DNA from: an uncultured Sutterella sp.
GTDB lineage: Bacteria > Pseudomonadota > Gammaproteobacteria > Burkholderiales > Burkholderiaceae_F
Direction: 5' to 3' (one strand)
Length of the DNA stretch: 64,000 bases
Assembly: GCF_905198475.1 (NCBI RefSeq)
Contig: NZ_CAJKCQ010000001.1
Shown: positions 1 through 64,000 of the stretch, piece after piece
Layout of the letters: each line of letters starts with the position of its first letter
How positions within the stretch are numbered: the first letter of the stretch is position 1
The notes under the pieces: generated by a model
Seen by the model: the letters and a program-made list of their open reading frames with translations, nothing else
Databases searched by the model: none
What the model was told of the DNA's origin: nothing
Translations under genes and position numbers: made by a program

Positions 1-752
1 AGCGCGTTGATCATCGGCGTGGTGGTGCCCATGATGTTCGCGGCGCCCGCATCGGCGTGGTATTCACGGTAGCGGCTGAAGGCGGCGACCACCATCGAGG
101 CGAGGAACCCGAGGCAGATGTCGAGCACGAGCGAGGTGACGTAGTAGCCGACGCCCGGGGCGTCGTCTTCGTTGCGCAGGATCTGGCGGTCGACCACCCA
201 GCCGATCACGCGCGAGGCGAAGACCACGAAGGTGTTCATCACGCCCTGCAGAAGCGTCATCGTCACCATGTCGCCGTTCTTCACGTGCGAGATTTCGTGG
301 GCGAGGACGGCCTCGACTTCATCCCGGTTCATGAGGTTCAAAAGCCCCGTCGAGACGGCGACCAACGAGCTCGACTTCGAGGGCCCCGTCGCGAAGGCGT
401 TCGGCTCGCCATCGTAGATCGCGACCTCCGGCATCGGGATCCCGGCCTTCTCGGACTCGCTGCGGATCACGCTCACGAGGTAGCTCTCGACCGCGTTGCG
501 GGGATGGTCGACGTCGACCATCGTGAGGCCCATCGACATCTTCGCCATCGTCTTCGACATCAGGAGCGAGATGATCGAGCCCGAGAAGCCCACCACCATC
601 GCAAAGACGAAGAGCGCGCCCAAGTTGAGTGACTTCCCGCTCATCGTGCCGAAGTTGATGCCCGTCACCATGGAGATCACGTTGAGGATCACCGAGAGCA
701 TGATGAAGATGGCGAAGTTTGCAAGTATCAGCAGGCCGATGCGTTTGAACAT
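1..752 (-). CDS. htpX: Protease HtpX (M48 zinc metalloprotease), C-terminal end truncated by the window edge
   Basis: Minus-strand translation reads [19 protein letters not shown]... with the HEISH zinc motif ([11 protein letters not shown]) and four TM segments. The start ATG is at 750-752. The plus-strand ORF 57..632 is an antisense artefact. Confidence 0.85.
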
Positions 753-943
753 GGCTTCCCTATTCCTTTCCCTTTTGAGGCATTGCTTGTGGGTTCGCGG
801 CCGCCGCTTCTTGACGTTCTTGGAGCGCGGCGCCGCACGCACGGAGCGGGGGTCCGGCGGACTTTTTTTCTTCCTCTCGTGCGTCTTGGAGAATTCTACG
901 GTTACCTGGGGGCTGCGCCCCTTCGCGTCAAGCGCCGACTTGT

Positions 944-978
944 AACAAAAAGGGCGGAATCCTCAGGGATATCCGCCC
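944..978 (-). terminator. Rho-independent terminator downstream of lapB
   Basis: Hairpin GGGCGGAATCC..GGATATCCGCCC (952-978) followed on the minus strand by a TTTTTGTT run (944-951), just downstream of the lapB stop. Confidence 0.5.
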
Positions 979-1012
979 GTTCGTCTGGTCTGCCTGCGGC
1001 TTTGCGCCGGCA

Positions 1013-2185
1013 TCAGCCGCCGGTGCGCCGACGGTCCTCGATGCGCCGCGGCGAAAAGCTGTCCCAGGCGCCGCACCCGAGGCAGTGCCAGGAGAAGGAC
1101 GACGCGAGGAAGCCGCACTGGCGGCACTGGTAGCGCGACCAACGCCGCGCGTTCTGCTCGAGAAGACCCGCGAGGAGCTTCGTCATCTCATCGTCCGGGT
1201 TGCTCTTGAGGCGCATCTGCATGAGGCAGTTGAAGGCGGCGACGCTCGGGTGCTCCTCGAGGAGCTTCTTCGCGATCTTCTCGGCCGCGGAATACCCCTG
1301 CCAGGCGGCGATGCGGGTGAGGGTCGCCTCGAGCACGTCGGCCGTGCCGAGCTTCTCGGTGAGTTCGAGGAGGAGCGCGAGGGCGCCCGACTGGTTGCCG
1401 GAGGCCGCCATGGCGTCGGCGAGATGGCCGATCACGAGGGGCGCGTAGTCCGGGGTCTTCTCGACCACCTCCTTCCACCAACGGATCGCCTCGGGGACAG
1501 CCCCTTCGGCCGCGGCGACGCGCGCGATCGTCATGGGCACGCGGGGCGTCGCGTCCTTGTAGCGCAGGAGCGGCTCAACGAGCATGCGGGCATCTTCGAG
1601 CTTCTTCTGCCGGAGCGCCGTGTCGATGCGCTCGCAGTAGAAGTGCGCGATCTCCTCGGCGTGGTTTTCGCCCGCCTGGGTCTCAAGGAGGCGCGCCGTC
1701 TCGGTGGCGGCCGCCCATTCGTGTTCGGTGACGTAGATCTTGAGGAGCTCGCGGAGCGCGTGGAGGTGCTCCGACGGAACGCCCGAGAGCTTCCTGTACG
1801 CCGCCTCCGCGCGGTCGAAGAAGCCCGCGCAGAGGAAGTCCTTGGCGAGCTCCTTGAGCGCGAGCGCCCGCTCCTCATCGGGGAGGTCGGCACGGTTGTA
1901 GAGGTGGCGGTGCAGGCGCACGGCGCGCTCGAATTCGCCGCGGCTCCTCAGCAGGTTGCCGAGCACGCGCTCGAGTTCGGTCAATTCCGGATCGAGGCGC
2001 ACCACCTCGATGAAGGCGTCGATCGCCTTGTCGGGCGAACCGTCAAGGAGGAGCGCCAGGCCGCGCGAGCAGACCTCGGGGACCTTCGCCGTCTCACCGC
2101 GCTGCTTCTGGTCGAACCCCCGGCACCACCAGCCGGCGAAGAACAGGATCGGAACGAAGATCAGATACCAGTAGTCGAATTCCAT
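1013..2185 (-). CDS. lapB: Lipopolysaccharide assembly protein B (TPR repeats plus C-terminal rubredoxin-like zinc finger)
   Basis: N-terminal TM helix, TPR repeats and a C-terminal CRQCG..CLGCG metal-binding motif typical of LapB/YciM. Confidence 0.85.
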   Translation of the reverse strand: MEFDYWYLIFVPILFFAGWWCRGFDQKQRGETAKVPEVCSRGLALLLDGSPDKAIDAFIEVVRLDPELTELERVLGNLLRSRGEFERAVRLHRHLYNRADLPDEERALALKELAKDFLCAGFFDRAEAAYRKLSGVPSEHLHALRELLKIYVTEHEWAAATETARLLETQAGENHAEEIAHFYCERIDTALRQKKLEDARMLVEPLLRYKDATPRVPMTIARVAAAEGAVPEAIRWWKEVVEKTPDYAPLVIGHLADAMAASGNQSGALALLLELTEKLGTADVLEATLTRIAAWQGYSAAEKIAKKLLEEHPSVAAFNCLMQMRLKSNPDDEMTKLLAGLLEQNARRWSRYQCRQCGFLASSFSWHCLGCGAWDSFSPRRIEDRRRTGG

Positions 2186-2324
2186 GGCGGTGCGCAGGTG
2201 TGTTGGTGCCGGTCGGACAGCTCAGACGCCCTTCAGAGGACGCTCCCGGCAAAAGAGCTTGATTTTATCGCCCTGCGGGGCGAAGCGCTTCTCTTTTCGC
2301 TTCAGGCGCGGAGTTCGCCGCAGC

Positions 2325-2368
2325 AGCCGAAAAAGCAAACGGCGCACTTCCCATTGAGGAGGTGCGCC
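2325..2368 (-). terminator. Rho-independent terminator downstream of the porin gene
   Basis: Hairpin GGCGCAC-N14-GTGCGCC (2341-2368). On the minus strand it is followed by GTTTGCTTTTTCGG; on the plus strand by GTTCTTCGTTCTT, so it may act in both directions. Confidence 0.55.
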
Positions 2369-2474
2369 GTTCTTCGTTCTTGCGTCTACGGGGTCCGGAG
2401 ACCCCGGGACGCGCTCATTCAGCTTGAAGCCCGTTCAGCCTGCACGGGCGTCGGGACTTCAGGAGAAGAGGCGA

Positions 2475-3632
2475 TTAGAACGTGTGGGTGAGGCCGAGGT
2501 AGACGTTGCCGACCTTGGCCTTAGCGTCTTCATTGCCAACCTTATTGCTGTCAACCGTGGCTTCCGCATAGCCGCCGCCGACGTAAACCGTCGTGCGCTG
2601 GCTGAGCGGATAGGTGTAGCGGGCGGCGAGGCCGTAGTAGTCGGCATCAACATCCGCAACCTTGGTAGCACCGCTGTAGAGATCCTCGGCCTTGGCATCA
2701 ACGTAGTAGGCGCCGACCGTGAGTTCACCCTCGGCAACCGGAACGATCGTGCCGAGGTGGAGGCCATAGCCCTTCCAATTCTTCTCGGTCTTCAGGCCGT
2801 AATCAGCAGCGGCCGTCTTGAAATCATCAATCCCAAAGACATCCTTCTGGCCGGCAAAGTACTGGGCTTCGGCGAAGAGCTTGGCAACGCCGAAGTCGTA
2901 GTTGCCGCCGACGAAGACGAGCTGGCCATCATCCGGCTCGAAGGTGGACGTGCGGTCGAGCGTGGAGTACTTCGTCAGTTCATAGCCGACAGCGAACTGG
3001 GCGGGGCCGTATTCACCCGACAGGCCGACGGAGGCGTAGCGCTCGGCGGTGGAGCGACCTTCGACACCCTCATCCGACTTGCCGTTCGTCTTGAAGCTGT
3101 ACTGGGCGACGAGCTGCAGGCCGGCGAGGCGCGGCGAGGCGTAGGTCACCATGTTGTCGCAGCGCGAGCTGGAAGCAAAGCCCCAGACAGCGTTGTCGCC
3201 GCCGTCGAAGGCGTCGACGTAGCCGATGAGCTCGTACGTACCGGCAGCCGAAGCGATGCCGCCCATGCGGCCGAAGGCGAGTTCACCGAAGGGACCGTAG
3301 ACCGTCAGAGCCGCTTCGCGGCCGAAGAGGCGGCCACCCTGGCCAAGCGTGCCGTCGTCGGTGCTGACGGCGTTTTCGAGCTTGAAGCCGACCTTGTAGC
3401 CGTTGCCGAGGTCTTCAACGCCCTTCAGGCCGAAGCGGGAGCCGGCGTTGATGCCGGAACCCATTTCGAAGGTGTTCCGACCATCAACCGTCTTGGCGCC
3501 GTCAAAGCCCGTCACGTCGGTGTAGGTGTAGTTGAGCGCCTGGTCGACAACGCCGTAGAGCGTCACATCAGCAGCAGCGGCGGAGCCGGCGAACGCGCCG
3601 AGAACGGCGAGCGCAGCGAGAGTCTTCTTCAT
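2475..3632 (-). CDS. Gram-negative outer-membrane porin (Neisseria/Burkholderia OmpC-like family)
   Basis: Signal peptide MKKTLAALAVLGAFAGSAAAADV, alternating beta-strand pattern, Gly/Tyr-rich, C-terminal aromatic residue (..LGLTHTF). The alternative start at 3647 (MGFLKMKK) is less likely. Confidence 0.8.
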   Translation of the reverse strand: MKKTLAALAVLGAFAGSAAAADVTLYGVVDQALNYTYTDVTGFDGAKTVDGRNTFEMGSGINAGSRFGLKGVEDLGNGYKVGFKLENAVSTDDGTLGQGGRLFGREAALTVYGPFGELAFGRMGGIASAAGTYELIGYVDAFDGGDNAVWGFASSSRCDNMVTYASPRLAGLQLVAQYSFKTNGKSDEGVEGRSTAERYASVGLSGEYGPAQFAVGYELTKYSTLDRTSTFEPDDGQLVFVGGNYDFGVAKLFAEAQYFAGQKDVFGIDDFKTAAADYGLKTEKNWKGYGLHLGTIVPVAEGELTVGAYYVDAKAEDLYSGATKVADVDADYYGLAARYTYPLSQRTTVYVGGGYAEATVDSNKVGNEDAKAKVGNVYLGLTHTF

Positions 3633-3879
3633 TTTCAGAAATCCCATTTTTGTGAAGTCCCGTCCGAAGCGGGCACCTTGTGTGCTGCGGACGAACGGGG
3701 CAAAGCGGCGCCCCTTTCGGCGAACGCCCCATATGCATTCAGCGGTGCACGGCGCGCCTCTTGCACAAGCACGCCGGATCCGTAGAACCGAGGTTCATGA
3801 TATGGATGGAAACGCGCCGCATCAGAGCAAAAAGCGCCTCAATAAGAATTCTTCTTATTTATCAACGAGCTATTTTTTT

Positions 3880-3897
3880 GATCACCTGTTGGTGATC
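3880..3897. promoter_or_regulatory. Perfect inverted repeat GATCACC-N4-GGTGATC in the AT-rich porin upstream region; candidate operator
   Basis: Palindrome read directly from the sequence, about 250 bp upstream of the porin start. An AAGAATTCTT palindrome lies nearby at 3845-3854. The binding factor is unknown. Confidence 0.2.
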
Positions 3898-3949
3898 TGC
3901 AACACAGGCGGCGGAGAAGTTTGGGCATCCTCCGATCTCGTTGAATTTT

Positions 3950-3990
3950 GGAAAAGAAAAAGACCGCAACCCCGTGAGGGAGAAGCGGTC
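3950..3990 (-). terminator. Rho-independent terminator downstream of ihfB
   Basis: Hairpin GACCGCAACCCCGTGAGGGAGAAGCGGTC (3962-3990), followed on the minus strand by TTTTTCTTTTCC. Confidence 0.45.
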
Positions 3991-4046
3991 CTCATCGCTC
4001 TTTGCCGTCGTCCGCCTTTGCAGGCGGGCGACGGGTGAGCTTGCGG

Positions 4047-4355
4047 TCAGACGTCAGAATCCCGGCTCGCGTCCACGCGTTCCCGGAGGCCCTTGCCGGC
4101 CTTGAAGAACACTGTGAAGCGGGCGCGGACAGCAACAGCCGAACCATCCTGAGGATTGCGGCCGACGCGTTCCGGACGGTATTTCAGTCCGAAGGAGCCG
4201 AATCCGCGAATCTCGATGCGGCTGCCTTCCACGAGCGTCCGGCTCATCGTGTCGATGATCACGGCCGCCGCGTCCATGCAGTCGCGCTCACGGAACGTCG
4301 GAAGGCGCCCGTAGAGCTCAGAGAGCAGTTCGGATTTGGTCATGGAATTACCCAT
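4047..4355 (-). CDS. ihfB: Integration host factor beta subunit
   Basis: MTKSELLSEL...IEIRGFGSFGLKYRPERVGRNP matches the IHF-beta/HU family. A GAGGAGG ribosome-binding site sits 5 nt before the ATG at 4355; an alternative internal start is at 4343. Confidence 0.85.
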   Translation of the reverse strand: MGNSMTKSELLSELYGRLPTFRERDCMDAAAVIIDTMSRTLVEGSRIEIRGFGSFGLKYRPERVGRNPQDGSAVAVRARFTVFFKAGKGLRERVDASRDSDV

Positions 4356-4376
4356 GGTTGCCTCCTCTGACTCTGA

Positions 4377-6071
4377 TTACTTCTGCTCGAGCTTGGCCTT
4401 GAGCAGAGCACCGAGGTTCGTCGTGCCGGTGGAGGAACCAGCGTCGGCGTTGACGCGGTCAAGCGCAACGCGGGCCTCGGCAGCGTCCTTCGCCTTGATG
4501 GAGAGCTGGATGCTGCGGTTCTTGCGGTCGAGGCTGATCACGGCCGCTTCGACTTCCTGGCCAACGGAGAGGACGGTGGAGGCGTCTTCAACGCGGTCCG
4601 TGGAGATCTCGGAGGCGCGGAGATAGCCTTCGACGTCGTTGCCGAGGTCGATCACGGCGCCCTTGGCGTCAACCGACTTGACGGTGCCCTTGACGACGGC
4701 GCCCTTCTCATGGGTCGAGGCGAACGTGCCGAACGGATCGCCGCCGAGCTGCTTGATGCCGAGGCTGATGCGCTCGCGGTCGGTGTCGATGGCGAGGACC
4801 ATGGCTTCGACTTCGTCGCCCTTCTTGTACTGACGGACGGCTTCCTCACCGGACTCGTTCCAGGAGAGGTCGGAGAGGTGCACGAGGCCGTCGATGCCGC
4901 CCGGCAGGCCAATGAACACGCCGAAGTCGGTGATCGACTTGATCTGGCCCTGAACGCGGTCGCCCTTCTTGTGGGACTGGGCGAATTCGTTCCAGGGATT
5001 CGGCTTGCACTGCTTCATGCCGAGGCTGATGCGGCGGCGGTCTTCGTCGATGTCGAGAACCATGACTTCGACTTCATCGCCGAGCTGCACGACCTTGCGC
5101 GGATCGACGTTCTTGTTCGTCCAATCCATTTCGGAGACGTGCACGAGGCCTTCGATGCCGGCCTCGACTTCAACGAACGCACCGTAGTCGGTGATGTTCG
5201 TGACCTTGCCGAAGAGGCGGGTGCCCTTCGGGTAGCGACGGGCGATGCCGATCCACGGATCTTCGCCGAGCTGCTTGAGGCCGAGGGAGACGCGGCTCTT
5301 TTCCTTGTCGAACTTGAGGACCTTGGCGGTGATTTCCTGGCCGACCTGAACGACTTCGCTCGGGTGGCGGACGCGGCGCCAGGCGAGGTCGGTGATGTGC
5401 AGCAGGCCGTCGATGCCGCCGAGATCAACGAACGCACCGTAGTCGGTGATGTTCTTGACGATGCCCTTGACGATGGCGCCTTCCTGGAGCGTCTCGAGGA
5501 GCTTCGCGCGTTCTTCGCCCATGTTGGCTTCGACGACGGCGCGGCGCGAGACGACCACGTTGTTGCGCTTGCGGTCAAGCTTGATGACCTTGAACTCGAA
5601 GGTCTTGCCTTCGTACGGCGTCGTGTCCTTGACCGGACGGGTGTCGACGAGCGAGCCCGGGAGGAAGGCGCGGATGCCGTTGGTCATGACGGTGAGGCCG
5701 CCCTTGACCTTGCCCGTGACGGTGCCGGTGACGAGTTCGCCGGATTCGAGCGCCTGCTCGAGGTTCATCCAGGCGGCGAGGCGCTTGGCCTTGTCGCGCG
5801 AAAGGATCGTGTCGCCGTAGCCGTTTTCGACGGACTCGATGGCGACGGAGACGAAGTCGCCCGGCTTGACGGTCACTTCGCCGTGATCATCCTTGAACTC
5901 ATCGATAGGCACGTAGGCTTCGCTCTTCAGGCCGGCGTTCACGACGACGAAGTTGTAGTCGACGCGGACGACTTCAGCGGTGATGACTTCACCCTGACGC
6001 ATTTCCTGGCTGGCGAGGCTCTGCTCAAAGAGCTCGGCGAAGGATTCGGGCTTGTTGGTTTCGTTGGACAT
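4377..6071 (-). CDS. rpsA: 30S ribosomal protein S1
   Basis: [19 protein letters not shown]... followed by six S1 domains; the N-terminus is collinear with E. coli RpsA. Confidence 0.9.
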
Positions 6072-6207
6072 TGTTGGAAACAAAGGATTAAGCACGCCCG
6101 CGGGCTCGGGCCGGATGAAAAAAACGGCCGGAGGCGGGCGGAGTTGAAGAAAATTCGGCGGCCACCCGTTCGGGCCGCCGCCGAAGAAATGTGTATGTTA
6201 CAGCAAC

Positions 6208-6873
6208 TTAGCGCGCAAGTCGCCACCAGTCGAGCACTTTTTTGACGACCTCCTCAATGCCCATGTCGGAGGTGTCGAGTTCGCGGGCGTCCGCGGCGGG
6301 TTTGAGCGGGGCGGCGGTGCGCTCGCGGTCGCGTCGGTCGCGCTCCTCGAGGTCGCGCGTCAGGGCCGCGCGGTCGGCCTTTTCGCCGCGCGACTCAAGC
6401 TGCCGGGCGCGGCGCTCGGCGCGCACCGCGGCCGAGGCGGTCATGAAGACCTTGAGGGGCGCCTCGGGGAAGACCACCGTGCCCATGTCGCGGCCGTCGG
6501 CGACGAGCCCCGGGGCGACGGCGGCGTTGCGCTGCAGGTCAAAGAGCGCCGCACGCACGCCCGGCACCGCGGCCACCTTCGAGGCGGCGACCCCGACCTC
6601 TTCGGTGCGGATCACGCGGCCGACGTCGCGGCCCTCCAGCCACACGCTTCCCTCGCGGAAGACGGGTCTGAGGCTGCGCGCGACGGCTTCGAGCGCGGCC
6701 GGGTCGGCGAAGTCCGCCTTCGCCTCGAGGGCGGCCAGGGCGGCGAGCCGATAGAGCGAGCCGCTGTCGAGGTAGTGAAATCCGAGCGCGGCTGCGACGC
6801 GCTCGGCGATGGTGCCCTTGCCGCTCGCGGCCGGGCCGTCGATGGTGATGACGGGAACGTTCACTTCGTTCAT
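6208..6873 (-). CDS. cmk: Cytidylate kinase
   Basis: MNEVNVPVITIDGPAASGKGT (P-loop). The six-frame ORF runs on upstream only because there is no stop codon in this high-GC stretch. The start ATG at 6871-6873 overlaps the serC stop. Confidence 0.85.
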   Translation of the reverse strand: MNEVNVPVITIDGPAASGKGTIAERVAAALGFHYLDSGSLYRLAALAALEAKADFADPAALEAVARSLRPVFREGSVWLEGRDVGRVIRTEEVGVAASKVAAVPGVRAALFDLQRNAAVAPGLVADGRDMGTVVFPEAPLKVFMTASAAVRAERRARQLESRGEKADRAALTRDLEERDRRDRERTAAPLKPAADARELDTSDMGIEEVVKKVLDWWRLAR

Positions 6874-8027
6874 TTTTCTGCTTCCTTCCGAACGGGTCGG
6901 GACGCCGCCTTCGCGGGGGCGCCCGCGGCGACGGTGGTCTTCGGGGGACGTCGATGGGCGAAGTCCTTCATGAAGGCGACCAGGGCCTCGGCGCCCTCGA
7001 CGGGCATGGAGTTGTACATGGAGGCGCGGATGCCGCCCACGGTGCGGTGACCCGCGAGGTTCGCGAGTCCCGCGGCCGCGGCCTCGCGCACGAAGACCGG
7101 GGTGAGCGATTCGTCGCGCAGGCGGAAGACCACGTTCACGCGGCTCCGCGAGCCCGGCGCGACGTGGCAGACGTAGCTCTCGGACATCTCGTCGATCGCG
7201 TCGTAGACCATCTTGGAGCGCACGCGGGCGAGTTCGTCCATCTTCGCCACACCGCCCTGGGATTCGATCCACTGCGCCATCAGGCCCGCGACGTAGAGCT
7301 GGAAGACCGGGGGCGTGTTGGGAATGCTCTCCGTGCGGCTGTAGACGCCGTAGTTGAGGAGCGTGGGGACCTCCGTGGTGGCGAGCCCGAGGAGGTCGCG
7401 CCTCAGAATCACCACGGCGAGGCCGGCGATGCCGAGGTTCTTCTGCGCCGCGGCCCAGACGAGGCCGAAGCGGGAGACGTCCACCGGACGCGTCATGAAG
7501 TTGCTCGACATGTCGCAGACGAGCGGCACGGCAGGCGTCTCTTCGAGCGTCGGGGGCGCGGGGAACTCCACGCCGTGGATCGTCTCGTTGTCGCAGTACG
7601 CGCAGTAGCTCGTTTCGGGAATCACCTCGAGCTCGGCGTCGTCGGGCGCGCGCGTGCCCGACCCCGAGAAGGCGGTCTGCACGCGGCCGAAGCGCAGCGC
7701 CTCCTTCGCGGCCGCCTTGCTCCAGGCGCCCGTGATGATGTAGGTCGAAAGCGTGCCCGCGCCGAGCAGATTCATCGGCACCATGGCGAACTGCATGCGT
7801 CCGCCCCCCGGGCAGAAGAGCACGTCGTAGTTGTCCGGCACCGAGAGGAGCGAGCGGATGCGCGCGCGCAGGTCCCGCATCAGGGCGGCGACTTCGGGGC
7901 CTCGATGACTTGCCTCGAGGATCGAGCAGCCGCATCCGCCGTAGTCGAGCAGTTCCGTCTGAATCCGGCGCAGCACGCGTTCGGGGAGCATCGCGGGACC
8001 GGGAGCAAAGTTGTAGGGACGCGCCAT
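6870..8027 (-). CDS. serC: Phosphoserine aminotransferase
   Basis: MARPYNFAPGPAMLPERVL... class-V aminotransferase. The stop TGA overlaps the cmk ATG as ATGA. Confidence 0.85.
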   Translation of the reverse strand: MARPYNFAPGPAMLPERVLRRIQTELLDYGGCGCSILEASHRGPEVAALMRDLRARIRSLLSVPDNYDVLFCPGGGRMQFAMVPMNLLGAGTLSTYIITGAWSKAAAKEALRFGRVQTAFSGSGTRAPDDAELEVIPETSYCAYCDNETIHGVEFPAPPTLEETPAVPLVCDMSSNFMTRPVDVSRFGLVWAAAQKNLGIAGLAVVILRRDLLGLATTEVPTLLNYGVYSRTESIPNTPPVFQLYVAGLMAQWIESQGGVAKMDELARVRSKMVYDAIDEMSESYVCHVAPGSRSRVNVVFRLRDESLTPVFVREAAAAGLANLAGHRTVGGIRASMYNSMPVEGAEALVAFMKDFAHRRPPKTTVAAGAPAKAASRPVRKEAEK

Positions 8028-8110
8028 TGCAGGGTTTCTTCCGGGTGGGGAGTGAAGTGAAGACATGCGGAAAGCCCGGCGGTCGGCCGGGCTTTCCTTT
8101 CGCTCAGATT

Positions 8111-10924
<2,814 letters not shown>

Positions 10925-11124
10925 CAGCTTCTTCCCTGAGAAATTCTGCTTGTAGGTCCGCCGGGCGAACCGCCGTCAAAACGGGCGCCGGGACCGGAAA
11001 CGGGGTATTTTATCAGTTTCACCTCCAATTCCCGACCGCCCGGCCGCCCCCGACCGCCCCTCCGCAAAGGGCCAGCGGCGCCGCGCCGACGGGCGGCATT
11101 TCCCTTTCCTTCCACAGCCTCGCA

Positions 11125-12444
11125 ATGCTTGAAGCCGACACCCTCATTGAAGCCCGCTGGGTCATTCCGGTCGCCCCGAAGGGCGCGATTCTCGAGAACA
11201 CCGCCGTCGTCGTGACGCAGGGCCGCATCACGGCGCTCCTGCCGGTCGAGGAGGCGCGCCGCCTCTACGCGGCCCGCGACGTCGTCTCGCTCCCCGAGAG
11301 CGCCGTCCTCCCGGGCTTCGTGAACCTGCACTCACACGCCGCGATGAACCTCGTGCGCGGGCTCGGTGCCGACCTCCCGCTCATGGACTGGCTCACGAAG
11401 AAGATCTGGCCCGCCGAAGGCAAGCTCATGAGCCCCGAGTTCGTGCGCGACGGCTCCTGGCTGGCGGGCCTTGAGATGGCCGCGGGCGGCGTGACGACGA
11501 CGTCGGACCACTACTTCTTCCCGCGCTCGGCCGCCGAAGGCCTGCGCCGCGCGGGCCTGCGCTGCGCGGTCTCGGGCATCGTGATCGGCTTCCCCTCTGC
11601 CTGGGCCGATTCGGACGCGGCGTACCTCGAGAAGTCCGAAGCTCTCATCCGCGACCTCGCCGGGGACGAGTTCGTCCACGCCACGATCGCGCCCCATGCA
11701 CCCTACACGGTCTCGGACGCCTCGCTCAAGCGCTGCGCGGAGATCTCCGACAAGTGGGGCGTGCCGATCCACATGCACGTGAACGAAACGGCGGGCGAAG
11801 TCGCCGACAGCCTGCGCGACCACGGCGAGCGCCCGCTCGAGCGCCTGCGCCGCTGCGGGCTCCTCAACGAGCGCCTCATCGCCGTGCACAGCGTGCACGC
11901 CGACGCGGGCGACATCGCGCTCATGGCGGCGGCGAAGGCCACGGCCTGCCACTGCCCGTGCTCGAACCTCAAGCTCGCGAGCGGCTTCGCCCCCGTCGCA
12001 AAGTTCCTCGAGGCGGGCGTCAACCTCGGCATCGGCACGGACGGTGCGGCAAGCAACGACAAGCTTGACATGTTGGGTGAAACGCGGCTCGCCGCGATGC
12101 TCGCCAAGGCGGTCGCACAGGACCCGACCGCCGCTCCGGTGCACGACATGCTCGAGGCGGCGACCTTGGGCGGCGCGCGCGCACTCCACTGGGACGATGA
12201 AATCGGCTCCATCGAGCCGGGCAAGGCCGCCGACCTCTTTGCGATCAACCTAGCCACGCCCGAATCGCTCCCCGTACAGGACCCGGCCGCGCAGATCCTC
12301 TACTCGGCCGGACGCGAATGCATCACCCACACGTGGGTTGCGGGCCGTCAAATCATGTCGAAGGCGGTCGGCGCGCAGTTCCCCGAACTCAATGCGGCGC
12401 GAGAAGCTGTTGCCGTCGCGCATTCGTGGCAGAATCGAATTTGA
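11125..12444 (+). CDS. mtaD: Amidohydrolase of the TRZ/ATZ family, probably 5-methylthioadenosine/S-adenosylhomocysteine deaminase
   Basis: HSHAAMNLVRG metal-binding His pair, HMHVNET, GTDGAASN motifs. The start at 11125 (MLEADTLIEARWVIP) is taken over the longer upstream ORF. Confidence 0.7.
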   Translation: MLEADTLIEARWVIPVAPKGAILENTAVVVTQGRITALLPVEEARRLYAARDVVSLPESAVLPGFVNLHSHAAMNLVRGLGADLPLMDWLTKKIWPAEGKLMSPEFVRDGSWLAGLEMAAGGVTTTSDHYFFPRSAAEGLRRAGLRCAVSGIVIGFPSAWADSDAAYLEKSEALIRDLAGDEFVHATIAPHAPYTVSDASLKRCAEISDKWGVPIHMHVNETAGEVADSLRDHGERPLERLRRCGLLNERLIAVHSVHADAGDIALMAAAKATACHCPCSNLKLASGFAPVAKFLEAGVNLGIGTDGAASNDKLDMLGETRLAAMLAKAVAQDPTAAPVHDMLEAATLGGARALHWDDEIGSIEPGKAADLFAINLATPESLPVQDPAAQILYSAGRECITHTWVAGRQIMSKAVGAQFPELNAAREAVAVAHSWQNRI

Positions 12445-12510
12445 GACGGAGCGCCCTAGAGCGTCTAATGCGCTGGGGCCTTCCGCCGGTGGGAGCGGGT
12501 TTCCCGCATT

Positions 12511-12540
12511 TTGCGGCCTGACGCCTTGTATTCCTATAAT
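12511..12540 (+). promoter_or_regulatory. Sigma-70-like promoter for the ompA-like gene
   Basis: -35 TTGCGG (12511-12516), 18-nt spacer, -10 TATAAT (12535-12540). It would give a ~160-nt 5' UTR. Confidence 0.4.
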
Positions 12541-12699
12541 GGCGCCGAAGATTATCGTGCACCTTTCTCACCCCGGGAACGCCAGACCGGCGACCGGTGG
12601 TCTGAAGGGCGCTGCCCCCTTGCGGGATGACCTTTCGGTGCCGTCTTTTGTTAAGGACAGGCATTCATCCTCGTCCTGTTTCTTAAAAAGGATCCTTAA

Positions 12700-13368
12700 A
12701 TGAAGACTTCCGCGAAGCTTTGCGGCGTTGCCGCCGCTCTTCTTCTCGCCGCCTCCTTCGGTGCCTCCGCCGAGACGGTGAACCCCTACGTGCACAGCTC
12801 GTCGGGCCAGATCGTCAAGAACAGCACCAACCTCTGCTGGCGCACCGGCTTCTGGACGCCCGCTCTGGCTGAAGCCATGGGCGTGAACGGCGCCGGCTGC
12901 GCCTGCGACGCCGACATCCTCGACAAGAAGGCCTGCACGGCCGTCGAGGCCCCGGTCGTCACGAAGGCCGCTGAAAAGGTGACCTTCTCCGCCGACACGC
13001 TCTTCAACTTCGACAAGGCCACGCTCAAGCCCGAAGGCCAGGCCGTCCTTGACGACCTCGTCTCGCGCATCGCCGGTGTCGACCTCGAAGTCATCGTCTC
13101 GACCGGCTACGCCGACCGCATCGGCTCCGACGCCTACAACCTGAAGCTCTCCCAGAAGCGCGCCGACGCCGTCAAGGCGTACCTCGTCAAGAAGGGTGTT
13201 GACGCCGCTCTGATCAAGTCCGAAGGCAAGGGCGAGGCCGATCCGGTCGTCAACTGCCCGAACCCCTCGAAGGCCGGTCAGATCAAGAACTTCCGCGCCC
13301 TCGTCGAGTGCCTGCAGCCCAACCGCCGCGCCGTGGTTGAAGTTGTCGGCTCCCGTCCGGCCAACTAA
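12700..13368 (+). CDS. OmpA-family outer-membrane protein with a peptidoglycan-binding OmpA_C domain
   Basis: Signal peptide MKTSAKLCGVAAALLLAASFGASA; C-terminal OmpA-like domain (FNFDKATLKPEGQAVLDDL...GYADRIGSDAYNLKLSQKRADAV). AAGGA ribosome-binding site upstream. Confidence 0.8.
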   Translation: MKTSAKLCGVAAALLLAASFGASAETVNPYVHSSSGQIVKNSTNLCWRTGFWTPALAEAMGVNGAGCACDADILDKKACTAVEAPVVTKAAEKVTFSADTLFNFDKATLKPEGQAVLDDLVSRIAGVDLEVIVSTGYADRIGSDAYNLKLSQKRADAVKAYLVKKGVDAALIKSEGKGEADPVVNCPNPSKAGQIKNFRALVECLQPNRRAVVEVVGSRPAN

Positions 13369-13419
13369 TGACTCTCCGGTGGACGCTCCGCGCGTCTGCT
13401 GAATGAAGTTCATTCGAGA

Positions 13420-13452
13420 CCCCTGCCTTCGGGCGGGGGTTTTGTTTTTTTC
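13420..13452 (+). terminator. Rho-independent terminator after the ompA-like gene
   Basis: CCCCTGCC-TTCG-GGCGGGGG hairpin followed by TTTTGTTTTTTT. Confidence 0.7.
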
Positions 13453-13472
13453 AGAATCCCGATACCTGCAAC

Positions 13473-14138
13473 ATGCTTCCGCGCCTCTTCCTCTTCGACC
13501 TCGACGGCACGCTCGTGGACTCCGCCCCCGATCTCGGCGGAGCCGCAAACGACATGCTCGCCGCCCGCGGGCGCCCTGAACTCCCACTCGAGGAGCTCCG
13601 CGTCCCCGCCGGGCACGGCGCTCCGGCCCTCCTCAAAAGGGCCTTCAGCATCGAGCGCGACGACCCGCGCTTCCCGGAGCTGCGCGATGAATTCCTCAGG
13701 AACTACGTCGCCCGCGGCGTCTCGCACTCGTCCGTCTATGCGGGCGTGCGCGAGCTCCTCGAAGGCCTCAGGGAAATGGGCGTCGCCTCGGGCGTCGTCA
13801 CGAACAAGCCCCACGAGCTCGCCCTCAAGGTCTGCGACGAACTCGCCCTGACGCCCCTCCTCGCAACCATCGTCGGCGTCGGCATTCCCGGCACCGAGGT
13901 GAAGCCCCTGCCCGGGTCGCTCCTGAAGGCGCTCGCCGACCTCGGGGCTCAGCCCGAGGCCGCCCTCTACGCGGGCGACAGCACGACGGACGGCCTCGCC
14001 GCCCATGCCGCCGGCATGCCCTTCGCCTGGGTCTCCTGGGGGTGCCAGCCCGAAGCGCCCGAAGCGGGCGTCGCGGACTTCATCGCCCGCGAACCCGCGG
14101 ATCTGCTCGTCTGGGCGATGCGTCGAGGAAAGTGCTGA
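13473..14138 (+). CDS. gph: HAD-superfamily hydrolase, phosphoglycolate phosphatase-like
   Basis: DLDGTLVDS motif I (FLFDLDGTLVDSAPDL), VVTNKP, GDSTTD motifs. Confidence 0.7.
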   Translation: MLPRLFLFDLDGTLVDSAPDLGGAANDMLAARGRPELPLEELRVPAGHGAPALLKRAFSIERDDPRFPELRDEFLRNYVARGVSHSSVYAGVRELLEGLREMGVASGVVTNKPHELALKVCDELALTPLLATIVGVGIPGTEVKPLPGSLLKALADLGAQPEAALYAGDSTTDGLAAHAAGMPFAWVSWGCQPEAPEAGVADFIAREPADLLVWAMRRGKC

Positions 14139-14239
14139 TGCACCGGGATGTTGTGTAGACGCCCCGGGAAACAAACGGTTGCGATGCAAAGGCGCCCCGG
14201 CGGGCGCTACTTCGCGTATGATTCCCCTCACCGAACAAC

Positions 14240-14607
14240 GGGGGCGCCTTGGTTTCGACGGGGATGCTGACGCTGAGCGGTGCATGCCGAGGGGTAGTGA
14301 CCTCGTAAATCTCTGCTACAAAAACACAAACGCCAACAACAAGCGTTTCGCTCTCGCGGCCTAATCCCCGCGGGATGCTGCACTGATTTGTCTTTGGGTC
14401 AGGCAGGGTAAAACCTGCGGCAGCATCAAATTACAAAGTCTAGGAACGGCGAGTGTCTCCGGCGACGTTCCGAAATCAAGGGGACTGGGCAGCCGCTGGC
14501 CCGTCGATTGGCAAAACGGCTGTTGAGATTCAAATGATTCGACTACGCATGTAGATCCATCAGAAAACGGTTTCCGGACGCGGGTTCAACTCCCGCCGCC
14601 TCCACCA
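14240..14607 (+). ncRNA. ssrA: Transfer-messenger RNA (tmRNA, SsrA)
   Basis: 5' GGGGGCGCCTTGGTTTCGACGGGGATG... and 3' ...GGACGCGGGTTCAACTCCCGCCGCCTCCACCA are collinear with E. coli tmRNA. The internal tag reading frame GCC AAC AAC AAG CGT TTC GCT CTC GCG GCC TAA gives the tag ANNKRFALAA. Confidence 0.85.
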
Positions 14608-14616
14608 ATGCCTGCA

Positions 14617-14647
14617 GGCTCCGGACTTAGGTCCGGGGCCTGTTTTC
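14617..14647 (+). terminator. ssrA terminator
   Basis: GGCTCCGGAC-TTAG-GTCCGGGGCC hairpin followed by TGTTTTC, immediately after the CCA end. Confidence 0.6.
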
Positions 14648-14741
14648 ATAACTACGAAACCCGCTTCAATTCGCGCAGCATTGTTGTTTCCCATCCGGCC
14701 TAGTGCTCCATTCCTGCGCGGCCAACCCGCGCGCAACGGCT

Positions 14742-17714
14742 ATGAAGCAGCACGATCCACGCAAGGGCGCACACCAATTCATCAAAACCTGGTCCGGCAA
14801 GGGCTATGAAAAGGGGGAGAACCAACCTTTCTGGCTCTCGCTACTGAAGGACATCTTTGGTGTAGAGAATCCCGAAAATCTCCTCGTCTTTGAGCAGCCC
14901 GTCTTCAAGCGCGATGAAATTCCCGCCCGTCGTTTGGGTTTCATCGACGCCTGGATTCCCTCCTCCCGCGTGCTGATCGAACAAAAAGGCCTTGGCCACG
15001 CGCTCGACAAGACTCAGAAACAGTCGGACGGCTCGATGCTCACGCCCTTCCAACAGGGCAAGCGCTACGCCGACAACCTCACGACAAAGAACCGGCCGCG
15101 TTGGATCATCGCCTGCAACTTCGAGTCCTTCGAAATCCATGATCTCGACAATGAGGACCCGAACGCCAAGCCTGAGGTGATCCTTCTCAAGGATCTCGAG
15201 ACGGAGTACTACCGCCTCGGCTTCCTCGTTGACTCCGCCCATGACGTGGTGAAGGCGGAAACGAAGCTCTCCGTTGCCGCCGGCGAAATTGTGGGGCGCC
15301 TTTACAACGGTCTCCTCGCGCAGTACATCAACCCCGACTCCGAAGAAGTGCGCCAGAGCATCAACAAGCTCTGCGTGCGTCTCGTCTTCTGCCTCTACGC
15401 CGAAGATGCGCTGCTCTTCAAGACGAAGTCGCAGTTCCACGACTACCTCAAGGGGCTCGATCTGCGGTGCACCCGCTATGGGCTTCAGGCGCTCTTCCGC
15501 GTCCTCAACACCCCTGAAGATCAACGCGACCCGTACGACGACCCAATGCTCCTTGACTTCCCCTACGTCAACGGAGGCCTCTTCGCCGACGATGCCATCA
15601 TCATTCCGCAGCTCACGCCCGAACTGAAGGAACTGCTCCTCAGCGACGCGAGCGAGAACTTCAACTGGGCTGAGATCTCGCCCACGATCTTCGGCGCCGT
15701 CTTTGAGTCAACATTGAACCCGGACACGCGCCGCAAGGGCGGCATGCACTACACCTCGGTCGAGAACATCGAAAAGGTCATCAATCCGCTCTTCATGGAT
15801 GACCTCAACCGCGAGTTTGCCGAGATCATGCGCGGCAAACAGGCGGCCTCACGCATGCGCAGGTTGAAGGCCTTTCAGGAGAAGCTCGGCAAGCTTCGGT
15901 TCCTTGACCCGGCCTGCGGTTCGGGCAACTTCCTCACGGAGACCTACCTGCAGCTGCGGCGCCTCGAAAACAAAGTCATCTTGGAGCTCAACGCCGGCGC
16001 TGGTCAGTTCGACTTCGGCGGCGAGCACTCGCCCGTCAAGGTGCAGATCAATCAGTTCTACGGCATTGAAATCAACGACTTCGCCTGCTCCGTCGCGCAG
16101 ACGGCGCTCTGGATTGCCGAGAGCCAGATGCTCAAGGAAACCGAGGACATCATCGGCGCCGTTCTCGACTTCTTCCCGCTCAAGTCCTTCACCAACATTC
16201 GCGAAGGGAACGCCCTGCGCTTTGACTGGCGCACTCTGCTTCCTGAAGACGGATCGAACTTTACTTTCATCATGGGCAATCCACCGTTCTCGGGCGCACG
16301 ACTGATGACGGATGAAAACAAGGCGGACGTGAAGGAAACGTTCGGTTCCAACTGGGCCAATGCCGGCAACATCGACTATGTCGGCTGCTGGTTCAAGCGC
16401 GCCGTCGAGATCATGCAGGGGACGACCACGCGCACGGCCTTCGTCGCCACGAATTCCCTCTCTCAAGGCGAGCAGGTTGCGAACCTCTGGAAGCCGCTGG
16501 TCGAGCAGTACGGCGCCCACATCGACTTCGCCTATCGGACCTTCCGTTGGGACAGCGAAGCACAGGACAAGGCGCACGTGCATGTCGTGATTGAAGGGTT
16601 CAGCACGGCTGAAAACTCCAAGCCCCGCGTGCTTTTCGACGGCGCTGACATCCTTGAGGTTCCGAACATCAATGCCTACCTCCTTGATGGTCCTGACTGT
16701 TTCGTTGCAAGCCGCAGCACGCCTCTGTGTGACGTCCCGGAAATCGGTATCGGCAACCAGCCGATCGACGATGGCAACTACCTCTTCACAGAAGAAGAGA
16801 AGAATGACTTCGTGAAGAAGGAACCCCTGTCCGAAGCTTTCTTCAAGCCTTGGTACGGATCTTTTGAATTCATCAACCGCGCGCCGCGTTGGTGCCTTTG
16901 GTTGGGCGACTGTCCGGCCGCCACGCTCGCCAAGATGCCGTTGGCGAAGGCGCGCGTCGCAGCAGTTCGGCGATACCGGCTGAACAGCTCGCGTGAGGGG
17001 ACGAAGAAACTGGCCGATACGCCTCGACGCTTCCTTGTCGAAAACATGCCGTCGAGCAACTACATTCTGGTTCCCAGCGTCTCATCCGAACGACGACGCT
17101 ACGTACCGATGGGCTTCATGACGCCTGATGCGCTCACAAGCAACCTCGCGCTGCTCATCCCCAACGCTACCCTCTATCACTTCGGCATTCTCACAAGCTC
17201 CGTCCACATGGCCTGGATGCGGGCAGTTGCCGGCCGTCTAAAGAGCGACTACCGCTACTCGAAGGACATCGTCTACAACAACTTCGTCTGGCCTGAAGTG
17301 ATGGAAAAGCTCAGAGAGAAAATCGAACGGACGGCACAGAAGATTCTCGATGCCCGTGCGGCGGAGCCTGATGCATCGCTCGCCGTACTCTATGACGACG
17401 ATTCGATGCCCGACGACCTGCGTGCCGCGCACGCCGCCAACGACCGCTTGGTGCTCGAAGCCTACGGACTTTCCGGCGACTCAGATGAAGCGACGATCAC
17501 CGCGCATTTGATGAACCTCTACGTCCGAAAGGCCACAGAAGTGGATCGCCGCGACGCCGTGGAAGCTACGCTCGTCAAAATCCTCGGCAAAGGTTGCGAG
17601 GGCGTTCCTGAATGGCTCTCCGCCCTTCATGCCGATGCGCTTGCCGGGAAAATCACCCCTGAGGAACTGCTTGAGCAGGGGCGCGTTCTCAAGAAGGCTC
17701 AGAAAGCCAAGTAG
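14742..17714 (+). CDS. MmeI-family Type IIL/IIG restriction-modification enzyme (PD-ExK endonuclease fused to an N6-adenine DNA methyltransferase and target-recognition domain)
   Basis: The N-terminus aligns with the MmeI nuclease core (GFIDAWIPSSRVLIEQKGLGHALDK versus MmeI GFVDLFWPGILLIEMKSRGKDLDK; D-x-EQK). Methyltransferase motif I is FLDPACGSGNFL and motif IV is NPPF. Total length is about 990 aa. GC is visibly lower than in the flanks. An alternative GTG start is at 14703. Confidence 0.75.
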   Translation: MKQHDPRKGAHQFIKTWSGKGYEKGENQPFWLSLLKDIFGVENPENLLVFEQPVFKRDEIPARRLGFIDAWIPSSRVLIEQKGLGHALDKTQKQSDGSMLTPFQQGKRYADNLTTKNRPRWIIACNFESFEIHDLDNEDPNAKPEVILLKDLETEYYRLGFLVDSAHDVVKAETKLSVAAGEIVGRLYNGLLAQYINPDSEEVRQSINKLCVRLVFCLYAEDALLFKTKSQFHDYLKGLDLRCTRYGLQALFRVLNTPEDQRDPYDDPMLLDFPYVNGGLFADDAIIIPQLTPELKELLLSDASENFNWAEISPTIFGAVFESTLNPDTRRKGGMHYTSVENIEKVINPLFMDDLNREFAEIMRGKQAASRMRRLKAFQEKLGKLRFLDPACGSGNFLTETYLQLRRLENKVILELNAGAGQFDFGGEHSPVKVQINQFYGIEINDFACSVAQTALWIAESQMLKETEDIIGAVLDFFPLKSFTNIREGNALRFDWRTLLPEDGSNFTFIMGNPPFSGARLMTDENKADVKETFGSNWANAGNIDYVGCWFKRAVEIMQGTTTRTAFVATNSLSQGEQVANLWKPLVEQYGAHIDFAYRTFRWDSEAQDKAHVHVVIEGFSTAENSKPRVLFDGADILEVPNINAYLLDGPDCFVASRSTPLCDVPEIGIGNQPIDDGNYLFTEEEKNDFVKKEPLSEAFFKPWYGSFEFINRAPRWCLWLGDCPAATLAKMPLAKARVAAVRRYRLNSSREGTKKLADTPRRFLVENMPSSNYILVPSVSSERRRYVPMGFMTPDALTSNLALLIPNATLYHFGILTSSVHMAWMRAVAGRLKSDYRYSKDIVYNNFVWPEVMEKLREKIERTAQKILDARAAEPDASLAVLYDDDSMPDDLRAAHAANDRLVLEAYGLSGDSDEATITAHLMNLYVRKATEVDRRDAVEATLVKILGKGCEGVPEWLSALHADALAGKITPEELLEQGRVLKKAQKAK

Positions 17715-17807
17715 CCGCCGGCCGACTTTTGAAGTCTGGCCTGCCCCTCCGGACCGCCGGTTCTCCCCCCGCAGCGGTCCGGCCCCCATCGAAAGACAAA
17801 AAAACAG

Positions 17808-18404
17808 ATGATCACCTCCCGATTCATTGAGCTTCAGCCCGCCTTCGACGCCCTCGCGCTCCTCTTCCTGCAGCCCGAACGTCTCGGCGCCGCTTCGGCG
17901 CTTCCCGCCGCGGCCGAAACGATTCTGGAGGCCGCCCAGGGCGGCCCGGCGCTTCCCGCGGAACTCCTCGGGAAGCTCGAGCGCATCGCGTCGCAACAGC
18001 CCCCGAGCGACCTCGAGTTCGCGCAGGCCTATGCGCGACTCTTTCTCGGCGTCTCCGAAGAGACGATTCCGCTCTGCGAGAGCGCCTGGACGAGCGCGCA
18101 GCGCCTCAACTGCCAGGCCGCGCAGCTCGAATGCCGCCGGGCCTACGAGGAGGCGGGACTTGAACTTTCCGGGGGCTCCGTCGTTCCGGAGGACCACCTC
18201 GGGCTGATGCTCGGATTCCTCGCCGTCACGGCGCTGCGCGGCGACGAGGCCGCCGGCCTCGAGTTCGCGGCAAAGCACGCCGCGCCGATGATGGAGACCA
18301 TCGCCCGCGCCACCGCGGCGAAGGGCGCGGCCGCCGGTCCCTACGCCGACGCCGCGGCGCTCCTTGAAGGGGCGGCGGCGCTCCTCACTCCCGACGCGAA
18401 GTAA
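17808..18404 (+). CDS. TorD/DmsD-family maturation chaperone for molybdoenzymes
   Basis: About 200 aa, Ala-rich, EDHLGLMLGFLA resembles the TorD signature. Lies next to a molybdopterin oxidoreductase operon. Confidence 0.55.
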   Translation: MITSRFIELQPAFDALALLFLQPERLGAASALPAAAETILEAAQGGPALPAELLGKLERIASQQPPSDLEFAQAYARLFLGVSEETIPLCESAWTSAQRLNCQAAQLECRRAYEEAGLELSGGSVVPEDHLGLMLGFLAVTALRGDEAAGLEFAAKHAAPMMETIARATAAKGAAAGPYADAAALLEGAAALLTPDAK

Positions 18405-18486
18405 AACGACGCCCGCAGAGCAACTCTCCCTGCGGGCGTTTTTCTTCCGCCGGCCGCCCGAAGGGGCGGCCTTTGAGCCTCGGCCA

Positions 18487-19122
18487 TCAGACCTTGAGCG
18501 GGTAGTGCTCGACGTCCATGTGGCTCGCGATGTAGCGGATCTTCGGCTCGGTGCCCGCGGCGGCGTTCATGGGCTTCGCGCGGTCGATGAGCTTCTTCAT
18601 CTCGGGCGTGGGGTTCTCATAGTCCACGAGCGTCATCGCGCCGATGCCGCACGCCTCGACGCAGGCGGGCACCCGGCCCTCGGACGTGCGGTGCGTGCAG
18701 AGCGTGCAGTGCTCGGCGCGCCCGGGCCTGCGGCGCTGCCAGGGTTCGAGGTCCCTGACGGCGAGCGGCGCCTTGTCGCCGAAGTAGTTGACGACGCCCT
18801 TGTCGTTGAACTTCGGCGCCCCGTAGGGGCACGCGTGCGCGCACATGCGGCAGCCGATGCACTTGGCGTCGTCCACGAGCACCTCGCCGCCCGGGCCGCG
18901 GTGGATGGCCTTCGCCGGGCAGACCTTCATGCAGGCCGGGTTCTCGCAGTGCTGGCACGACGCCCGGAAGTAGTTGACGACACGCGCCTCGAAGTTCTCC
19001 TGGCGTTCGATGCGCTCATAGAAGATCCCGGGCGCAACCTGGTTCTCTTCCTTGCAGGCAATGGCGCAGGCGTGACAGCCCACGCACCGGTCGATGTTGA
19101 CGATGATTCCGAATTTCGACAT
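18487..19122 (-). CDS. 4Fe-4S ferredoxin-type subunit of a DMSO-reductase-family molybdoenzyme (DmsB-like)
   Basis: Four Cys clusters (CVGCHACAIAC, CQHCENPAC...CP, CIGCRMCAHACP, CTLCTHR...CVEAC). Start taken as MSKFGIIVNIDR at 19122. Confidence 0.8.
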   Translation of the reverse strand: MSKFGIIVNIDRCVGCHACAIACKEENQVAPGIFYERIERQENFEARVVNYFRASCQHCENPACMKVCPAKAIHRGPGGEVLVDDAKCIGCRMCAHACPYGAPKFNDKGVVNYFGDKAPLAVRDLEPWQRRRPGRAEHCTLCTHRTSEGRVPACVEACGIGAMTLVDYENPTPEMKKLIDRAKPMNAAAGTEPKIRYIASHMDVEHYPLKV

Positions 19123-19135
19123 GACTCTCCCTCCT

Positions 19136-21367
19136 TTACGCACGCGGAGCGGCTTCTTCCGCCTTCACGACCTCGACGCAGACGTCGTTGCAGCAGGGGT
19201 AGCCCGAGATCGGATCCCAGCCGAAACGCGGGATGAGCACCTGCGTCTCCTGGTCGCCGCGCCAACCGTACTGGGCGTCCACCAGCCCCTTGCGGGCGAG
19301 GAGCGTCACGCGCACCTTGGCGCGGACCTTGGTCTTTGAGTAGGGAGAGAGGATCCAGACGCGGTCGCCCTCCTTCAGACCGCGCTCGGCGCAGTCCGCC
19401 GGGTTCATGTTGATCACCGACTCGGGCTCGAGCTCGAGCAGATAGGGCTGGTCCGAGCGGGTCTTCGAGTGCGTGATGTAGGGGCGGCGCGTGCCGTTGA
19501 TGAGCTTGAGGGGGAATTCCTTCGTCGGCTGCGGCGCGCGTTCGTAGACGGGGAGTCCGGGGAAGCCGTGCTTCGCCTGAACGCTCGAGACGAACTCGAT
19601 CTTCCCCGAGGGCGTGCGGAAGCCGGGCTTGCCGTCAAAGCGCAGGAGCCCCTTGGCGTACTTCTCGGTCTCGGGCTTCGGGAACCACTCGCAGACGTTG
19701 ACGGCCGGCAGCATCGCCTGGCGCTCGGCGTAGCTCGTCCCCCAGGGGCCGAGAATCGAGTCGCAGGCCTTCACCGGGTCGCCGTCGAAGAAGAGCTTCG
19801 AGTCGCCAGTTGCGGCCGCGCCGATCGTGAGCGCGATCTTCCAGTCCTCCCAGGCCTCGCCGAGGGGCTTCACGGGCTTTCGCGCGCTCACCTTGCGGCC
19901 GTGCACGCCGAAGGGCGCGTAGCGCTCGAAGTTCATCGCCGCGGGGAGCACGAGGTCCATGTCGTGGTGCGTGTCGTCGCGGTAGAAGTAGTCCGTCGCG
20001 AAGGAGAAGTCCATCGCACGGATCGCCGCCTTGTATTCGTCCGGACTCGGCCAGATGAGCACGTTCGTGCCGAAGCCCGCGAAGGCACGGATGCGGCTCG
20101 CCTTCACCATCTCGGGGAGCTTGTTGGGGCTGCAGAGCACCTGGAGCTCGTTCCAGACGGGAGCGAACTCGCGGTCGATGCGCTTCGTCTTCTGTTCGGG
20201 CTCGTTGAACCACTTCTGGTCGATGAAGGACTTGGTGTAGCCCTCGTCCCAGCGCAGGTAGTCCTCGGGCCAGTTCGCGAAGGCCGAGCCCCCCTTGTTG
20301 TCCACGTTCCCCGTGAGCGCCATCAGGAGCGAATAGGCGCGCACGTTGTTGCACCCGTTGCCCTGGTGCGGGACCGACTGTCCGGGAAGCATCATCGAGG
20401 AGGGACCGTCGGCGAAGAGGCGGGCGGCCTCGACCACGTCGGCCGCCGGAACGCCCGTCTCCTTCTCGACGAATTCCGGCGTGAAGGCTTCGGCGTACTT
20501 CACGAGCTCCTCGTAGCCCGTGCACCACTTCTCGACGAAGTCGCGCTTCACGAGGCCCTCCTTCACGAGGACGCGGATCATGCCCCAGGCGAGCGCGCCG
20601 TCGGTGCCTGGGCGCACCTGCAGGTGCAGGTCGGCCTGCTCGGCCACCTTCGTGCGGCGCGGGTCGACCACGATGAGCCTCAGGCCGCGCGCCTTCTGCG
20701 CGAGAAGGTTCCTGAAGAACCCGTGGGGCGAGGCCCAGGCGCCGTTTTTGCCGACGATCATCGTGCACTTCGCCTTCGGATTCGGCCCGCCCGAGATCTC
20801 CTGACCGTAGGAGAGCTCCAGCGCGTGCACGTAGGCGAGGTTGCAGGCGACCGAGCTCTCGCAGCAGTAGTTGGGGCTGCCGAAGTAGCGCGCGAGGCGC
20901 ATCACGGGCGGACGGGGCTCCTTCGGGTCGCCGCAGTAGAAGAGCACGCGGTCGGCGCCGTACTTCGCCTTCACGGCGTTCAGGCGCTCGGCGATCATCT
21001 TGATCGCCTCGTCCCAGCTGATGCGCACCCAGCCCGGGTCCGCGGCCCCCTTGGGCGCCGTGCGCTTCAGGGGATAGAGCAGGCGGTTGGGGTTGTAGAG
21101 GCGCTGCAGGGTCGCGATGCCCTTGGAGCAGAGGAAGTGGTTCGGGTGCTCATTCCAGTTTTCAATGCGGATCACCGTGTTGCCGCGGGCGCGGAAGTGG
21201 ATGCCGCACATCGGCATGTGGTTGCACGAATCACAGATGGTCCAGCCGGACCATTCGCCTTCGCCGGCAGCGGGAGCCGCATGAACGGCTGCCGGTTGGA
21301 AGAGGCCGGCGGCAAAGCCGGCGCCGACGCCCTGGATGAGCGTACGCCTTGAGACGGATGGGATCAT
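19136..21367 (-). CDS. Tat-exported molybdopterin-dependent oxidoreductase catalytic subunit (DMSO reductase family)
   Basis: Twin-arginine signal SRRTLIQGVGAGFAAG, N-terminal Cys cluster CDSCNHMPMCG, molybdopterin oxidoreductase fold of about 740 aa. Encoded upstream of the FeS subunit on the same strand. Confidence 0.8.
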   Translation of the reverse strand: MIPSVSRRTLIQGVGAGFAAGLFQPAAVHAAPAAGEGEWSGWTICDSCNHMPMCGIHFRARGNTVIRIENWNEHPNHFLCSKGIATLQRLYNPNRLLYPLKRTAPKGAADPGWVRISWDEAIKMIAERLNAVKAKYGADRVLFYCGDPKEPRPPVMRLARYFGSPNYCCESSVACNLAYVHALELSYGQEISGGPNPKAKCTMIVGKNGAWASPHGFFRNLLAQKARGLRLIVVDPRRTKVAEQADLHLQVRPGTDGALAWGMIRVLVKEGLVKRDFVEKWCTGYEELVKYAEAFTPEFVEKETGVPAADVVEAARLFADGPSSMMLPGQSVPHQGNGCNNVRAYSLLMALTGNVDNKGGSAFANWPEDYLRWDEGYTKSFIDQKWFNEPEQKTKRIDREFAPVWNELQVLCSPNKLPEMVKASRIRAFAGFGTNVLIWPSPDEYKAAIRAMDFSFATDYFYRDDTHHDMDLVLPAAMNFERYAPFGVHGRKVSARKPVKPLGEAWEDWKIALTIGAAATGDSKLFFDGDPVKACDSILGPWGTSYAERQAMLPAVNVCEWFPKPETEKYAKGLLRFDGKPGFRTPSGKIEFVSSVQAKHGFPGLPVYERAPQPTKEFPLKLINGTRRPYITHSKTRSDQPYLLELEPESVINMNPADCAERGLKEGDRVWILSPYSKTKVRAKVRVTLLARKGLVDAQYGWRGDQETQVLIPRFGWDPISGYPCCNDVCVEVVKAEEAAPRA

Positions 21368-21687
21368 GTTGTTCTCCTCACTGCGCTTGTGTTCTAAGAA
21401 ATTGATTACGCAATGCTTTTCTTTGTTATTAGATCCTAATGCCTAGTACTTTCGGAGACATCCGTGATAGCCCTAGCGTCATGGAGGATCTGTGGCGCCG
21501 ACTCGGCCGCTGCGCCTCCCCGGCGCCCCGCCTTCAAGCATTGCGGGAGTGCGGACCGCGCCCGGGGCGATGGGCGCACGAGCGTCCGAAATTGAAACCC
21601 CCCGTCAAATTTCGATTCCTCTCCGCTCCGGCCAACCGATAATGGATGAATCAGCTGATTCATCTCCTTACGGGAGGCGTTATTTCC

Positions 21688-24195
21688 ATGGCAAAGGTTC
21701 TCAAGTTCACCGCCTGCGCCGCCGCAGTCGCCGTCGCGCTCTACGCCGCCGCGGGCTACGTCGGCGTGCCTTATGCGACGCGAACGGTCGTGGAGAAGAC
21801 GGCGTCCGAAATGCTCGGCCGCACCGTCACGCTCAAGGACGTCACCTTCAATCCCTGGACCTGGGTGTATGAGATCAAGGGGCTCGAGATTCCCGAGCCC
21901 GGCTCCGAGCCGCTCCTCAAGCTCGCGCTCCTGCGCATCGACGCTTCTTCGCAGACGCTCTTCAAGCTCGCTCCGGTTCTCGATGAGGTCACGATCGACG
22001 GCCTTCAGGTGAACGCCGTCATGAACGAAAAGAACAAAAAGGACTTCGAGCGGCTCACGGGCGGCTCCGGCGATGCGGGGGCGAAGTCCTCGGGGTCGTC
22101 CTCCGCAGGCTCGTCGGGGCTGCCGAAGTTCGCGCTCTACAACATCTCGCTCACCAATTCGTCCCTGCGTTATCAGGACAAGGCCGCCGGGATCGACGAG
22201 TCGGTCACCGACCTCACGGTGAAGCTGCCCTTCGTCTCGACGATGGAAAGTTCGAGCGAGAGCCTCGTGACGCCGGAGCTTTCGCTGAAGCTCAACGGCT
22301 CGCCCATCGAGGCGACGGGTTCGACGAAGCCCTTCGGCACCACGCTTGAGGCGCAGCTCAACCTCAAGATCGCCTCGCTCGACGTCGGCGCGCTCGCACG
22401 CCTCGTGCCCGCACTGCAGGGCGACAAGCTCAAAGTCGCGGGCGCCAAGCTCTCGAGCGACCTCAACTTCATCTTCCGCAATCCCACGGGCGGCAAGCCC
22501 GCGAAGATGCTCCTCTCGGGGCGCACCACGCTCACGGACGTTTCGGTGACGCACAAGGGCGCCACGCTCGTCACGCTCCCGAAAGCGGACGTGACGGTGG
22601 GCGAAGTGGACCTCGTCGGCAGGAAGGCGGTGGTGCAGAACGTCACGGTTTCCGGACTCAAGGTCCGCGCGGCGAAGACGAAGTCCGGCATCAATCTCCT
22701 CGAGGCGGTCGAATCGGTCTCGGGGAGCCCGGCGGCCAAGTCGGGCAGCGCCGAACCCGCCTCGGGCTCGAGCTCCGGCCCGGACGCCGCCTGGTCGTGG
22801 CGCGTCGCCTCCGCCTCGCTCACGAACGCCGACCTTTCCTGGTCGGACGCGACGGTGAGCCCCGCGGCGAAGCTGGGGCTCTCGAACCTCAACGTCACGG
22901 TGAAGGACCTGTCGTCTGAAAAGAACCATGCGGGATCCTTCACGGTCGCCGCGGACGCCCTCGGCGGGCACGTCGAGGCGTCGGGCACGGTCGCGCCCGC
23001 TCCGCTCGCGGTTGCCGCGGCGGTCCGCGGCTCGCGGCTCACGTTGAACGCCGCGGCGCCGTACGTGAAGGCGGCCCTCGGCGCGGACCTGCGCGCGGGG
23101 ATCGCGTTCGACGTCAAGGCGGACGTGGGGGGCGGGAGCGCCAAGGCCTCCGGGTCGGCGACCGTCTCCGACCTGCTTCTGCGCCGAGGACAGACCACGA
23201 TGGCGAGCGCGAAGACCGTCACGGTGAAGATCGCCGGCGTGGACACCGCGAAGCGCTCGGCCGATGTTTCGCTCATTTCGGTCGCGAGCCCCCTCGTGAA
23301 CGCCGTGATGACGAAGAAGGGCCTCAACTTCGCCGAGCTCGGCGGCACCTCCTCCGGCGACGGGAAGAAGGCGGAGGCGGCGAAGAGCGCCAAAGCGCAG
23401 GGCGCCGGCGCAGCGTGGAGCTGGAAGGTGGGCGAAGCCTCCGTCACGAACGGTACGCTGCGCTTGCGCGACGAATCCGTGAGGCCCGTCGCCTCGGCCG
23501 AAGTCCCGAAGCTCAACGTCGTCGTGAAGAACCTCTCCTCGGCGAAGGACAGCCTCGGCACGCTGAACCTCACGAGCGGGCTCGGCGGCGGGTCGCTCGC
23601 CGCCGCGGGCAAGGTCGGGATCTCGCCCCTTGCGGCCGACCTGGAGGTGAAGGGCTCGCAGATCGGACTCAAGCCCTTCTCGAGCCTCATGACCGCGTAC
23701 GCGGGCGTGGGCGCGAAGGGCGGCTCCATCGACTCGACGGGACGCCTCTCGCTGAAGACCGTGAAGGAGAAGACCGTCGCCGGTTGGAAGGGCGACCTTT
23801 CGCTCACCGGCCTCGACCTCACGACCGCTTCCGGCGCCGGCCTCATGAGCTGGAGGAAGGCCTCCCTCACCGGGGTGGATCTCGAGACCACCGAACCGCT
23901 CCACCTCGTCGTGACGAAGGCCGAAATCGACCAGCCCGCCGAGAAGCAGACGAAGGCCGTGCGCGAGATCGCCGGCATCGCCTCGCTCATCTCCTCGCTC
24001 ACCGGCCGGGAGAAGACCGCCGAGAAGATCGAAAAGTACTCCGGGAAGCTCTCGGGCTCGATCGTCCTTGAGAACATCCGCTACGAGAACGGCAAGTTCT
24101 CCGCCGCGGGCGTCAGTGAAGCCTCGTTGGGCGGCCTCATCCTCGAGAAGCTCTCCTCGTCGGTCGGGGCGAAGCTCAACGCCACCTCGAAGTAG
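21688..24195 (+). CDS. Large DUF748/AsmA-like periplasmic protein with an N-terminal membrane anchor
   Basis: MAKVLKFTACAAAVAVALYAAAGY TM helix, then about 800 aa of repetitive Ala/Ser/Gly/Thr/Lys-rich beta-rich sequence with repeated WSWRVASASLTN / WSWKVGEASVTN modules typical of DUF748. The assignment is tentative. Confidence 0.5.
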   Translation: MAKVLKFTACAAAVAVALYAAAGYVGVPYATRTVVEKTASEMLGRTVTLKDVTFNPWTWVYEIKGLEIPEPGSEPLLKLALLRIDASSQTLFKLAPVLDEVTIDGLQVNAVMNEKNKKDFERLTGGSGDAGAKSSGSSSAGSSGLPKFALYNISLTNSSLRYQDKAAGIDESVTDLTVKLPFVSTMESSSESLVTPELSLKLNGSPIEATGSTKPFGTTLEAQLNLKIASLDVGALARLVPALQGDKLKVAGAKLSSDLNFIFRNPTGGKPAKMLLSGRTTLTDVSVTHKGATLVTLPKADVTVGEVDLVGRKAVVQNVTVSGLKVRAAKTKSGINLLEAVESVSGSPAAKSGSAEPASGSSSGPDAAWSWRVASASLTNADLSWSDATVSPAAKLGLSNLNVTVKDLSSEKNHAGSFTVAADALGGHVEASGTVAPAPLAVAAAVRGSRLTLNAAAPYVKAALGADLRAGIAFDVKADVGGGSAKASGSATVSDLLLRRGQTTMASAKTVTVKIAGVDTAKRSADVSLISVASPLVNAVMTKKGLNFAELGGTSSGDGKKAEAAKSAKAQGAGAAWSWKVGEASVTNGTLRLRDESVRPVASAEVPKLNVVVKNLSSAKDSLGTLNLTSGLGGGSLAAAGKVGISPLAADLEVKGSQIGLKPFSSLMTAYAGVGAKGGSIDSTGRLSLKTVKEKTVAGWKGDLSLTGLDLTTASGAGLMSWRKASLTGVDLETTEPLHLVVTKAEIDQPAEKQTKAVREIAGIASLISSLTGREKTAEKIEKYSGKLSGSIVLENIRYENGKFSAAGVSEASLGGLILEKLSSSVGAKLNATSK

Positions 24196-24323
24196 CCTCC
24201 GCTCCTCCCGCCCCGGCCGCCCGCCGGAGCGGGAGCTCGGTGCGCCGGGCTTGATTGACCGGCGGATGGGACAAAAAGAAGCTGAGGCGGCCTTCATCGG
24301 CCGTCGGTCCCCGGACAGCAAAA

Positions 24324-24355
24324 AACCCGAATCGTCCTTGAACGATTCGGGTTTG
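24324..24355 (-). terminator. Rho-independent terminator downstream of tRNA-Thr
   Basis: CCCGAATCGT-TCAAGG-ACGATTCGGG hairpin followed on the minus strand by TTTTTTGCT. Confidence 0.6.
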
Positions 24356-24361
24356 AATTCG

Positions 24362-24437
24362 TGGTGCCGGAGAAGAGATTTGAACTCCCGACCTTCGCAT
24401 TACGAATGCGCTGCTCTACCAGCTGAGCTACACCGGC
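24362..24437 (-). tRNA. tRNA-Thr (anticodon CGU)
   Basis: Minus-strand sequence GCCGGTGTAGCTCAGCTGGTAGAGCAGCGCATTCGTAATGCGAAGGTCGGGAGTTCAAATCTCTTCTCCGGCACCA gives a cloverleaf with anticodon loop TTCGTAA (CGT), a GTTCAAATC T-loop and an encoded CCA. Confidence 0.8.
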
Positions 24438-24485
24438 ATCTCTCGATCTTCGAAGCTTGCTCAGCCTCGGGATCGGAGGAGGTGA

Positions 24486-24514
24486 ATTATGCAGATGAAA
24501 AACCGGAACGGCAA
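24486..24514 (-). promoter_or_regulatory. Candidate sigma-70 promoter for tRNA-Thr
   Basis: Minus strand: -35 TTGCCG, 17-nt spacer, -10 CATAAT, about 50 nt upstream of the mature tRNA 5' end. A TTACATT direct repeat lies just upstream. Confidence 0.35.
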
Positions 24515-24708
24515 GAGTGATTTACATTTTGTTACATTCAGTCGCAATCCTCCACCCGTCCGCACCGCCGCGCGGTTCGGCCCGGACGACCTCGGCGGAC
24601 CTCACTCCCGGTGTGCGGGCGTCCCCGCGGGCCGCTTAGAATGATAAGTTTCCGCGCCCGTCCGAAGCGGACGCCCTCCATCAACGCGCTCTCCCGTGAG
24701 GCCGATTC

Positions 24709-25215
24709 GTGACCGAACCCCTAACCGCCCGACTTCCCTCCCCCGAGGACACCGACCGCATGGGCGGCGCGCTCGCCCGGGCGCTTACCGAAGCGAAGCC
24801 TGAAATCGACGGCGCGGGGCTCGCTCTGCGCCTCGAAGGAGATCTCGGCGCGGGGAAGACGAGCCTCGTGCGTGCGGCGCTCCGTGCGCTCGGCTGGTCG
24901 GGCCCGGTGAAGAGCCCGACCTTCACGCTCCTCGAGACCTACGCGCTTGCCGGGTTCGTCTTCAACCACTTCGACTTCTACCGGTTCGAGACGCCCGAGG
25001 AGTTCGACGACGCGGGCTTTTCCGAGGAGTTCGGGCCGGGGCGCGTCTGCGCGACCGAGTGGAGCGTGCGCGCCGAACCGTTTCTGCCGCCCGCAGACCT
25101 GATCGTCGCGCTCGCGCCCGAAGGGCTCGGGCGCGTGATCGAGGTGCGGGCCGCCACCCCCGCCGGCGAAGTAGTGCTCGAAGGACTGAGGAAGGCATGG
25201 AACGGCGCCGTCTGA
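24709..25215 (+). CDS. tsaE: tRNA threonylcarbamoyladenosine biosynthesis ATPase TsaE (YjeE)
   Basis: P-loop LRLEGDLGAGKTSLVRA, about 160 aa, GTG start. The 3' end overlaps amiC. Confidence 0.75.
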   Translation: MTEPLTARLPSPEDTDRMGGALARALTEAKPEIDGAGLALRLEGDLGAGKTSLVRAALRALGWSGPVKSPTFTLLETYALAGFVFNHFDFYRFETPEEFDDAGFSEEFGPGRVCATEWSVRAEPFLPPADLIVALAPEGLGRVIEVRAATPAGEVVLEGLRKAWNGAV

Positions 25216-26549
25216 TCGCCGCCGCGGGCGGCACGCTGCTCTTTTCGCTCGCCCCCTGGCAGATCGCCGAAGGGGCGAAGCTCGTCAACGTGCGCATGTG
25301 GCCCGCCGAGGAGTACACGCGCGTCACAATCGAAACGGACGTTCCGCTCAAGTTCAAGCACTTCATGCTGCGCTCGGGCTCGCCCATCCGGCTCGTGATC
25401 GACATCGAAGGACTCGCGCTCACCGAGCGCGTGAAGCGCCTGATCGCCGACGTGAAGCCCGACGATCCGTACATCGGCGCGATGCGCATCGGGCAGTTCA
25501 AGCCCGGCGTGCTGCGCCTCGTAATGGACTTGAAGACCGACGTAAAGCCCGAGGTCTTTCTGCTCAAGCCCTTCGCGAACTACAAGTACCGCCTCGTCTT
25601 CGACGTCTACCCGGCGCATCCGCGCGACGCGATCGGGCGGATCCTTTCGGGTTCGGAGGACACCTCGGACGCGGGCGACCTGATCAACTCGGGTGCTGCA
25701 GCCGATCCCCTGGGAGACGTCCTCGCGGGCCTCACGACGCCATCTTCGGGCGGCGCGAAGCCCCAGACCGGAAGCAGCCTCCCGGCGAAGACCGCCCCGA
25801 GCAAGCCCGCGCAGACCGCCAAGAGCTTCGCGAAGAAGTCCGACGACGACACCGTCGTGATCGTGATTGATCCGGGCCACGGCGGCGAGGATCCGGGCGC
25901 GATCGGGCGCCGCCGGACCCAGGAGAAGACGGTGGTGCTGCAGATCGCGCGGCGCCTTGTCGCCCTGATCGGGAAGGAGCCCGGCATGAAGGCGGTGATG
26001 ACGCGCAACTCCGACCACTTCGTGAGCCTCGGCGGGCGCGTCGCGATCGCGCGGCGCGTGCGTGCGCACCTCCTCGTGAGCATCCACGCCGACGCCTGGG
26101 TGAAGAGCACCGCACGCGGCTCCTCGGTCTTCGCGCTCTCGCAGAAGGGCGCCACGTCCGCGGCGGCCCGCTGGCTCGCGAAGAGCCAGAACGAATCCGA
26201 CCTGATCGGCGGCGTGAACATCACGACCGTCAACAAGCAGGTGGCGAGCGTGCTCGTGGACATGACCTCGTCCTGGACGATCAGCTACAGCCTCGGGCTC
26301 GGCTCGGCCGTGCTCCAGGAGCTCGCCGACGTGAACAAGCTCCACAAGGGCCGCGTCGAGCAGGCGGGCTTCGCCGTGCTGAAGGGCCAGGGCATCCCCT
26401 CGATCCTCGTCGAGACGGCGTTCATCTCCAACCCGACCGAGGAGCAGCTCCTCAAGAACGCCTCGCACCAACAGAAGCTCGCGCAGGCGATCCTCACCGG
26501 GATCAAGAAGCAGCTCGCAGCCGACAAAACCCTCACGCGCCAGGGCTGA
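25197..26549 (+). CDS. amiC: N-acetylmuramoyl-L-alanine amidase with an N-terminal AMIN domain (AmiC-like, Tat-type signal)
   Basis: MERRRLIAAAGGTLLFSLA signal, AMIN domain (VRMWPAEEYTRVTIE), catalytic amidase_3 domain (VIDPGHGGEDPGA...VSIHADA...E). Confidence 0.8.
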   Translation: MERRRLIAAAGGTLLFSLAPWQIAEGAKLVNVRMWPAEEYTRVTIETDVPLKFKHFMLRSGSPIRLVIDIEGLALTERVKRLIADVKPDDPYIGAMRIGQFKPGVLRLVMDLKTDVKPEVFLLKPFANYKYRLVFDVYPAHPRDAIGRILSGSEDTSDAGDLINSGAAADPLGDVLAGLTTPSSGGAKPQTGSSLPAKTAPSKPAQTAKSFAKKSDDDTVVIVIDPGHGGEDPGAIGRRRTQEKTVVLQIARRLVALIGKEPGMKAVMTRNSDHFVSLGGRVAIARRVRAHLLVSIHADAWVKSTARGSSVFALSQKGATSAAARWLAKSQNESDLIGGVNITTVNKQVASVLVDMTSSWTISYSLGLGSAVLQELADVNKLHKGRVEQAGFAVLKGQGIPSILVETAFISNPTEEQLLKNASHQQKLAQAILTGIKKQLAADKTLTRQG

Positions 26550-26744
26550 GGGCCCCATTCGGAGCGCCTCGACCGAGACCGCCCCCGGCCATTACAATGC
26601 GCACATCTCAAACCTCTGAGCGGCGCGCCCGCTCCGGTCAACACGGAGCCTCCGTCGAGGCGCCTCCCCGCCCAAACGCGGGGGCGGCGGGACCTCCGGA
26701 GCCGCGGGCGCGACCGTCCATTTCCATCCTTGGAGTGAAACGCA

Positions 26745-27809
26745 ATGGCTCTTGTTTCCATGCGCCAGCTGCTCGACCACGCAGCTGAAAACGGCTACGG
26801 CATTCCCGCCTTCAACGTCAACAACCTCGAGCAGGTTCAGGCCATCATGGCCGCGGCGAGCGAAGTCGGCGCGCCGGTGATCATGCAGGCCTCCGCGGGC
26901 GCGCGCAAGTACGCCGGCGAGTCGTTTCTGCGCCACCTGATCGAGGCGGCCGTTGAAGCCTATCCGGACGTTCCCGTCTGCATGCACCAGGACCACGGCC
27001 AGAGCCCGGCGGTCTGCCAGGGCGCCATCCGCTCGGGCTTCACCTCGGTGATGATGGACGGCTCGCTCATGAGCGACGGCAAGACCATCTCCACCTACGA
27101 GTACAACGTGGACGTCACGCGCCGCGTGGTCGAGATGGCCCACTGCATCGGCGTTTCGGTCGAAGGCGAGATCGGCTGCCTCGGCTCGCTCGAGACGATG
27201 CGCGGCGACAAGGAGGACGGGCACGGCACGGATGCCACGATGACCCGCGACCAGCTCCTCACGGATCCGGACCAGGCGGCCGAGTTTGCGCGCATCACGC
27301 AGATCGACGCCCTCGCGATCGCGATCGGCACCTCGCACGGCGCCTACAAGTTCACGCGCCGCCCCACCGGCGAGATCCTCTCGATCGACCGCGTGAAGGA
27401 GATCCACGCCCGTCTGCCCAACACCCACCTCGTGATGCACGGCTCCTCGTCCGTGCCGCAGGAGTACCTCGCCGAGATCCGCGAGTTCGGCGGCGACATG
27501 CGCGAAACCTACGGCGTGCCCGTCGAGGAGATTCAGAAGGCCATTCAGCACGGCGTGCGCAAGGTGAACATCGACACCGACATTCGCCTGGCGATGACGG
27601 CCGCGATGCGCCGCTACCTCGTCGAAAATCCCTCTGCCTTTGATCCGCGCGGCTACCTCAAGGCCGCCCGCAACGCCGCCAAGGAGCTCTGCCGCTCGCG
27701 CTACCTCGCCTTCGGCTGCGAAGGTCAGGGCGCGAAGATCAAGCCCATTGCGCTCGAGAAGATCGCGGCGAAGTACGCCGACGGCACGCTGCGCCAGAAC
27801 GTGATCTGA
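26745..27809 (+). CDS. fba: Class II fructose-1,6-bisphosphate aldolase
   Basis: [27 protein letters not shown]..., HQDHG, HGSS motifs. Confidence 0.9.
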
Positions 27810-27909
27810 TCCGCCCCGTTCGCAAGATAAATGCCCAGGCGCGCACTTCGGAAGCTCTCCAACGCTTCCCGGGGGCGCGCCTTTTCGTCACTCTCCGGCT
27901 GCAATCTTC

Positions 27910-28323
27910 ATGACTGAGAAGAACCCATCCTCCGCCGAGGCGCTCAAGGGCAAGAAGGGGCTGCGGCGCCTCCTCAACGCCACGCGCTACTCCTGGCAGG
28001 GCATCCGCGCGGGCTTCACGCACGAAGCGGCCTTCCGCGAGGAGTGCCTGCTCGCCCTCGTCCTCATTCCCGTGGCGCTGCTGCTGCCCGTGACGCTCCT
28101 CGAGAAGGTGATCCTCATCAATTCGGTGCTCTTCCTGCTGTTGGTCGAGATCCTCAACTCCGCCGTCGAGGCGGTGGTGGACCGCATCGGCATGGAGATC
28201 CATCCGCTCGCGGGGCGCGCGAAGGACATGGGCAGCGCCGCCGTGCTCTTCGCCCTCATCATGGGCGGCGTCGCCTGGGCCTTCATCGCCCTGCCCGCGC
28301 TCTGGCGCCTTCTTGCGGGCTGA
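27910..28323 (+). CDS. dgkA: Diacylglycerol kinase
   Basis: About 135 aa, three TM segments, LNSAVEAVVDRIG signature. Confidence 0.8.
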   Translation: MTEKNPSSAEALKGKKGLRRLLNATRYSWQGIRAGFTHEAAFREECLLALVLIPVALLLPVTLLEKVILINSVLFLLLVEILNSAVEAVVDRIGMEIHPLAGRAKDMGSAAVLFALIMGGVAWAFIALPALWRLLAG

Positions 28324-28444
28324 GCGAGCGCAAACCGCGTTGGGTGGTTTCACCGGCCCGCCGGGAGCGGGCCGCCCGCGGCACCCTTAAAATCATCGTT
28401 TCGACGACCTTTTTTCTTTCACCCTTCAGGGGAGGCAATTTCCA

Positions 28445-29338
28445 ATGCCCGGTCTTTCCAAGACGAACATTCCGTCCCTCAAGCAGATCTACAGCGGCAA
28501 GGTCCGCGACTGCTACGAAGTGGGCTCCGACAAGCTTCTGCAGGTCGCGAGCGACCGCATCTCGGCCTTCGACGTGATCCTCGGCGACCCGATCCCCGGC
28601 AAGGGCAAGGTCCTCACCGCGCTCACGAACTTCTGGTTCGAAAAGCTCAAGGACGTGATTCCGAACCACCTCACCGGCATCGATCCGAAGACGGTCGTCA
28701 AGCCCGAGGAGATACCCCAGGTCGACGGCCGCGCCGTCGTCTGCAAGCGCCTCAAGCCGATCCTCATCGAGTGCGTCGCGCGCGGCTACATCATCGGCGG
28801 CGGATGGAAGGACTACCAGGCGACCGGCGAAGTCTGCGGCATCAAGCTCCCGGCGGGCCTGCGCCAGGCCGAAAAGCTCCCCGAGCCGATCTTCACCCCG
28901 GCCGCCAAGGCCGAGCTCGGCACGCACGACGAAAACATCTCCTACGACCGCGTCGTTGAGATGTACGGCGAGAAGGTCGCGCGCACGATCAAGAACGCCA
29001 CCCTCGAGCTCTACAAGCGCGCCTCTGAGTACGCCCTCACGAAGGGCATCATCATCGCCGACACGAAGTTCGAGTTCGGCCTTGACGAGAACGGCAACGT
29101 CCTCCTGATGGACGAAGTCCTCACGCCCGATTCGAGCCGCTTCTGGCCGGCCGACTCCTACGAGGTCGGCACGTCCCCGAAGAGCTTCGACAAGCAGTAC
29201 ATCCGCGACTGGCTTGAAACCCAGCCCTGGAACAAGCGTCCGCCCGCTCCGAAGATTCCCGCCGAGGTGATCGAGAAGACGGCCGACAAGTACCGCGAGG
29301 CGCTTCGCCGTCTGACCGGCACGGACATCGAGCCGTAA
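28445..29338 (+). CDS. purC: Phosphoribosylaminoimidazole-succinocarboxamide synthase
   Basis: [28 protein letters not shown] motifs. Confidence 0.9.
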
Positions 29339-29439
29339 CCGGACCCTCCCGGCTCCTACAATCCGACACCCGCGGCCGCCGCTCTCCCTCACCGGAGTCC
29401 GGCGGCCGGGCGTTTTCCAGAGAACCGTTTTTTCTCCAA

Positions 29440-29961
29440 ATGAACACCATGGATCAGAGCACCCAGACTCCCCTCGTCGGCATTCTGATGGGCAGCAACT
29501 CCGACTGGGAGGTGATGAAGAACGCCGCCCAGATGCTCAAGGACTTCGGCGTCCCCTTCGAAGCGCGCGTCGTGAGCGCGCACCGCATGCCCGATGAAAT
29601 GTTCGAGTACGCCGAGAAGGCGGCCGAACGCGGCATCCGCGTGATCATTGCGGGCGCGGGCGGTGCGGCGCACCTTCCCGGCATGCTCGCCGCCAAATGC
29701 ACGCTCCCCGTGTGCGGCGTGCCCGTGCCTTCGAAGTATCTGCGCGGCGTGGACAGCCTCCACTCGATCGTGCAGATGCCCAAGGGCGTTCCGGTCGCGA
29801 CCTTCGCGATCGGCGAGGCCGGCGCCGCCAACGCCGCGCTCTACGCCTGCCAGATTCTCGCGCTCACGGACGCCGGTCTCTTGCGCCGCCTCGCGGACTT
29901 CCGCATCGCGCAGAACGCCAAGGCCCGCGCGATGACGCTGCCCCTCGAGACGCTCGCCTGA
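29440..29961 (+). CDS. purE: N5-carboxyaminoimidazole ribonucleotide mutase
   Basis: [21 protein letters not shown] motifs. Confidence 0.9.
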
Positions 29962-29984
29962 TTCCCTGAAGGAGACTTCTGAAG

Positions 29985-31166
29985 ATGACCACTCCCCGCA
30001 CGCTTCTGCCGGGCGCGACGCTCGGCCTCTTGGGCGGCGGCCAGCTCGGACGCATGTTCTCCGAAGCGGCCGCCCGCATGGGCTACCACGTCGTCGTGCT
30101 CGAACCCCATGCGCCTTCGCCCGCGGGCGAAGTCTCCTCGGCGCAGATCGCCGCGGCCTACGACGCCGCCGACGGCCTCGACGAGCTCGCCCGCCGCGTC
30201 GCCGCCGTGACGACGGAGTTTGAGAACGTCCCGGCCGGGAGCCTGAAGCGCCTCGCCGAGGCGGGCGTCGTCACCGCGCCGCACGCCGACGCGGTCGCCG
30301 CCACGCAGGACCGCAACGTCGAGAAGGCCTTCATCGAAAGCGCCGGGGTGCCGACGGCCCCGCACCGCGCCGTGCGCACCGCCGCCGACGTCGAGGCGCT
30401 CTCCGAGGACCTCTTCCCCGGCATCCTGAAGACCGCCCGGCTCGGCTACGACGGCAAGGGCCAGGCGCGCGTCGCCGACCGCGCCGAAGCGCTCGCTGCC
30501 TGGGAGAAGTTCGGCCGCACGGACTGCGTCCTTGAGAAGCGCCTCGCGCTCAAGACCGAAGTGTCGGTGATCATCTGCCGCAATCCGCAGGGCGAGAGCC
30601 GCGTCTTCCCGGTCTGCGAGAACCACCACCGGAACGGCATCCTCGCCTACACCGTGATGCCCGCGCGCATCGACGCCGCGCTCGCCGAAAAGGCGCAGGC
30701 GTTCGCCCGCAGCATCGCCGACCACCTGCACTACGTGGGCGTGCTCTGCGTCGAGCTCTTCGTCCTCGAGGACGGCACGGTGCTCGCAAATGAACTCGCG
30801 CCCCGCCCCCACAACTCCGGCCACGCGACGATCGAGGCGTGCGCCACCTCCCAGTACGAGGAGCAGGTGCGCGCGATGGCGGGGCTCCCCTTGGGCGACA
30901 CCACGCAGATCGCCCCGGCCGTGATGCTCAACCTCCTCGGCGACCTCTGGTTCGACGAGAAGGACGCTCACGTGACGCCCTCCTGGGAGAAGCTTCTCGC
31001 GCTCCCGGGCGTGAAGCTCCACCTCTACGGCAAGGCCGAGGCGCGCCGCGCCCGCAAGATGGGCCACGTGACGGTGTTGGGGGCCACGCAGGCCGAAGCC
31101 CTCGAACGGGCTCACGAAGCGGCCCGCATCCTCGATCTTCCCTTCGCCGAAGAGCTCACGCAATGA
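29985..31166 (+). CDS. purK: N5-carboxyaminoimidazole ribonucleotide synthase
   Basis: ATP-grasp fold; LGLLGGGQLGRM N-terminus. Confidence 0.85.
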   Translation: MTTPRTLLPGATLGLLGGGQLGRMFSEAAARMGYHVVVLEPHAPSPAGEVSSAQIAAAYDAADGLDELARRVAAVTTEFENVPAGSLKRLAEAGVVTAPHADAVAATQDRNVEKAFIESAGVPTAPHRAVRTAADVEALSEDLFPGILKTARLGYDGKGQARVADRAEALAAWEKFGRTDCVLEKRLALKTEVSVIICRNPQGESRVFPVCENHHRNGILAYTVMPARIDAALAEKAQAFARSIADHLHYVGVLCVELFVLEDGTVLANELAPRPHNSGHATIEACATSQYEEQVRAMAGLPLGDTTQIAPAVMLNLLGDLWFDEKDAHVTPSWEKLLALPGVKLHLYGKAEARRARKMGHVTVLGATQAEALERAHEAARILDLPFAEELTQ

Positions 31167-32164
31167 CGAAGAACCTCACGCCGCCGGTCGATCCGGTCGA
31201 GATCGAGCGCGCCGTGCGCGTGCTCGAAGCGGGCGGACTCGTCGCCATGCCGACCGAAACGGTCTACGGGCTCGCCGCCGACGCCGACCAGGAGTCGGCG
31301 GTGAACGCCACCTACGACGCCAAGGGACGGCCGCGCAACCACCCGCTCATCGTGCACGTCGCGGGCCCTGAGGACATCGCCTGGTGGGCGGAGTCGACGC
31401 CCGAAGCCGAGCTCCTCGCCCGGCGCTACTGGCCCGGGCCGCTGACGATCGTCCTCACGAAGAAGCCGCGCTGCGGCCTCTGGGTGACGGGCGGGCAGGA
31501 CACGGTGGCGCTGCGCTGCCCCTCGCACCCCTGGGCGCACGCGCTCATCTCGGCCTTCTCGGGCCCGACGCACCGCGGACTCACCGCCCCCTCGTGCAAC
31601 TCCTTCGGACGCATCAGTCCGTCGTGCGCGCGGCACGTGCGCGAAGACCTCGGCGAGAAGCCCTCGGGCAAGCTCGACCTCATCCTCGACGGAGGCCCGT
31701 GCGAATTCGGCATCGAATCCACGATGGTGAACCTCTCGGGCGCGCGGCCCGAGATCCTGCGTCACGGCGTCGTCACCCGCGCCATGCTCGAGGAGACGCT
31801 CGGGCGCCCCGTGCCCGATGCGGGCGCGGACGCTCCGCGCGCCTCGGGGCGGCTCAAGAGCCACTACGCGCCGCGCACCAAGGCGGAGCTCGTGGCGCCC
31901 GAAGCCCTCGCCGAACGGGCGCGCGAACTCTCTGCCGAAGGGCTCGCGCTCGCCGTGATGGCGCCTGAGGTGCTGCGCGCGGCGCTTCCCGCCGTCAAGC
32001 GCTTCGTCGCCGCACCCGAAGACGTCTCCGCCTACGGAGCGTTTCTCTACGAAGCGCTCCATGAGCTCGACGCCGCGGGCGCCGACCGCATCCTGATCGC
32101 GCGGCCCTCCGACGCCCCTGAATGGGCGGCGGTGGACGACCGCCTCGGGCGCGCGACCGCCTGA
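31163..32164 (+). CDS. tsaC: L-threonylcarbamoyladenylate synthase (TsaC/Sua5, long form with Sua5 C-terminal domain)
   Basis: YrdC-domain motifs (LEAGGLVAMPTETVYGLAADA, KGRPRNHPLIVHV) plus a C-terminal extension. The ATG overlaps the purK stop as ATGA. Confidence 0.8.
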   Translation: MTKNLTPPVDPVEIERAVRVLEAGGLVAMPTETVYGLAADADQESAVNATYDAKGRPRNHPLIVHVAGPEDIAWWAESTPEAELLARRYWPGPLTIVLTKKPRCGLWVTGGQDTVALRCPSHPWAHALISAFSGPTHRGLTAPSCNSFGRISPSCARHVREDLGEKPSGKLDLILDGGPCEFGIESTMVNLSGARPEILRHGVVTRAMLEETLGRPVPDAGADAPRASGRLKSHYAPRTKAELVAPEALAERARELSAEGLALAVMAPEVLRAALPAVKRFVAAPEDVSAYGAFLYEALHELDAAGADRILIARPSDAPEWAAVDDRLGRATA

Positions 32165-32240
32165 GCGCGCTTCGGGCGGAACTTCTTCCGGGGAGGAGCG
32201 GCACGGCGCCTCCCCGATTCATGCTTCTGGAGAGAAGGAA

Positions 32241-32594
32241 ATGATCGAAATCTACGGCATTCCGACCTGCGGGTCGGTGAAGAAGGCGCTCGCCTGGGCG
32301 CGCGCCGAAGGCGTGGAGTTCACGTTCCACAACTTCCGCACCGAGGCGCCCTCGGAGGCGCTCCTCGACGGGTGGCTCAAGTTTGTTCCCGCCGAAAAGC
32401 TCGCCAACACGGCCGGGCAGACCTGGCGCAAACTCGACGCGGATCTGCGCGCCGCCGCGAAGGTCAATCCCGCGATGCTGCGCACGCTCATGCTCTCCTC
32501 GCCGCTCCTCATCAAGCGCCCCGTGATCGTCTGGGCGGACGGCACCGTCACCTGCGGCGTCGACGAGGCGCTCTGGGCGACGCTTGCCCGCTGA
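32241..32594 (+). CDS. ArsC/Spx-family thiol reductase-like protein (YffB-like)
   Basis: MIEIYGIPTCGSVKKA... CxxS/T N-terminal motif, about 115 aa. Confidence 0.7.
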   Translation: MIEIYGIPTCGSVKKALAWARAEGVEFTFHNFRTEAPSEALLDGWLKFVPAEKLANTAGQTWRKLDADLRAAAKVNPAMLRTLMLSSPLLIKRPVIVWADGTVTCGVDEALWATLAR

Positions 32595-32632
32595 AGCGAA
32601 GCACCCAAGGAACGGCCTTCGTGACGCAGCCC

Positions 32633-33532
32633 ATGCTTCTCGAGCGCACCCGCTCGGCGCTTCCCTTCCTCGCCCTCGTCGCCGCCACGGCCTTCTGGGG
32701 GAGCTCCTTCATCACGGTCGCAGAGGCGCTTCATTCGACCGATCCCTTCACGCTCGTCTTCCTGCGCTTCGGCGCGGGGACGCTCCTCGTGCTCGCGCTC
32801 CTGCGCGGACAGGTGCTGCGGATCCCGGCCCGGACGTGGCGCATGGGCGCCGTCTGCGCGACGGTGATCTATGCGTCCTACCTCCTCAACCACGCCGGGC
32901 TGATGACGATCCTCTCGTCCACGTCGGGGTTTCTCACGGCGCTCTACGTGCCGATCACGCCCTTCCTCTTCTGGGCGATGGCCGGACGCCGCCCCGACGG
33001 CTTCGCCTTCGCCGGCGCGCTCACGGCCTTCGCCGGGCTCGCGCTTCTCGCCGACCCGTTCTCGCTCTCCTTCCGGAGCAGCTGGGGCGAGTGGGCGACG
33101 ATCGCCTCGGCCTTCCTCTCCGCCTTCGAGATCATCCTGATGGGGCGCTTCGCGCCCTACTGCCGAGCGCGCGAGATCGCCTTCGTGCAGATCCTCTTCG
33201 TCACGCTCTTCGCCGGTGCGGGGACGCTTCTCGCGCACGCCGCGGGGCTGCCGCTCGAGCCCACGACGTTCACCCCCGAACTCGTTCTCTCCGTCGGCTG
33301 GCTCGCCGTCATCCTCTGCTGCGCGCAGCTCCTCCTCGCCTGGGGGCAGAAGTTCGTGCCGCCCGCACAGGCCGCGGTGATCTTCGCGCTCGAGAGCGTC
33401 TTCGCCGCCCTGATCGGGTGGTTCGCCGGCGAACGGCTCGGGTTCTGGGGCGTCACGGGCGGCGCGCTCATCGTCGCGGGCATCCTCATCACCGAGGCAA
33501 AGCGCATCCGCGCCGAAGCCGCCAAACACTGA
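32633..33532 (+). CDS. DMT-superfamily (EamA-like) transporter
   Basis: Ten predicted TM helices in two EamA repeats. An alternative GTG start is at 32621. Confidence 0.7.
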   Translation: MLLERTRSALPFLALVAATAFWGSSFITVAEALHSTDPFTLVFLRFGAGTLLVLALLRGQVLRIPARTWRMGAVCATVIYASYLLNHAGLMTILSSTSGFLTALYVPITPFLFWAMAGRRPDGFAFAGALTAFAGLALLADPFSLSFRSSWGEWATIASAFLSAFEIILMGRFAPYCRAREIAFVQILFVTLFAGAGTLLAHAAGLPLEPTTFTPELVLSVGWLAVILCCAQLLLAWGQKFVPPAQAAVIFALESVFAALIGWFAGERLGFWGVTGGALIVAGILITEAKRIRAEAAKH

Positions 33533-33551
33533 CTGAAAGGCGCCCCCCACC

Positions 33552-34370
33552 ATGCCCTCCGACCTTCCCATCGGCATCCTCGACTCGGGGTTCGGCGGTC
33601 TGTCGGTCGCGCGCGCGGTGCGCGCGAGGCTGCCCGCCGAGCGCATCGTCTTCGCCGCCGACTGCGCCTATGCGCCTTACGGCGACCGCGACGAGGCGTA
33701 CATCCTCGAGCGGCTCGGCCGCATCATCAGCTTTCTCGTCGCCCAGCGCGTCAAGGCCCTCGTCTTCGCGTGCAACACGGCGACGGCCGTGGGCGTGCGG
33801 CGCTTCCGGGCGCTCCTCCCGATGCCGATCATCGGCATCGAGCCGGCGGTCTTTCCCGCCGTGCGCCACACCCGCAGCGGCACGATCGGGGTGCTCGCCA
33901 CCTCGCGCACGATCGCGAGCGAAAAGTACGCGCGCGTGAAGGAGCGCGCCCTCGACTGGGCGCAGGTCTCGCGCCCGATGCCGATCCACGTGATCGACCA
34001 GCCCTGCCCCGGGCTCATGGAGTGCGTAGAGCGCGGCGATTTCGGCTCGCCCGAGGTCGAGCGTCTGCTCGCCCTCTACGTGGACCCGATGGTCCGCGCG
34101 GGCGCCGACGAGATCGTGCTCGGCTGCACGCACTACCCGTTCCTCGCACCGGCGATCGCGCGCCGTGCGCCGGGAGCGCACCTCATCGACCCCGCGCCCG
34201 CGGTGGCCGAGCAGCTCGAGCGCCGGCTCGCCTTCCTCGACCTTCTCTCGCGCGAAGCGCCCGCCGCCGCCGACCCGACCGTCTTCTACGCGACGGGCGC
34301 GAATCCGGCGCGCGAAGCCGTGCTCCGGAGCCTCTGGCCGGGGCGCCCGGAGCTGCGTGAACTCGCCTGA
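33552..34370 (+). CDS. murI: Glutamate racemase
   Basis: GILDSGFGGLSV, FACNTATA, LGCTHYP motifs. Confidence 0.85.
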   Translation: MPSDLPIGILDSGFGGLSVARAVRARLPAERIVFAADCAYAPYGDRDEAYILERLGRIISFLVAQRVKALVFACNTATAVGVRRFRALLPMPIIGIEPAVFPAVRHTRSGTIGVLATSRTIASEKYARVKERALDWAQVSRPMPIHVIDQPCPGLMECVERGDFGSPEVERLLALYVDPMVRAGADEIVLGCTHYPFLAPAIARRAPGAHLIDPAPAVAEQLERRLAFLDLLSREAPAAADPTVFYATGANPAREAVLRSLWPGRPELRELA

Positions 34371-34374
34371 GGCC

Positions 34375-34830
34375 TCAGCCGCGGAATTCGAGAAGCGGGT
34401 CGCCGGGCTCGACGAGGTAGGCCGAGAAGGCCCGGCGGATTTGTTCCGGAATATCGCTCTTCACGAAGTTTCCCTCGTGGTCAAGCCTGACGCAGACCAT
34501 CGTCTGCGCGCACTTCACGCGCAGCTCCCCGTCCTTGGAGAGCGTGAGCGCGAAGCGCACCGAGGAGGCTCCGAGCTTCTCGAGCCAGACGCGGCCCTCG
34601 AGCACGTCGCCCGGACGCGAGGGCGCGACGAAGTCCGTCCTCACGCCGACGAGGGGGAAGCCCACGCCGTACTTCTTGATTTCGATGAACCCCACGTCGG
34701 CGACGTCGCGCAGGAAGTCTTCGTGCAGTTCGTTGAGGATCTTGTAGTAGGAGGGGTGATAGACGATGCCCGCGGGGTCGCAGTCACCGAAGTGAATGCG
34801 CACGGGCTGCTCATAGACCTGATGAGGCAT
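34375..34830 (-). CDS. Hotdog-fold acyl-CoA thioesterase (YbgC/4HBT family)
   Basis: VRIHFGDCDPAGIVYHPSY N-terminal signature of 4HBT thioesterases. Confidence 0.65.
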   Translation of the reverse strand: MPHQVYEQPVRIHFGDCDPAGIVYHPSYYKILNELHEDFLRDVADVGFIEIKKYGVGFPLVGVRTDFVAPSRPGDVLEGRVWLEKLGASSVRFALTLSKDGELRVKCAQTMVCVRLDHEGNFVKSDIPEQIRRAFSAYLVEPGDPLLEFRG

Positions 34831-34899
34831 GAATGTGCTCGGGGGGAGTGTGTGGGGTTGAGGGTTTGGGGGAGTGCAAAAGAATACCGTCTGCTCCGC

Positions 34900-35547
34900 T
34901 CAGGCGCCGCCCGGAACGAGCGCGCGAAGAACGGCGCGCACGGGGCTCGCCTCGACGCCTTCGAGGGGGAGCGGCAGGGCGATGAGCTCATATTCGCCCG
35001 CCTCGACGCCCGAAAGATCGAGGTTCTCGAGGATCGCCATGCGGTTTGAGAGCGCAATGCGGTGCGCCACGAGGAGCGCGCTCTCCGCGGGGTCGATGCT
35101 CGGCGCATCGACGCCGATCAGCCCCACGCCTTCGGTGGCGAGGTGGCGGATGAGCTGCGGCTTCAGGGCGCGGAACTCCGGCGTCCACTCCCGGGGGTGG
35201 TGCCTGCGGGTCTTGAAGAGGATCCGCGGCGGCAGCGTGGCGGCGGCGCCGAGCGCCTCCGGTCCGATCGGGTCGAGCGTCTGCTCGTCGGAGAGGTCCA
35301 CGACGAGGCAGCGCCCGATGAAGGTCTCGAGCCGCAGGGACGCGGCGTCCGCCGCTCCCCCGTCGAGGTGCAGCGGCGCATCGGCGTGCGCGCCGACGTG
35401 GGGCGAAAAGGTGAGCGTCGAGACGTTCGCCGCGGCGCCGTCCGCGATGCGCTCGCTCCAGCAGACCTGGAAGGGCGTGTCGCCGGGGAAGGCGGGCGTG
35501 AGACGGCCGAGAGGCGGCGTGATGTCCCAGATGCGGCGCTGCGTCAT
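34900..35547 (-). CDS. Cyclase-family protein (kynurenine formamidase KynB-like)
   Basis: MTQRRIWDITPPL..FPGDTPF..HVGAHADAPLH are cyclase/arylformamidase motifs. The start at 35547 is taken over the longer ORF. Confidence 0.6.
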   Translation of the reverse strand: MTQRRIWDITPPLGRLTPAFPGDTPFQVCWSERIADGAAANVSTLTFSPHVGAHADAPLHLDGGAADAASLRLETFIGRCLVVDLSDEQTLDPIGPEALGAAATLPPRILFKTRRHHPREWTPEFRALKPQLIRHLATEGVGLIGVDAPSIDPAESALLVAHRIALSNRMAILENLDLSGVEAGEYELIALPLPLEGVEASPVRAVLRALVPGGA

Positions 35548-35750
35548 GTAAGAATCCTTCGTCAAAAAGGGCGTTCGCCGCGGACGGGCTCCCCTGCGGG
35601 CGCCCCGCGGCAACAATTGCTGATGGAACTTTGCATTGGATTCTAGGGCCCTCGCTCGGGCGCTTCCTATACTCACCAACAACTATCCGGAGCGGCGCGG
35701 GACCTTCCGCCCCGACGTTTGAGCCGCTCCTCATCCTTATAGGTAGAGTC

Positions 35751-36296
35751 ATGCAGAATCCTGAATTCGCCCGTCTGATCGCGGAGCGCCGCTCCGTGCG
35801 CCCGAAGGCGCAGCTATCCGCCGCGCCCTCCGACGAAGTCCTCGAGGCGGCCGTGCGCGCCGCCCGCTCGGCCCCCTCGCACAACCCGGCCTACCCGGTG
35901 CGCTTCGTGAAGGTGGTCTCCCGCGAAAAGTTGGCCGACGTCTTTGAGAAGGCGCTCCCCGCGGACGCCGACCAGACGATGCGCGAGCGCGCCCGAAGCA
36001 AGGCCCTGAAGGGCGCCTGCTGCATCGTCCTCATCGGCCCGAAGCCCCAGGCCGACTGGCCGCGCTTCATGGACATGGAGAACCTGATGACCGCGGGCGG
36101 CGCCCTCACGAACTTCCTCAACGTCCTCTGGGCCGAGGGCGTCGGCGCGATGACGCTCACGACGCGCGAGATCGCCGACCCCGAAGGGCTCTTCGACCCG
36201 AAGACCGAACGCCTGCTCGGGTTCGTGCTCTGCGGCGAAATGGGCAAACGTCCGGAGCCGCGCCCCGAGACGGCGTCGCTCCTCTCGGTCTGGTAG
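35751..36296 (+). CDS. Nitroreductase-family protein
   Basis: RRSVRPKAQLSAAPSDEVLEAAVRAA...NPAYPVRF nitroreductase N-terminal signature. Start at MQNPEF. Confidence 0.55.
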   Translation: MQNPEFARLIAERRSVRPKAQLSAAPSDEVLEAAVRAARSAPSHNPAYPVRFVKVVSREKLADVFEKALPADADQTMRERARSKALKGACCIVLIGPKPQADWPRFMDMENLMTAGGALTNFLNVLWAEGVGAMTLTTREIADPEGLFDPKTERLLGFVLCGEMGKRPEPRPETASLLSVW

Positions 36297-36300
36297 CGCC

Positions 36301-37374
36301 TCAGCGCATTCCGGCCGCGCTCCTCCCGGACGCGACGGGCCGGTCCTCCTCCAGGATCCGGTCCGTGATCTCGGCGATGCGGCGCACCGTGACGGGCGCG
36401 CACCCCTCGGCCTTGTTGTTGACGACGAGGTAGCTCTCGACGCCGCTGCGCGCCGCGCGCGCGATGAGCGAGGCGATGAGGGCGCGGGTCGCCGGATCGG
36501 CGGCGCGCACGGCGCCAAAGGGCGCCCAGGCGGTCTTCGCCGTGTCGTAGAACTGGTGCGCGGCGAGCGACCACCGCACGACGAGCGGACCGGCCAACCG
36601 CCAGTCGCCCCCGGTCGATTCGGGCGCGTCGCAGTAGCGCAGCGCCTCGGTCTGCCGGCGGATGCCGGGCATCGCCGGGTGCAGTCCCACCACGGGGCGC
36701 ACCCCCGCGGACTTGAGGCGCTTCACCATGCGCGGTGTGAGAAGCTCGTAGTTGCGAAACTCCGCCGCGAGGAGAAGTCCGTCCGCGGGCGCGCGCAGCG
36801 CCTCAAAGAAGTCCCCGATCCGTTCTGTCATGGCGATGCGCGCCTCGTTCGTGCGCAGCTCCGGATGCGGCACGGGCGAAAACTGAAAGACGAGCGGACC
36901 GGCCTTGGCGCCGAGTCCGAGCCGCGCGGGCCCGAGGAACTTCTCCACGGCTGCGTGCGGATTGAGGAACAGCGGATTGACGCCCGTCGCCGCGCCGCGG
37001 TCGTTTCGCGTGCAGGGGTCGGTCACCTCGCGGGGCGCCTTCACGAGAAAGCGGAAGTCTTCGGGCACCTGCGCAGCGAAGCGCGCGAAGGCCCCGACGG
37101 AGAGCGCCCGGTAGAAGTTCCGGTCGAGCCCGACGGTGCGGAGGATGGGCGAGGCGCTGTAGGCGGGGAGCCCCTCCGAGGCGAGGTGCTCGAGGGCGCT
37201 CCCGCGGCTCCAGACGATGCCGCGCCAACCGGGAAAATTCCACGTGGAGGTGCCGAGCCGCACCGTGCGCGGCAGCCGCGCGGCGAGCGCGCGCAGCGCC
37301 TCGTCGGGCGGCTGCGGGAGCACCGGCCCGTTTTCCGGCGGCGCGTCGTCGAAGAGTTGTGGAGCGTCCATCAT
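36301..37374 (-). CDS. DUF72 (YecE/UPF0759) family protein
   Basis: LGTSTWNFPGWRGIVW resembles the DUF72 N-terminal motif; about 357 aa. Confidence 0.6.
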   Translation of the reverse strand: MMDAPQLFDDAPPENGPVLPQPPDEALRALAARLPRTVRLGTSTWNFPGWRGIVWSRGSALEHLASEGLPAYSASPILRTVGLDRNFYRALSVGAFARFAAQVPEDFRFLVKAPREVTDPCTRNDRGAATGVNPLFLNPHAAVEKFLGPARLGLGAKAGPLVFQFSPVPHPELRTNEARIAMTERIGDFFEALRAPADGLLLAAEFRNYELLTPRMVKRLKSAGVRPVVGLHPAMPGIRRQTEALRYCDAPESTGGDWRLAGPLVVRWSLAAHQFYDTAKTAWAPFGAVRAADPATRALIASLIARAARSGVESYLVVNNKAEGCAPVTVRRIAEITDRILEEDRPVASGRSAAGMR

Positions 37375-37516
37375 GGCGGCGGGGCGGAAAACCTCGTCTC
37401 GCCGGGCCGGGTGGGCGCCAAGCGGGAGCGGGTTTTCCTTCAGGAATCGGCTTCCTTCAATATAGCCGCGGCAAAATGCGTCCGGCTACAATCCTTAAGA
37501 CATTCATCCCCTTATT

Positions 37517-38257
37517 TTGGAGTCTCCGCACGTGGATCAAACGTTAGAAATGCCCGCCCTTTCAGGCGCCGCCGCCGTCCCGATCGAACAGCAGGGCTCC
37601 GTCTGGGTTGTGGACGACGACGACGGGCGCGTGTCGCTCTCCTTCGCCCTCAAGCCGCGCTTCGAGACGGCGAGCTTCCCCTCCGTGCAGACCTTCCTCG
37701 CCCGGGCCGACCTCGATCATCCGGGTTGCCTCGTCGTCGCCGAACGCATGGCGAACGCCGGCGCGCGCGGCGTGCAGGCCGAGCTCGCTGCTCTGAAGAG
37801 CCCCATTTCGGTGATCTTCCTCGCGCAGCAGTCCGACATCCGCACGGCCGTGCGGGCGATGGAGAACGGAGCCGTAAGCTTCCTCGAGAAGCCCGTCGAT
37901 CCGGACGAACTCACTGAAGCGGTCGAAAAGGGCCTGAGGCGCTCGGTGCGGCTTGCGCGCCGCAACCTCCTGATGCGGCTCTTCGAGACGCTCTCGCGCC
38001 GCGAGAAGCAGATCTTCATCCTCGTCTGCCAGGGACTGAGGAACGGCGACATCGCGCAGCTCCTCAACCTCTCGCAGCGCACGGTCGAAGTGCACCGTGC
38101 CCACATCGGCCGCAAGCTCGGCAACGCCGCGCCGATCCGGCTCCTCTACGAACTCACCCAGACTTCGGACGGGAACCTCCTCTCGGCGCAGTTCGACGAG
38201 CTCGACCAGTCCGCGCTCGAGCGCGCGATCAACGCGAGCGCGGCGACGTCGTCCTGA
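37517..38257 (+). CDS. LuxR/FixJ-family response regulator with an atypical (Asp-less) receiver domain
   Basis: Receiver fold aligns with FixJ, but the phospho-acceptor position (FixJ VTDLRMP) reads VVAERMA. The HTH LuxR output domain is intact (LSRREKQIFILVCQGLRNGDIAQLLNLSQRTVEVHRAHIGRKLG). Confidence 0.7.
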   Translation: MESPHVDQTLEMPALSGAAAVPIEQQGSVWVVDDDDGRVSLSFALKPRFETASFPSVQTFLARADLDHPGCLVVAERMANAGARGVQAELAALKSPISVIFLAQQSDIRTAVRAMENGAVSFLEKPVDPDELTEAVEKGLRRSVRLARRNLLMRLFETLSRREKQIFILVCQGLRNGDIAQLLNLSQRTVEVHRAHIGRKLGNAAPIRLLYELTQTSDGNLLSAQFDELDQSALERAINASAATSS

Positions 38258-38305
38258 TCGGCTTCTCCGCTCTCATTCCCGGAGCGCCCCGGAAGCGGCG
38301 CTCCG

Positions 38306-38347
38306 ACACAAAAAGGCCGCCCCGCGGGAATCCCGCATCGGGCGGCC
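38306..38347. terminator. Terminator hairpins between the convergent LuxR-regulator and Spy-like genes
   Basis: GGCCGCCCCGCGGGAATCCCGCATCGGGCGGCC hairpin with TTTTTGTGT on the minus strand and TTCTTCAT on the plus strand. A second hairpin GGAGCGCC-CCGGAAG-CGGCGCTCC lies at 38279-38305. Confidence 0.45.
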
Positions 38348-38373
38348 TTCTTCATGGCCGGCGCTTCACGCCG

Positions 38374-38907
38374 TCAGCGGGCCGGGCACTCGCCGCCCGC
38401 CGGGCACTGGGGGTTGTGCGGACCGTGGAAGCCCTGTGAGACGCGCGGCTTGTCGCCGCCGCGCATTCCGTGACCGGAATGCATGAGCTCGTAGCTCTCG
38501 AGCACGTACTTCTGCTCGGGCGAAAGCGCCTTGAAGAGCTCGGCGCGGGCCGCCGCGGTCTTGCCGAGAAGATCCGCACGGATCTTGGCGACCTGCGCGC
38601 GGCGCTCAAGGCGCGTCTGCACGTCCACAGCGGGCTTGTCGAACTTTGCGCCCGGCATCTGATCGAGCGCGGTGCGCGCCTCAACGTAGGCCTTCCAGGC
38701 GGCCTGCTGCTCGGGCTTGAGCGTGAGGATTCTCTCCATCGAGGCCCAGCCCGCGGCGCGCACGTCTTCGGCGGAGTAGCCCGCGCACGGGGCGTCGCCG
38801 CGGGGCACGTCCTCACCGTGATGCCAGGGGGCGGCGACCGCGGCGCCGGCGACGCAGAGCGCGCCGAGGGCGGTCAGGGAGGCGATGATCTTGTGGCTCT
38901 TCTTCAT
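38374..38907 (-). CDS. Spy/CpxP-family periplasmic protein (LTXXQ motifs)
   Basis: Signal peptide MKKSHKIIASLTALGALCVAGAAVA; LTLKPEQQAAW and LSPEQKYVL match the LTXXQ family; C-terminal His/Cys-rich tail. Confidence 0.6.
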   Translation of the reverse strand: MKKSHKIIASLTALGALCVAGAAVAAPWHHGEDVPRGDAPCAGYSAEDVRAAGWASMERILTLKPEQQAAWKAYVEARTALDQMPGAKFDKPAVDVQTRLERRAQVAKIRADLLGKTAAARAELFKALSPEQKYVLESYELMHSGHGMRGGDKPRVSQGFHGPHNPQCPAGGECPAR

Positions 38908-39035
38908 TTCTTCTCTCTAACTGTGACGGAGCGGCGTGCTTCAAGGGGGCCGCGGCCCACCAAGCGCCGGATCGGAAGGAGCACCGCTCCGGTCTTGATG
39001 AAGTGGACTTTAGCGGTCCGTTCCTGAGAGGTTCC

Positions 39036-39064
39036 TTAGCGCATATTCCCGTCTGTTAGCGCAT
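39036..39064. promoter_or_regulatory. Direct repeat TTAGCGCAT ... (20 bp) ... TTAGCGCAT upstream of the Spy/CpxP-like gene; candidate response-regulator operator
   Basis: Two identical 9-mers (39036-39044 and 39056-39064) with 20-bp periodicity, about 130-160 bp upstream of the start; a third degenerate copy, TTAGCGG, lies at 39010. E. coli spy and cpxP are controlled by CpxR and BaeR, which bind direct repeats. Confidence 0.3.
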
Positions 39065-39176
39065 GTTGCAGAAAGTTCCGGGCGTCCGACGGGGTCCGGG
39101 CCTCGGGATCCCCGTCCCGGCGGGGGTGCGCGAACAACCGTTCACTCATCCCGCCCGGAAACAACTTTTGCATTCG

Positions 39177-40985
39177 CTACGGATTGAAGGCCTTCGCGGG
39201 GTCCACCACCGTCGCGCGGTAGCCCATGGAGCCCAAAATGCGCATTTCGAAGACGGGTTCGGCGCCGCCGCGGCGGAATTCGGTGAGCACGGGGTTGACG
39301 CCGGTCTTCTCCTGCACGCCGATCGAGGCCCAATAAACCACAAGGGTGTCGCGGTCGGCCTCGTACTCAACCGAGGAGGTGATGGCGCTGTAGAGCTCGT
39401 GGCCGCGCTCGCGACCGTACTCCCAGAGCTGCTCGACCGTGCCCTTCTGCTCGTCGATCGAGTACATCACCGCGCGGCTGTACTTGTCCTTCGGGTTCTC
39501 GGGCTGGGAGAAGCCGCGCCCGTCGCCGTTGTCGAAGACCGTCACGACGGAGACGCCCGGGCGGGAGAGCTCCTTCACCTTCCAGCCCGTATGCTGCGTC
39601 CAGGTCCAGTCGAAGCGCCCCTCGCACCGGCCGATGCGGCAGGGGATGGGCCTGCCGGCGGCGTCCACCGGCGTGAGGACCTTGTCCTTGAGCTCCCCGG
39701 TCCAGCCGTTCGGCGCGCCGAGGATCCACTTCACGCGCTTGTCGCGGCCGATCTTGATCACGGCCGACTGGTGGCGCGAGCTCACGATGATCGAGTCGTC
39801 CGTCGGGTCGTAGTCGACGGAATTGACGTGCGCCCAGTTGCGGCCGGCCCCGGTGCCCGAGATGTCGCCGAAGGCGTTCCTGGCGTCGAGCCGCGCGATC
39901 TGCTCGGCCGAGAGGGTCTTGCCCGACTGCGCGAGGTCGACGTTGAGGCACACCGCCCCCTGGTCGATCGACTTCAACACGATGCTGCGGTTCGGGTCGA
40001 GGATCTCGAAGAGGCGCCATTCGTCGAGCACCCGCCCGTCGCGGTCCACCTCGATCACGACGTCGCGCACCGTGTGCACGTGCGAGCCGTCGGGGCGCTT
40101 CAGGTCTGCGGAGGCGACGCGCAGGAAGTAGCGCCCGTCGGGCCCCACCGCCATGGCGTGGCTGAAGTCGGCGTAGCCGTCCGGGAGCGGCCGGTCGAAG
40201 ACGCCGCGCCCCATCAGGTCGTACTTCACGTAGCGCTGCCCGTAGCCCCAGCTGAGCGCTCCGTCCGGGTTCTGGTGGAACCCCATCATGATGCCGGCGC
40301 GGTTGAGGCTGCGCGGGTCGTAGATCCGAGAGGGCTCGAGGTACCAGCGCACCTCGCCCGTCGTGTCGAGGACGGCGTTCTGCGGGTAGTTGTTCCACTG
40401 CAACGCCCCGCCCGAGGGGTTGTTCCAGACGGCGCGGCTGCCCTTGGGCGACTCGGGCAGCAGGTTGTTGATGAGGTAGAGCCGGCCGCGCAGATCCTCG
40501 GGAGCGGCCTTCACGACCTTCGTCTCGAAGGTCTTCACCGGGCGTCCGTGGGTCCACGAGGGATCGAGGTAGACGGGCGGCGTCCAGATGCGGTAGGTCT
40601 CGGTCTTCTCGACCGGGCCCGAGGCGGTGCGCTTGCGCCAGCTCACCTCGACCTCGTTGAGGTGCTCCGGATAGAGCCCGAAGACGGGGATGCCGCCGTA
40701 GGTGCGCAGCGACACGGGGCCGACGTCGTAGGCGATCTCGACGCCGCCCTTCTTCGGCACGACGCGTACGTGCGCGCGCTCGAGCACCTCGCCGCCGTTG
40801 CGGATCACGGCGGTGAGGGGCGCGATGTCGTAGGGATTCACGACCACCTCACCGAGATCGCCCTGCCGCTCGAAGTTGACCTGCATGCCGCTCGGGCCGC
40901 CGACGGCGAAGGAGGCCGCGGGCGAGGCGAGAATGAGGGCGGCGCCGAGTGCGCGCACGAGGCTGCGGCGTTGGAACTGGGGCAT
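39177..40985 (-). CDS. assT: Aryl-sulfate sulfotransferase (ASST family), periplasmic
   Basis: Signal peptide MPQFQRRSLVRALGAALILASPAASFA; the approximately 600-aa body matches AssT. The antisense plus-strand ORFs 39063..41099 and 39367..40557 are artefacts. Confidence 0.8.
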   Translation of the reverse strand: MPQFQRRSLVRALGAALILASPAASFAVGGPSGMQVNFERQGDLGEVVVNPYDIAPLTAVIRNGGEVLERAHVRVVPKKGGVEIAYDVGPVSLRTYGGIPVFGLYPEHLNEVEVSWRKRTASGPVEKTETYRIWTPPVYLDPSWTHGRPVKTFETKVVKAAPEDLRGRLYLINNLLPESPKGSRAVWNNPSGGALQWNNYPQNAVLDTTGEVRWYLEPSRIYDPRSLNRAGIMMGFHQNPDGALSWGYGQRYVKYDLMGRGVFDRPLPDGYADFSHAMAVGPDGRYFLRVASADLKRPDGSHVHTVRDVVIEVDRDGRVLDEWRLFEILDPNRSIVLKSIDQGAVCLNVDLAQSGKTLSAEQIARLDARNAFGDISGTGAGRNWAHVNSVDYDPTDDSIIVSSRHQSAVIKIGRDKRVKWILGAPNGWTGELKDKVLTPVDAAGRPIPCRIGRCEGRFDWTWTQHTGWKVKELSRPGVSVVTVFDNGDGRGFSQPENPKDKYSRAVMYSIDEQKGTVEQLWEYGRERGHELYSAITSSVEYEADRDTLVVYWASIGVQEKTGVNPVLTEFRRGGAEPVFEMRILGSMGYRATVVDPAKAFNP

Positions 40986-41168
40986 GACGGGTCTCCTTTG
41001 GGTGAGGACTGTTTTTCGCGCCGGCGCCTGAGGGCGCGTCAGACGCTCCTCCGGCCCGGGCTCATTCGATTATCGGCCCCGCGTCTTCGCCAGAGCTGAA
41101 GATGAAGGGCCCGCGGCCGCCCCCGGGAGCGGCGGCTGTCTTAAAATGCGCGCACTTTCCGGGCGTCG

Positions 41169-42615
<1,447 letters not shown>

Positions 42616-42677
42616 TTCCCTCCCCGGCGTCCCCGCGTCCGCCGCTCCCGGCGGGCGTGAGAACGCCCGGAAGAACC

Positions 42678-42727
42678 GAAGGGCAGGAGCTCCCCGCGTC
42701 GGGGAACGCCTGCCCTTCGTCGTTTCT
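42678..42727. terminator. Hairpin between convergent purB and modC
   Basis: GAAGGGCAGG...CCTGCCCTTC stem with an inner TCCCCG-CGT-CGGGGA stem, followed by GTCGTTTC. Confidence 0.4.
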
Positions 42728-42744
42728 ACGGGCGTAGCGTCGGG

Positions 42745-43845
42745 TCAGACGATCACCGCCACGGCCTTCACGAGCGCCCAGACGGAAAGGCCCGGCGCGA
42801 GGCCGAGCTCCGCGGCGGACTCGCGCAGCACCCGCGCGAGGATGCGGCCTTCGCCCGAGCGCGCCTTGAGCTTCACCGTGAGGTAGGCGCCTTCGGAACC
42901 GCAGGGGGCGCCGAGCTCCTCGACCACCGCCGGAAGGGCGTTGCGGATCGAGAGGCCCACGGGCTTGTCCAACGCAAGGCTCACGTCGCGCGCGAGGATG
43001 CGCAGACGAACGTCCGATCCGACGCCGAACCCCGCGGCGACCGCCTCGACCCTCCAGCCGTCCGCGGCGACCACGGCCGAGCGCCAGACGTCGGAGACGG
43101 ACTCGACGCGGCCCCGGAGGACGGTCGAGGCGCCGTACTCGGTTTCGACGGGCACCTTGACGTTGCCGAGAACCTCGGCGAGCGGTCCCGCGGCGCGCAC
43201 CTTCCCCTCCTGCATGACGACGAGTTCGTCGGCGAGCCGCGTCATTTCGTCGGCAGAATGCGTGACGTAGAGGATCGGCACGCGCAGCTCCCCGCGCAGC
43301 TTCTCGAGCCAAGGCAGAATCTCGCGCTTTCTCGCGTAGTCGAGGGCCGCGAGGGGCTCGTCCATGAGCAGGATGTCCGGGCGGAGGCAGAGCGCGCGCG
43401 CGATCGCGCAGCGCTGCCGCTCGCCGCCGGAGAGCTGCGAGACGCGCCGTCCGAGCAGATGCCCGATGCCGAGGAGCTCCACGGCCTTGGCGAGGCGCTC
43501 GCGGCCGTCCTTCACCTTCGTGCGCTCGAGCCCGAAGGTGAGGTTCTTCTCAACGTTGAGGTGCGCGAAGAGGCTCGCCTCCTGAAAGACGTACCCAAGG
43601 CTGCGCTCGTAGGTCGGGCGGAAGACGCCCTTGTCGTCGTCCTGCCAAACTTCGTTGCCGATGCGCACGATGCCGTGGGCGCGCTCGAGGCCCGCGACGC
43701 ACCGGAGCACCGTGGTCTTGCCGCAGCCCGAGGGGCCGAAGAGCACCGTGATCCCCTCGCTCGGAATGCGCAGATCCGCCTCAAGTGTGAAGCCCGTGCT
43801 GCGGGCGAGCGAGAGGCGCACTTCGCCGAAATGAAGTTCCGACAT
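42745..43845 (-). CDS. modC: Molybdate ABC transporter ATP-binding protein with C-terminal TOBE domain
   Basis: Walker A GPSGCGKTT, LSGGERQRCAIARAL, Walker B LLMDEPLAALD, plus a C-terminal Mop/TOBE domain. Confidence 0.85.
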   Translation of the reverse strand: MSELHFGEVRLSLARSTGFTLEADLRIPSEGITVLFGPSGCGKTTVLRCVAGLERAHGIVRIGNEVWQDDDKGVFRPTYERSLGYVFQEASLFAHLNVEKNLTFGLERTKVKDGRERLAKAVELLGIGHLLGRRVSQLSGGERQRCAIARALCLRPDILLMDEPLAALDYARKREILPWLEKLRGELRVPILYVTHSADEMTRLADELVVMQEGKVRAAGPLAEVLGNVKVPVETEYGASTVLRGRVESVSDVWRSAVVAADGWRVEAVAAGFGVGSDVRLRILARDVSLALDKPVGLSIRNALPAVVEELGAPCGSEGAYLTVKLKARSGEGRILARVLRESAAELGLAPGLSVWALVKAVAVIV

Positions 43846-43864
43846 CGGATTTCTCCCCTGGGAA

Positions 43865-44557
43865 TCACTGCGCGTCGCGGCGCTTGTTGAGAAGGTTGAG
43901 GCTCATGAGGACGATGAAGCTGAAGATCAGCATGCCGCCCGCGAGCACGTGGGCTTTGGCGTACTCCATCGCCTCGACGTGCGTGTAGATCTCCGTCGAG
44001 ACGACCTGGGTCTTCCCGGGAATGTTGCCGCCGATCATGAGCACCACGCCGAATTCGCCGATCGTGTGGGCGAAGGTCATCAGGATGCCGGTGATGATGC
44101 CCGGACGCGCGAGGGGCATCACGACGTTCACGAAGGCGTCGAAGGGCCGGCAGCGCAGCGTCGCCGCCACCTCCATCGGCCGCTCGCCGATGCCCTCGAA
44201 CGCCGTGACGAGGGGCTGCACCATGAAGGGCAGCGAATAGACTACCGAGCCGATCACGAGGCCTGGGAAGCTGAAGTTCAGCACGCCGAGGCCGAGCGAC
44301 TCGGTGAGCATGCCGAGCGGACCGTGAGGCCCGAGGGCCACGAGGATGTAGAAGCCGAGTACCGAGGGCGGCAGCACGAGCGGGAGGGTCACCACCGCGT
44401 TCACCACCGGGCACCAGCGGCTTCTGCCGCGGGCGAGCCACCAGGAGAGCGGCAGGCCGAGCACGAGGAGCACGCAGGTCGTGACCGCGGCGAGCTCAAG
44501 CGAGAGCTCGACGGGCTCGAGCGAGATGCCGCCCACCAAATCGAGGAGCCAGTCCAT
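43865..44557 (-). CDS. modB: Molybdate ABC transporter permease
   Basis: About 230 aa, five TM segments; the EAA-like loop region (...EAA...G...) is conserved in the ModB family. Confidence 0.85.
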   Translation of the reverse strand: MDWLLDLVGGISLEPVELSLELAAVTTCVLLVLGLPLSWWLARGRSRWCPVVNAVVTLPLVLPPSVLGFYILVALGPHGPLGMLTESLGLGVLNFSFPGLVIGSVVYSLPFMVQPLVTAFEGIGERPMEVAATLRCRPFDAFVNVVMPLARPGIITGILMTFAHTIGEFGVVLMIGGNIPGKTQVVSTEIYTHVEAMEYAKAHVLAGGMLIFSFIVLMSLNLLNKRRDAQ

Positions 44558-44754
44558 GAGAGAGAGATCTTTGCAATGAGGGTTGGAGGGGCGGTTCCTC
44601 GCGGAAGCGCCCCCGGAAAGGAAAAGAAAAAACTGGGGAGAACGTTTGGGTTCCCTCCGGAGAAAAGCGTCCGTCTCAAGAACGCGTGGAAATCGTTTCC
44701 CCTGCGGAGCGCCTCCGCCAGCATGCGGGCGCGCTCCGGCGGGAGTTGTCGGAA

Positions 44755-45513
44755 TTAATTGGCCGTGCCGTAGCCGTAGGCGGTGCGCACGTCCGTCGCA
44801 GCCTGGCTTTCCTTGAGGAACTTCAGGAAGCGCTTGGCGCCTTCGTTCTTCTCACCGGCCTTGAGCAGAACGGCGTCCTGCTTGATCTCGCCGTAGAGCT
44901 CCTGCGGGATCACGTAGCCCGAACCGGAGGTGAACTTGCCGCCCTTGAAGCACTGCGAGAGGGCGATGAAGCCCGCTTCCGCGTTGCCCGTCTTGACGAA
45001 CTGGTAGGTCTTGCCGATGTTGTCGCCGATCACGGTCTTGCCTTCGACGGCCGACTCAAGGCCGAGGGACTTGAGGGTCTCGTAGGCGGCTTCGCCGTAG
45101 GGGGCGAGCTTCGGGTTGGCGATGGCGACGTGCTTCACGTCGGCGGACTTCAGAGCTGCGGTGACGTCGTTCTTCACGAGGTTGGCGTCAGCCGACCAAA
45201 GAACGAGCTTGCCCACGGCGTAGGTGTAGGTGGAGCCGGCGACACCGTAGCCTTCCGTGACGGCCTTGGCGGGGGTCTTCGCGTCGGCGGCGAGGAGCAC
45301 GTCGAACGGAGCGCCGTTCTTGATCTGGGCGTAGAAGGCGCCCGTCGCGCCGAAGGAGAGGACGAGCTTGTCGCCCGTGGTCTTCTCATAAATCGGCTGC
45401 AGATCCTTCGCGGGAGCGGTGAAGTTCGCGGCGACGGCGACGTGCACTTCTTCGGCGCTCACCGAGAAGGCGGTGCAGGCGATGACGGCGACGGCCGTGA
45501 GAGTCTTCTTCAT
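44755..45513 (-). CDS. modA: Molybdate-binding periplasmic protein
   Basis: Signal MKKTLTAVAVIACTAFSVSA; ModA-like body (VAVAANFTAP..., SFGATG). Start at 45513. Confidence 0.85.
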   Translation of the reverse strand: MKKTLTAVAVIACTAFSVSAEEVHVAVAANFTAPAKDLQPIYEKTTGDKLVLSFGATGAFYAQIKNGAPFDVLLAADAKTPAKAVTEGYGVAGSTYTYAVGKLVLWSADANLVKNDVTAALKSADVKHVAIANPKLAPYGEAAYETLKSLGLESAVEGKTVIGDNIGKTYQFVKTGNAEAGFIALSQCFKGGKFTSGSGYVIPQELYGEIKQDAVLLKAGEKNEGAKRFLKFLKESQAATDVRTAYGYGTAN

Positions 45514-45620
45514 TTGCTCATATCCCCTAAAGGCGTCCCTGTACTTGCCGCGCGACGCAGGCGGACCGAGCGGGACGAAATAAAATCGGAAGCGCGGATG
45601 CACCCTCCCTCAAAAGGGAG

Positions 45621-45643
45621 CGCTATTCTTTATCAGAATAGCG
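45621..45643. promoter_or_regulatory. ModE operator: perfect inverted repeat CGCTATTCT-N5-AGAATAGCG in the modA/modE divergent region
   Basis: Read directly from the sequence: a 9-5-9 palindrome resembling the E. coli ModE box (CGTTATATT-N-AATATAACG), about 110 bp upstream of modA and 65 bp upstream of modE. Confidence 0.6.
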
Positions 45644-45707
45644 ACCCAGAGAAACACAATCAACCCCCTCTCGGGTGATTTTTTCTACTCCCATGGAGCC
45701 ATACGAC

Positions 45708-46496
45708 ATGTCCGACAGCCCCGCCGACCCGAAGCTTCTCGCCGGGATTCTCTCCGAACAGACCGACAAACGCGTGGACATTCTGCGTCGCATCGCCGAC
45801 GTCGGATCCATCTCCGAAGCGGCGCGGAGCGCCGGGGTGAGCTACAAGGCCGCCTGGCAAGCGATCGACACGCTCACGAACCTCGCCGGGACGCCGCTCG
45901 TCGAAAAGGTGGTCGGGGGCGCGCACGGCGGCGGCACGCGGCTCACCTCGGCCGGGCGCATGGTGCTCGACCTCGCCGACGAACTCGCCCGCGCGCGCCG
46001 GGCGGTTTTGGAGCGCTTTTCCGCCGCGGCGACCGGCGCCCCACACGCGGCCCTCGCTCGGGTGTCCGCGGCGTCGCTGCAGACCTCGATGCGCAACCAG
46101 TTCCCCGCGGTGATCGAGACGATGAAGATCGGCTCGGCGCTCGTGAAGCTCATCCTGAGGATCGACGACACGCACCTCATCCGCGCATCGGTGACGAAGG
46201 AGTCCGCGCAGCTCCTCAGCCTGCGCGAAGGCATGGAGGTGCTCGCGCTCGCCAAGGCGACCGCCGTCAACATCACCGCGGACTATCCGGAAGACTCCGA
46301 CGCGCGCGAAGCGAACCTCATCGTGGGCGAGGTGATCCGCAGCGAGCGCGCCGCGCGCGGCGGCGAATGCTCGATCCACCTGCCCTCCGGACTCGTGATC
46401 GTGGGGTTCGCGCGCGCCGGCCACGGGCTCAAGCTGCACCAGAAGGCGGTCGCGTCGCTGCCGCCCTCGGTGATCGTGATCGCGCTCGCCAAGTAG
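45708..46496 (+). CDS. modE: Molybdate-dependent transcriptional regulator ModE (HTH plus tandem Mop/TOBE domains)
   Basis: ILRRIADVGSISEAARSAGVSYKAAWQAID matches the ModE HTH; two Mop domains follow (SMRNQFPAVIE..., SVTKESAQLLSLREG...). Alternative starts are at 45675 and 45693. Confidence 0.8.
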   Translation: MSDSPADPKLLAGILSEQTDKRVDILRRIADVGSISEAARSAGVSYKAAWQAIDTLTNLAGTPLVEKVVGGAHGGGTRLTSAGRMVLDLADELARARRAVLERFSAAATGAPHAALARVSAASLQTSMRNQFPAVIETMKIGSALVKLILRIDDTHLIRASVTKESAQLLSLREGMEVLALAKATAVNITADYPEDSDAREANLIVGEVIRSERAARGGECSIHLPSGLVIVGFARAGHGLKLHQKAVASLPPSVIVIALAK

Positions 46497-46571
46497 GACT
46501 TCCCGCGCGCCGCCTAGCTCTTAAGCATCAGGGGGCTCCCTCCAAAGGAAGCCTGCGAAAACCCTGCAATA

Positions 46572-46585
46572 TTGACGCTTATCAA
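46572..46585 (+). promoter_or_regulatory. FNR/CRP-type box TTGAC-N4-ATCAA upstream of the NapC/NirT cytochrome gene
   Basis: TTGACGCTTATCAA read directly from a lower-GC promoter region, about 180 bp upstream of the ATG. Confidence 0.3.
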
Positions 46586-46764
46586 ATTCTTAAACCCCGC
46601 GTTTACACATGGTTGCATATCATTGCGCCTGAAGAAAAAAACGGCCTGTTTACACCGTACTTCAGCATTTTCCTGACCCCGACTTCCGCCCCAAGCGCCC
46701 GCCGCAACAGAACAATCCTGCAGGAAGCCGACAGAACAATTACATCCAAACAAAGGTTCCTACC

Positions 46765-47355
46765 ATGAAAAAAGACAGCCCCTGGTATCTCGCGCTCTGG
46801 TGCGTCGTCGGCGTTGCGATCGGCATCGTCTTCGTCGGCGTTCTCACTTCGGTCGTTCACTGGGCCGGCACGGAGAAGTTCTGCGGCGAGTTCTGCCACT
46901 CGATGGACGTCACGTACACGGCCTATCAGAAGGGCCTGCACTTCCGCACGGGTTCGGGCGCCACGGCCGGCTGCTCGGACTGCCACCTGAAGAACGAGTC
47001 GAACCACTTCGCCGGCCCGATCGACTACACGGCGCTCCTGATCGACAAGGCGATCGCCGGCTCGAAGTCCCTCTTCGGTGAAATCCGCGGCACGATGAGC
47101 ACCCCCGAGAAGCAGCTCGAGAAGCGCCCCGAAATGGCGACCGCCGTCCATCAGCAGATGATCGACCGCGACTTCTCCGCCTGCCGCGGCTGCCACGACG
47201 TCACCCGCATGTACGATCCGAAGCGTCCGCTCATCGGCGCCATCCACAAGGGCATGGGCCCCAACGCCGAGAAGAAGGTTGACTGCCTCGCCTGCCACCC
47301 GACGGCCGGCCACAACTACGGCTACGTGATCCCGTTCAAGGCCGCCGCGAAGTAA
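46765..47355 (+). CDS. NapC/NirT-family membrane-anchored tetraheme cytochrome c (quinol dehydrogenase)
   Basis: N-terminal TM helix followed by four CxxCH motifs (CGEFCH, CSDCH, CRGCH, CLACH) in about 196 aa. Confidence 0.8.
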   Translation: MKKDSPWYLALWCVVGVAIGIVFVGVLTSVVHWAGTEKFCGEFCHSMDVTYTAYQKGLHFRTGSGATAGCSDCHLKNESNHFAGPIDYTALLIDKAIAGSKSLFGEIRGTMSTPEKQLEKRPEMATAVHQQMIDRDFSACRGCHDVTRMYDPKRPLIGAIHKGMGPNAEKKVDCLACHPTAGHNYGYVIPFKAAAK

Positions 47356-47387
47356 TCCCCGCGCAAGCCTGAGGAATCCTCAGAAAA

Positions 47388-47419
47388 ATCCCGGACCGGA
47401 AGCGGCCCGGGATTTTTTT
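47388..47419 (+). terminator. Rho-independent terminator
   Basis: ATCCCGGACCGG-AAG-CGGCCCGGGAT hairpin followed by TTTTTTTC. Confidence 0.7.
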
Positions 47420-47542
47420 CGTCCCCGCGCCGGGCCCTTAGAATGCATCAACAGCATTCCCGCCGCGGCAGGGCGGCGCCCGGGGGAGCCTCCCCCGTCG
47501 AACGCCCGCGCCGCGGAAACATTCACTTCCGTGTTGACATTC

Positions 47543-50215
47543 ATGGGCAAGACCATTCACCGCGGCGACTATCGCGCGCCGTCGCACCTTGTTGAAACGA
47601 TCCGGCTCGAGTTCGACCTCGACGCCGACGAAACGCTCGTCAAGAGCACGCTTGAAGTCCGTCCGAACCCCGAGTCCGCCGATCCCTCGGCGCCCCTCTT
47701 TCTGAACGGCGAGGACGTGAAGCTCGTCTCGGTCGCACTCGACGGGCGCGAACTGCACGAGGGCGAATACACCCTCGACGCGCACGGCCTCACGATCCCC
47801 GGCGTCACCGCCCCCGCGTCGGTCGAGATCCGCAGCACCTTCAGCCCGAAGGCGAACACCGCACTCTCGGGCATCTACGCCTCGGGCGCGAACCTCATGA
47901 GCCAGTGTGAGGCGCAGGGGTTCCGCCGCATCACCTTCTTCCCGGACCGCCCCGACGTCCTCTCGCGCTACACGACCGTGATCCGCGGTTCGACCGAGAC
48001 CTATCCGGTGATGCTCTCGAACGGCAACCTCACGACCGAACGAATGCTCGACGACGGACGGCGTGAAGTCACCTACGTCGATCCCTTCCCGAAGCCCTGC
48101 TACCTCTTCGCCCTCGTGGCGGGGCGGTTGGTCTCGCGCGCCTCGAAGTTCGACCTCAAGGACGGCCGTACGGTGGACCTCTCCGTCTGGGTGGATCCGC
48201 AGGACCTCGACAAGACCGAGCACACGCTCGAGAGCCTCAAGCGCGCCATCCGCTGGGACGAGGAGCGCTGGGGGCTCGAGCTCGACCTCAAGGACTTCAA
48301 GATCGTCGCGACGAACGACTTCAACTTCGGCGCGATGGAGAACAAGGGCCTCAACATCTTCAATGCGCGCTGCGCGCTCGCCAACCCCGCCGTCGCGACC
48401 GACGCGGACTATGAGCGCATCGAGGGCGTGGTCGGCCACGAGTACTTCCACAACTGGACGGGCGACCGCGTGACGCTGCGCGACTGGTTCCAACTCACGC
48501 TCAAGGAGGGCCTCACGGTCTTCCGCGACCAGGAGTTCACTGCCGACATGCTGGGCGAACCCTCCGCGCGCGCCGTGAAGCGCATCCGCGACGTCGAGTA
48601 CCTGCGCGCGGCGCAGTTCGTCGAGGACGCCGGCCCCATGTCGCACCCGATCCGCCCCGAGAGCTACCAGAACATCAACAACTTCTACACGGTGACCGTC
48701 TACGAGAAGGGCGCGGAGGTGATCCGCATGCTCCAGACGCTCCTCGGGCGCGAGGTCTTCCGCAAGGGCTTCGACCGCTACATCGCCGTGAACGACGGGC
48801 ACGCCGTCACGTGCGAGGCGTTCCTCAAGGCGATGGAGGAGGCGTCGGGACGCGACCTCTCGCAGTTCGCCAACTGGTACGCGCAGTCGGGCACGCCCCG
48901 CGTCACCGTGCGCACGAGCTGGGACGCCGCCGCGGGCCGCCTCACGCTCACGGCCGAGCAGACCACCCCGGCGACGCCGGGCCAGCCCGTGAAGCGCCCC
49001 TTCCTGATTCCCTTCCCCGTCGCCTTCCTTTCGGCCGCGGGCGAGGAGCTCCCCGTGCGGCTCGCGGGCGAGGCCGAGGATCCGCTCCCGGGCACCCGCA
49101 TGTTCGAGCTCACCGAAGAGCGCACGACCTTCGTCTTTGAGGGCCTCGCCGAGAAGCCCGTCCTCTCGCTCAACCGCGGCTTCGCCGCGCCGGTGATCCT
49201 CGACGCGGGGCTCAACGACGAGGAGACGGCCTTCCTCGCCGCCAACGACCCGGATCCCTTCAACCGCTGGAACGCGATGAACCGGCTCCTCATCGACGCC
49301 GTGCACGCCCAGACGCGCGCGAAGCTTCTGCGCCAACCCGAGGAGGTCTCGCCCCTCGTGATCGGCGCGGCCGCGCAGATCCTCAAGAACCCGACCCTCT
49401 CGCCCGCCTTCAAGGCGGTCGCCCTCGCGATGCCGGGCGAAAAGCTCGTCGCCGAGGAGGATCCGCTCATCGACCCGCACGCCGTCCATGCAGGCTGGGT
49501 CGCCGTGCGTCAGGCGCTCGGCGAGAAGAACCTCTCGGCCTTCCTCGAGACGGCGGCCGAAATGGTGGTTGAGGGCCCGTACGAGCCCACGCCCGAGAAG
49601 GCCGGCCGCCGCGCCCTCCGGAACCTCGCGCTCGGCTACGCCCATGCGGCCGGGTCGCCGCGCGCCGCGATCATGATCAAGGACCAGTTCCACGAAGCGA
49701 CGAACCTCACGGACCGCCTCGCCGCACTGCAGATGATGGCGAACTCGCAGACCCCCGCCAAGCAGGACATGGAGGTCGAGGCGCTCAAGGCCTGGTACAA
49801 CGAGCCGCTGCTCATCAACAAGTGGCTCACGATCCAGGCGACCTCGCCCTCGTTCCCGGGCGAGCCCCCGGTGCTCGAACGCGTGAAGGAGCTCACGCGC
49901 TGCCCGTTCTTCTCGATGAAGAACCCGAACAACGTGTACGCGCTCCTCTGCGCCTTCTTCCAGCAGAACCCGTCGGAATTCCACCTTGCCGACGGCTCGG
50001 GCTACGCCTTCTGGGCCGAGATGGTGCTCGAACTCAACCGCATCAATCCGCAGGTGGCCGCCCGCGCGGCCCGTGCGCTCGACCAATGGCGCCGCTACAC
50101 GCCCGCGCTCTCGCGCCGCATGCACGAAGCGCTCCTCTCGGTCGAGGCGAAGAAGAGCGAGCTCTCGCCCAACGTCGCCGAGATCATCGAGAAGGCGCTC
50201 GCCAATCCCCTTTGA
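47543..50215 (+). CDS. pepN: Aminopeptidase N
   Basis: HRGDYRAPSHLVETIRLEFDLD N-terminus as in E. coli PepN; GAMENKGLNIFN; HEYFHNWTGD zinc-binding HExxH; four-domain length of about 890 aa. The antisense minus-strand ORF 47438..50224 is an artefact. Confidence 0.9.
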   Translation: MGKTIHRGDYRAPSHLVETIRLEFDLDADETLVKSTLEVRPNPESADPSAPLFLNGEDVKLVSVALDGRELHEGEYTLDAHGLTIPGVTAPASVEIRSTFSPKANTALSGIYASGANLMSQCEAQGFRRITFFPDRPDVLSRYTTVIRGSTETYPVMLSNGNLTTERMLDDGRREVTYVDPFPKPCYLFALVAGRLVSRASKFDLKDGRTVDLSVWVDPQDLDKTEHTLESLKRAIRWDEERWGLELDLKDFKIVATNDFNFGAMENKGLNIFNARCALANPAVATDADYERIEGVVGHEYFHNWTGDRVTLRDWFQLTLKEGLTVFRDQEFTADMLGEPSARAVKRIRDVEYLRAAQFVEDAGPMSHPIRPESYQNINNFYTVTVYEKGAEVIRMLQTLLGREVFRKGFDRYIAVNDGHAVTCEAFLKAMEEASGRDLSQFANWYAQSGTPRVTVRTSWDAAAGRLTLTAEQTTPATPGQPVKRPFLIPFPVAFLSAAGEELPVRLAGEAEDPLPGTRMFELTEERTTFVFEGLAEKPVLSLNRGFAAPVILDAGLNDEETAFLAANDPDPFNRWNAMNRLLIDAVHAQTRAKLLRQPEEVSPLVIGAAAQILKNPTLSPAFKAVALAMPGEKLVAEEDPLIDPHAVHAGWVAVRQALGEKNLSAFLETAAEMVVEGPYEPTPEKAGRRALRNLALGYAHAAGSPRAAIMIKDQFHEATNLTDRLAALQMMANSQTPAKQDMEVEALKAWYNEPLLINKWLTIQATSPSFPGEPPVLERVKELTRCPFFSMKNPNNVYALLCAFFQQNPSEFHLADGSGYAFWAEMVLELNRINPQVAARAARALDQWRRYTPALSRRMHEALLSVEAKKSELSPNVAEIIEKALANPL

Positions 50216-50248
50216 CTCCACCATACGACAGAACAGAAGGAAAACGTC

Positions 50249-51247
50249 GTGACTCCTCTTTCACTGCAAGAATTCCTCGCGCGCGAAGAAGCGCTCGCCG
50301 GCTCCGATCCGGTTCTCTCCCGCCTCCTCACGGGCATCTCCGAAGCCTGCAAGGAGATCTCCGCCAAGGTCCGTGAAGGCGCCCTCGCGGGCGTGCTCGG
50401 CCTCGCCGGCAGCGAGAACGTCCAGGGCGAAGAGCAGAAGAAGCTCGACATCATCTCGAACGACATCTTCGTCGAGGCCGTCGCCCGCACGGGCGCCGTC
50501 TGCGGCATGGTAAGCGAGGAGGTGCCCGAGCCGATTCCCGTGCCCGAAGCGCTCCCGCTCGGCCCCTACCTCGCCTGCTTCGACCCGCTCGACGGCTCGA
50601 GCAACATCGACATCAACGTCTCGATCGGCTCGATCTTCGCGATCCTTCCGGCCGAGCGCCCGAAGCGCGTCCCCGAGGCCGCGCAGTTCCTGCAGCCCGG
50701 CCGCAGGCTCGTCGCCGCGGGCTACTGCATGTACGGCCCGCAGACGATCCTCGCCCTCACGCTCGGCCGCGGCGTCTTCCTCTTCACGCTCGACGACGTC
50801 ACGGGCACCTTCCGCCTCACGAAGGAGAACGTGACGGTGCCGCGCGAGGCCGCCGAGTTCGCGATCAACATGTCCAACGAGCGCTTCTGGGAAAAGCCCG
50901 TGCAGCGCTACATCGCCGAGCTCCTCGCGGGCAAGGACGGTCCGCGCGGGAAGAACTACAACATGCGCTGGATCGCGGCGATGGTCGCCGAAGTGCACCG
51001 CATCCTGATGCGCGGCGGCGTCTTCATGTACCCGCGCGACTCGCGCAATCCCGCGCGCGCCGGCAAGCTCCGCCTCCTCTACGAAGCCAACCCGATGTCG
51101 ATGCTCATCGAGAACGCGGGCGGCGCCGCGACGAACGGCCACGGGCCGATCCGCGACATCGTGCCGCATGAGATCCACGAACGCGTGGCGGTCTTCCTCG
51201 GCGCTGCCGAGGAGGTCGAGACGGTGACGGGCTACCACGCCGGCTGA
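50249..51247 (+). CDS. fbp: Fructose-1,6-bisphosphatase class 1
   Basis: Lengths and motifs match FBPase I (..[21 protein letters not shown].., [12 protein letters not shown]). Confidence 0.9.
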
Positions 51248-51338
51248 CGCCCGCCTCGACGAAGCACGTTCACCTCCCACCGCGCCGTCCCGGCCTCCCC
51301 TGAGGCCGCGGGCGGCGCTTTTTCATGGAGGCGGAGCC

Positions 51339-52079
51339 ATGCCGCTCCAATCCGTCTTTCAACTCTCCACGCTCAACGCCGTGATGCTCGGCGAATTCGA
51401 GCCCGCGATGACGGTCGCCCAACTCAAGCTCAAGGGCGACCTCGGCATCGGCACCTTCACGGGACTCGGCGGCGAGCTCATCCTGCTCGACGGGAGCGCC
51501 TGGAACGGCACCCACACGGGCAAGGCCATTCCCGTCCCCGACGAGACCGGCACGCCCTTTGCGTGCGCCGTGAGGTTCGCCCCCGAGCGGGCGGCCAAGC
51601 TCGGCGCCTTCGCGTCCTTCGCGCAGCTGCGCGCCGCGCTCGACGGCCTCCCCGAGGTGCGGGAGGCCCGCAACCGCATCACCGCGCTCCATCTGCGCGC
51701 CGCGAAGGTCCGCGCGGTCTTCCGCAGCTTCGCGCCCGCGCTGCGCCCCTGGAAGCCGATGAAGGAGACGCTCTTCATGCAGAAGGTGACGGAGATGCCG
51801 CTCGAGCTCGCCGACGTCGTGGGCTTTCGCTTTCCGGCGCACCTCGAAGGCGTCAACATGCCGGGCTGGCACCTCCACGTCCTGAGCGCTCCGGACGCCG
51901 AAGGTCGCCGCTGGGGCGGGCATCTCCTCGACCTCGCCGCGCCCGCGGGGGCCGAGGCGCGTCTCATGACCGCCCAAGGGCTCCACATCGCCTTCCCGAC
52001 GGGCGATGCCGGCAGACTCTTCGACGCGCTGCCCCTCGAATCGGACCTGCGGGAGGTGACCACGGCGGCCGAGGGCTGA
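51339..52079 (+). CDS. budA: Alpha-acetolactate decarboxylase
   Basis: VFQLSTLNAVMLGEFEPAMTVAQLKLKGDLGIGTFTGLGGELILLDG aligns with the BudA/AldC N-terminal signature (LYQTSLMSALLSGVYEG...HGDFGLGTF..LDGELI); C-terminal GWHLHVLS..GGHLLD matches too. Confidence 0.7.
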   Translation: MPLQSVFQLSTLNAVMLGEFEPAMTVAQLKLKGDLGIGTFTGLGGELILLDGSAWNGTHTGKAIPVPDETGTPFACAVRFAPERAAKLGAFASFAQLRAALDGLPEVREARNRITALHLRAAKVRAVFRSFAPALRPWKPMKETLFMQKVTEMPLELADVVGFRFPAHLEGVNMPGWHLHVLSAPDAEGRRWGGHLLDLAAPAGAEARLMTAQGLHIAFPTGDAGRLFDALPLESDLREVTTAAEG

Positions 52080-52195
52080 AGGCCGCTGCAGGCACGAAAA
52101 AGCCCCGCAGGAGACGCGCAGTGGCGCGCGCCGTCTGCGGGGCCGTCCGTCGCCCGGACCCAGGTGGATCCGGGAGGCGCGTCCTCTGAAGGGAA

Positions 52196-52768
52196 TCAAC
52201 CGAAGAGTTCGCCGAAGAGCTCCTTCTTCTTCTTTTCGTCCTTCACCTCGCCCTCCGAGGCGGGCAGCACGTTCGACACCTTCTTGTCGATGTCGAGAAG
52301 GCGCTGGCTCACCGCGTTCTGGGCGGCCGCCTGCTCCTCCTTCACCTGGTCGCGCAGAAGCGCGAACTGGCGGTCCTGCGCGTCGGCGCGCTCACGCACG
52401 AGCTTCTCGATCTCCTCGTTCTTCGCGACGATGAGCGCCTCGAGCTGGTCGAAGCGGGCGCGTACGTCCTTTCCGAGCTCGACGACGCGGCTCTTGTCGG
52501 CGTCGTCGGCCGCCTGACGCGCGATGCGGGCGTCCTTGTGCGCCTGACGGATCTCCACGACGACGCTCGCCTGCTGCCAGATCGTGTAGAGCATCAGGAT
52601 GGCGATCACGACGGCGAAGGAAACGACGACGATGATGCCGAGCGGCGCCTGGATCTCGTCGAAGACGAGGTTCACCGTCGTCACCGTCGAAAGCGTCGTC
52701 CAGTTGATGATGAGGAAGACGGCGAGCAGCACGAGGATGAGCATCATGGCGAGTGTGCGCAGCTTCAC
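52196..52768 (-). CDS. LapA-domain (DUF1049) inner-membrane protein with a C-terminal coiled coil
   Basis: GTG start preceded by AAGGAG. Two TM helices with the N..V..VF......APLG pattern of the LapA domain, then a charged coiled-coil tail. Confidence 0.5.
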
Positions 52769-52878
52769 TTTGTTCTCCTTGCGGGTTGGGTCCAGAGGCC
52801 CCGAAAATTCGGTCTTTTTATAATACTCGGAGGGCGGACCGTCCGCCCTTTTCGTCAACACTACAGAAGAGTTCCTCC

Positions 52879-53529
52879 ATGAAGTCCGATCCCCGCTTTC
52901 CGCGCCTGCACATCGTCGACCACCCGCTCGTTCAGCACAAGCTCTCGCTGATGCGCGACAAGCGCACGAGCACGCGCGACTTCCGTGAACTCCTCAGCGA
53001 ACTCGCGATGCTCATGGGCTATGAGCTCACGCGCGACTTCCCCGTCGCCCTCGAAGAGGTCGAAACCCCCGTCGCCCACTGCTGGTCGCCGATGCTCTCT
53101 GGCAAGAAGTGCGTGATCGTGCCGGTGCTGCGCGCCGGCCTCGGCATGTCCGACGGTCTGCTCGCCCTCATGCCCTCGGCGCGCGTCGGCCACATCGGCC
53201 TCTACCGCGACGAGAACCACCGTCCGGTCGAGTACCTCGTGAAGCTGCCCGCGCAGCTCGAGAACCGCACCTTCATCGTCGTGGACCCCATGGTGGCGAC
53301 GGGCTACTCGGGCGCGCACGCCGTGGACGTGCTCAAGAAGCGCGGCGTGCCGGGCGAAAACATCCGCTTCATGGCCCTCGTCGCGGCTCCTGAGGGCGTC
53401 GAGGTCTTCTCGAAGCTCCACCCGGACGTGGACCTCTACGTCGCCTCGCTCGACGAGAAGCTCAACGAGAACGCCTACATCGTTCCGGGTCTCGGCGACG
53501 CGGGCGACCGCATCTTCGGGACGAAGTAG
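52879..53529 (+). CDS. upp: Uracil phosphoribosyltransferase
   Basis: [38 protein letters not shown]... matches the Upp N-terminus; PRPP-binding [11 protein letters not shown] motif. Confidence 0.9.
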
Positions 53530-53572
53530 CTCCGGCCCGAGGCGCCCCTGCGGCGCCTCACGAAGGCGAAGA

Positions 53573-53600
53573 GGACGCGCGGTGCGCGTCCCTTTTTTTG
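53573..53600 (+). terminator. Rho-independent terminator after upp
   Basis: GGACGCGC-GGTG-CGCGTCC hairpin followed by CTTTTTTTG; a second T-run follows. Confidence 0.65.
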
Positions 53601-53752
53601 TCCGCCGTCGCCCTCTTTTTTTGAACACGAAATTCTAGTATTTACCCTAGGTTTAAGCCGGCTATAAGGTTTTGATGAGGGGTTTCATACGCATATACGC
53701 GTATTTTGCACGGCGTCACTTCGCCGGAAGGGGTGTAGACCCATCCAAACAC

Positions 53753-53766
53753 TTGATGAATGTCAA
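53753..53766 (+). promoter_or_regulatory. FNR-like half-site pair TTGAT-N4-GTCAA upstream of frdC
   Basis: TTGATGAATGTCAA (one mismatch to TTGAT-N4-ATCAA) about 130 bp upstream of frdC, in a low-GC region that also contains the palindrome ATACGCGTAT at 53695-53704. Confidence 0.25.
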
Positions 53767-53893
53767 ATCCATTGAGGACCGGTCCGTTCATCATTCGGGC
53801 CGAAGCAAGAATTTTTCCGCGCCGTCCCCCCGCAGCTGCGGGCGTGCGGACCGCGGATGCCTCAATCTCTCAAACTTCTAGGACCAGTCAAAA

Positions 53894-54733
53894 ATGACGA
53901 CCCCTGATTCTGTCAAGTACGCGCATACGCCCTCCGCCACGGACAACGTGTGGGGCGTCGGCCTCAAGGACGCCAAGCGTCAGAGCAAGTGCACCGCCCG
54001 CCTCGACGTGGCGCAGTCGGTCACCGGCCTCATCCTCGGCATCTTCCTCTTCTGCCACATGGCCTTCACGGGTTCGGTGAACATCTCCAAGGAGCTCTTC
54101 GCCAACCTGATCGCCACCTCGGGCGGCGTCTGGCTCAACGGCCAGGACAACCACTGGATGCACGTCCTCTTTGTGGGCTTCATCTTCCTGTGCGTGATCG
54201 TCCACATGTTCTGCGCGCTGCGCCGCTTCCCGACCTCCTACAAGAAGCTCCATGACCTCCGCGCCCACGTCAAGCTCGTGCACCACTCCGACACGACGCT
54301 CTGGTGGGTCCAGTTCGTCACGGCCTTCTGCCTCTTCTTCCTCGTGTTCCCGCATCTGATGACGATGCTCACGAACCCGGGCGGCTTCGACCCGAACCTC
54401 ATCGGCGTCCACACTTATCACAACGGCCTCATCTACACGTTCTTCTTCCTCGTGTGCACTGAGCTCCACGGCATGATCGGCCTCTACCGCCTCGCCGTTA
54501 AGTGGGACATCTTCGCGAAGAACCCCGAGTACAAGATCATGGACCAGCGCGCCGCCACGGACCGCACGGGCTTCCGCAAGGCCATGGTTGTCGTCGCCTT
54601 CCTGATGATCGTCGGCGGCTCCATCACGATGTGGACCAACTACTCGATCGGTGCTGATCAGGTCGCTGCGAACGCCGAAGCCCAGCGCTTCGAAATGCCT
54701 GAAGGCGCTTCCTGGTTCAACCACGCGAAGTAA
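53894..54733 (+). CDS. frdC: Fumarate reductase / succinate dehydrogenase diheme cytochrome b subunit (Wolinella FrdC type)
   Basis: ARLDVAQSVTGLILGIFLFCHMAF, HHSDTTLWWVQFVTAF and ELHGMIGLYRLAVKW align with W. succinogenes FrdC (AKLDWWQSATGLFLGLFMIGHMFF, RHGDTTLWWIQAMTGF, ELHGSVGLYRLAVKW). No frdA or frdB follows it. Confidence 0.7.
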   Translation: MTTPDSVKYAHTPSATDNVWGVGLKDAKRQSKCTARLDVAQSVTGLILGIFLFCHMAFTGSVNISKELFANLIATSGGVWLNGQDNHWMHVLFVGFIFLCVIVHMFCALRRFPTSYKKLHDLRAHVKLVHHSDTTLWWVQFVTAFCLFFLVFPHLMTMLTNPGGFDPNLIGVHTYHNGLIYTFFFLVCTELHGMIGLYRLAVKWDIFAKNPEYKIMDQRAATDRTGFRKAMVVVAFLMIVGGSITMWTNYSIGADQVAANAEAQRFEMPEGASWFNHAK

Positions 54734-54926
54734 TTCGACCGACTCCCTCCCGTCGTTCTCCTTTCGCTCCCGGGGCTCCGCCCTTCCGGACGGCCCCCAT
54801 CCAACAGGGAAGCGAGGCGATGGAGAAGAAAAGCTCCCGAAGTCCGAAAGGACCCGGGAGCTTTTTTTATGCGTTGGATCCGCGGCTTGCTGCGGACGCG
54901 GCTACCGCCCGCAGCAAGGAGCGGGA

Positions 54927-56708
54927 TCAGGATTCCGACACCGGCCGCACGGCACGCTCGAACCACGCGCGGCAGCGCGCAGAGACGAGGGGTGCGAGCT
55001 TCTCGACGCGCTCGGCGTTGAAGCGGTTGAGCTCGTCGGCGAGGGGCCCGAAGGGCGCGGGCAGCGCCCGCGTGTCGATCGGCATCATTGTGAGCGCACG
55101 GAAGCGCAGGAACTCCCCGAACTCCGTCTTCACGTCCTCCTCGCAGACCATGAGGTTCTCCACGCGCACGCCCCAGCGGCCCGTCCGATAGAGGCCCGGC
55201 TCGTCGGAGAGGACGTTGCCGGGAGCAAGCGGCACGGGCTTGGCGCGCGGCGAAATGGTGACGGGGCCCTCGTGCACGTTGAGGACGTACCCGACGCCGT
55301 GGCCCGTTCCGTGCCCGAAGTCGAGCCCCTTCTCCCAGAGATCAATGCGCGCGGCGAGGTCGATCCCCGCACCGGTGGCGCCGCGCGGGAAGCGCAGCCG
55401 CAGGAGGCGGAGCATCGCGCGGGTGACAAGCCCCACGTCGGCCTTCATCTCCTCGGTGGGCTCGCCCACGGGCGTCATGCGCGTGATGTCGGTCGTGCCG
55501 CATTCATACTGGCCGCCCGAGTCGATGAGCAAGAGCCCGTCGCCCTCGAGCCGCGCCCCGCCGTCCGCCGGGACGGCGTAGTGCGGCAGCGCCCCGTTGG
55601 GGCCGAAGGCGCTGATCGTCGGGAAGCTTTCGTCGAAGAAGTCCCGGCCCTTCGCGCGCCAGGCGTGAAGCATCGCCGCGGCGTCGCCCTCGGTCGTGGG
55701 GACACCCGCGGCGAGCCGTTCGTCGAGCTCGGCGTAGAACTCCGCGAGCGCCACGGCGTCCTCGAGCATCGCCTCATCGATCGCCGCAATCTCCGCGGAG
55801 GTCTTCACGCACTTGAGCATCAGCACGGGCGAAGGTCCGGTGACGGTGTGCTCGGCCGGAACGAGGCGCGCGATCGCCGCATTCGTGTGTTCGGGGTCGT
55901 AGAGCACGGCGCCCGAACGGGCGGCGTCGTAGACCGCCTCGGGGAGCGCTTCGGGGGGCGCCGTGCGCACGCCGTCGGTGAGGAGCGCCGCCTCAACGCC
56001 CGGCTCGAGGCGCGCGGCGTCCACAAAAAGCGCCGCCTTCTTAAGCCCGACCAAAAGCGTCGCCGTGAAGACGGGGTTGCAGGGCACGTCCGCGCCGCGC
56101 AGATTCGTGGTCCAGGCGACGTCGTCGAGCGCATTGAGGATGACCGCGCCGGCCCCGGCCTTCTCAAGCGCTGCGCGCACGGCCGCGAGCTTCTCCCCGC
56201 GGCAGCGGCACGGGCGCTTCATCTCCCGCACGCGGGAGAGAGAAGGCGCGGGGCGATCGGGCCAGAGGCGCGCGACGTCGGGCGCCTCTTCGCGGAAGTC
56301 GAGGCCCCGGACGGCGAAGCGCACGGCGGAGTCCTCGGCGGCGGCCGCCGAGATGAGCTCGGGGTCGGCGCCGACCACGCCCGACGAAAGGCGGGCGGCG
56401 AACCAGTCGACGATCGTCTGCTGCAGACCGGCGGTGAGCTTCACGAGCTCAATCTCTTTGGGGAGCTGCCGCGTGGCCTGCTCCCAGTAGCGGCTGTCGG
56501 CCACCAGGGCGGCGGCGTCCGCGGTGACGAGCAGCGTGCCGGCGCTGCCGGTGAAGCCCGAAAGCGCTTCTCGCAGCTTCCAGGCGTCGGGGACGTATTC
56601 GGAAAGATGCGGGTCGGCGGTCGGGACGATCAGTCCCGCGAGACCCAGCGCCGCCGTTTCCCGGCGGCAGCGCGCGAGGCGCTCGAGCGCCTCCAGCTGC
56701 TTCAACAT
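54927..56708 (-). CDS. M24-family Xaa-Pro aminopeptidase (aminopeptidase P-like, three-domain form)
   Basis: C-terminal pita-bread metal ligands (DSGGQY..D..., HGTGHGVG, E..EPG), about 593 aa. The antisense plus-strand ORF 54651..57173 is an artefact. Confidence 0.75.
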   Translation of the reverse strand: MLKQLEALERLARCRRETAALGLAGLIVPTADPHLSEYVPDAWKLREALSGFTGSAGTLLVTADAAALVADSRYWEQATRQLPKEIELVKLTAGLQQTIVDWFAARLSSGVVGADPELISAAAAEDSAVRFAVRGLDFREEAPDVARLWPDRPAPSLSRVREMKRPCRCRGEKLAAVRAALEKAGAGAVILNALDDVAWTTNLRGADVPCNPVFTATLLVGLKKAALFVDAARLEPGVEAALLTDGVRTAPPEALPEAVYDAARSGAVLYDPEHTNAAIARLVPAEHTVTGPSPVLMLKCVKTSAEIAAIDEAMLEDAVALAEFYAELDERLAAGVPTTEGDAAAMLHAWRAKGRDFFDESFPTISAFGPNGALPHYAVPADGGARLEGDGLLLIDSGGQYECGTTDITRMTPVGEPTEEMKADVGLVTRAMLRLLRLRFPRGATGAGIDLAARIDLWEKGLDFGHGTGHGVGYVLNVHEGPVTISPRAKPVPLAPGNVLSDEPGLYRTGRWGVRVENLMVCEEDVKTEFGEFLRFRALTMMPIDTRALPAPFGPLADELNRFNAERVEKLAPLVSARCRAWFERAVRPVSES

Positions 56709-56771
56709 TCAGGCACTCCTTTGCGGCGTCCGCCCGCGGCGGGCGGACCCGGCGGATGGTTGGGTGGACGG

Positions 56772-57155
56772 TCAGAAGAGCTTTCTGATCACCACGGTGA
56801 CGGGAAAGCCCACGTGCTTTTCGCTCTCGACGTCTTCGCCGATGTCGAGCGAGACGACGCGCCAGCCGGCGTCGCGCAACTCGTCGAGCCGCGCCGAAAC
56901 GCCAAGGTCCGCGCACGCGAAGGGCATCTCCTTCACGCGCGAGAGCACCGTCACGGGCCGTTCGGTCGTGCAGGTGGTCTCCGAGTGGTAGGGCGCGTCG
57001 AGAAGCGGATCCCGCCCGCTCGGCGCCGCAGCTCCCTCCGTGCCGGTGCCGGACGCTCCGCCGCCCTGACGGGCGGACTGCGGTGCGGCGCAGCCCGCGG
57101 CGAGCGCCGCGGCGGCGGCAAGGGCGAGAAGTGCGCGGACGGTTCGTTTCTGCAT
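56772..57155 (-). CDS. Small lipoprotein of unknown function
   Basis: MQKRTVRALLALAAAAALAAGC lipobox (LAAGC), about 127 aa. Start at 57155 rather than 57206. Confidence 0.5.
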   Translation of the reverse strand: MQKRTVRALLALAAAAALAAGCAAPQSARQGGGASGTGTEGAAAPSGRDPLLDAPYHSETTCTTERPVTVLSRVKEMPFACADLGVSARLDELRDAGWRVVSLDIGEDVESEKHVGFPVTVVIRKLF

Positions 57156-57202
57156 GAAGCTTTCCTTCCTTGAGAAGAGCTTCGATTCTACGACCTCGAC
57201 GC

Positions 57203-60200
57203 TCACTCGCCGCGGGGCTTCTTCTGGAACTTGGAGCGACCGCGCGGCGCGCCGCTCCGGTCACCGCCGCCGTGGCCGCCGGACTTTCTGAACTTCTGGA
57301 ACTTGCGTCCGCCCGAAGGCTTCACCTTGTTGTCGGGCTGGCTGCTGCCGAAGATCGTGCGCGGCACCTCAAATCCGGACTCCCCGGGCATCGTCTGCGC
57401 GAAGGAGAGCGTCTGCGGACGGTCGGCCGCATAGGCCTCGGCCGTCTGCCAGGGCATCGCCGCGGCCGCGGCGCGCTTCGGGCGGTAGTGGATGGAGTTG
57501 CCGAAGTTGTCGTCGGCGCCGCCCTCGTCGCTGAAGCCGCGCTCGACGGGCGCCTCTGCGTCGCCCGTCTTGCGGGCACGGCGGTCCTTGTCGCGATGGC
57601 GCCGCCCCTTCTGCTGACCCTGCTGGTTCTGCTGATCGCGCCGGCGCTTCTGCTTTCCGCCCGCCGGACGCGTTTCGGCGCCGGGGGCGGCCTCTCCGGC
57701 CGTCTGTGGTGCGGCGGCCGTCCCCTCAGGGACGCCCTCGGGCATCCGGGACGCCTCGACGGGCGCGGCAGCCGCAGCCGCAGCCGGAGCGGGGGCGGCG
57801 GCCTGCACGGGCGTCTCCTCACCCTCCTGGCGCTGCTTGCGGCGCTTGTTGTAGGGCGTGCGCAGCGACCCGCCCTTCTTCTGCGCGTTGTGCTGTTTGC
57901 GGTTCTGCTTCTGCGCGGGCTTCGGACGGCGCTCCTCTCCGGAGACGGGGAGCGACCCCTCGCCGGGCACGGTGAGCGCCTCGGCCGCGTAGTCCTCCGC
58001 GAGGAACGCGGGCTGAAGGCCCTTCTCCCGGGAGCGCTGCTGCTTCTGGTGCTGCTTGTTCTTCGCGCCCTTCTGGAAGTTCTTCTTCTGGCGGCGGCGT
58101 TCGCCGTCCTTTTCGCCGCGGCGGCCCGAAGGCTGAGCCGCGAGGATGCCCTCCTGCTCGGCGGGCATGGCGTCGCCCGCACGGCGCTTGGGCCGGCGGA
58201 TGGTGCCGCGGCGGCCGACCATCTGGTGCGTGAGGCGCTCGCCGCCCTTCATTTCGCGGCGCATGCGCTCCTGCGCGGCGCGCAGCTCCACGGTGTTCGA
58301 GGAAAGCGGCTCCGTGATCGTCACGACGGGCTCGTCCTTCTCCTTGCGGGGCACGTAGCCCGAACGGATGGTGAGCGTGCGGCGATGCGGCGCTTCGTCG
58401 CCGGCATCCCCGGCATCCTCGTCGTGCTCATGGCCGTACGCCTCCTCATCATCGGCGTACTCACCGTCGTCCTCGAAGTCGTCCTCCTCGAACTCCTCGT
58501 CTTCGCCGGCGTCGTCCCATTCGGCGTCGTCGTCATCGAACGCTTCGTCCTCGGGGAGCTCGTCCTCGTCTTCGTATTCGTCTTCGTATTGAGCGCCGTC
58601 GTCTTCGAAGGCCTCTTCGTTTTCGTGCGCGGCCGCGTCATCCTCTAAGGAGGCGCCGGAAGCTTCCCGCGCGTCGTCCTCGCCGACTCCGGCGGCAGCC
58701 TCTTCTTCGGCCTTTTCCCCGGCCTCTTCTCCGGCCTCCGGGCCGGCTTCTTCAGCGCGCTCAACGGGCGCTTGGCAAGGCGCCTCGACGGAGGTCTCGT
58801 CGGGAGCGGCAGGCGTCTGCGCTTCGGGCGGGCGCGGCGTTTCCGGCGCCCGAGCGTCTTCATCAGGAGCGCACGGGGCGGGTTCGGCCGCCGCCTCGGC
58901 GGGTTCTCGTGGTTCGGCCGCCGCGGAAGCGAGGGCGGGGACGGGCGCGGAGGCGGGTGCGTTCACGCCGTCGACCATCTTGAACAGGTCTAGATGGTCC
59001 GCATCCTGCGGCTCCGTGGCCGGCGCTTCAGACTCGGCCTCCGGGGCGCCCGCGGCGGACTCCGCTCCAAGCTCGACCACGCGGCCATCGCCTTTGAGCT
59101 GCGCCTCCCAGACGATGTCGGTGAGATCGAAGACGGCGTCCGAAAGTTCTTCGGCGGCCGAGTCAACGTCTCCGGATTCGTCCGCCTGAGCGCTCCCGGC
59201 CGCTTCGTCGGCCGGCTTCAGGGCGCCGGCCTCTTCGAGGAACGTCCAGGGCGTCTTCACGCTGACGGGCGTCCCCTTGGGAGCGGCCGGACACGCCTCG
59301 TCGGGCTGAGCCGCGTCGTCCTGCGCCTCAGCGGAACAGCTCTTCCCGCGGGCGGGCAGAGGCGGCAGTCCGACCTGGCTGCGCGCATGATTCAGCGCCC
59401 TCACGCAGCGGTTTTCGTACCCCTCGAGCGTCTCGAGCGCGCTCGGGATGATCTCATTCTGCCCCCCGGTGCAGTCGAGGAGCCTCCAGGAGCTCGGCCG
59501 GATCTGCGTGCGCAGGCAGTTCCACTCCCTGTACTGGTTCTCGAGGCAGAGGGTGAGGGCGAAGCCGCACCAAGGACGGCGCTTCGTCGGCTCGAACCAA
59601 GCGAGCGCCGCGGCGCTTTCATATTCGCCGGCATCCTCGGGAATCGCGTGGAAGACCACCACGTCGAACATCCCCTGCGGGAAGGTCTTCGCCGCCTGCT
59701 CGAGGTCGGCCACGGCGCAATGGGCGCCCATCAGCTCCATGTTCTTTTCGACGACGCCGGCGGCGTCGCGTTTGCGGACGGCTACGGCGGGCACGTCCGC
59801 AGCGTTGAGCATTTCAGCGATCTTCGAGACGCGGCGGTTCACGGTGAGCACGAGCACGCGCACTTCGCGCGGGAATTGAGCCGCACGCTCGCAGAGCGTC
59901 AGGGTGCGCTCGTTGTGCCGCACGAGGTCGAAGCGCTCCAGGAGCCTCGGCGCGCCATAGCGTCCGAAGGCGCGGAGGATCTTCATGTTCGGGAAGCGGC
60001 TCTTCACGCGCTTCTCACAGCGCTTCTGGATCTCGTCGGAGAGGAAGAACAACCGCTCCTCGGCCGACTTGGGCAGCCGCTTGAGGACCTTCTCGAGCCT
60101 CGGCAGGCCCATTGCCGTGTCAAAGACCTCCATTGCGCAGAAGACGCCGACCATCTCGACGCCGTCAAGGTCGAGCTTGAAGCGGTCGCACGCCCAGTCG

Positions 60201-60610
60201 ATGAAGTTGGCCCGTCCAAGGATCAGGTCCACGCCGAGGATGCTGCGCTGCGCGCGGGCGATGTCGCCGCCCTCGCCGAGGACGAGCGCGCTCAAGTGGG
60301 TCCCGGCAGTAAGCGCTTCAAAACGCGCGCACAGCGTCACGGCCTCCGCGTCGGTCTCGGTGATGATCAAGGCCCGGGGCCGGCGGTTCGGGTCGAGCGG
60401 CCTGCCTGCGCTGCCCGCGTAGAGCTTCGCGGCGATCCCGAGCAGGGCGGCCGAGCGCTTGCCCGACCCCCTGTGCGCTTCGAGAATGAAGGATTCGTCG
60501 CGGGCAATGGACATCAGGATCTGGTCCTGCGCGGACGTCGTCTCCTTCCAACCGAACACACTGATCCGGCGCAAAAGGACTTCGGGCAGCTGATGGGTCG
60601 AAAAGTTCAC
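57203..60610 (-). CDS. DEAD-box helicase-like protein with degenerate catalytic motifs and a ~700-aa acidic/basic disordered C-terminal region
   Basis: The N-terminal 380 aa are collinear with RhlE-type DEAD-box helicases (MNFSTHQLPEVLL versus MSFDSLGLSPDIL). Motif I is AHRGSGKRS (canonical AQTGSGKT); Ia is ITETDAEA (PTRELA); II is CAME (DEAD); III is LSD (SAT); VI (HRIGRTGR) is absent. It continues without a stop into a poly-acidic block (EDEYEDEDELPEDEAFDDDDAEWDD...) and then Lys/Arg/Gln-rich blocks. Proposed GTG start at 60608-60610 with GGAAAG upstream; the six-frame ORF extends to 60781. Confidence 0.6.
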   Translation of the reverse strand: MNFSTHQLPEVLLRRISVFGWKETTSAQDQILMSIARDESFILEAHRGSGKRSAALLGIAAKLYAGSAGRPLDPNRRPRALIITETDAEAVTLCARFEALTAGTHLSALVLGEGGDIARAQRSILGVDLILGRANFIDWACDRFKLDLDGVEMVGVFCAMEVFDTAMGLPRLEKVLKRLPKSAEERLFFLSDEIQKRCEKRVKSRFPNMKILRAFGRYGAPRLLERFDLVRHNERTLTLCERAAQFPREVRVLVLTVNRRVSKIAEMLNAADVPAVAVRKRDAAGVVEKNMELMGAHCAVADLEQAAKTFPQGMFDVVVFHAIPEDAGEYESAAALAWFEPTKRRPWCGFALTLCLENQYREWNCLRTQIRPSSWRLLDCTGGQNEIIPSALETLEGYENRCVRALNHARSQVGLPPLPARGKSCSAEAQDDAAQPDEACPAAPKGTPVSVKTPWTFLEEAGALKPADEAAGSAQADESGDVDSAAEELSDAVFDLTDIVWEAQLKGDGRVVELGAESAAGAPEAESEAPATEPQDADHLDLFKMVDGVNAPASAPVPALASAAAEPREPAEAAAEPAPCAPDEDARAPETPRPPEAQTPAAPDETSVEAPCQAPVERAEEAGPEAGEEAGEKAEEEAAAGVGEDDAREASGASLEDDAAAHENEEAFEDDGAQYEDEYEDEDELPEDEAFDDDDAEWDDAGEDEEFEEDDFEDDGEYADDEEAYGHEHDEDAGDAGDEAPHRRTLTIRSGYVPRKEKDEPVVTITEPLSSNTVELRAAQERMRREMKGGERLTHQMVGRRGTIRRPKRRAGDAMPAEQEGILAAQPSGRRGEKDGERRRQKKNFQKGAKNKQHQKQQRSREKGLQPAFLAEDYAAEALTVPGEGSLPVSGEERRPKPAQKQNRKQHNAQKKGGSLRTPYNKRRKQRQEGEETPVQAAAPAPAAAAAAAPVEASRMPEGVPEGTAAAPQTAGEAAPGAETRPAGGKQKRRRDQQNQQGQQKGRRHRDKDRRARKTGDAEAPVERGFSDEGGADDNFGNSIHYRPKRAAAAAMPWQTAEAYAADRPQTLSFAQTMPGESGFEVPRTIFGSSQPDNKVKPSGGRKFQKFRKSGGHGGGDRSGAPRGRSKFQKKPRGE

Positions 60611-61125
60611 GTTCTTTCCAGCATGAATGGACGTTCCACCTTCGGCATGCGTCGTGCACGGACGGCTCGGATGCGGCGCGCCCCATGGGGCGCGGCGGAC
60701 GGAGCGGCGGAACCCGGCTGCGGGCGCGCAACGGTGCGCACGGCCGGAAATTTGAATTGGGGCAACGTAGGCCGGCTGCATCCGCAGCCGCTTTCCGGAG
60801 CGCTTGCGGCTCCGGAGGGCCGGGCGGTGGTGGTGCGCCGCCCGGACAAGGGAAGGACCGGGACGGGAGGCGGGCGCAGCCGCGCCCTTGAATCATCAGA
60901 GGGACAACCTGCACTCCGCGTGGGCGTCTCCGAACGGAGCCTGAATTCTCCGGCGCGAAAGGGGAGTCGCCCCGTCTGCGGTCTTCGCAGGCCGGATTTT
61001 AGCAAACGGCGCCGGCGCCCGAGCACCTTTGGAAACCGCCCCTGCGGGCCCGGTATGATGCTACAGGACGGCCGCGGCAGCGGCCTCCTCCGCACGACAA
61101 ACCCACTTTCAAAAAGAGAAGCATC

Positions 61126-61455
61126 ATGGCCCTCAAGGAACTCATCATCGAAGATCTCGTCCCCGGCGAAGGCGCCGCCGTCAAGTCCGGCGACCACGTG
61201 AGCGTCCACTACACCGGCAGCCTCGAGGACGGCACCGTCTTCGACTCGAGCGAAGGCCGCGGCCCGCTCGACTTCACCTGCGGCGTCGGACTCGTGATCC
61301 CCGGTTGGGATCAGGGCCTCATCGGCCTCAAGAAGGGCGGCAAGCGCCGCCTCTCGATTCCCGCCCGCCTCGCCTACGGCGAAATGGGCTATCCGGGCGT
61401 GATTCCGCCCAACGCGGACCTCTACTTCGACGTCGAACTCGTCGACATCCGCTGA
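61126..61455 (+). CDS. FKBP-type peptidyl-prolyl cis-trans isomerase
   Basis: [16 protein letters not shown]...[29 protein letters not shown]...[12 protein letters not shown] is an FKBP12-like domain, 109 aa. Confidence 0.8.
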
Positions 61456-62081
61456 GCGAGCACGGGTGCGGGAGCGCCGTAGAGGGCGAGAAGCTCCGCG
61501 GCCTCGCACACCGGCAGCCCCATGATCGCGGTGTAGCTGCCGCGGATCGTGCGCACGAAGAGCCCCGCCAGTCCCTGGATGCCGTAGCCGCCCGCCTTGT
61601 CGTAGGGCTCGTCGGTCGAGGCGTAGGCGCGGATCTCCGCTTCGCTCAAAGGGCGCATCTCCACTTCGGACGCCACCGAGACCGTGCGGTAGTCGTCCTT
61701 GGAGCGGCCGACGGCGACCACCGTGCGCACCTCGTGCGCACGGCCCGAGAGCGCCCGCAGGAAGGCCTCGGCCTCCGCGCGGTCGCGGGGTTTGCCGAGC
61801 ACGCGCCCGTCGATGCTCACCACCGTGTCGGCGGCGAGCACCGGCAGGCCGCTCACCGCGGCGCCGAGCTCGTCGCGCGCGGCGATGCCGTCCATGAGCT
61901 TCGTCACCGCGGTGCGGTGCACGTACTCGGCGGGCGTCTCGCCGGCGAGCTCCTCCTCGTCGCCCGCGAACCATCCGCGCGGCTCCGAGGGGTCCGAGAG
62001 CACCGTGATCTCCCAGCCGTAGAGGCCGAGGAGTTCGCGGCGGCGCGGGCTTTTGCTCGCGAGACAGATGCGGTTCGACAT
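61422..62081 (-). CDS. maf: Maf-family nucleoside triphosphate pyrophosphatase
   Basis: [14 protein letters not shown] ... [15 protein letters not shown] ... KAGGYGIQG are Maf signatures. The 3' end overlaps the convergent FKBP gene by about 30 nt. Confidence 0.8.
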
Positions 62082-62114
62082 GGCCGTTCTCCCGGAAAGT
62101 GCGCGCCCTTCAGC

Positions 62115-62582
62115 TCAGGCGCGGTGATAGGGGTGCCCGGCCTCAATCGACCAGGCGCGGTAGATCTGCTCGGCGAGGAGCACGCGCGCGAGAGCATGCG
62201 GCAGCGTCATCGCCGAGAGGCGCATCGTGCGGTGCGCGCGCTCCTTCACGGCGGGCGAGAGCCCGTCGGGACCGCCGATCACGAAGACGATGCGGTCGCC
62301 CTCCATGCGCCATTCGGCGAGCGCCCGGGCGAACTCCACCGTCGTGAAGTCGCGGCCGTGCTCGTCGAGCACGACCACGAAGTCGCCCGGCTCGAGCGCG
62401 GCGAGGATCCGCTCGCCCTCGAGCGCCATCAGGCGCGCGGGCGTCTGCCCCGCCCGGGGCTCGGTGCGGATCTCCTTCAGCTCGACCGGCCAGGTGCGCG
62501 GGAAGCGCGCGAGATACCCCCGCACGGCGTCCTGCGCCCAGTCGGCGATGTGCTGCCCGACGGCGAGAATGCGGATGCGCAT
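62115..62582 (-). CDS. rlmH: 23S rRNA (pseudouridine1915-N3)-methyltransferase
   Basis: MRIRILAVGQ...SPOUT fold, 155 aa. The ATG abuts the rsfS stop. Confidence 0.85.
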   Translation of the reverse strand: MRIRILAVGQHIADWAQDAVRGYLARFPRTWPVELKEIRTEPRAGQTPARLMALEGERILAALEPGDFVVVLDEHGRDFTTVEFARALAEWRMEGDRIVFVIGGPDGLSPAVKERAHRTMRLSAMTLPHALARVLLAEQIYRAWSIEAGHPYHRA

Positions 62583-62987
62583 TTATTCGGCGTCCGGCTG
62601 CGGATCGTGCGGACGATGGGGCATCAGGCGCGAGCCGCACTCGGCCTGCGCCTCAAGGAACACCTCCTTGCCACCCCAGATCTCCTCGAGGTTGTAGTAG
62701 TCGCGCACGTTGGGCTGGAGCGCGTGCACGACGACCGTGCCGAGGTCGACGAGGACCCACTCGCCCGTGTCTTCGCCCTCCATGCCGAGGACGTCGCCGC
62801 CGGCCTGCTTGACGGCCGAGGAGACGGAGAAGGCGAGCGCGCGGGTCTGGCGGCCCGACGTGCCCGAGGCGATGATCACGCGCTCGAACTGGTCGGTGAG
62901 CGCTTCGGTGTTGAAGATCTTGATGTCCTTCGCCTTGACGTCCTCAAGGGCGTTGACGGCGATCGAAACGAGTTCGTTGAGTTCCAT
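62583..62987 (-). CDS. rsfS: Ribosomal silencing factor RsfS (Iojap)
   Basis: Iojap-like domain (...DIKIFNTEALTDQFERVIIASGTSGRQTRAL..). Confidence 0.85.
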   Translation of the reverse strand: MELNELVSIAVNALEDVKAKDIKIFNTEALTDQFERVIIASGTSGRQTRALAFSVSSAVKQAGGDVLGMEGEDTGEWVLVDLGTVVVHALQPNVRDYYNLEEIWGGKEVFLEAQAECGSRLMPHRPHDPQPDAE

Positions 62988-63119
62988 GGTTGTTCCGGAA
63001 GAGATGCGTATGGATTGAGGGGCGGCCGGAGGCGGCGGGCGCCCGCGCTCCGGACCTTGCCGGAGCCGAGGGGCGCCGCTGGAGGCGGCCCGGGATGAAT
63101 CGGTTTTGGGGCGGCGCCC

Positions 63120-63779
63120 TCAGTGCGCGCCGTAGAGGCCCCGGCTGCGGATGTAGTCCGCCACGGCGACGGGCAGCCACCCGTCGAGGGCGCGCATCGC
63201 GTCGGCGAAGGGCTCGGTGCGCACGCGCCGGCGGATCTCCGTGGCGCTCGCCTCGTGCGGCGCCATGTCGAAGAAGGCGACGGCGCCCGAAGGCGAATCG
63301 AGGAGCGCACCGGCCGCACGCATGTGGGGCGCGGCCCACGCCTCAACCTCGGCCGAAGCCGAGAGCGGCCCGCCCGCGCGGCGGCAGACCGCGAGGTCCG
63401 CATAGTCGGTGAGTTCGCGCCAGCGCCGCCAGGTGTGAAGGTTGCGCCACTGATCGCCGCCGAGAATGAGTACGAGCGGAATCGACGGTCCCATGCGGCG
63501 CCGCAACCCCGCGAGGGTGTCGATCGTGTACGTGGGGCCGAGCCGCATGAGCTCGACCGTCTCCACGCCGAAGCCCGCCATTTTATCCAAAGCGAGCTCG
63601 AGCATGGCGAGCCGCGCCTCGGCCGGACTCACGAGGTCCTTCTGCCAGGGGCGGCCGGCCGGAAGAAAGTCCACGCGGGCGAGCCCGAGCGCCTCGCGCG
63701 CGGCACGCGCGATGGCGAGGTGTCCTTCGTGAACCGGATCAAAGGTGCCTCCGAGGAGACCGATGCCGCGGGGGATCAT
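63120..63779 (-). CDS. nadD: Nicotinate-nucleotide adenylyltransferase
   Basis: GLLGGTFDPVHEGHL (HxGH nucleotidyltransferase motif); ISATEIR C-terminal motif. Confidence 0.85.
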   Translation of the reverse strand: MIPRGIGLLGGTFDPVHEGHLAIARAAREALGLARVDFLPAGRPWQKDLVSPAEARLAMLELALDKMAGFGVETVELMRLGPTYTIDTLAGLRRRMGPSIPLVLILGGDQWRNLHTWRRWRELTDYADLAVCRRAGGPLSASAEVEAWAAPHMRAAGALLDSPSGAVAFFDMAPHEASATEIRRRVRTEPFADAMRALDGWLPVAVADYIRSRGLYGAH

Positions 63780-63797
63780 CGCTTCGCCTCCGTCCGC

Positions 63798-64000
63798 TCA
63801 GGGGTTGCGCACGAGCGAGACGAAGGCGCGCTTCACGCGGCCCGCCTCAAATTCGACGCCGAGCCAGTTGAGCTCGAGCTCCTGCAGACCCCGGGCGTTC
63901 TTCAGAAAGCGCTGGCTGAACCAGAAGCGCCACCCGAAGCCGTCGTCGTAGGAGGCCGGCCCGAGGTGCTCGGCGACCTCCGCCTCGGTCATGCCGAGGC
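63798..64000 (-). CDS. C-terminal fragment of the upstream gene, possibly coproporphyrinogen III oxidase HemF (hemF-nadD synteny); N-terminus lies outside the window
   Basis: Minus-strand ORF ending ...GFGWRFWFSQRFLKNARGLQELELNWLGVEFEAGRVKRAFVSLVRNP. The assignment rests mainly on the conserved gene order hemF-nadD-rsfS-rlmH-maf in Burkholderiales; sequence similarity to HemF is weak. Confidence 0.3.
   Translation of the reverse strand, partial: LGMTEAEVAEHLGPASYDDGFGWRFWFSQRFLKNARGLQELELNWLGVEFEAGRVKRAFVSLVRNP

Follow-up and report, generated by a model that had tools for sequence, protein, structure and literature searches.

A probable one-gene insertion beside ssrA in a human-gut Sutterella encodes a complete, probably active MmeI-family restriction-modification enzyme

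Background

Characterised members of the MmeI family combine restriction and modification in one polypeptide that recognises an asymmetric site of 6-8 bp (PMC2731913, PMC4833311). MmeI itself, from Methylophilus methylotrophus (PDB 5HR4), recognises TCCRAC and cuts 20/18, and NmeAIII, from Neisseria meningitidis, recognises GCCGAG and cuts 21/19. The other element of the present locus, the tmRNA gene ssrA, is a documented integration site of genomic islands, such as the vcr islands of Dehalococcoides (PMC3146451), in which foreign DNA extends from the 3' end of the single-copy tmRNA gene and varies in presence among relatives.

The window analysed here is a 64-kb stretch of DNA from an uncultured human-gut Sutterella, in which a 990-aa open reading frame lies directly downstream of the tmRNA gene, as the first-pass annotation had stated and as ARAGORN, Rfam and the ORF coordinates confirm. 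With a probability of roughly 80%, the single gene inserted here between ssrA and a torD-like gene was acquired horizontally, encodes a complete and probably active restriction-modification (RM) enzyme of the MmeI family and likely came as cargo of an integrative element. The positions of all features are collected in Table 1.

Table 1 Features of the ssrA-torD interval and of the encoded enzyme, in window positions
Feature	Position	Strand	Basis or remark
ssrA (tmRNA) gene	14240-14607	+	ARAGORN, tag peptide ANNKRFALAA; Rfam RF00023, 204.7 bits, full model
Lower-GC islet	14608-17807	+	All DNA from the ssrA 3' end to the torD-like ATG
Terminator-like hairpin and T-run 3' of ssrA	14628-14648	+	Sequence lineage-specific
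MmeI-family Type IIL (IIG) RM enzyme gene, 990 aa	14742-17714	+	
MmeI_N nuclease domain, aa 10-194	14769-15323	+	Pfam PF20464, E 2.6e-31
Helical spacer (MmeI_hel), aa 206-281	15357-15584	+	Pfam PF20465, E 5.8e-18
N6-adenine methyltransferase domain (MmeI_Mtase), aa 367-632	15840-16637	+	Pfam PF20473, E 7.3e-85
Target recognition domain (MmeI_TRD), aa 649-852	16686-17297	+	Pfam PF20466, E 2.6e-72
C-terminal domain (MmeI_C), aa 855-928	17304-17525	+	Pfam PF20467, E 5.8e-15
C-terminal tail, 60 aa, aa 931-990	17532-17711	+	Alignment to 5HR4 stops at query residue 930
Right-junction hairpin (CCGGACCGC...GCGGTCCGG)	17748-17783	+	Read from sequence
torD/DmsD-like chaperone gene, first core gene to the right	17808-18404	+	Pfam Nitrate_red_del on the called gene

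Architecture of the enzyme

The family assignment made at first reading is borne out by three comparisons. Specifically, Pfam finds all five MmeI domains, in the family order and well above cut-off, PADLOC classifies the protein as REase_MTase_IIG (1089.5 bits, residues 3-931), and the sequence of the MmeI crystal structure aligns over its residues 7-902 with query residues 5-930 (E 2.7e-188). The query thereby shares with MmeI the five-domain single polypeptide, the D/E/K triad and the methylase motifs. It differs in a C-terminal tail that MmeI lacks and that is kept in 11 of the 12 homologues of 990-1008 aa aligned over this part.

The catalytic residues are intact. The PD-ExK triad of the nuclease consists of D69 (14946-14948), E80 (14979-14981) and K82 (14985-14987), which align with D70, E80 and K82 of MmeI, the query having one more residue between D and E; the MmeI numbering used for this mapping agrees with the literature at all 19 residues checked. 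These residues lie in the nuclease-core sequence GFIDAWIPSSRVLIEQKGLGHALDK at aa 66-90, and both gamma-class N6-adenine methyltransferase motifs, I (xxxCGxGxF) and IV (NPPF), are present as DPACGSGNFL at aa 389-398 (15906-15935) and NPPF at aa 513-516 (16278-16289). All three motifs quoted in the first-pass annotation were thus found, and careful alignment retained the nuclease residues D...E-x-K. The triad is conserved in 45 sequences, namely the query and the 44 homologues for which these residues were displayed.

The identical protein in the NCBI database is named 'DNA methyltransferase [uncultured Sutterella sp.]', and this name agrees with a reading in which the nuclease is silent or disabled and the protein acts in practice as an orphan epigenetic modifier. 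Members of the family without the nuclease motif exist, such as YeeA, native family genes are often disrupted, as for NmeAIII, DraRI and ApyPI (PMC2731913), and a frameshift found in one strain group of the present species would part the nuclease from the methylase and target recognition domain (TRD). Against this stand the intact D69, E80 and K82 in an entire MmeI_N domain, the retention of the triad among the homologues and the complete reading frame without indel in 24 of the 25 loci that hold a complete ORF, which together make a methyltransferase-only protein rather improbable. Even less credible is that the protein belongs, as a methylase of the PglX or DrmMI kind, to a multi-gene BREX or DISARM system: the corresponding models match weakly and partially over the methylase and TRD parts, yet the NCBIfam BREX models score about 19 bits against cut-offs of 400-900, DrmMI reaches 113 bits against 1089 for Type IIG, and the neighbourhood holds no partner genes, by which this reading is effectively refuted.

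Gene calls and Pfam searches up to 10 kb on either side of the enzyme gene found no separate methylase, S subunit or integrase, in agreement with the earlier description of a solitary enzyme. The encoded protein is therefore a complete MmeI architecture with intact catalytic residues and no partner genes. Judged by its sequence, it is probably an active Type IIL (Type IIG) RM enzyme, and the entry named 'DNA methyltransferase' almost certainly represents a bifunctional restriction-modification enzyme; the practical result is a correction of that database name. By analogy with its characterised relatives, the enzyme would use S-adenosylmethionine to methylate one conserved adenine, in the top strand alone, and the host would have no other protection. 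Once two unmodified sites are available, it would cleave the two strands of the DNA about 20/18 or 21/19 nt downstream, thereby restricting incoming phage or plasmid DNA. As such, the enzyme adds one more ordinary member to a well-known family, and its position, that of a defence gene at a tmRNA hotspot, is of a textbook kind and in itself opens no new question.

Genomic context and composition

The enzyme gene is surrounded by gph, ssrA, the torD-like gene, a ferredoxin gene and a molybdopterin oxidoreductase gene, and the islet consists essentially of this one gene with 134 and 93 bp of spacer. The reading frame had been listed from a GTG at 14703; translation from the ATG at 14742 yields exactly 990 aa up to the stop codon ending at 17714, and this ATG agrees with the start of the closest homologues. 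The enzyme had been placed about 130 bp after the terminator, a distance that needs correction: the ATG lies 134 bp past the ssrA 3' end and about 94 bp past the T-run. No promoter-like site was found upstream of the gene.

In composition, the enzyme gene is foreign to its surroundings. Its GC content is 0.584 and that of the islet 0.587, compared with a window mean of 0.668; no other 3-kb stretch of the window is as low in GC, the islet lying about 3.2 standard deviations under the mean. Codon usage follows the same pattern, with a GC3 of 0.766 against 0.85-0.94 in 11 flanking genes and a codon adaptation to the flanking genes (CAI) of 0.49 against their 0.59-0.81. The lower GC noticed by eye is therefore real, with all three profiles clearly apart from the flanks, and the measured value falls at the top of the estimated 55-58%. 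The GC3 of the enzyme gene lies between that of the host (about 0.9) and that of its 69% homologues (0.63).

Distribution among relatives

Comparison with relatives, made through gph homologues and contig look-ups with the exact protein, places the left edge of the inserted DNA at the 3' CCA end of ssrA. In the alignment, the ssrA sequence is invariant through CCACCA and divergence starts directly afterwards, with a different hairpin 3' of ssrA in each lineage. Against the empty-site relative L042, homology ends at window position 14612 and restarts at 17832; the left break is thus 5 nt past the ssrA end, and the foreign DNA begins at the ssrA 3' end. The torD-like gene, which has 67% amino acid identity to its counterpart in L042 (9164-9706), adjoins ssrA directly in relatives, where the ssrA-torD interval measures only about 20-85 bp. 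The intergenic sequence after ssrA differs even between empty-site relatives in an alignment of the right edge, so that exact insertion boundaries cannot be reconstructed from it.

Within the species, the enzyme gene is present in all contigs read, at nucleotide identities of at least 99.8%. Three Sutterella-like lineages (L042, L049-L051 and L052-L054; gph identity 55-64%) keep the order gph-ssrA-torD with no gene inserted after ssrA. The enzyme gene is thus not common to all relatives at this place, which at first reading had been named as a refuting finding, and none of the other refuting findings named there was borne out either. In the closest sister contig, L047, a frameshifted remnant of about 250 bp (aa 168-267) occupies the same place, as seen on a single 3.3-kb metagenomic contig. 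All of these relatives are metagenome assemblies rather than isolates, and a gph protein scan of genome contigs returned, among the matches listed, identities of at most 47%, none of them useful for synteny. Two further contigs, L044 and L045, break 180 bp past ssrA, and another island was considered there; the breaks are instead due to a multicopy group II intron.

The L047 remnant indicates that deletion and decay do occur at this locus, as would be needed if the gene were ancestral here and had been lost independently in the empty-site relatives. Three separate empty lineages would, however, require at least three clean losses, the composition is atypical, and outside the species no homologue exceeds 70%, the nearest ones lying in mobile islands of other hosts. 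An ancestral gene is therefore very unlikely, and horizontal acquisition is the preferred reading.

Within the species, a 1-nt insertion splits the ORF in three contigs; if it does not stem from an assembly error, at least some strains can do without the gene. Phase variation was considered for one of the split ORFs (L032) and rejected, as the 1-nt insertion lies outside any homopolymer or repeat tract. Single-nucleotide polymorphisms are as dense in the islet as in the flanks; with only 2 synonymous and 4 non-synonymous sites, a within-species dN/dS is not estimable.

Route of arrival

The closest non-self homologues, P0012 (locus L039) and P0011 (locus L040), each 69% identical and sharing the conserved C-terminal tail, suggest how the gene may have reached its present place. 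Both lie beside P4-type integrases and adjoin the 3' end of a small stable-RNA gene, tRNA-Leu and tRNA-Arg, respectively, and both have a GC content below that of their host. In contrast to the query locus, which holds the RM gene only, these islands of about 13 kb have kept the integrase together with a Toprim/DUF3631 primase (P0012) or AlpA (P0011). At the expected edge of the L039 island, the tRNA-Leu 3' end recurs with 16/17 nt at 17578-17593 of that locus, but this match scores at the shuffle mean and is no more than suggestive. Relatives of the enzyme with 40-59% identity also occur on 63 viral contigs in IMG/VR.

The gene was probably brought in as cargo of an integrative element directed to tRNA or tmRNA genes, the kind of site beside which its closest homologues still lie. 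This probably happened before the present species split from its nearest sister lineage, and the rest of the element would have been deleted since. The first-pass annotation had proposed an old or decayed integration, and the equal diversity of islet and flanks, the L047 remnant and the intermediate GC3 are consistent with this.

An integrase gene and a second copy of the ssrA 3' end as a direct repeat mark the classical ssrA islands, whereas neither is detectable here. No integrase, excisionase or other mobile-element gene lies within 10 kb of the enzyme gene, and across the 64-kb window the ssrA 3' end recurs in no exact match of at least 14 nt, the longest being 13 nt inside a DUF748 gene at 22645, which is at chance level. 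At the right edge, positions 17748-17772 give a gapped 22/28 match to ssrA 14573-14599, with a score of 24 that is not significant against shuffles (mean 17, s.d. 2.6, maximum 32); it is possibly a degenerate attR or an old terminator. The first-pass annotation had likewise noted no recognisable att repeat, and the route of arrival is known by inference only: ssrA-targeted integration of the enzyme gene goes beyond what the integrase and att searches demonstrate.

These same results leave some room for an arrival that was not directed to ssrA, with the place beside the tmRNA gene being incidental. Such an arrival could have occurred by homologous recombination of the flanking core genes, after transformation or conjugation from a carrier strain, or by illegitimate insertion into a permissive gap between genes. 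The lack of an integrase and of a significant att repeat and the bare content of the islet, one gene between two short spacers, favour this route, as does the 70% homologue P0013, which is solitary after the hyp operon with no tRNA gene nearby and which implies that solitary insertions of this family need no tRNA or tmRNA gene. On the other side, the left edge lies within 5 nt of the ssrA 3' end, as expected for the beginning of an ssrA island, the two closest homologues reside in integrase islands abutting tRNA 3' ends, and island integration at ssrA is documented (PMC3146451). On balance, an undirected arrival appears the less likely course, though one of real weight, and delivery by an integrative element is preferred.

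Recognition specificity

The target of the enzyme was read from its TRD, with residues mapped to MmeI numbering and the recognition code taken from PMC2731914 and PMC4833311. The specificity residues are R751/L765/V766 for position 1, I670/Q673 for position 2, S779/N801 for position 3, L802/R838 for position 4 and K834/D836 for position 6. The TRD is homologous to that of MmeI and conserves the Leu that contacts position 5. The base-reading residues for positions 1, 2, 3, 4 and 6 (R/L/V, I/Q, S/N, L/R and K/D) all differ from those of MmeI (A/F/Y, Y/K, E/N, A/R and E/R), so the target must differ.

The closer match is NmeAIII, which like the query comes from a betaproteobacterial source. The query pairs at positions 3, 4 and 6, namely S/N, L/R and K/D, are all already documented in the MmeI family and, in a comparison through published residue numbers, correspond to S761/N783, L784 and K816/D818 of NmeAIII (PMC2731914). 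This correspondence leads to C-G-A(m6)-G for the 3' part of the site, and the query is accordingly predicted to share the ...CGAG half-site of NmeAIII. The two enzymes differ in the determinants of the N-terminal part of the TRD (TRD-N), where the query has R-L...I-Q; many homologues have S-H...I-K there, as would be expected of enzymes that read G-C at positions 1-2. In the query, Arg751 occupies the place of MmeI Ala723 and suggests a C at position 1. The I/Q pair at position 2 falls outside the published recognition rules and is given as N, which yields a predicted site resembling 5'-C N C G A G-3'.

The expectation that the specificity could be read from the sequence thus held in part: positions 3-6 are clean and position 1 is tentative, but position 2 is unreadable. 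Nor does word usage fill this gap, as no CNCGAG variant deviates in frequency in the 64-kb window (z -1.15 to +0.32), from which position 2 is not inferable; in 64 kb, a system that methylates its own sites would not be expected to leave a deviation. Papers on methylation motifs in Sutterella were looked for in the literature, and none was found.

The TRD-N combination of R751, L765/V766 and I670/Q673 is not shared by any of the 110 other homologues within the best 120, and P0012 and P0011 have specificity residues at positions 1-4 unlike those of the query. A bolder proposal, less likely to be right than not, is that the site is new among characterised MmeI-family enzymes and that, at the same time, the one-gene islet is a stable end-state in which the RM gene has outlived the element that delivered it to ssrA. 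If both were true, the enzyme would add a data point for positions 1 and 2, where the MmeI code is least understood, and the locus would be a clean natural case of a defence island reduced to one gene. The predicted CNCG(m6A)G site is testable, and it may help, as a methylation tag, to bin this Sutterella in long-read metagenomes. Across the clade, published specificity residues are naturally mixed and matched among homologues, in agreement with the engineering rules for MmeI enzymes.

The low-GC islet at the ssrA 3' end and the MmeI-type restriction-modification (RM) gene within it are real and well above chance (Table). A sliding profile shows GC of 0.56-0.60 from about 14250 to 17750, rising to 0.69-0.71 beyond, and the islet stretch, at 0.581, is the minimum 3 kb in the 64-kb window (mean 0.668, sd 0.027). 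Specifically, the gene has a GC3 of 0.766 and a codon adaptation relative to its neighbours of 0.49, versus 0.85-0.94 and 0.59-0.81 in 11 surrounding genes, which bears out the compositional contrast that the first-pass annotation had estimated by eye. Its ATG is the same start as that of the genes of the closest homologues. Gene calls covering 10 kb on each side give gyrA, an amidohydrolase, an OmpA-like protein, a HAD phosphatase (gph) and ssrA, followed beyond the islet by a torD-like chaperone, a 4Fe-4S protein, a molybdopterin oxidoreductase, a DUF748 protein, tsaE and amiC. Among these calls, to 10 kb on each side of the RM gene, there is no additional methylase, specificity subunit or defence partner. 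The annotation was right on essentially every point; the only correction concerns the spacing, given as 130 bp after the terminator and actually 134 bp from the ssrA 3' end. The DUF748 gene and tsaE are separated by a tRNA-Thr gene, and just past it a 51-aa ORF lacking a Pfam match is called in all same-species contigs.

Table. Features of the ssrA islet and its surroundings (window positions; protein residues as aa)
Feature	Position	Strand	Detail
ssrA (tmRNA)	14240-14607	+	ARAGORN tag ANNKRFALAA; Rfam RF00023, 204.7 bits, full model
Terminator-like hairpin and T-run	14628-14648		after ssrA
MmeI-family ORF	ATG 14742, stop codon at 17714		exactly 990 aa from the ATG
MmeI_N (Pfam)	aa 10-194
Nuclease core	aa 66-90		GFIDAWIPSSRVLIEQKGLGHALDK
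MmeI_hel (Pfam)	aa 206-281
MmeI_Mtase (Pfam)	aa 367-632
DPACGSGNFL motif	aa 389-398
NPPF motif	aa 513-516
MmeI_TRD (Pfam)	aa 649-852
MmeI_C (Pfam)	aa 855-928
C-terminal tail	aa 931-990 (17532-17711)		rich in A, L, E and K
att candidate	17748-17772		gapped 22/28 match to ssrA T-arm/acceptor part
tRNA-Thr (CGT)	24362-24437	-

By every criterion that can be applied to a sequence, the protein genuinely belongs to the MmeI family. All five Pfam domains of the family occur in order, the solved MmeI-DNA complex (PDB 5HR4) aligns over residues 5-930 (E 2.7e-188), and the PADLOC model for Type IIG REase-MTase enzymes scores 1089.5 bits over residues 3-931. The alignment mapped onto MmeI numbering agrees with the literature in letter and number for 19 of 19 residues checked, so the map is sound. 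It pairs D69/E80/K82 with D70/E80/K82 of MmeI, and the nuclease residues whose loss would have left a methyltransferase-only protein are therefore retained. Nuclease-less YeeA-type relatives do exist in the family (PMC2731913), but with this triad intact and conserved the protein is not of that type, and a methylase-only function appears unlikely. The reading as a BREX or DISARM component was excluded: NCBIfam BREX models score no more than ~19 bits where the cut-offs are 400-900, the PADLOC models for DrmMI and PglX stay at or below roughly one-tenth of the Type IIG score, and the neighbourhood holds no partners. The gene is a well-supported, ordinary addition to a large, well-understood family, for which at least 8000 database proteins pass E 1e-50 in the homologue search; an identical protein, deposited as 'DNA methyltransferase [uncultured Sutterella sp.]', is found on many human-gut metagenome contigs. 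Compared with MmeI, every base-reading residue differs and a 60-aa C-terminal tail is added. This tail has no Pfam match and is missing from the 920-934-aa homologues as well as from MmeI. Twelve homologues of 990-1008 aa were aligned over it; 11 keep it, and in the other (P0014) a Lys/Glu/Ala-rich low-complexity stretch replaces it.

MmeI-family enzymes bind an asymmetric site, methylate one top-strand adenine as the entire host protection, and cleave ~20/18 or 21/19 nt downstream, with two sites needed for efficient cutting (PMC2731913; PMC4833311). By analogy, the window enzyme would bind an asymmetric site, rely on methylation of a single top-strand adenine as sole host protection, and cut ~20/18 or 21/19 nt downstream, using two sites for efficient cleavage.

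The expectation that its specificity could be read from the published code holds for the 3' part of the site and likely for base 1, and fails at base 2. In MmeI, base 3 is read by E751/N773, base 4 by A774/R810 and base 6 by E806/R808 (PMC2731914), assignments that have been confirmed structurally (PMC4833311). The corresponding residues here are S779/N801, L802/R838 and K834/D836, the same pairs as in NmeAIII of Neisseria meningitidis (site GCCGAG), which carries S761/N783, L784 and K816/D818 (PMC2731914). At base 3, S/N reads C; at base 4, a bulky residue in the 774 position combined with Arg admits only G; and at base 6, K/D reads G (PMC2731914). The flipped adenine at position 5 is invariant in the family, and the Leu that contacts it is kept (L833, equivalent to L805 in MmeI). 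Because of these NmeAIII-type pairs and the invariant adenine with its Leu, the 3' part of the predicted site should be C-G-A-G. At base 1, C:G is associated with Arg or Lys in the Ala723 position (PMC4833311), and R751 in this position therefore makes C likely. At base 2, C is associated with Lys645, A with Met, and G with Lys/Arg at 642, often together with Gln645 (PMC4833311); the combination found here, I670/Q673, lies outside these rules, and a CNCGAG word-avoidance test in the 64-kb window gave no discrimination among the four bases at position 2. The predicted site is accordingly written as CNCGAG-like, with family sites spanning 6-8 bp and half-reader spacing not guaranteed.

The 120 best homologues (P0001-P0120) show the published specificity residues for bases 1-2, 3, 4 and 6 in many combinations. 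Examples among proteins otherwise 60-70% identical are E/N, K/D, R/D and S/N for base 3, L/R, K/S, A/R and S/R for base 4, and, for base 6, K/D and E/R. This variety reads as a natural mix-and-match of the published code, in agreement with the engineering papers. Among these 120, the combination of the window protein is confined to its own species cluster, and its recognition sequence is probably novel. Only two elements are modestly new: this probable novelty and an insert cleanly reduced to one gene.

Comparison of orthologous loci supports the expected presence/absence pattern. In three related lineages with gph identities of 64%, 60% and 55% (L042, L049-L051 and L052-L054), the RM gene is missing from the ssrA-torD site and the torD-like gene directly follows ssrA, within otherwise the same synteny from rpsA-cmk-serC-gyrA through DUF748. 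Nucleotide homology between L042 and the window ends at 14612 and restarts at 17832, which brackets almost exactly the interval 14608-17807 delimited by the first-pass annotation. What follows ssrA varies from lineage to lineage, also among the empty sites, too much for the junction to be rebuilt. Conversely, every contig read that carries an identical gph or torD-like protein has the RM gene in the same place. These same-species loci share at least 99.8% nucleotide identity over ssrA and the islet, and the islet holds 2-5 SNPs per 3.2 kb, a density equal to that of the flanks; the insertion therefore dates back at least as far as the sampled species diversity. That the gene was instead ancestral at the locus and lost repeatedly in relatives is contradicted by its atypical composition, its identity gap to any other homologue and the three independent empty sites.

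The closest sister lineage (L047) is 92% identical in nucleotides over gph-ssrA. After ssrA (L047 2424-3299) it carries 430 bp of unrelated sequence and then a two-frame MmeI remnant of ~250 bp, frameshifted and GC-enriched to 0.685, which corresponds to the enzyme's aa 168-267 (58-69% aa identity) and abuts the torD-like gene's 3' end and terminator in inverted orientation. This arrangement implies either a deletion plus inversion or a chimeric 3.3-kb contig. If the contig is not chimeric, acquisition would predate the split from the L047 lineage, with the gene subsequently destroyed there.

Among the matches listed, the best homologues from outside the species reach 69-70% identity. Two of them sit in islands lower in GC than their hosts: P0012 with a P4-type integrase and a Toprim/DUF3631 primase directly next to tRNA-Leu, and P0011 with a P4-type integrase and AlpA directly next to tRNA-Arg. 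The contig L039, which bears one of these homologues, has a copy of the tRNA 3' end (16/17 nt) where the far island edge is expected, with a score not above shuffles. Relatives at 40-59% occur on 63 IMG/VR viral contigs, and ssrA has been documented as a target of islands (PMC3146451). Because two of the closest homologues occupy integrase islands at tRNA genes and relatives occur on viral contigs, delivery by an integrative element targeting tRNA/tmRNA genes would be the most economical story. In location, composition and variable presence, the islet resembles an ssrA island; no integrase was called in the locus with 10 kb on each side. The first-pass annotation had seen no recognisable att repeat, a statement that stands except for one gapped match to the ssrA 3' end, itself within the shuffle range. 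Given the missing integrase and this weak candidate, 'islet at ssrA' is a better label than proven ssrA-integrated island. The same two observations speak for arrival without ssrA-directed integration, as does P0013 (L118 8001-10805; 70% identity, 934 aa, without the tail), which likewise stands alone; it follows hypABFCDE in a host with a GC of 0.67, and L118 has no tRNA gene nearby. Its GC of 0.584 and GC3 of 0.757 nearly equal those of the window gene, and it has the appearance of another, independent insertion of one gene into a similar host. This route is therefore kept as a live, if less probable, rival to delivery by a tRNA/tmRNA-targeting element, with P0012 and P0011 counting against it.

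Further observations concern variation at the locus. The within-species polymorphisms comprise two synonymous and four non-synonymous changes, too few for selection inference. A 1-nt insertion beside a substitution (15844-15845), outside any homopolymer, splits the ORF of L032 and two similar contigs into products of 388 aa (nuclease and spacer) and 619 aa (methylase, TRD and C domain); this could represent natural loss of restriction with methylation kept, or an assembly error. An E752A variant (16996, codon 752, L037) adjoins R751, the predicted base-1 reader. The right flank is also rearranged in the L052 lineage, where the torD-like gene (9105-10148) is called as 347 aa, versus ~195 aa elsewhere, and a DUF4007 gene takes the place of the ferredoxin and molybdopterin oxidoreductase pair after it. 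In a related Sutterella-like lineage (L044 9121-9300, L045 7316-7495), every contig ends 180 bp past ssrA, in a tail that starts GTGCGCCC directly after the terminator T-run. This tail is 86% identical to the one behind the MmeI-homologue gene in L118 (10845-11026), which matches Rfam group-II-D1D4-3 at 37.5 bits (gathering score 32). The L044/L045 assemblies seem to be broken by a multicopy group II intron that goes in just behind intrinsic terminators.

Follow-up and report, generated by a model that had tools for sequence, protein, structure and literature searches.

A 64,000-nucleotide stretch of Sutterella DNA (hereafter the window) encodes a 1135-aa protein in which a DEAD-box-like core with altered catalytic motifs is followed by a tail of ~765 aa. 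We propose that this pseudo-helicase is probably a non-catalytic, RNA-binding adaptor or scaffold whose function resides mainly in the tail. The protein is found only in the gut genus Sutterella. Among 1.84e9 representatives, searched exhaustively with phmmer, only 5 full-length relatives were recovered (1020-1199 aa, 28-33% identity). The loci recovered comprise 77 from metagenomes, whose readable source names are human gut or capuchin monkey, and 16 from GTDB, 15 of which are titled Sutterella; the other, a locus of a second degenerate paralogue (L013, group C below), is titled 'Burkholderia sp. UW_FK_SUTT1_1'. The gene is present in at least nine lineages, all Sutterella or gut metagenomes, with common synteny. 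The order nadD-rsfS-rlmH-maf-(small divergent gene)-pseudo-helicase gene holds in all loci of the orthologue group (group A) examined, and a lipoprotein gene and an Xaa-Pro aminopeptidase gene lie downstream in L001-L003 and in the window.

The coding sequence occupies 57203..60610 (-), from a GTG start at 60610 to a stop codon at 57203-57205. The ORF listing gives a frame of 1192 aa from the first ATG (57203..60781 (-)). The real start is placed at GTG 60610 because the gene callers report the 1135-aa length on two metagenome contigs (P0001), all orthologues start at the aligned MN.S position, the in-frame extension 5' of this codon is not conserved among orthologues, and a Shine-Dalgarno-like, though weak, GGAAAG box lies just 5' of it at 60614-60619. 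GC3 is 0.75-0.95 in each segment of the ORF, which indicates that the reading frame is coding throughout. Two independent same-species contigs differ from the window gene by 5 aa and no indels. In comparisons within the S. seckii group, every CDS has a length divisible by 3 and lacks internal stops; indels there are therefore in frame. Broken copies of the ORF occur on some metagenome contigs (L025, L043, L047, L050-L052).

These interruptions, together with a helicase core so divergent that its Pfam DEAD score falls under the cut-off, could point to a decaying pseudogene, or to an assembly or frameshift artefact joining a helicase remnant to non-coding low-complexity sequence. That reading is effectively refuted. 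Intact copies of the ORF are present in the window, in the two same-species contigs, in the isolates S. seckii ASD393 and S. wadsworthensis DSM 14016, and in ~35 metagenome contigs. Broken copies show 98.8-99.9% identity to intact genes where compared, and their contigs, where coverage is given, have 1.9-4.2x (L025, L047). The in-frame GC3 also argues against decay, as does the location of the protein's most conserved residues in the tail. The tail and the degenerate motifs both recur in orthologues, and dN/dS is far under 1 in all segments: 0.15-0.21 overall, 0.11-0.14 in the helicase core, 0.23-0.33 in the acidic block, 0.00-0.02 in box 1, 0.08-0.15 in the basic block, and 0.06-0.13 in box 2 (segments defined below). 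The gene is thus under purifying selection; it is real, conserved, and maintained, and neither decaying nor a frameshift artefact.

The relationship to DEAD-box proteins, including the RecA-like fold claimed in the preliminary description, is borne out by structure prediction, Foldseek, and motif alignment. Residues 1-370 form a two-RecA DEAD-box fold in the AF2 core model (pLDDT 85, pTM 0.69). Domain 1 (aa 1-206, 59993..60610 (-)) holds Q28, the P-loop, and degenerate motifs Ia, Ib, II, and III, and domain 2 (aa 207-370, 59501..59992 (-)) holds degenerate motifs IV-VI. The best Foldseek matches in the PDB, at E of about 1e-18, are DEAD-box proteins across both domains: Hera (4kbf, 8.6e-19), CshA (5ivl), eIF4AIII, and MjDEAD. 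Helicase similarity is weak at the sequence level but real, and the predicted fold and its structural matches are unambiguous. The window protein scores 21.9 bits against Pfam DEAD (cut-off 26), and Helicase_C matches none of the 10 family members searched. A phmmer search of the PDB recovers Hera at 6e-5 and CshA at 1.3e-4. The best NCBIfam match, to RhlB, reaches 27 bits where the cut-off is 564, and the NCBIfam RhlE models give no match whatever.

The motif register was taken from an alignment of 90 sequences, including 84 canonical DEAD-box proteins. Q28 of the Q motif is kept. Motif I, canonically AQTGTGKT, reads AHRGSGKR (P-loop remnant AHRGSGKRS, aa 45-53, 60452..60478 (-), identified by invariant columns); PTRELAxQ of motif Ia reads ETDAEAVT; and TPGR reads LGRA. 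In motif II (Walker B), DEAD is replaced by F157-C158-A159-M160 (60131..60142 (-)), an assignment also given by pairwise alignment with Hera. SAT of motif III is replaced by S191-D192-E193, ARGLD of motif V by AKTFP, and HRIGRTGR of motif VI by SAAA..PTKR with a 5-aa insertion. The replacements were previously given as CAME for DEAD and LSD for SAT, each off by one residue; the conclusion of degeneracy is unchanged. As aligned, the pseudo-helicase has lost the DEAD and SAT sequences, motifs Ia and V, which contact RNA, and the arginine fingers of motif VI. From these losses we infer that it lacks ATPase activity and so cannot carry out the cycle of ATP hydrolysis powering RNA unwinding.

The preliminary description held that every motif is degenerate, which overstates the case. 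G48, G50, and K51 of GxGK do not vary among the 10 group-A sequences aligned, and at least 90% of group-A sequences retain H46 and Q28. The divergent lineages L008 and L055 retain GEGK, and GxGK is invariant across lineages whose cores share just 28-37% identity. This retention would leave room for nucleotide binding or unorthodox catalysis. The protein might therefore still be an enzyme, namely an RNA clamp or switch dependent on ATP or another nucleotide and using non-canonical catalytic residues (the retained Q residue, the P-loop, and an acidic residue adjoining the former DEAD). An E or D is found at position 160 or 161 (E161 or its neighbour) in all members, the core is itself constrained, as its dN/dS shows, and some 'pseudoenzymes' are noted in reviews to have relocated catalytic residues (PMC10211241). 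We nevertheless consider an enzymatic role unlikely. The Walker B Asp position varies among F, V, C, Y, and T, the catalytic Glu position among C, D, E, R, G, and Y, and the Mg-binding Thr position after the P-loop Lys among R, I, L, T, and V. SAT, ARGLD, and the HRxGRxGR arginines are lost, and the RNA-binding motifs Ia and Ib are lost too, leaving no obvious basis for a closed ATP- and RNA-bound state.

The tail is where a non-catalytic adaptor or scaffold would carry most of its function. After the core it runs, in order, through an acidic block, box 1, a basic K/R/Q block, box 2, and a short basic end. The linker and acidic disordered block (aa 371-740, 58391..59500 (-)) was delimited by composition and AF2 pLDDT <50. 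Residues 460-740 are 36% D+E with a net charge of -90, and the densest stretch (aa 655-739, 58394-58648) has 50 D+E in 85 residues; this is strongly acidic, as had been noted, but not the ~100 residues of almost pure Asp/Glu described. Residues 741-1135 are Q-rich and contain 84 K+R (21%), with a net charge of +38. Within this half, compositional analysis delimits a K/R/Q-rich disordered block (aa 824-1031, 57518..58141 (-); 46 K+R, net +20) and a Gly/Lys/Arg-rich C-terminal end (aa 1076-1135 with the stop codon, 57203..57385 (-); net +10). The acidic-then-basic layout is present in 8 of 8 orthologues measured, with acidic net charges of -30 to -106. In AF2 the tail is disordered apart from one helix, which falls in box 1.

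The tail is not plain low-complexity disorder, as first supposed, since it contains two boxes that are the most conserved parts of the protein. Box 1 (aa 741-823, 58142..58390 (-)) was identified by invariant columns and dN/dS. Its consensus is P.RRTLTIR..Y.P ... VTITEPLSS.TVELRA.Q.RMRR ... THQM.G.RGT ... E.EGIL, with the near-invariant short form RRTLTIR..VTITEPLSSNTVELRA..THQM. Its predicted helix spans aa 771-788, and ~aa 771-790 is the sole tail segment with pLDDT >60. Box 2 (aa 1032-1075, 57386..57517 (-)), identified by group alignment, has the near-invariant consensus DDNFGNSIHY.PK ... PWQ ... P.TLSFAQTMP. Neither box has a significant match in the PDB, Pfam, NCBIfam, or PADLOC, and AF2, with an MSA of only 6 sequences, placed neither on the core.

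Nor is the tail an exaggerated fusion unique to the window gene. Box 2 and RxxLT[IV][RK], a shortened form of the opening of box 1, are also present in two further Sutterella groups. Group B (L011) is an RhlE-like helicase with canonical motifs and a best NCBIfam match to RhlE1 (338 bits). Group C (L009, L010, L013, L016, L019) is a second degenerate paralogue of ~650-740 aa. Homology of the cores was recovered by hhalign at 7e-22 and 1.5e-26, the latter for the group C core. At the species-group level, S. wadsworthensis has both group A (L007) and group C (L009). Group C resembles the pseudo-helicase in its degenerate homologous core, RxKLT[IV]R after the core, basic tail, and box 2 of identical type. 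However, its P-loop is also lost (e.g., GAASAARPE), neither the large acidic block nor the full box 1 is present, and its locus differs. Because box 2 is also present in both the RhlE-like helicase and the second degenerate paralogue, the pseudo-helicase is an RhlE-derived, Sutterella-specific paralogue that keeps a common, putative docking module.

These features suggest how the adaptor or scaffold might work. The basic segments of the tail would bind RNA. The acidic block could mask them in cis or bridge to the basic blocks of other molecules, and such bridging may yield a multivalent, condensate-type assembly. The boxes may dock the pseudo-helicase onto the same partner as the group-B helicase. 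Candidates for this partner are a degradosome of the RNase E type, an intermediate of ribosome assembly, and a defined RNA. In that case, the dead paralogue would either cooperate with the active group-B enzyme or compete with it. Acidic-then-basic blocks and K/R/Q richness are not specific to RNA, and the core has lost its RNA-contact motifs; the protein could instead be nucleoid- or DNA-associated, or a polyanion/polycation chaperone, with the core as a structural platform only. Descent from an RhlE-type RNA helicase, tail motifs common to the active one, and ribosome- or RNA-related neighbours (rsfS, rlmH, maf) make such a target very improbable.

The upstream region was also examined. The 515-bp gap described as a ~500-bp leader (60611-61125) is real but is not purely leader: the pseudo-helicase gene shares it, as a divergent intergenic region, with an FKBP gene (61126..61455 (+)). 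The pseudo-helicase gene probably has its own promoter, a predicted extended -10 element (TGCTAAAAT, 60996..61004 (-)) that occurs once within the window and would place the transcription start near 60989. In 8 of 8 lineages examined, a TAAAAT box is found 303-429 nt upstream of the start codon, which suggests a long 5' UTR. A predicted 5' UTR of ~380 nt (60611..60989 (-)), GC-rich, with local hairpins, and ending in the GGAAAG box, is plausible. The hairpins originally quoted are present and occur in the MFE fold.

A structured RNA of 380-515 nt controlling expression, whether thermosensor, cold-shock, or autoregulatory element, could be the main interest of the locus. Long regulatory 5' UTRs are known for E. 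coli deaD/csdA and rne. A non-coding gap of 365-615 bp precedes the gene in all orthologues, each with the TAAAAT box. In the S. seckii clade, the leader changes at ~0.5x the rate of four-fold sites and contains strongly conserved patches, and the L003 leader has a fold z of -5.6. No conserved small ORF was found in the leader. However, the window leader (-179 kcal/mol, z about -2.1, range -2.1 to -2.2) folds no better than its antisense strand (-2.3) or coding controls (-1.9, -2.1), and the L007 leader has a z of -0.5. Rfam, including its thermometer and cspA-type families, gives no match to the window leader at E<=1, and different clades share no leader sequence block except the -10-like TAAAAT box. 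The 9 pairs with double changes found by RNAalifold do not exceed shuffles (7.2+-1.5; reached in 90 of 500), and the transcription start is a prediction. A structured leader is therefore only partly supported, no specific RNA element is demonstrated in the UTR, and the proposal of a thermosensor or cold-shock leader is not upheld; that RNA control is the main interest here seems decidedly unlikely.

Among the closest known systems are the RhlE helicases. In Pseudomonas, RNA binding, phase separation, and contact with RNase E depend on the C-terminal IDRs of RhlE (PMC11260450, PMC8266600). P. aeruginosa RhlE1 and RhlE2, like the pseudo-helicase, combine a two-RecA DEAD-box fold with a long basic disordered C-terminal extension, and the closest active relative in the genus (group B) both matches RhlE1 best and carries the same box 2. 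The pseudo-helicase differs in its lost DEAD, SAT, Ia, V, and VI motifs, the absence of an NCBIfam RhlE match, a far longer tail, an acidic block ahead of the basic part, and two near-invariant boxes found nowhere else, apart from box 2 in groups B and C. A second parallel is the RNase E C-terminal scaffold and the IDRs of BR-bodies, in which short conserved microdomains within charge-patterned disorder recruit partners (PMC4435900, PMC11964227, PMC9882336). In the pseudo-helicase, too, a folded N-terminal domain precedes several hundred disordered residues in which charge blocks alternate and short motifs are conserved. There is no homology to RNase E, as its N-terminal domain is DEAD-box-like rather than an S1/5'-sensor/DNase I-like catalytic domain. 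The boxes were unlike known RNase E microdomains in all searches run, and partner recruitment by them is putative. To our knowledge, no bacterial DEAD-box pseudo-helicase family has been described, and a full-text literature search found none. Non-catalytic helicase-like modules include the C-terminal cassette of Brr2, which is inactive, and eIF4AIII serves in the exon junction complex as an RNA clamp whose ATPase is inhibited. Both examples are eukaryotic, and eIF4AIII, unlike the pseudo-helicase, retains all motifs. With pseudoenzymes in general, the Sutterella protein shares a conserved fold, lost catalytic residues, purifying selection, and a probable scaffolding or regulatory role beside an active paralogue.

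The gene at 57203..60610 on the minus strand encodes a protein of 1135 residues (predicted mass 124 kDa), in which a helicase-like core (residues 1-370) precedes a disordered tail. An AF2 model built on a 90-sequence alignment folds residues 1-370 into two alpha/beta RecA-like domains with a pLDDT of about 85. When this model was compared with the PDB using Foldseek, the top 50 matches listed were all DEAD-box proteins (E values of 1e-15 to 8.6e-19 over 370-490 aligned columns), including Hera, CshA, eIF4A/eIF4AIII, MjDEAD, and DbpA. Similarity at the sequence level is weak. A phmmer search of the PDB with the window protein returns Hera at 6e-5 and CshA at 1.3e-4. The Pfam DEAD model (PF00270) scores 21.9-22 bits, under its gathering cut-off of 26, and is detected at E≤0.01 in only 6 of 10 family members; Helicase_C (PF00271) gives no match in the window protein. 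The best NCBIfam match is RhlB, at 27.4 bits versus a cut-off of 564, and none of the RhlE, RhlE1, and RhlE2 models match. Homology is settled instead by structure. By modeled fold and by descent, the window protein is a DEAD-box (SF2) homologue that falls outside the HMM and catalytic-motif definitions of the DEAD-box family.

The minus-strand reading frame is open without interruption from 60781 to 57203, and the true start within it is GTG 60610. This assignment follows from the gene calls, the orthologue alignment, the lack of conservation upstream, and the presence of GGAAAG 3 nt upstream of the GTG. Two metagenome contigs, independent of each other and from the same species, have gene calls for a 1135-residue product that begins at this codon; this near-identical protein differs from the window protein at five residues, all within the tail. 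The orthologues all align starting at the methionine encoded by GTG 60610, and the in-frame, stop-to-stop extension upstream of it has a different length in every lineage. The in-frame ATG at 60781 was rejected as the start, as the 57-codon extension that it would add is rich in Arg, Pro, and Ala and varies in length in this way. Most genes of the long form, which we call group A, have a GTG start with a weak Shine-Dalgarno-like box, GGAAA(G/A/C) (window 60610; loci L003:9368, L004-L006:8001, L008:8001, and L055:1357), while the S. wadsworthensis and Cebus lineages have an ATG start and no obvious Shine-Dalgarno sequence. The GTG starts and weak boxes suggest that translation is initiated at a low or a regulated rate.

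Motifs were assigned by alignment with 84 canonical DEAD-box proteins. Motif I, canonically AQTGTGKT, reads AHRGSGKR in the window protein (AHRGSGKRS), with the canonical Gln replaced by His. Motif Ia (PTRELAxQ) reads ETDAEAVT, the TPGR motif LGRA, motif II (DEAD) F157-C158-A159-M160, motif III (SAT) S191-D192-E193, and motif V (ARGLD) AKTFP. Motif VI, HRIGRTGR, is replaced by SAAA, a five-residue insert, and PTKR; one Arg is possibly kept, R344 as placed by the alignment with canonical proteins or, if the register moves by one residue, R345, which is invariant in the family. The orthologues deviate as well. VDTE, CEAG, YRAE, YGID, and TYFE occupy the DEAD position, and the Mg-binding Thr of motif I is variously R, I, L, T, or V across group A. 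The preliminary description had called every catalytic motif degenerate. That view is right in substance, with its motif II and motif III calls lying one residue out of register, and it goes too far for two elements. At least 90% of members have Q28 of the Q motif, although neither the GFxxPTxIQ context around it nor the aromatic residue upstream is conserved. The phosphate-binding G48-x-G50-K51 shows no variation among the family members found, the most divergent lineages reading GEGK. Judged from these alignments, the catalytic and RNA-contact motifs are lost clade-wide and the P-loop is kept. The main rival to a purely inactive core is that the invariant P-loop reflects a retained nucleotide-dependent activity; its conservation throughout the family favors this explanation, and the altered motifs II, III, V, and VI stand on the other side.

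The tail is predicted to be disordered from about residue 370 to the end (pLDDT <50), except for a helix at residues 771-788. Residues 460-740 contain 36% Asp and Glu and have a net charge of -90, the densest acidic stretch being residues 655-739 (50 Asp and Glu in 85 residues). Residues 741-1135 are rich in Lys, Arg, and Gln, with a net charge of +38, and thus present the basic, disordered C-terminal extension that is a trait of the RhlE subfamily. The acidic-then-basic order is conserved in all eight orthologues measured, with net charges of -30 to -106 for the acidic block, +15 to +33 for the basic block, and +8 to +15 for the C-terminal end. Two near-invariant segments are embedded in the tail: box 1 at residues 741-823 (P.RRTLTIR..Y.P...VTITEPLSS.TVELRA.Q.RMRR...THQM.G.RGT...E.EGIL) and box 2 at residues 1032-1075 (DDNFGNSIHY.PK...PWQ...P.TLSFAQTMP). 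As judged by invariant columns, the most conserved residues of the whole protein sit in the tail, within these boxes. Neither box matches any entry in the PDB, Pfam, NCBIfam, or PADLOC, and a full-length AF2 model from a six-sequence alignment shows no confident docking of the boxes on the core. We speculate that the alternating strands of box 1 (T-L-T-I-R and V-T-I-T-E), together with its Arg-rich helix, might constitute an element that folds upon binding.

The family is small. Only five full-length relatives emerge when 1.84 billion cluster representatives are searched exhaustively with phmmer; they have 1020-1199 residues and 28-33% identity across the core (E values of 1e-22 to 1e-38); ordinary DEAD-box proteins appear only at E >1e-8. 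Word-indexed protein searches provided no source annotation, as the core found no match and boxes 1 and 2 matched only unnamed ENA fragments. Window-specific peptides had no match among GTDB r232 representatives; family patterns did. The species of the window is apparently absent from these representatives, and the family membership and synteny of the gene make it probable that this is an uncultured, Sutterella-like bacterium with 70% GC. A pattern scan of GTDB genomes recovers 16 loci of group A and its two paralogue groups, B and C, 15 of which have Sutterella in their titles (S. seckii ASD393, S. wadsworthensis DSM 14016, and strain 2_1_59BFAA are examples) and one, L013, is titled 'Burkholderia sp. 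UW_FK_SUTT1_1'. A pattern scan of metagenomes recovers 77 loci, for which the readable source names are human gut or capuchin monkey. Group A was counted in at least nine lineages. It may be absent from some Sutterella species, because a complete 2.7-Mb canine Sutterella chromosome (L015, LR994475.1) contains one confirmed pattern match, with a group-C-type tail. In that record, an ambiguous base (X) breaks the open reading frame of this match.

Selection was examined by segment in three S. seckii-group genomes (dS 0.22-0.34). The dN/dS ratio is 0.11-0.14 for the core, 0.23-0.33 for the linker and acidic block, 0.00-0.02 for box 1, 0.08-0.15 for the basic block, and 0.06-0.13 for box 2. All coding sequences compared are multiples of three in length and lack internal stops, and in-frame GC3 is 0.75-0.95 in every segment of the window gene. 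Orthologues share both the degenerate motifs and the tail under purifying selection, as would be expected of a maintained gene. Broken group-A copies do occur on six metagenome contigs: L025 has a 1-nt gap, L043 a 25-nt deletion, and L047, L050, L051, and L052 gaps of 1 to 30 nt. Their coverage, where stated, is 1.9-4.2x (2.7x for L025 and 2.0x for L047), and those compared are 98.8-99.9% identical to intact genes. Assembly error is likely the cause, and strain-level inactivation may be an alternative. The concern that the gene is a decaying pseudogene or a frameshift artefact was rejected because of the purifying selection, the intact frames and GC3, and the low coverage, where stated, of broken copies that are nearly identical to intact genes. 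With a homologous fold, clade-wide loss of catalytic residues, and purifying selection, group A corresponds to the operational definition of a pseudoenzyme.

Box 2 also terminates the proteins of two further Sutterella groups, in the form DDDNFGNSIHY..W[EQ]..LSLPQ[IM]MP. Group B (L011:6759-8549, L014, L017, L018, and L093) comprises proteins of about 600 residues with canonical motifs (PTAVQ, ANTGSGKT, PVRELA, DEGD in place of DEAD, SAT, and HRVGRTSR) and RPRTLTVKKR after the core. Its best NCBIfam match is RhlE1, at 338 bits versus a curated cut-off of 750, and by its motifs it is a predicted catalytically intact RhlE-like helicase. Group C (L009, L010:6234-8444, L012, L013:6765-8645, L016, L019, and L060-L092) comprises proteins of about 650-740 residues with R[EQ]KLT[IV]R..[YF] after a helicase-like but degenerate core, from which the P-loop has been lost as well. 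A short counterpart of the start of box 1, RxxLT[IV][RK], is likewise common to groups A, B, and C. At the level of the species group, S. wadsworthensis-type genomes include both group A (L007) and group C (L009). Profile-profile comparison confirms that the cores are homologous (E 7e-22 for A versus B and 1.5e-26 for A versus C). Since the cores are homologous and box 2 is common to all three groups, the tail is a module that was inherited within an RhlE-like clade specific to the genus and expanded in group A. The acidic-then-basic, disordered tail of the preliminary description thus stands, but as an inherited module carrying the most conserved residues of the protein rather than as a de novo fusion.

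Upstream of the gene, an FKBP-type isomerase gene (61126..61455, plus strand) runs in the opposite direction, making the 515-bp leader at 60611-61125 a divergent intergenic region. Noncoding DNA of 365-615 bp precedes the gene in all orthologues. All eight lineages examined have the hexamer TAAAAT at a distance of 303-429 nt upstream of the start codon, and in five of these it is part of an extended -10-like box, TTGCTAAAAT. In the window, TGCTAAAAT occurs once in 64 kb, at 60996-61004, from which transcription is predicted to begin near 60989, about 7 nt downstream of the TAAAAT box, with a UTR of about 380 nt; across lineages the predicted UTR is 300-430 nt. The only candidate from a generic promoter scan is that of FKBP, in the opposite orientation: a sigma-70-like TGGAAA-18-TATGAT at 61030-61059 (plus strand) that faces the FKBP gene. 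Two back-to-back promoters are probably contained in the part of the leader farthest upstream, some 135 bp.

This leader had been proposed to be structured and possibly an RNA thermosensor or cold-shock element. The upstream gap is real, and the gene probably has a long 5' UTR that is somewhat constrained. Leaders of the S. seckii clade accumulate changes roughly half as fast as four-fold sites (K 0.11-0.27 versus K4 0.19-0.57) and contain conserved patches. For the window UTR, the folding energy is -179 kcal/mol and the z score -2.1 to -2.2, indistinguishable from the z scores of the antisense strand (-2.3) and of coding controls (-1.9 and -2.1, with one at -0.2); z is -5.6 for the L003 leader and -0.5 for that of L007. 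RNAalifold of the S. seckii clade gives 122 pairs, of which 9 have double changes, not above the 7.2±1.5 of shuffled alignments. The covariation score does exceed shuffles, by a measure prone to false positives with related sequences. No Rfam family, including ROSE, FourU, cspA, and rne5, matches 60500-61200 on either strand at E≤1, and at gathering score the whole window yields nothing besides tmRNA and a tRNA. No alignment of leaders could be obtained between clades, and k-mer sharing among them returned only the TAAAAT box and, further upstream, FKBP coding sequence. The thermosensor proposal is therefore not upheld, as no specific structured element was demonstrated. Six-frame blastp across lineages found no conserved small protein encoded in the leader, the one short match being between two related clades.

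The order nadD-rsfS-rlmH-maf-(small divergent gene or none)-gene is kept in all group-A loci examined, and the adjoining rsfS, rlmH, and maf hint, weakly, at ribosome or RNA metabolism. This conserved housekeeping synteny, together with the lack of a match to PADLOC models, led us to reject an anti-phage defense helicase. A link to rng is conceivable, as in E. coli rng comes after maf (yhdE), an arrangement that probably holds in other Burkholderiales also; among the ten large window ORFs scanned, no RNase E/G gene or second DEAD-box gene was found. Downstream lie a small lipoprotein-like ORF and a gene for Xaa-Pro aminopeptidase (pepP), both present in L001-L003 and the window. The small protein (125-127 residues; window 56772-57155, minus strand; L001:6680-7063; L003:13081-13458) has a lipoprotein-type signal (..LAAGC..), directly adjoins the pseudo-helicase gene in 3 of 3 loci checked, and has no match in Pfam, NCBIfam, or PADLOC. 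The two genes could be co-transcribed. Elsewhere in the window, a tmRNA gene (14240-14607, plus strand; tag peptide ANNKRFALAA) is followed after 95 nt by a gene for a 1003-residue MmeI-family type IIL restriction-modification enzyme (14703-17714, plus strand), an adjacency to ssrA that suggests an integrated island. Other large genes encode GyrA (8111-10924, minus strand), a DUF748 protein (21646-24195, plus strand), and a product of up to 575 residues by the longest-start call (6208-7935, minus strand), of which residues 362-569 at the C-terminus are cytidylate kinase.

Our analysis allows a mechanism to be proposed in which the group-A protein has no ATPase cycle and acts through its tail. 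The basic blocks would bind RNA, as they do in RhlE proteins (PMC11260450, PMC8266600). The acidic block may mask the basic blocks in cis or make multivalent acid-base contacts in trans, the latter resembling BR-bodies, in which the IDRs of RNase E are charge-patterned (PMC9882336). The boxes would dock to a partner that is common to the active helicase. A broader reading, which we regard as rather improbable, is a Sutterella-specific RNP assembly system of three DEAD-box paralogues, one active RhlE-like enzyme and two dead, that would share one partner through a common C-terminal docking motif, DDNFGNSIHY...W[QE]...LS[FL][AP]Q.MP. The condensate-forming scaffold would be the 1135-residue dead paralogue, whose tail is a block polyampholyte (-90/+38), and the P-loop retained in this paralogue would be a nucleotide sensor instead of part of a motor. 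Such a protein would be a bacterial counterpart of an RNase E-type organizer, built on a pseudo-helicase.

The usual view of DEAD-box proteins in bacteria is that they remodel RNA at the expense of ATP and that their disordered tails modulate RNA binding, contact with RNase E, and phase separation. Group A amounts to a natural experiment in which the motor appears to be off and the tail is enlarged and very strongly constrained (box 1 dN/dS about 0). Searches of the literature on Sutterella DEAD-box proteins and on bacterial DEAD-box pseudoenzymes returned no description of such a family or of its motifs. The labels to be expected for group-A genes from automated annotation, 'hypothetical' or 'DEAD/DEAH box helicase', are both misleading. 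If an adaptor or scaffold role is correct, group A would, as far as we know, be the first family of conserved DEAD-box pseudo-helicases described in bacteria. The family would also supply two sharply defined short motifs as bait for the partner of RhlE-type tails and a clean separation of IDR-driven from ATPase-driven helicase functions. Sutterella is a common human gut genus, and these predictions are testable because cultivable strains exist, such as S. wadsworthensis DSM 14016 and S. seckii ASD393. The finding is clear and would be somewhat surprising to specialists; only one genus is involved, and the function proposed is an inference. In its mode of action, the protein would come closest, among known systems, to the tail of an RhlE-type helicase, or to a scaffold of the RNase E type, carried on an inactive core.
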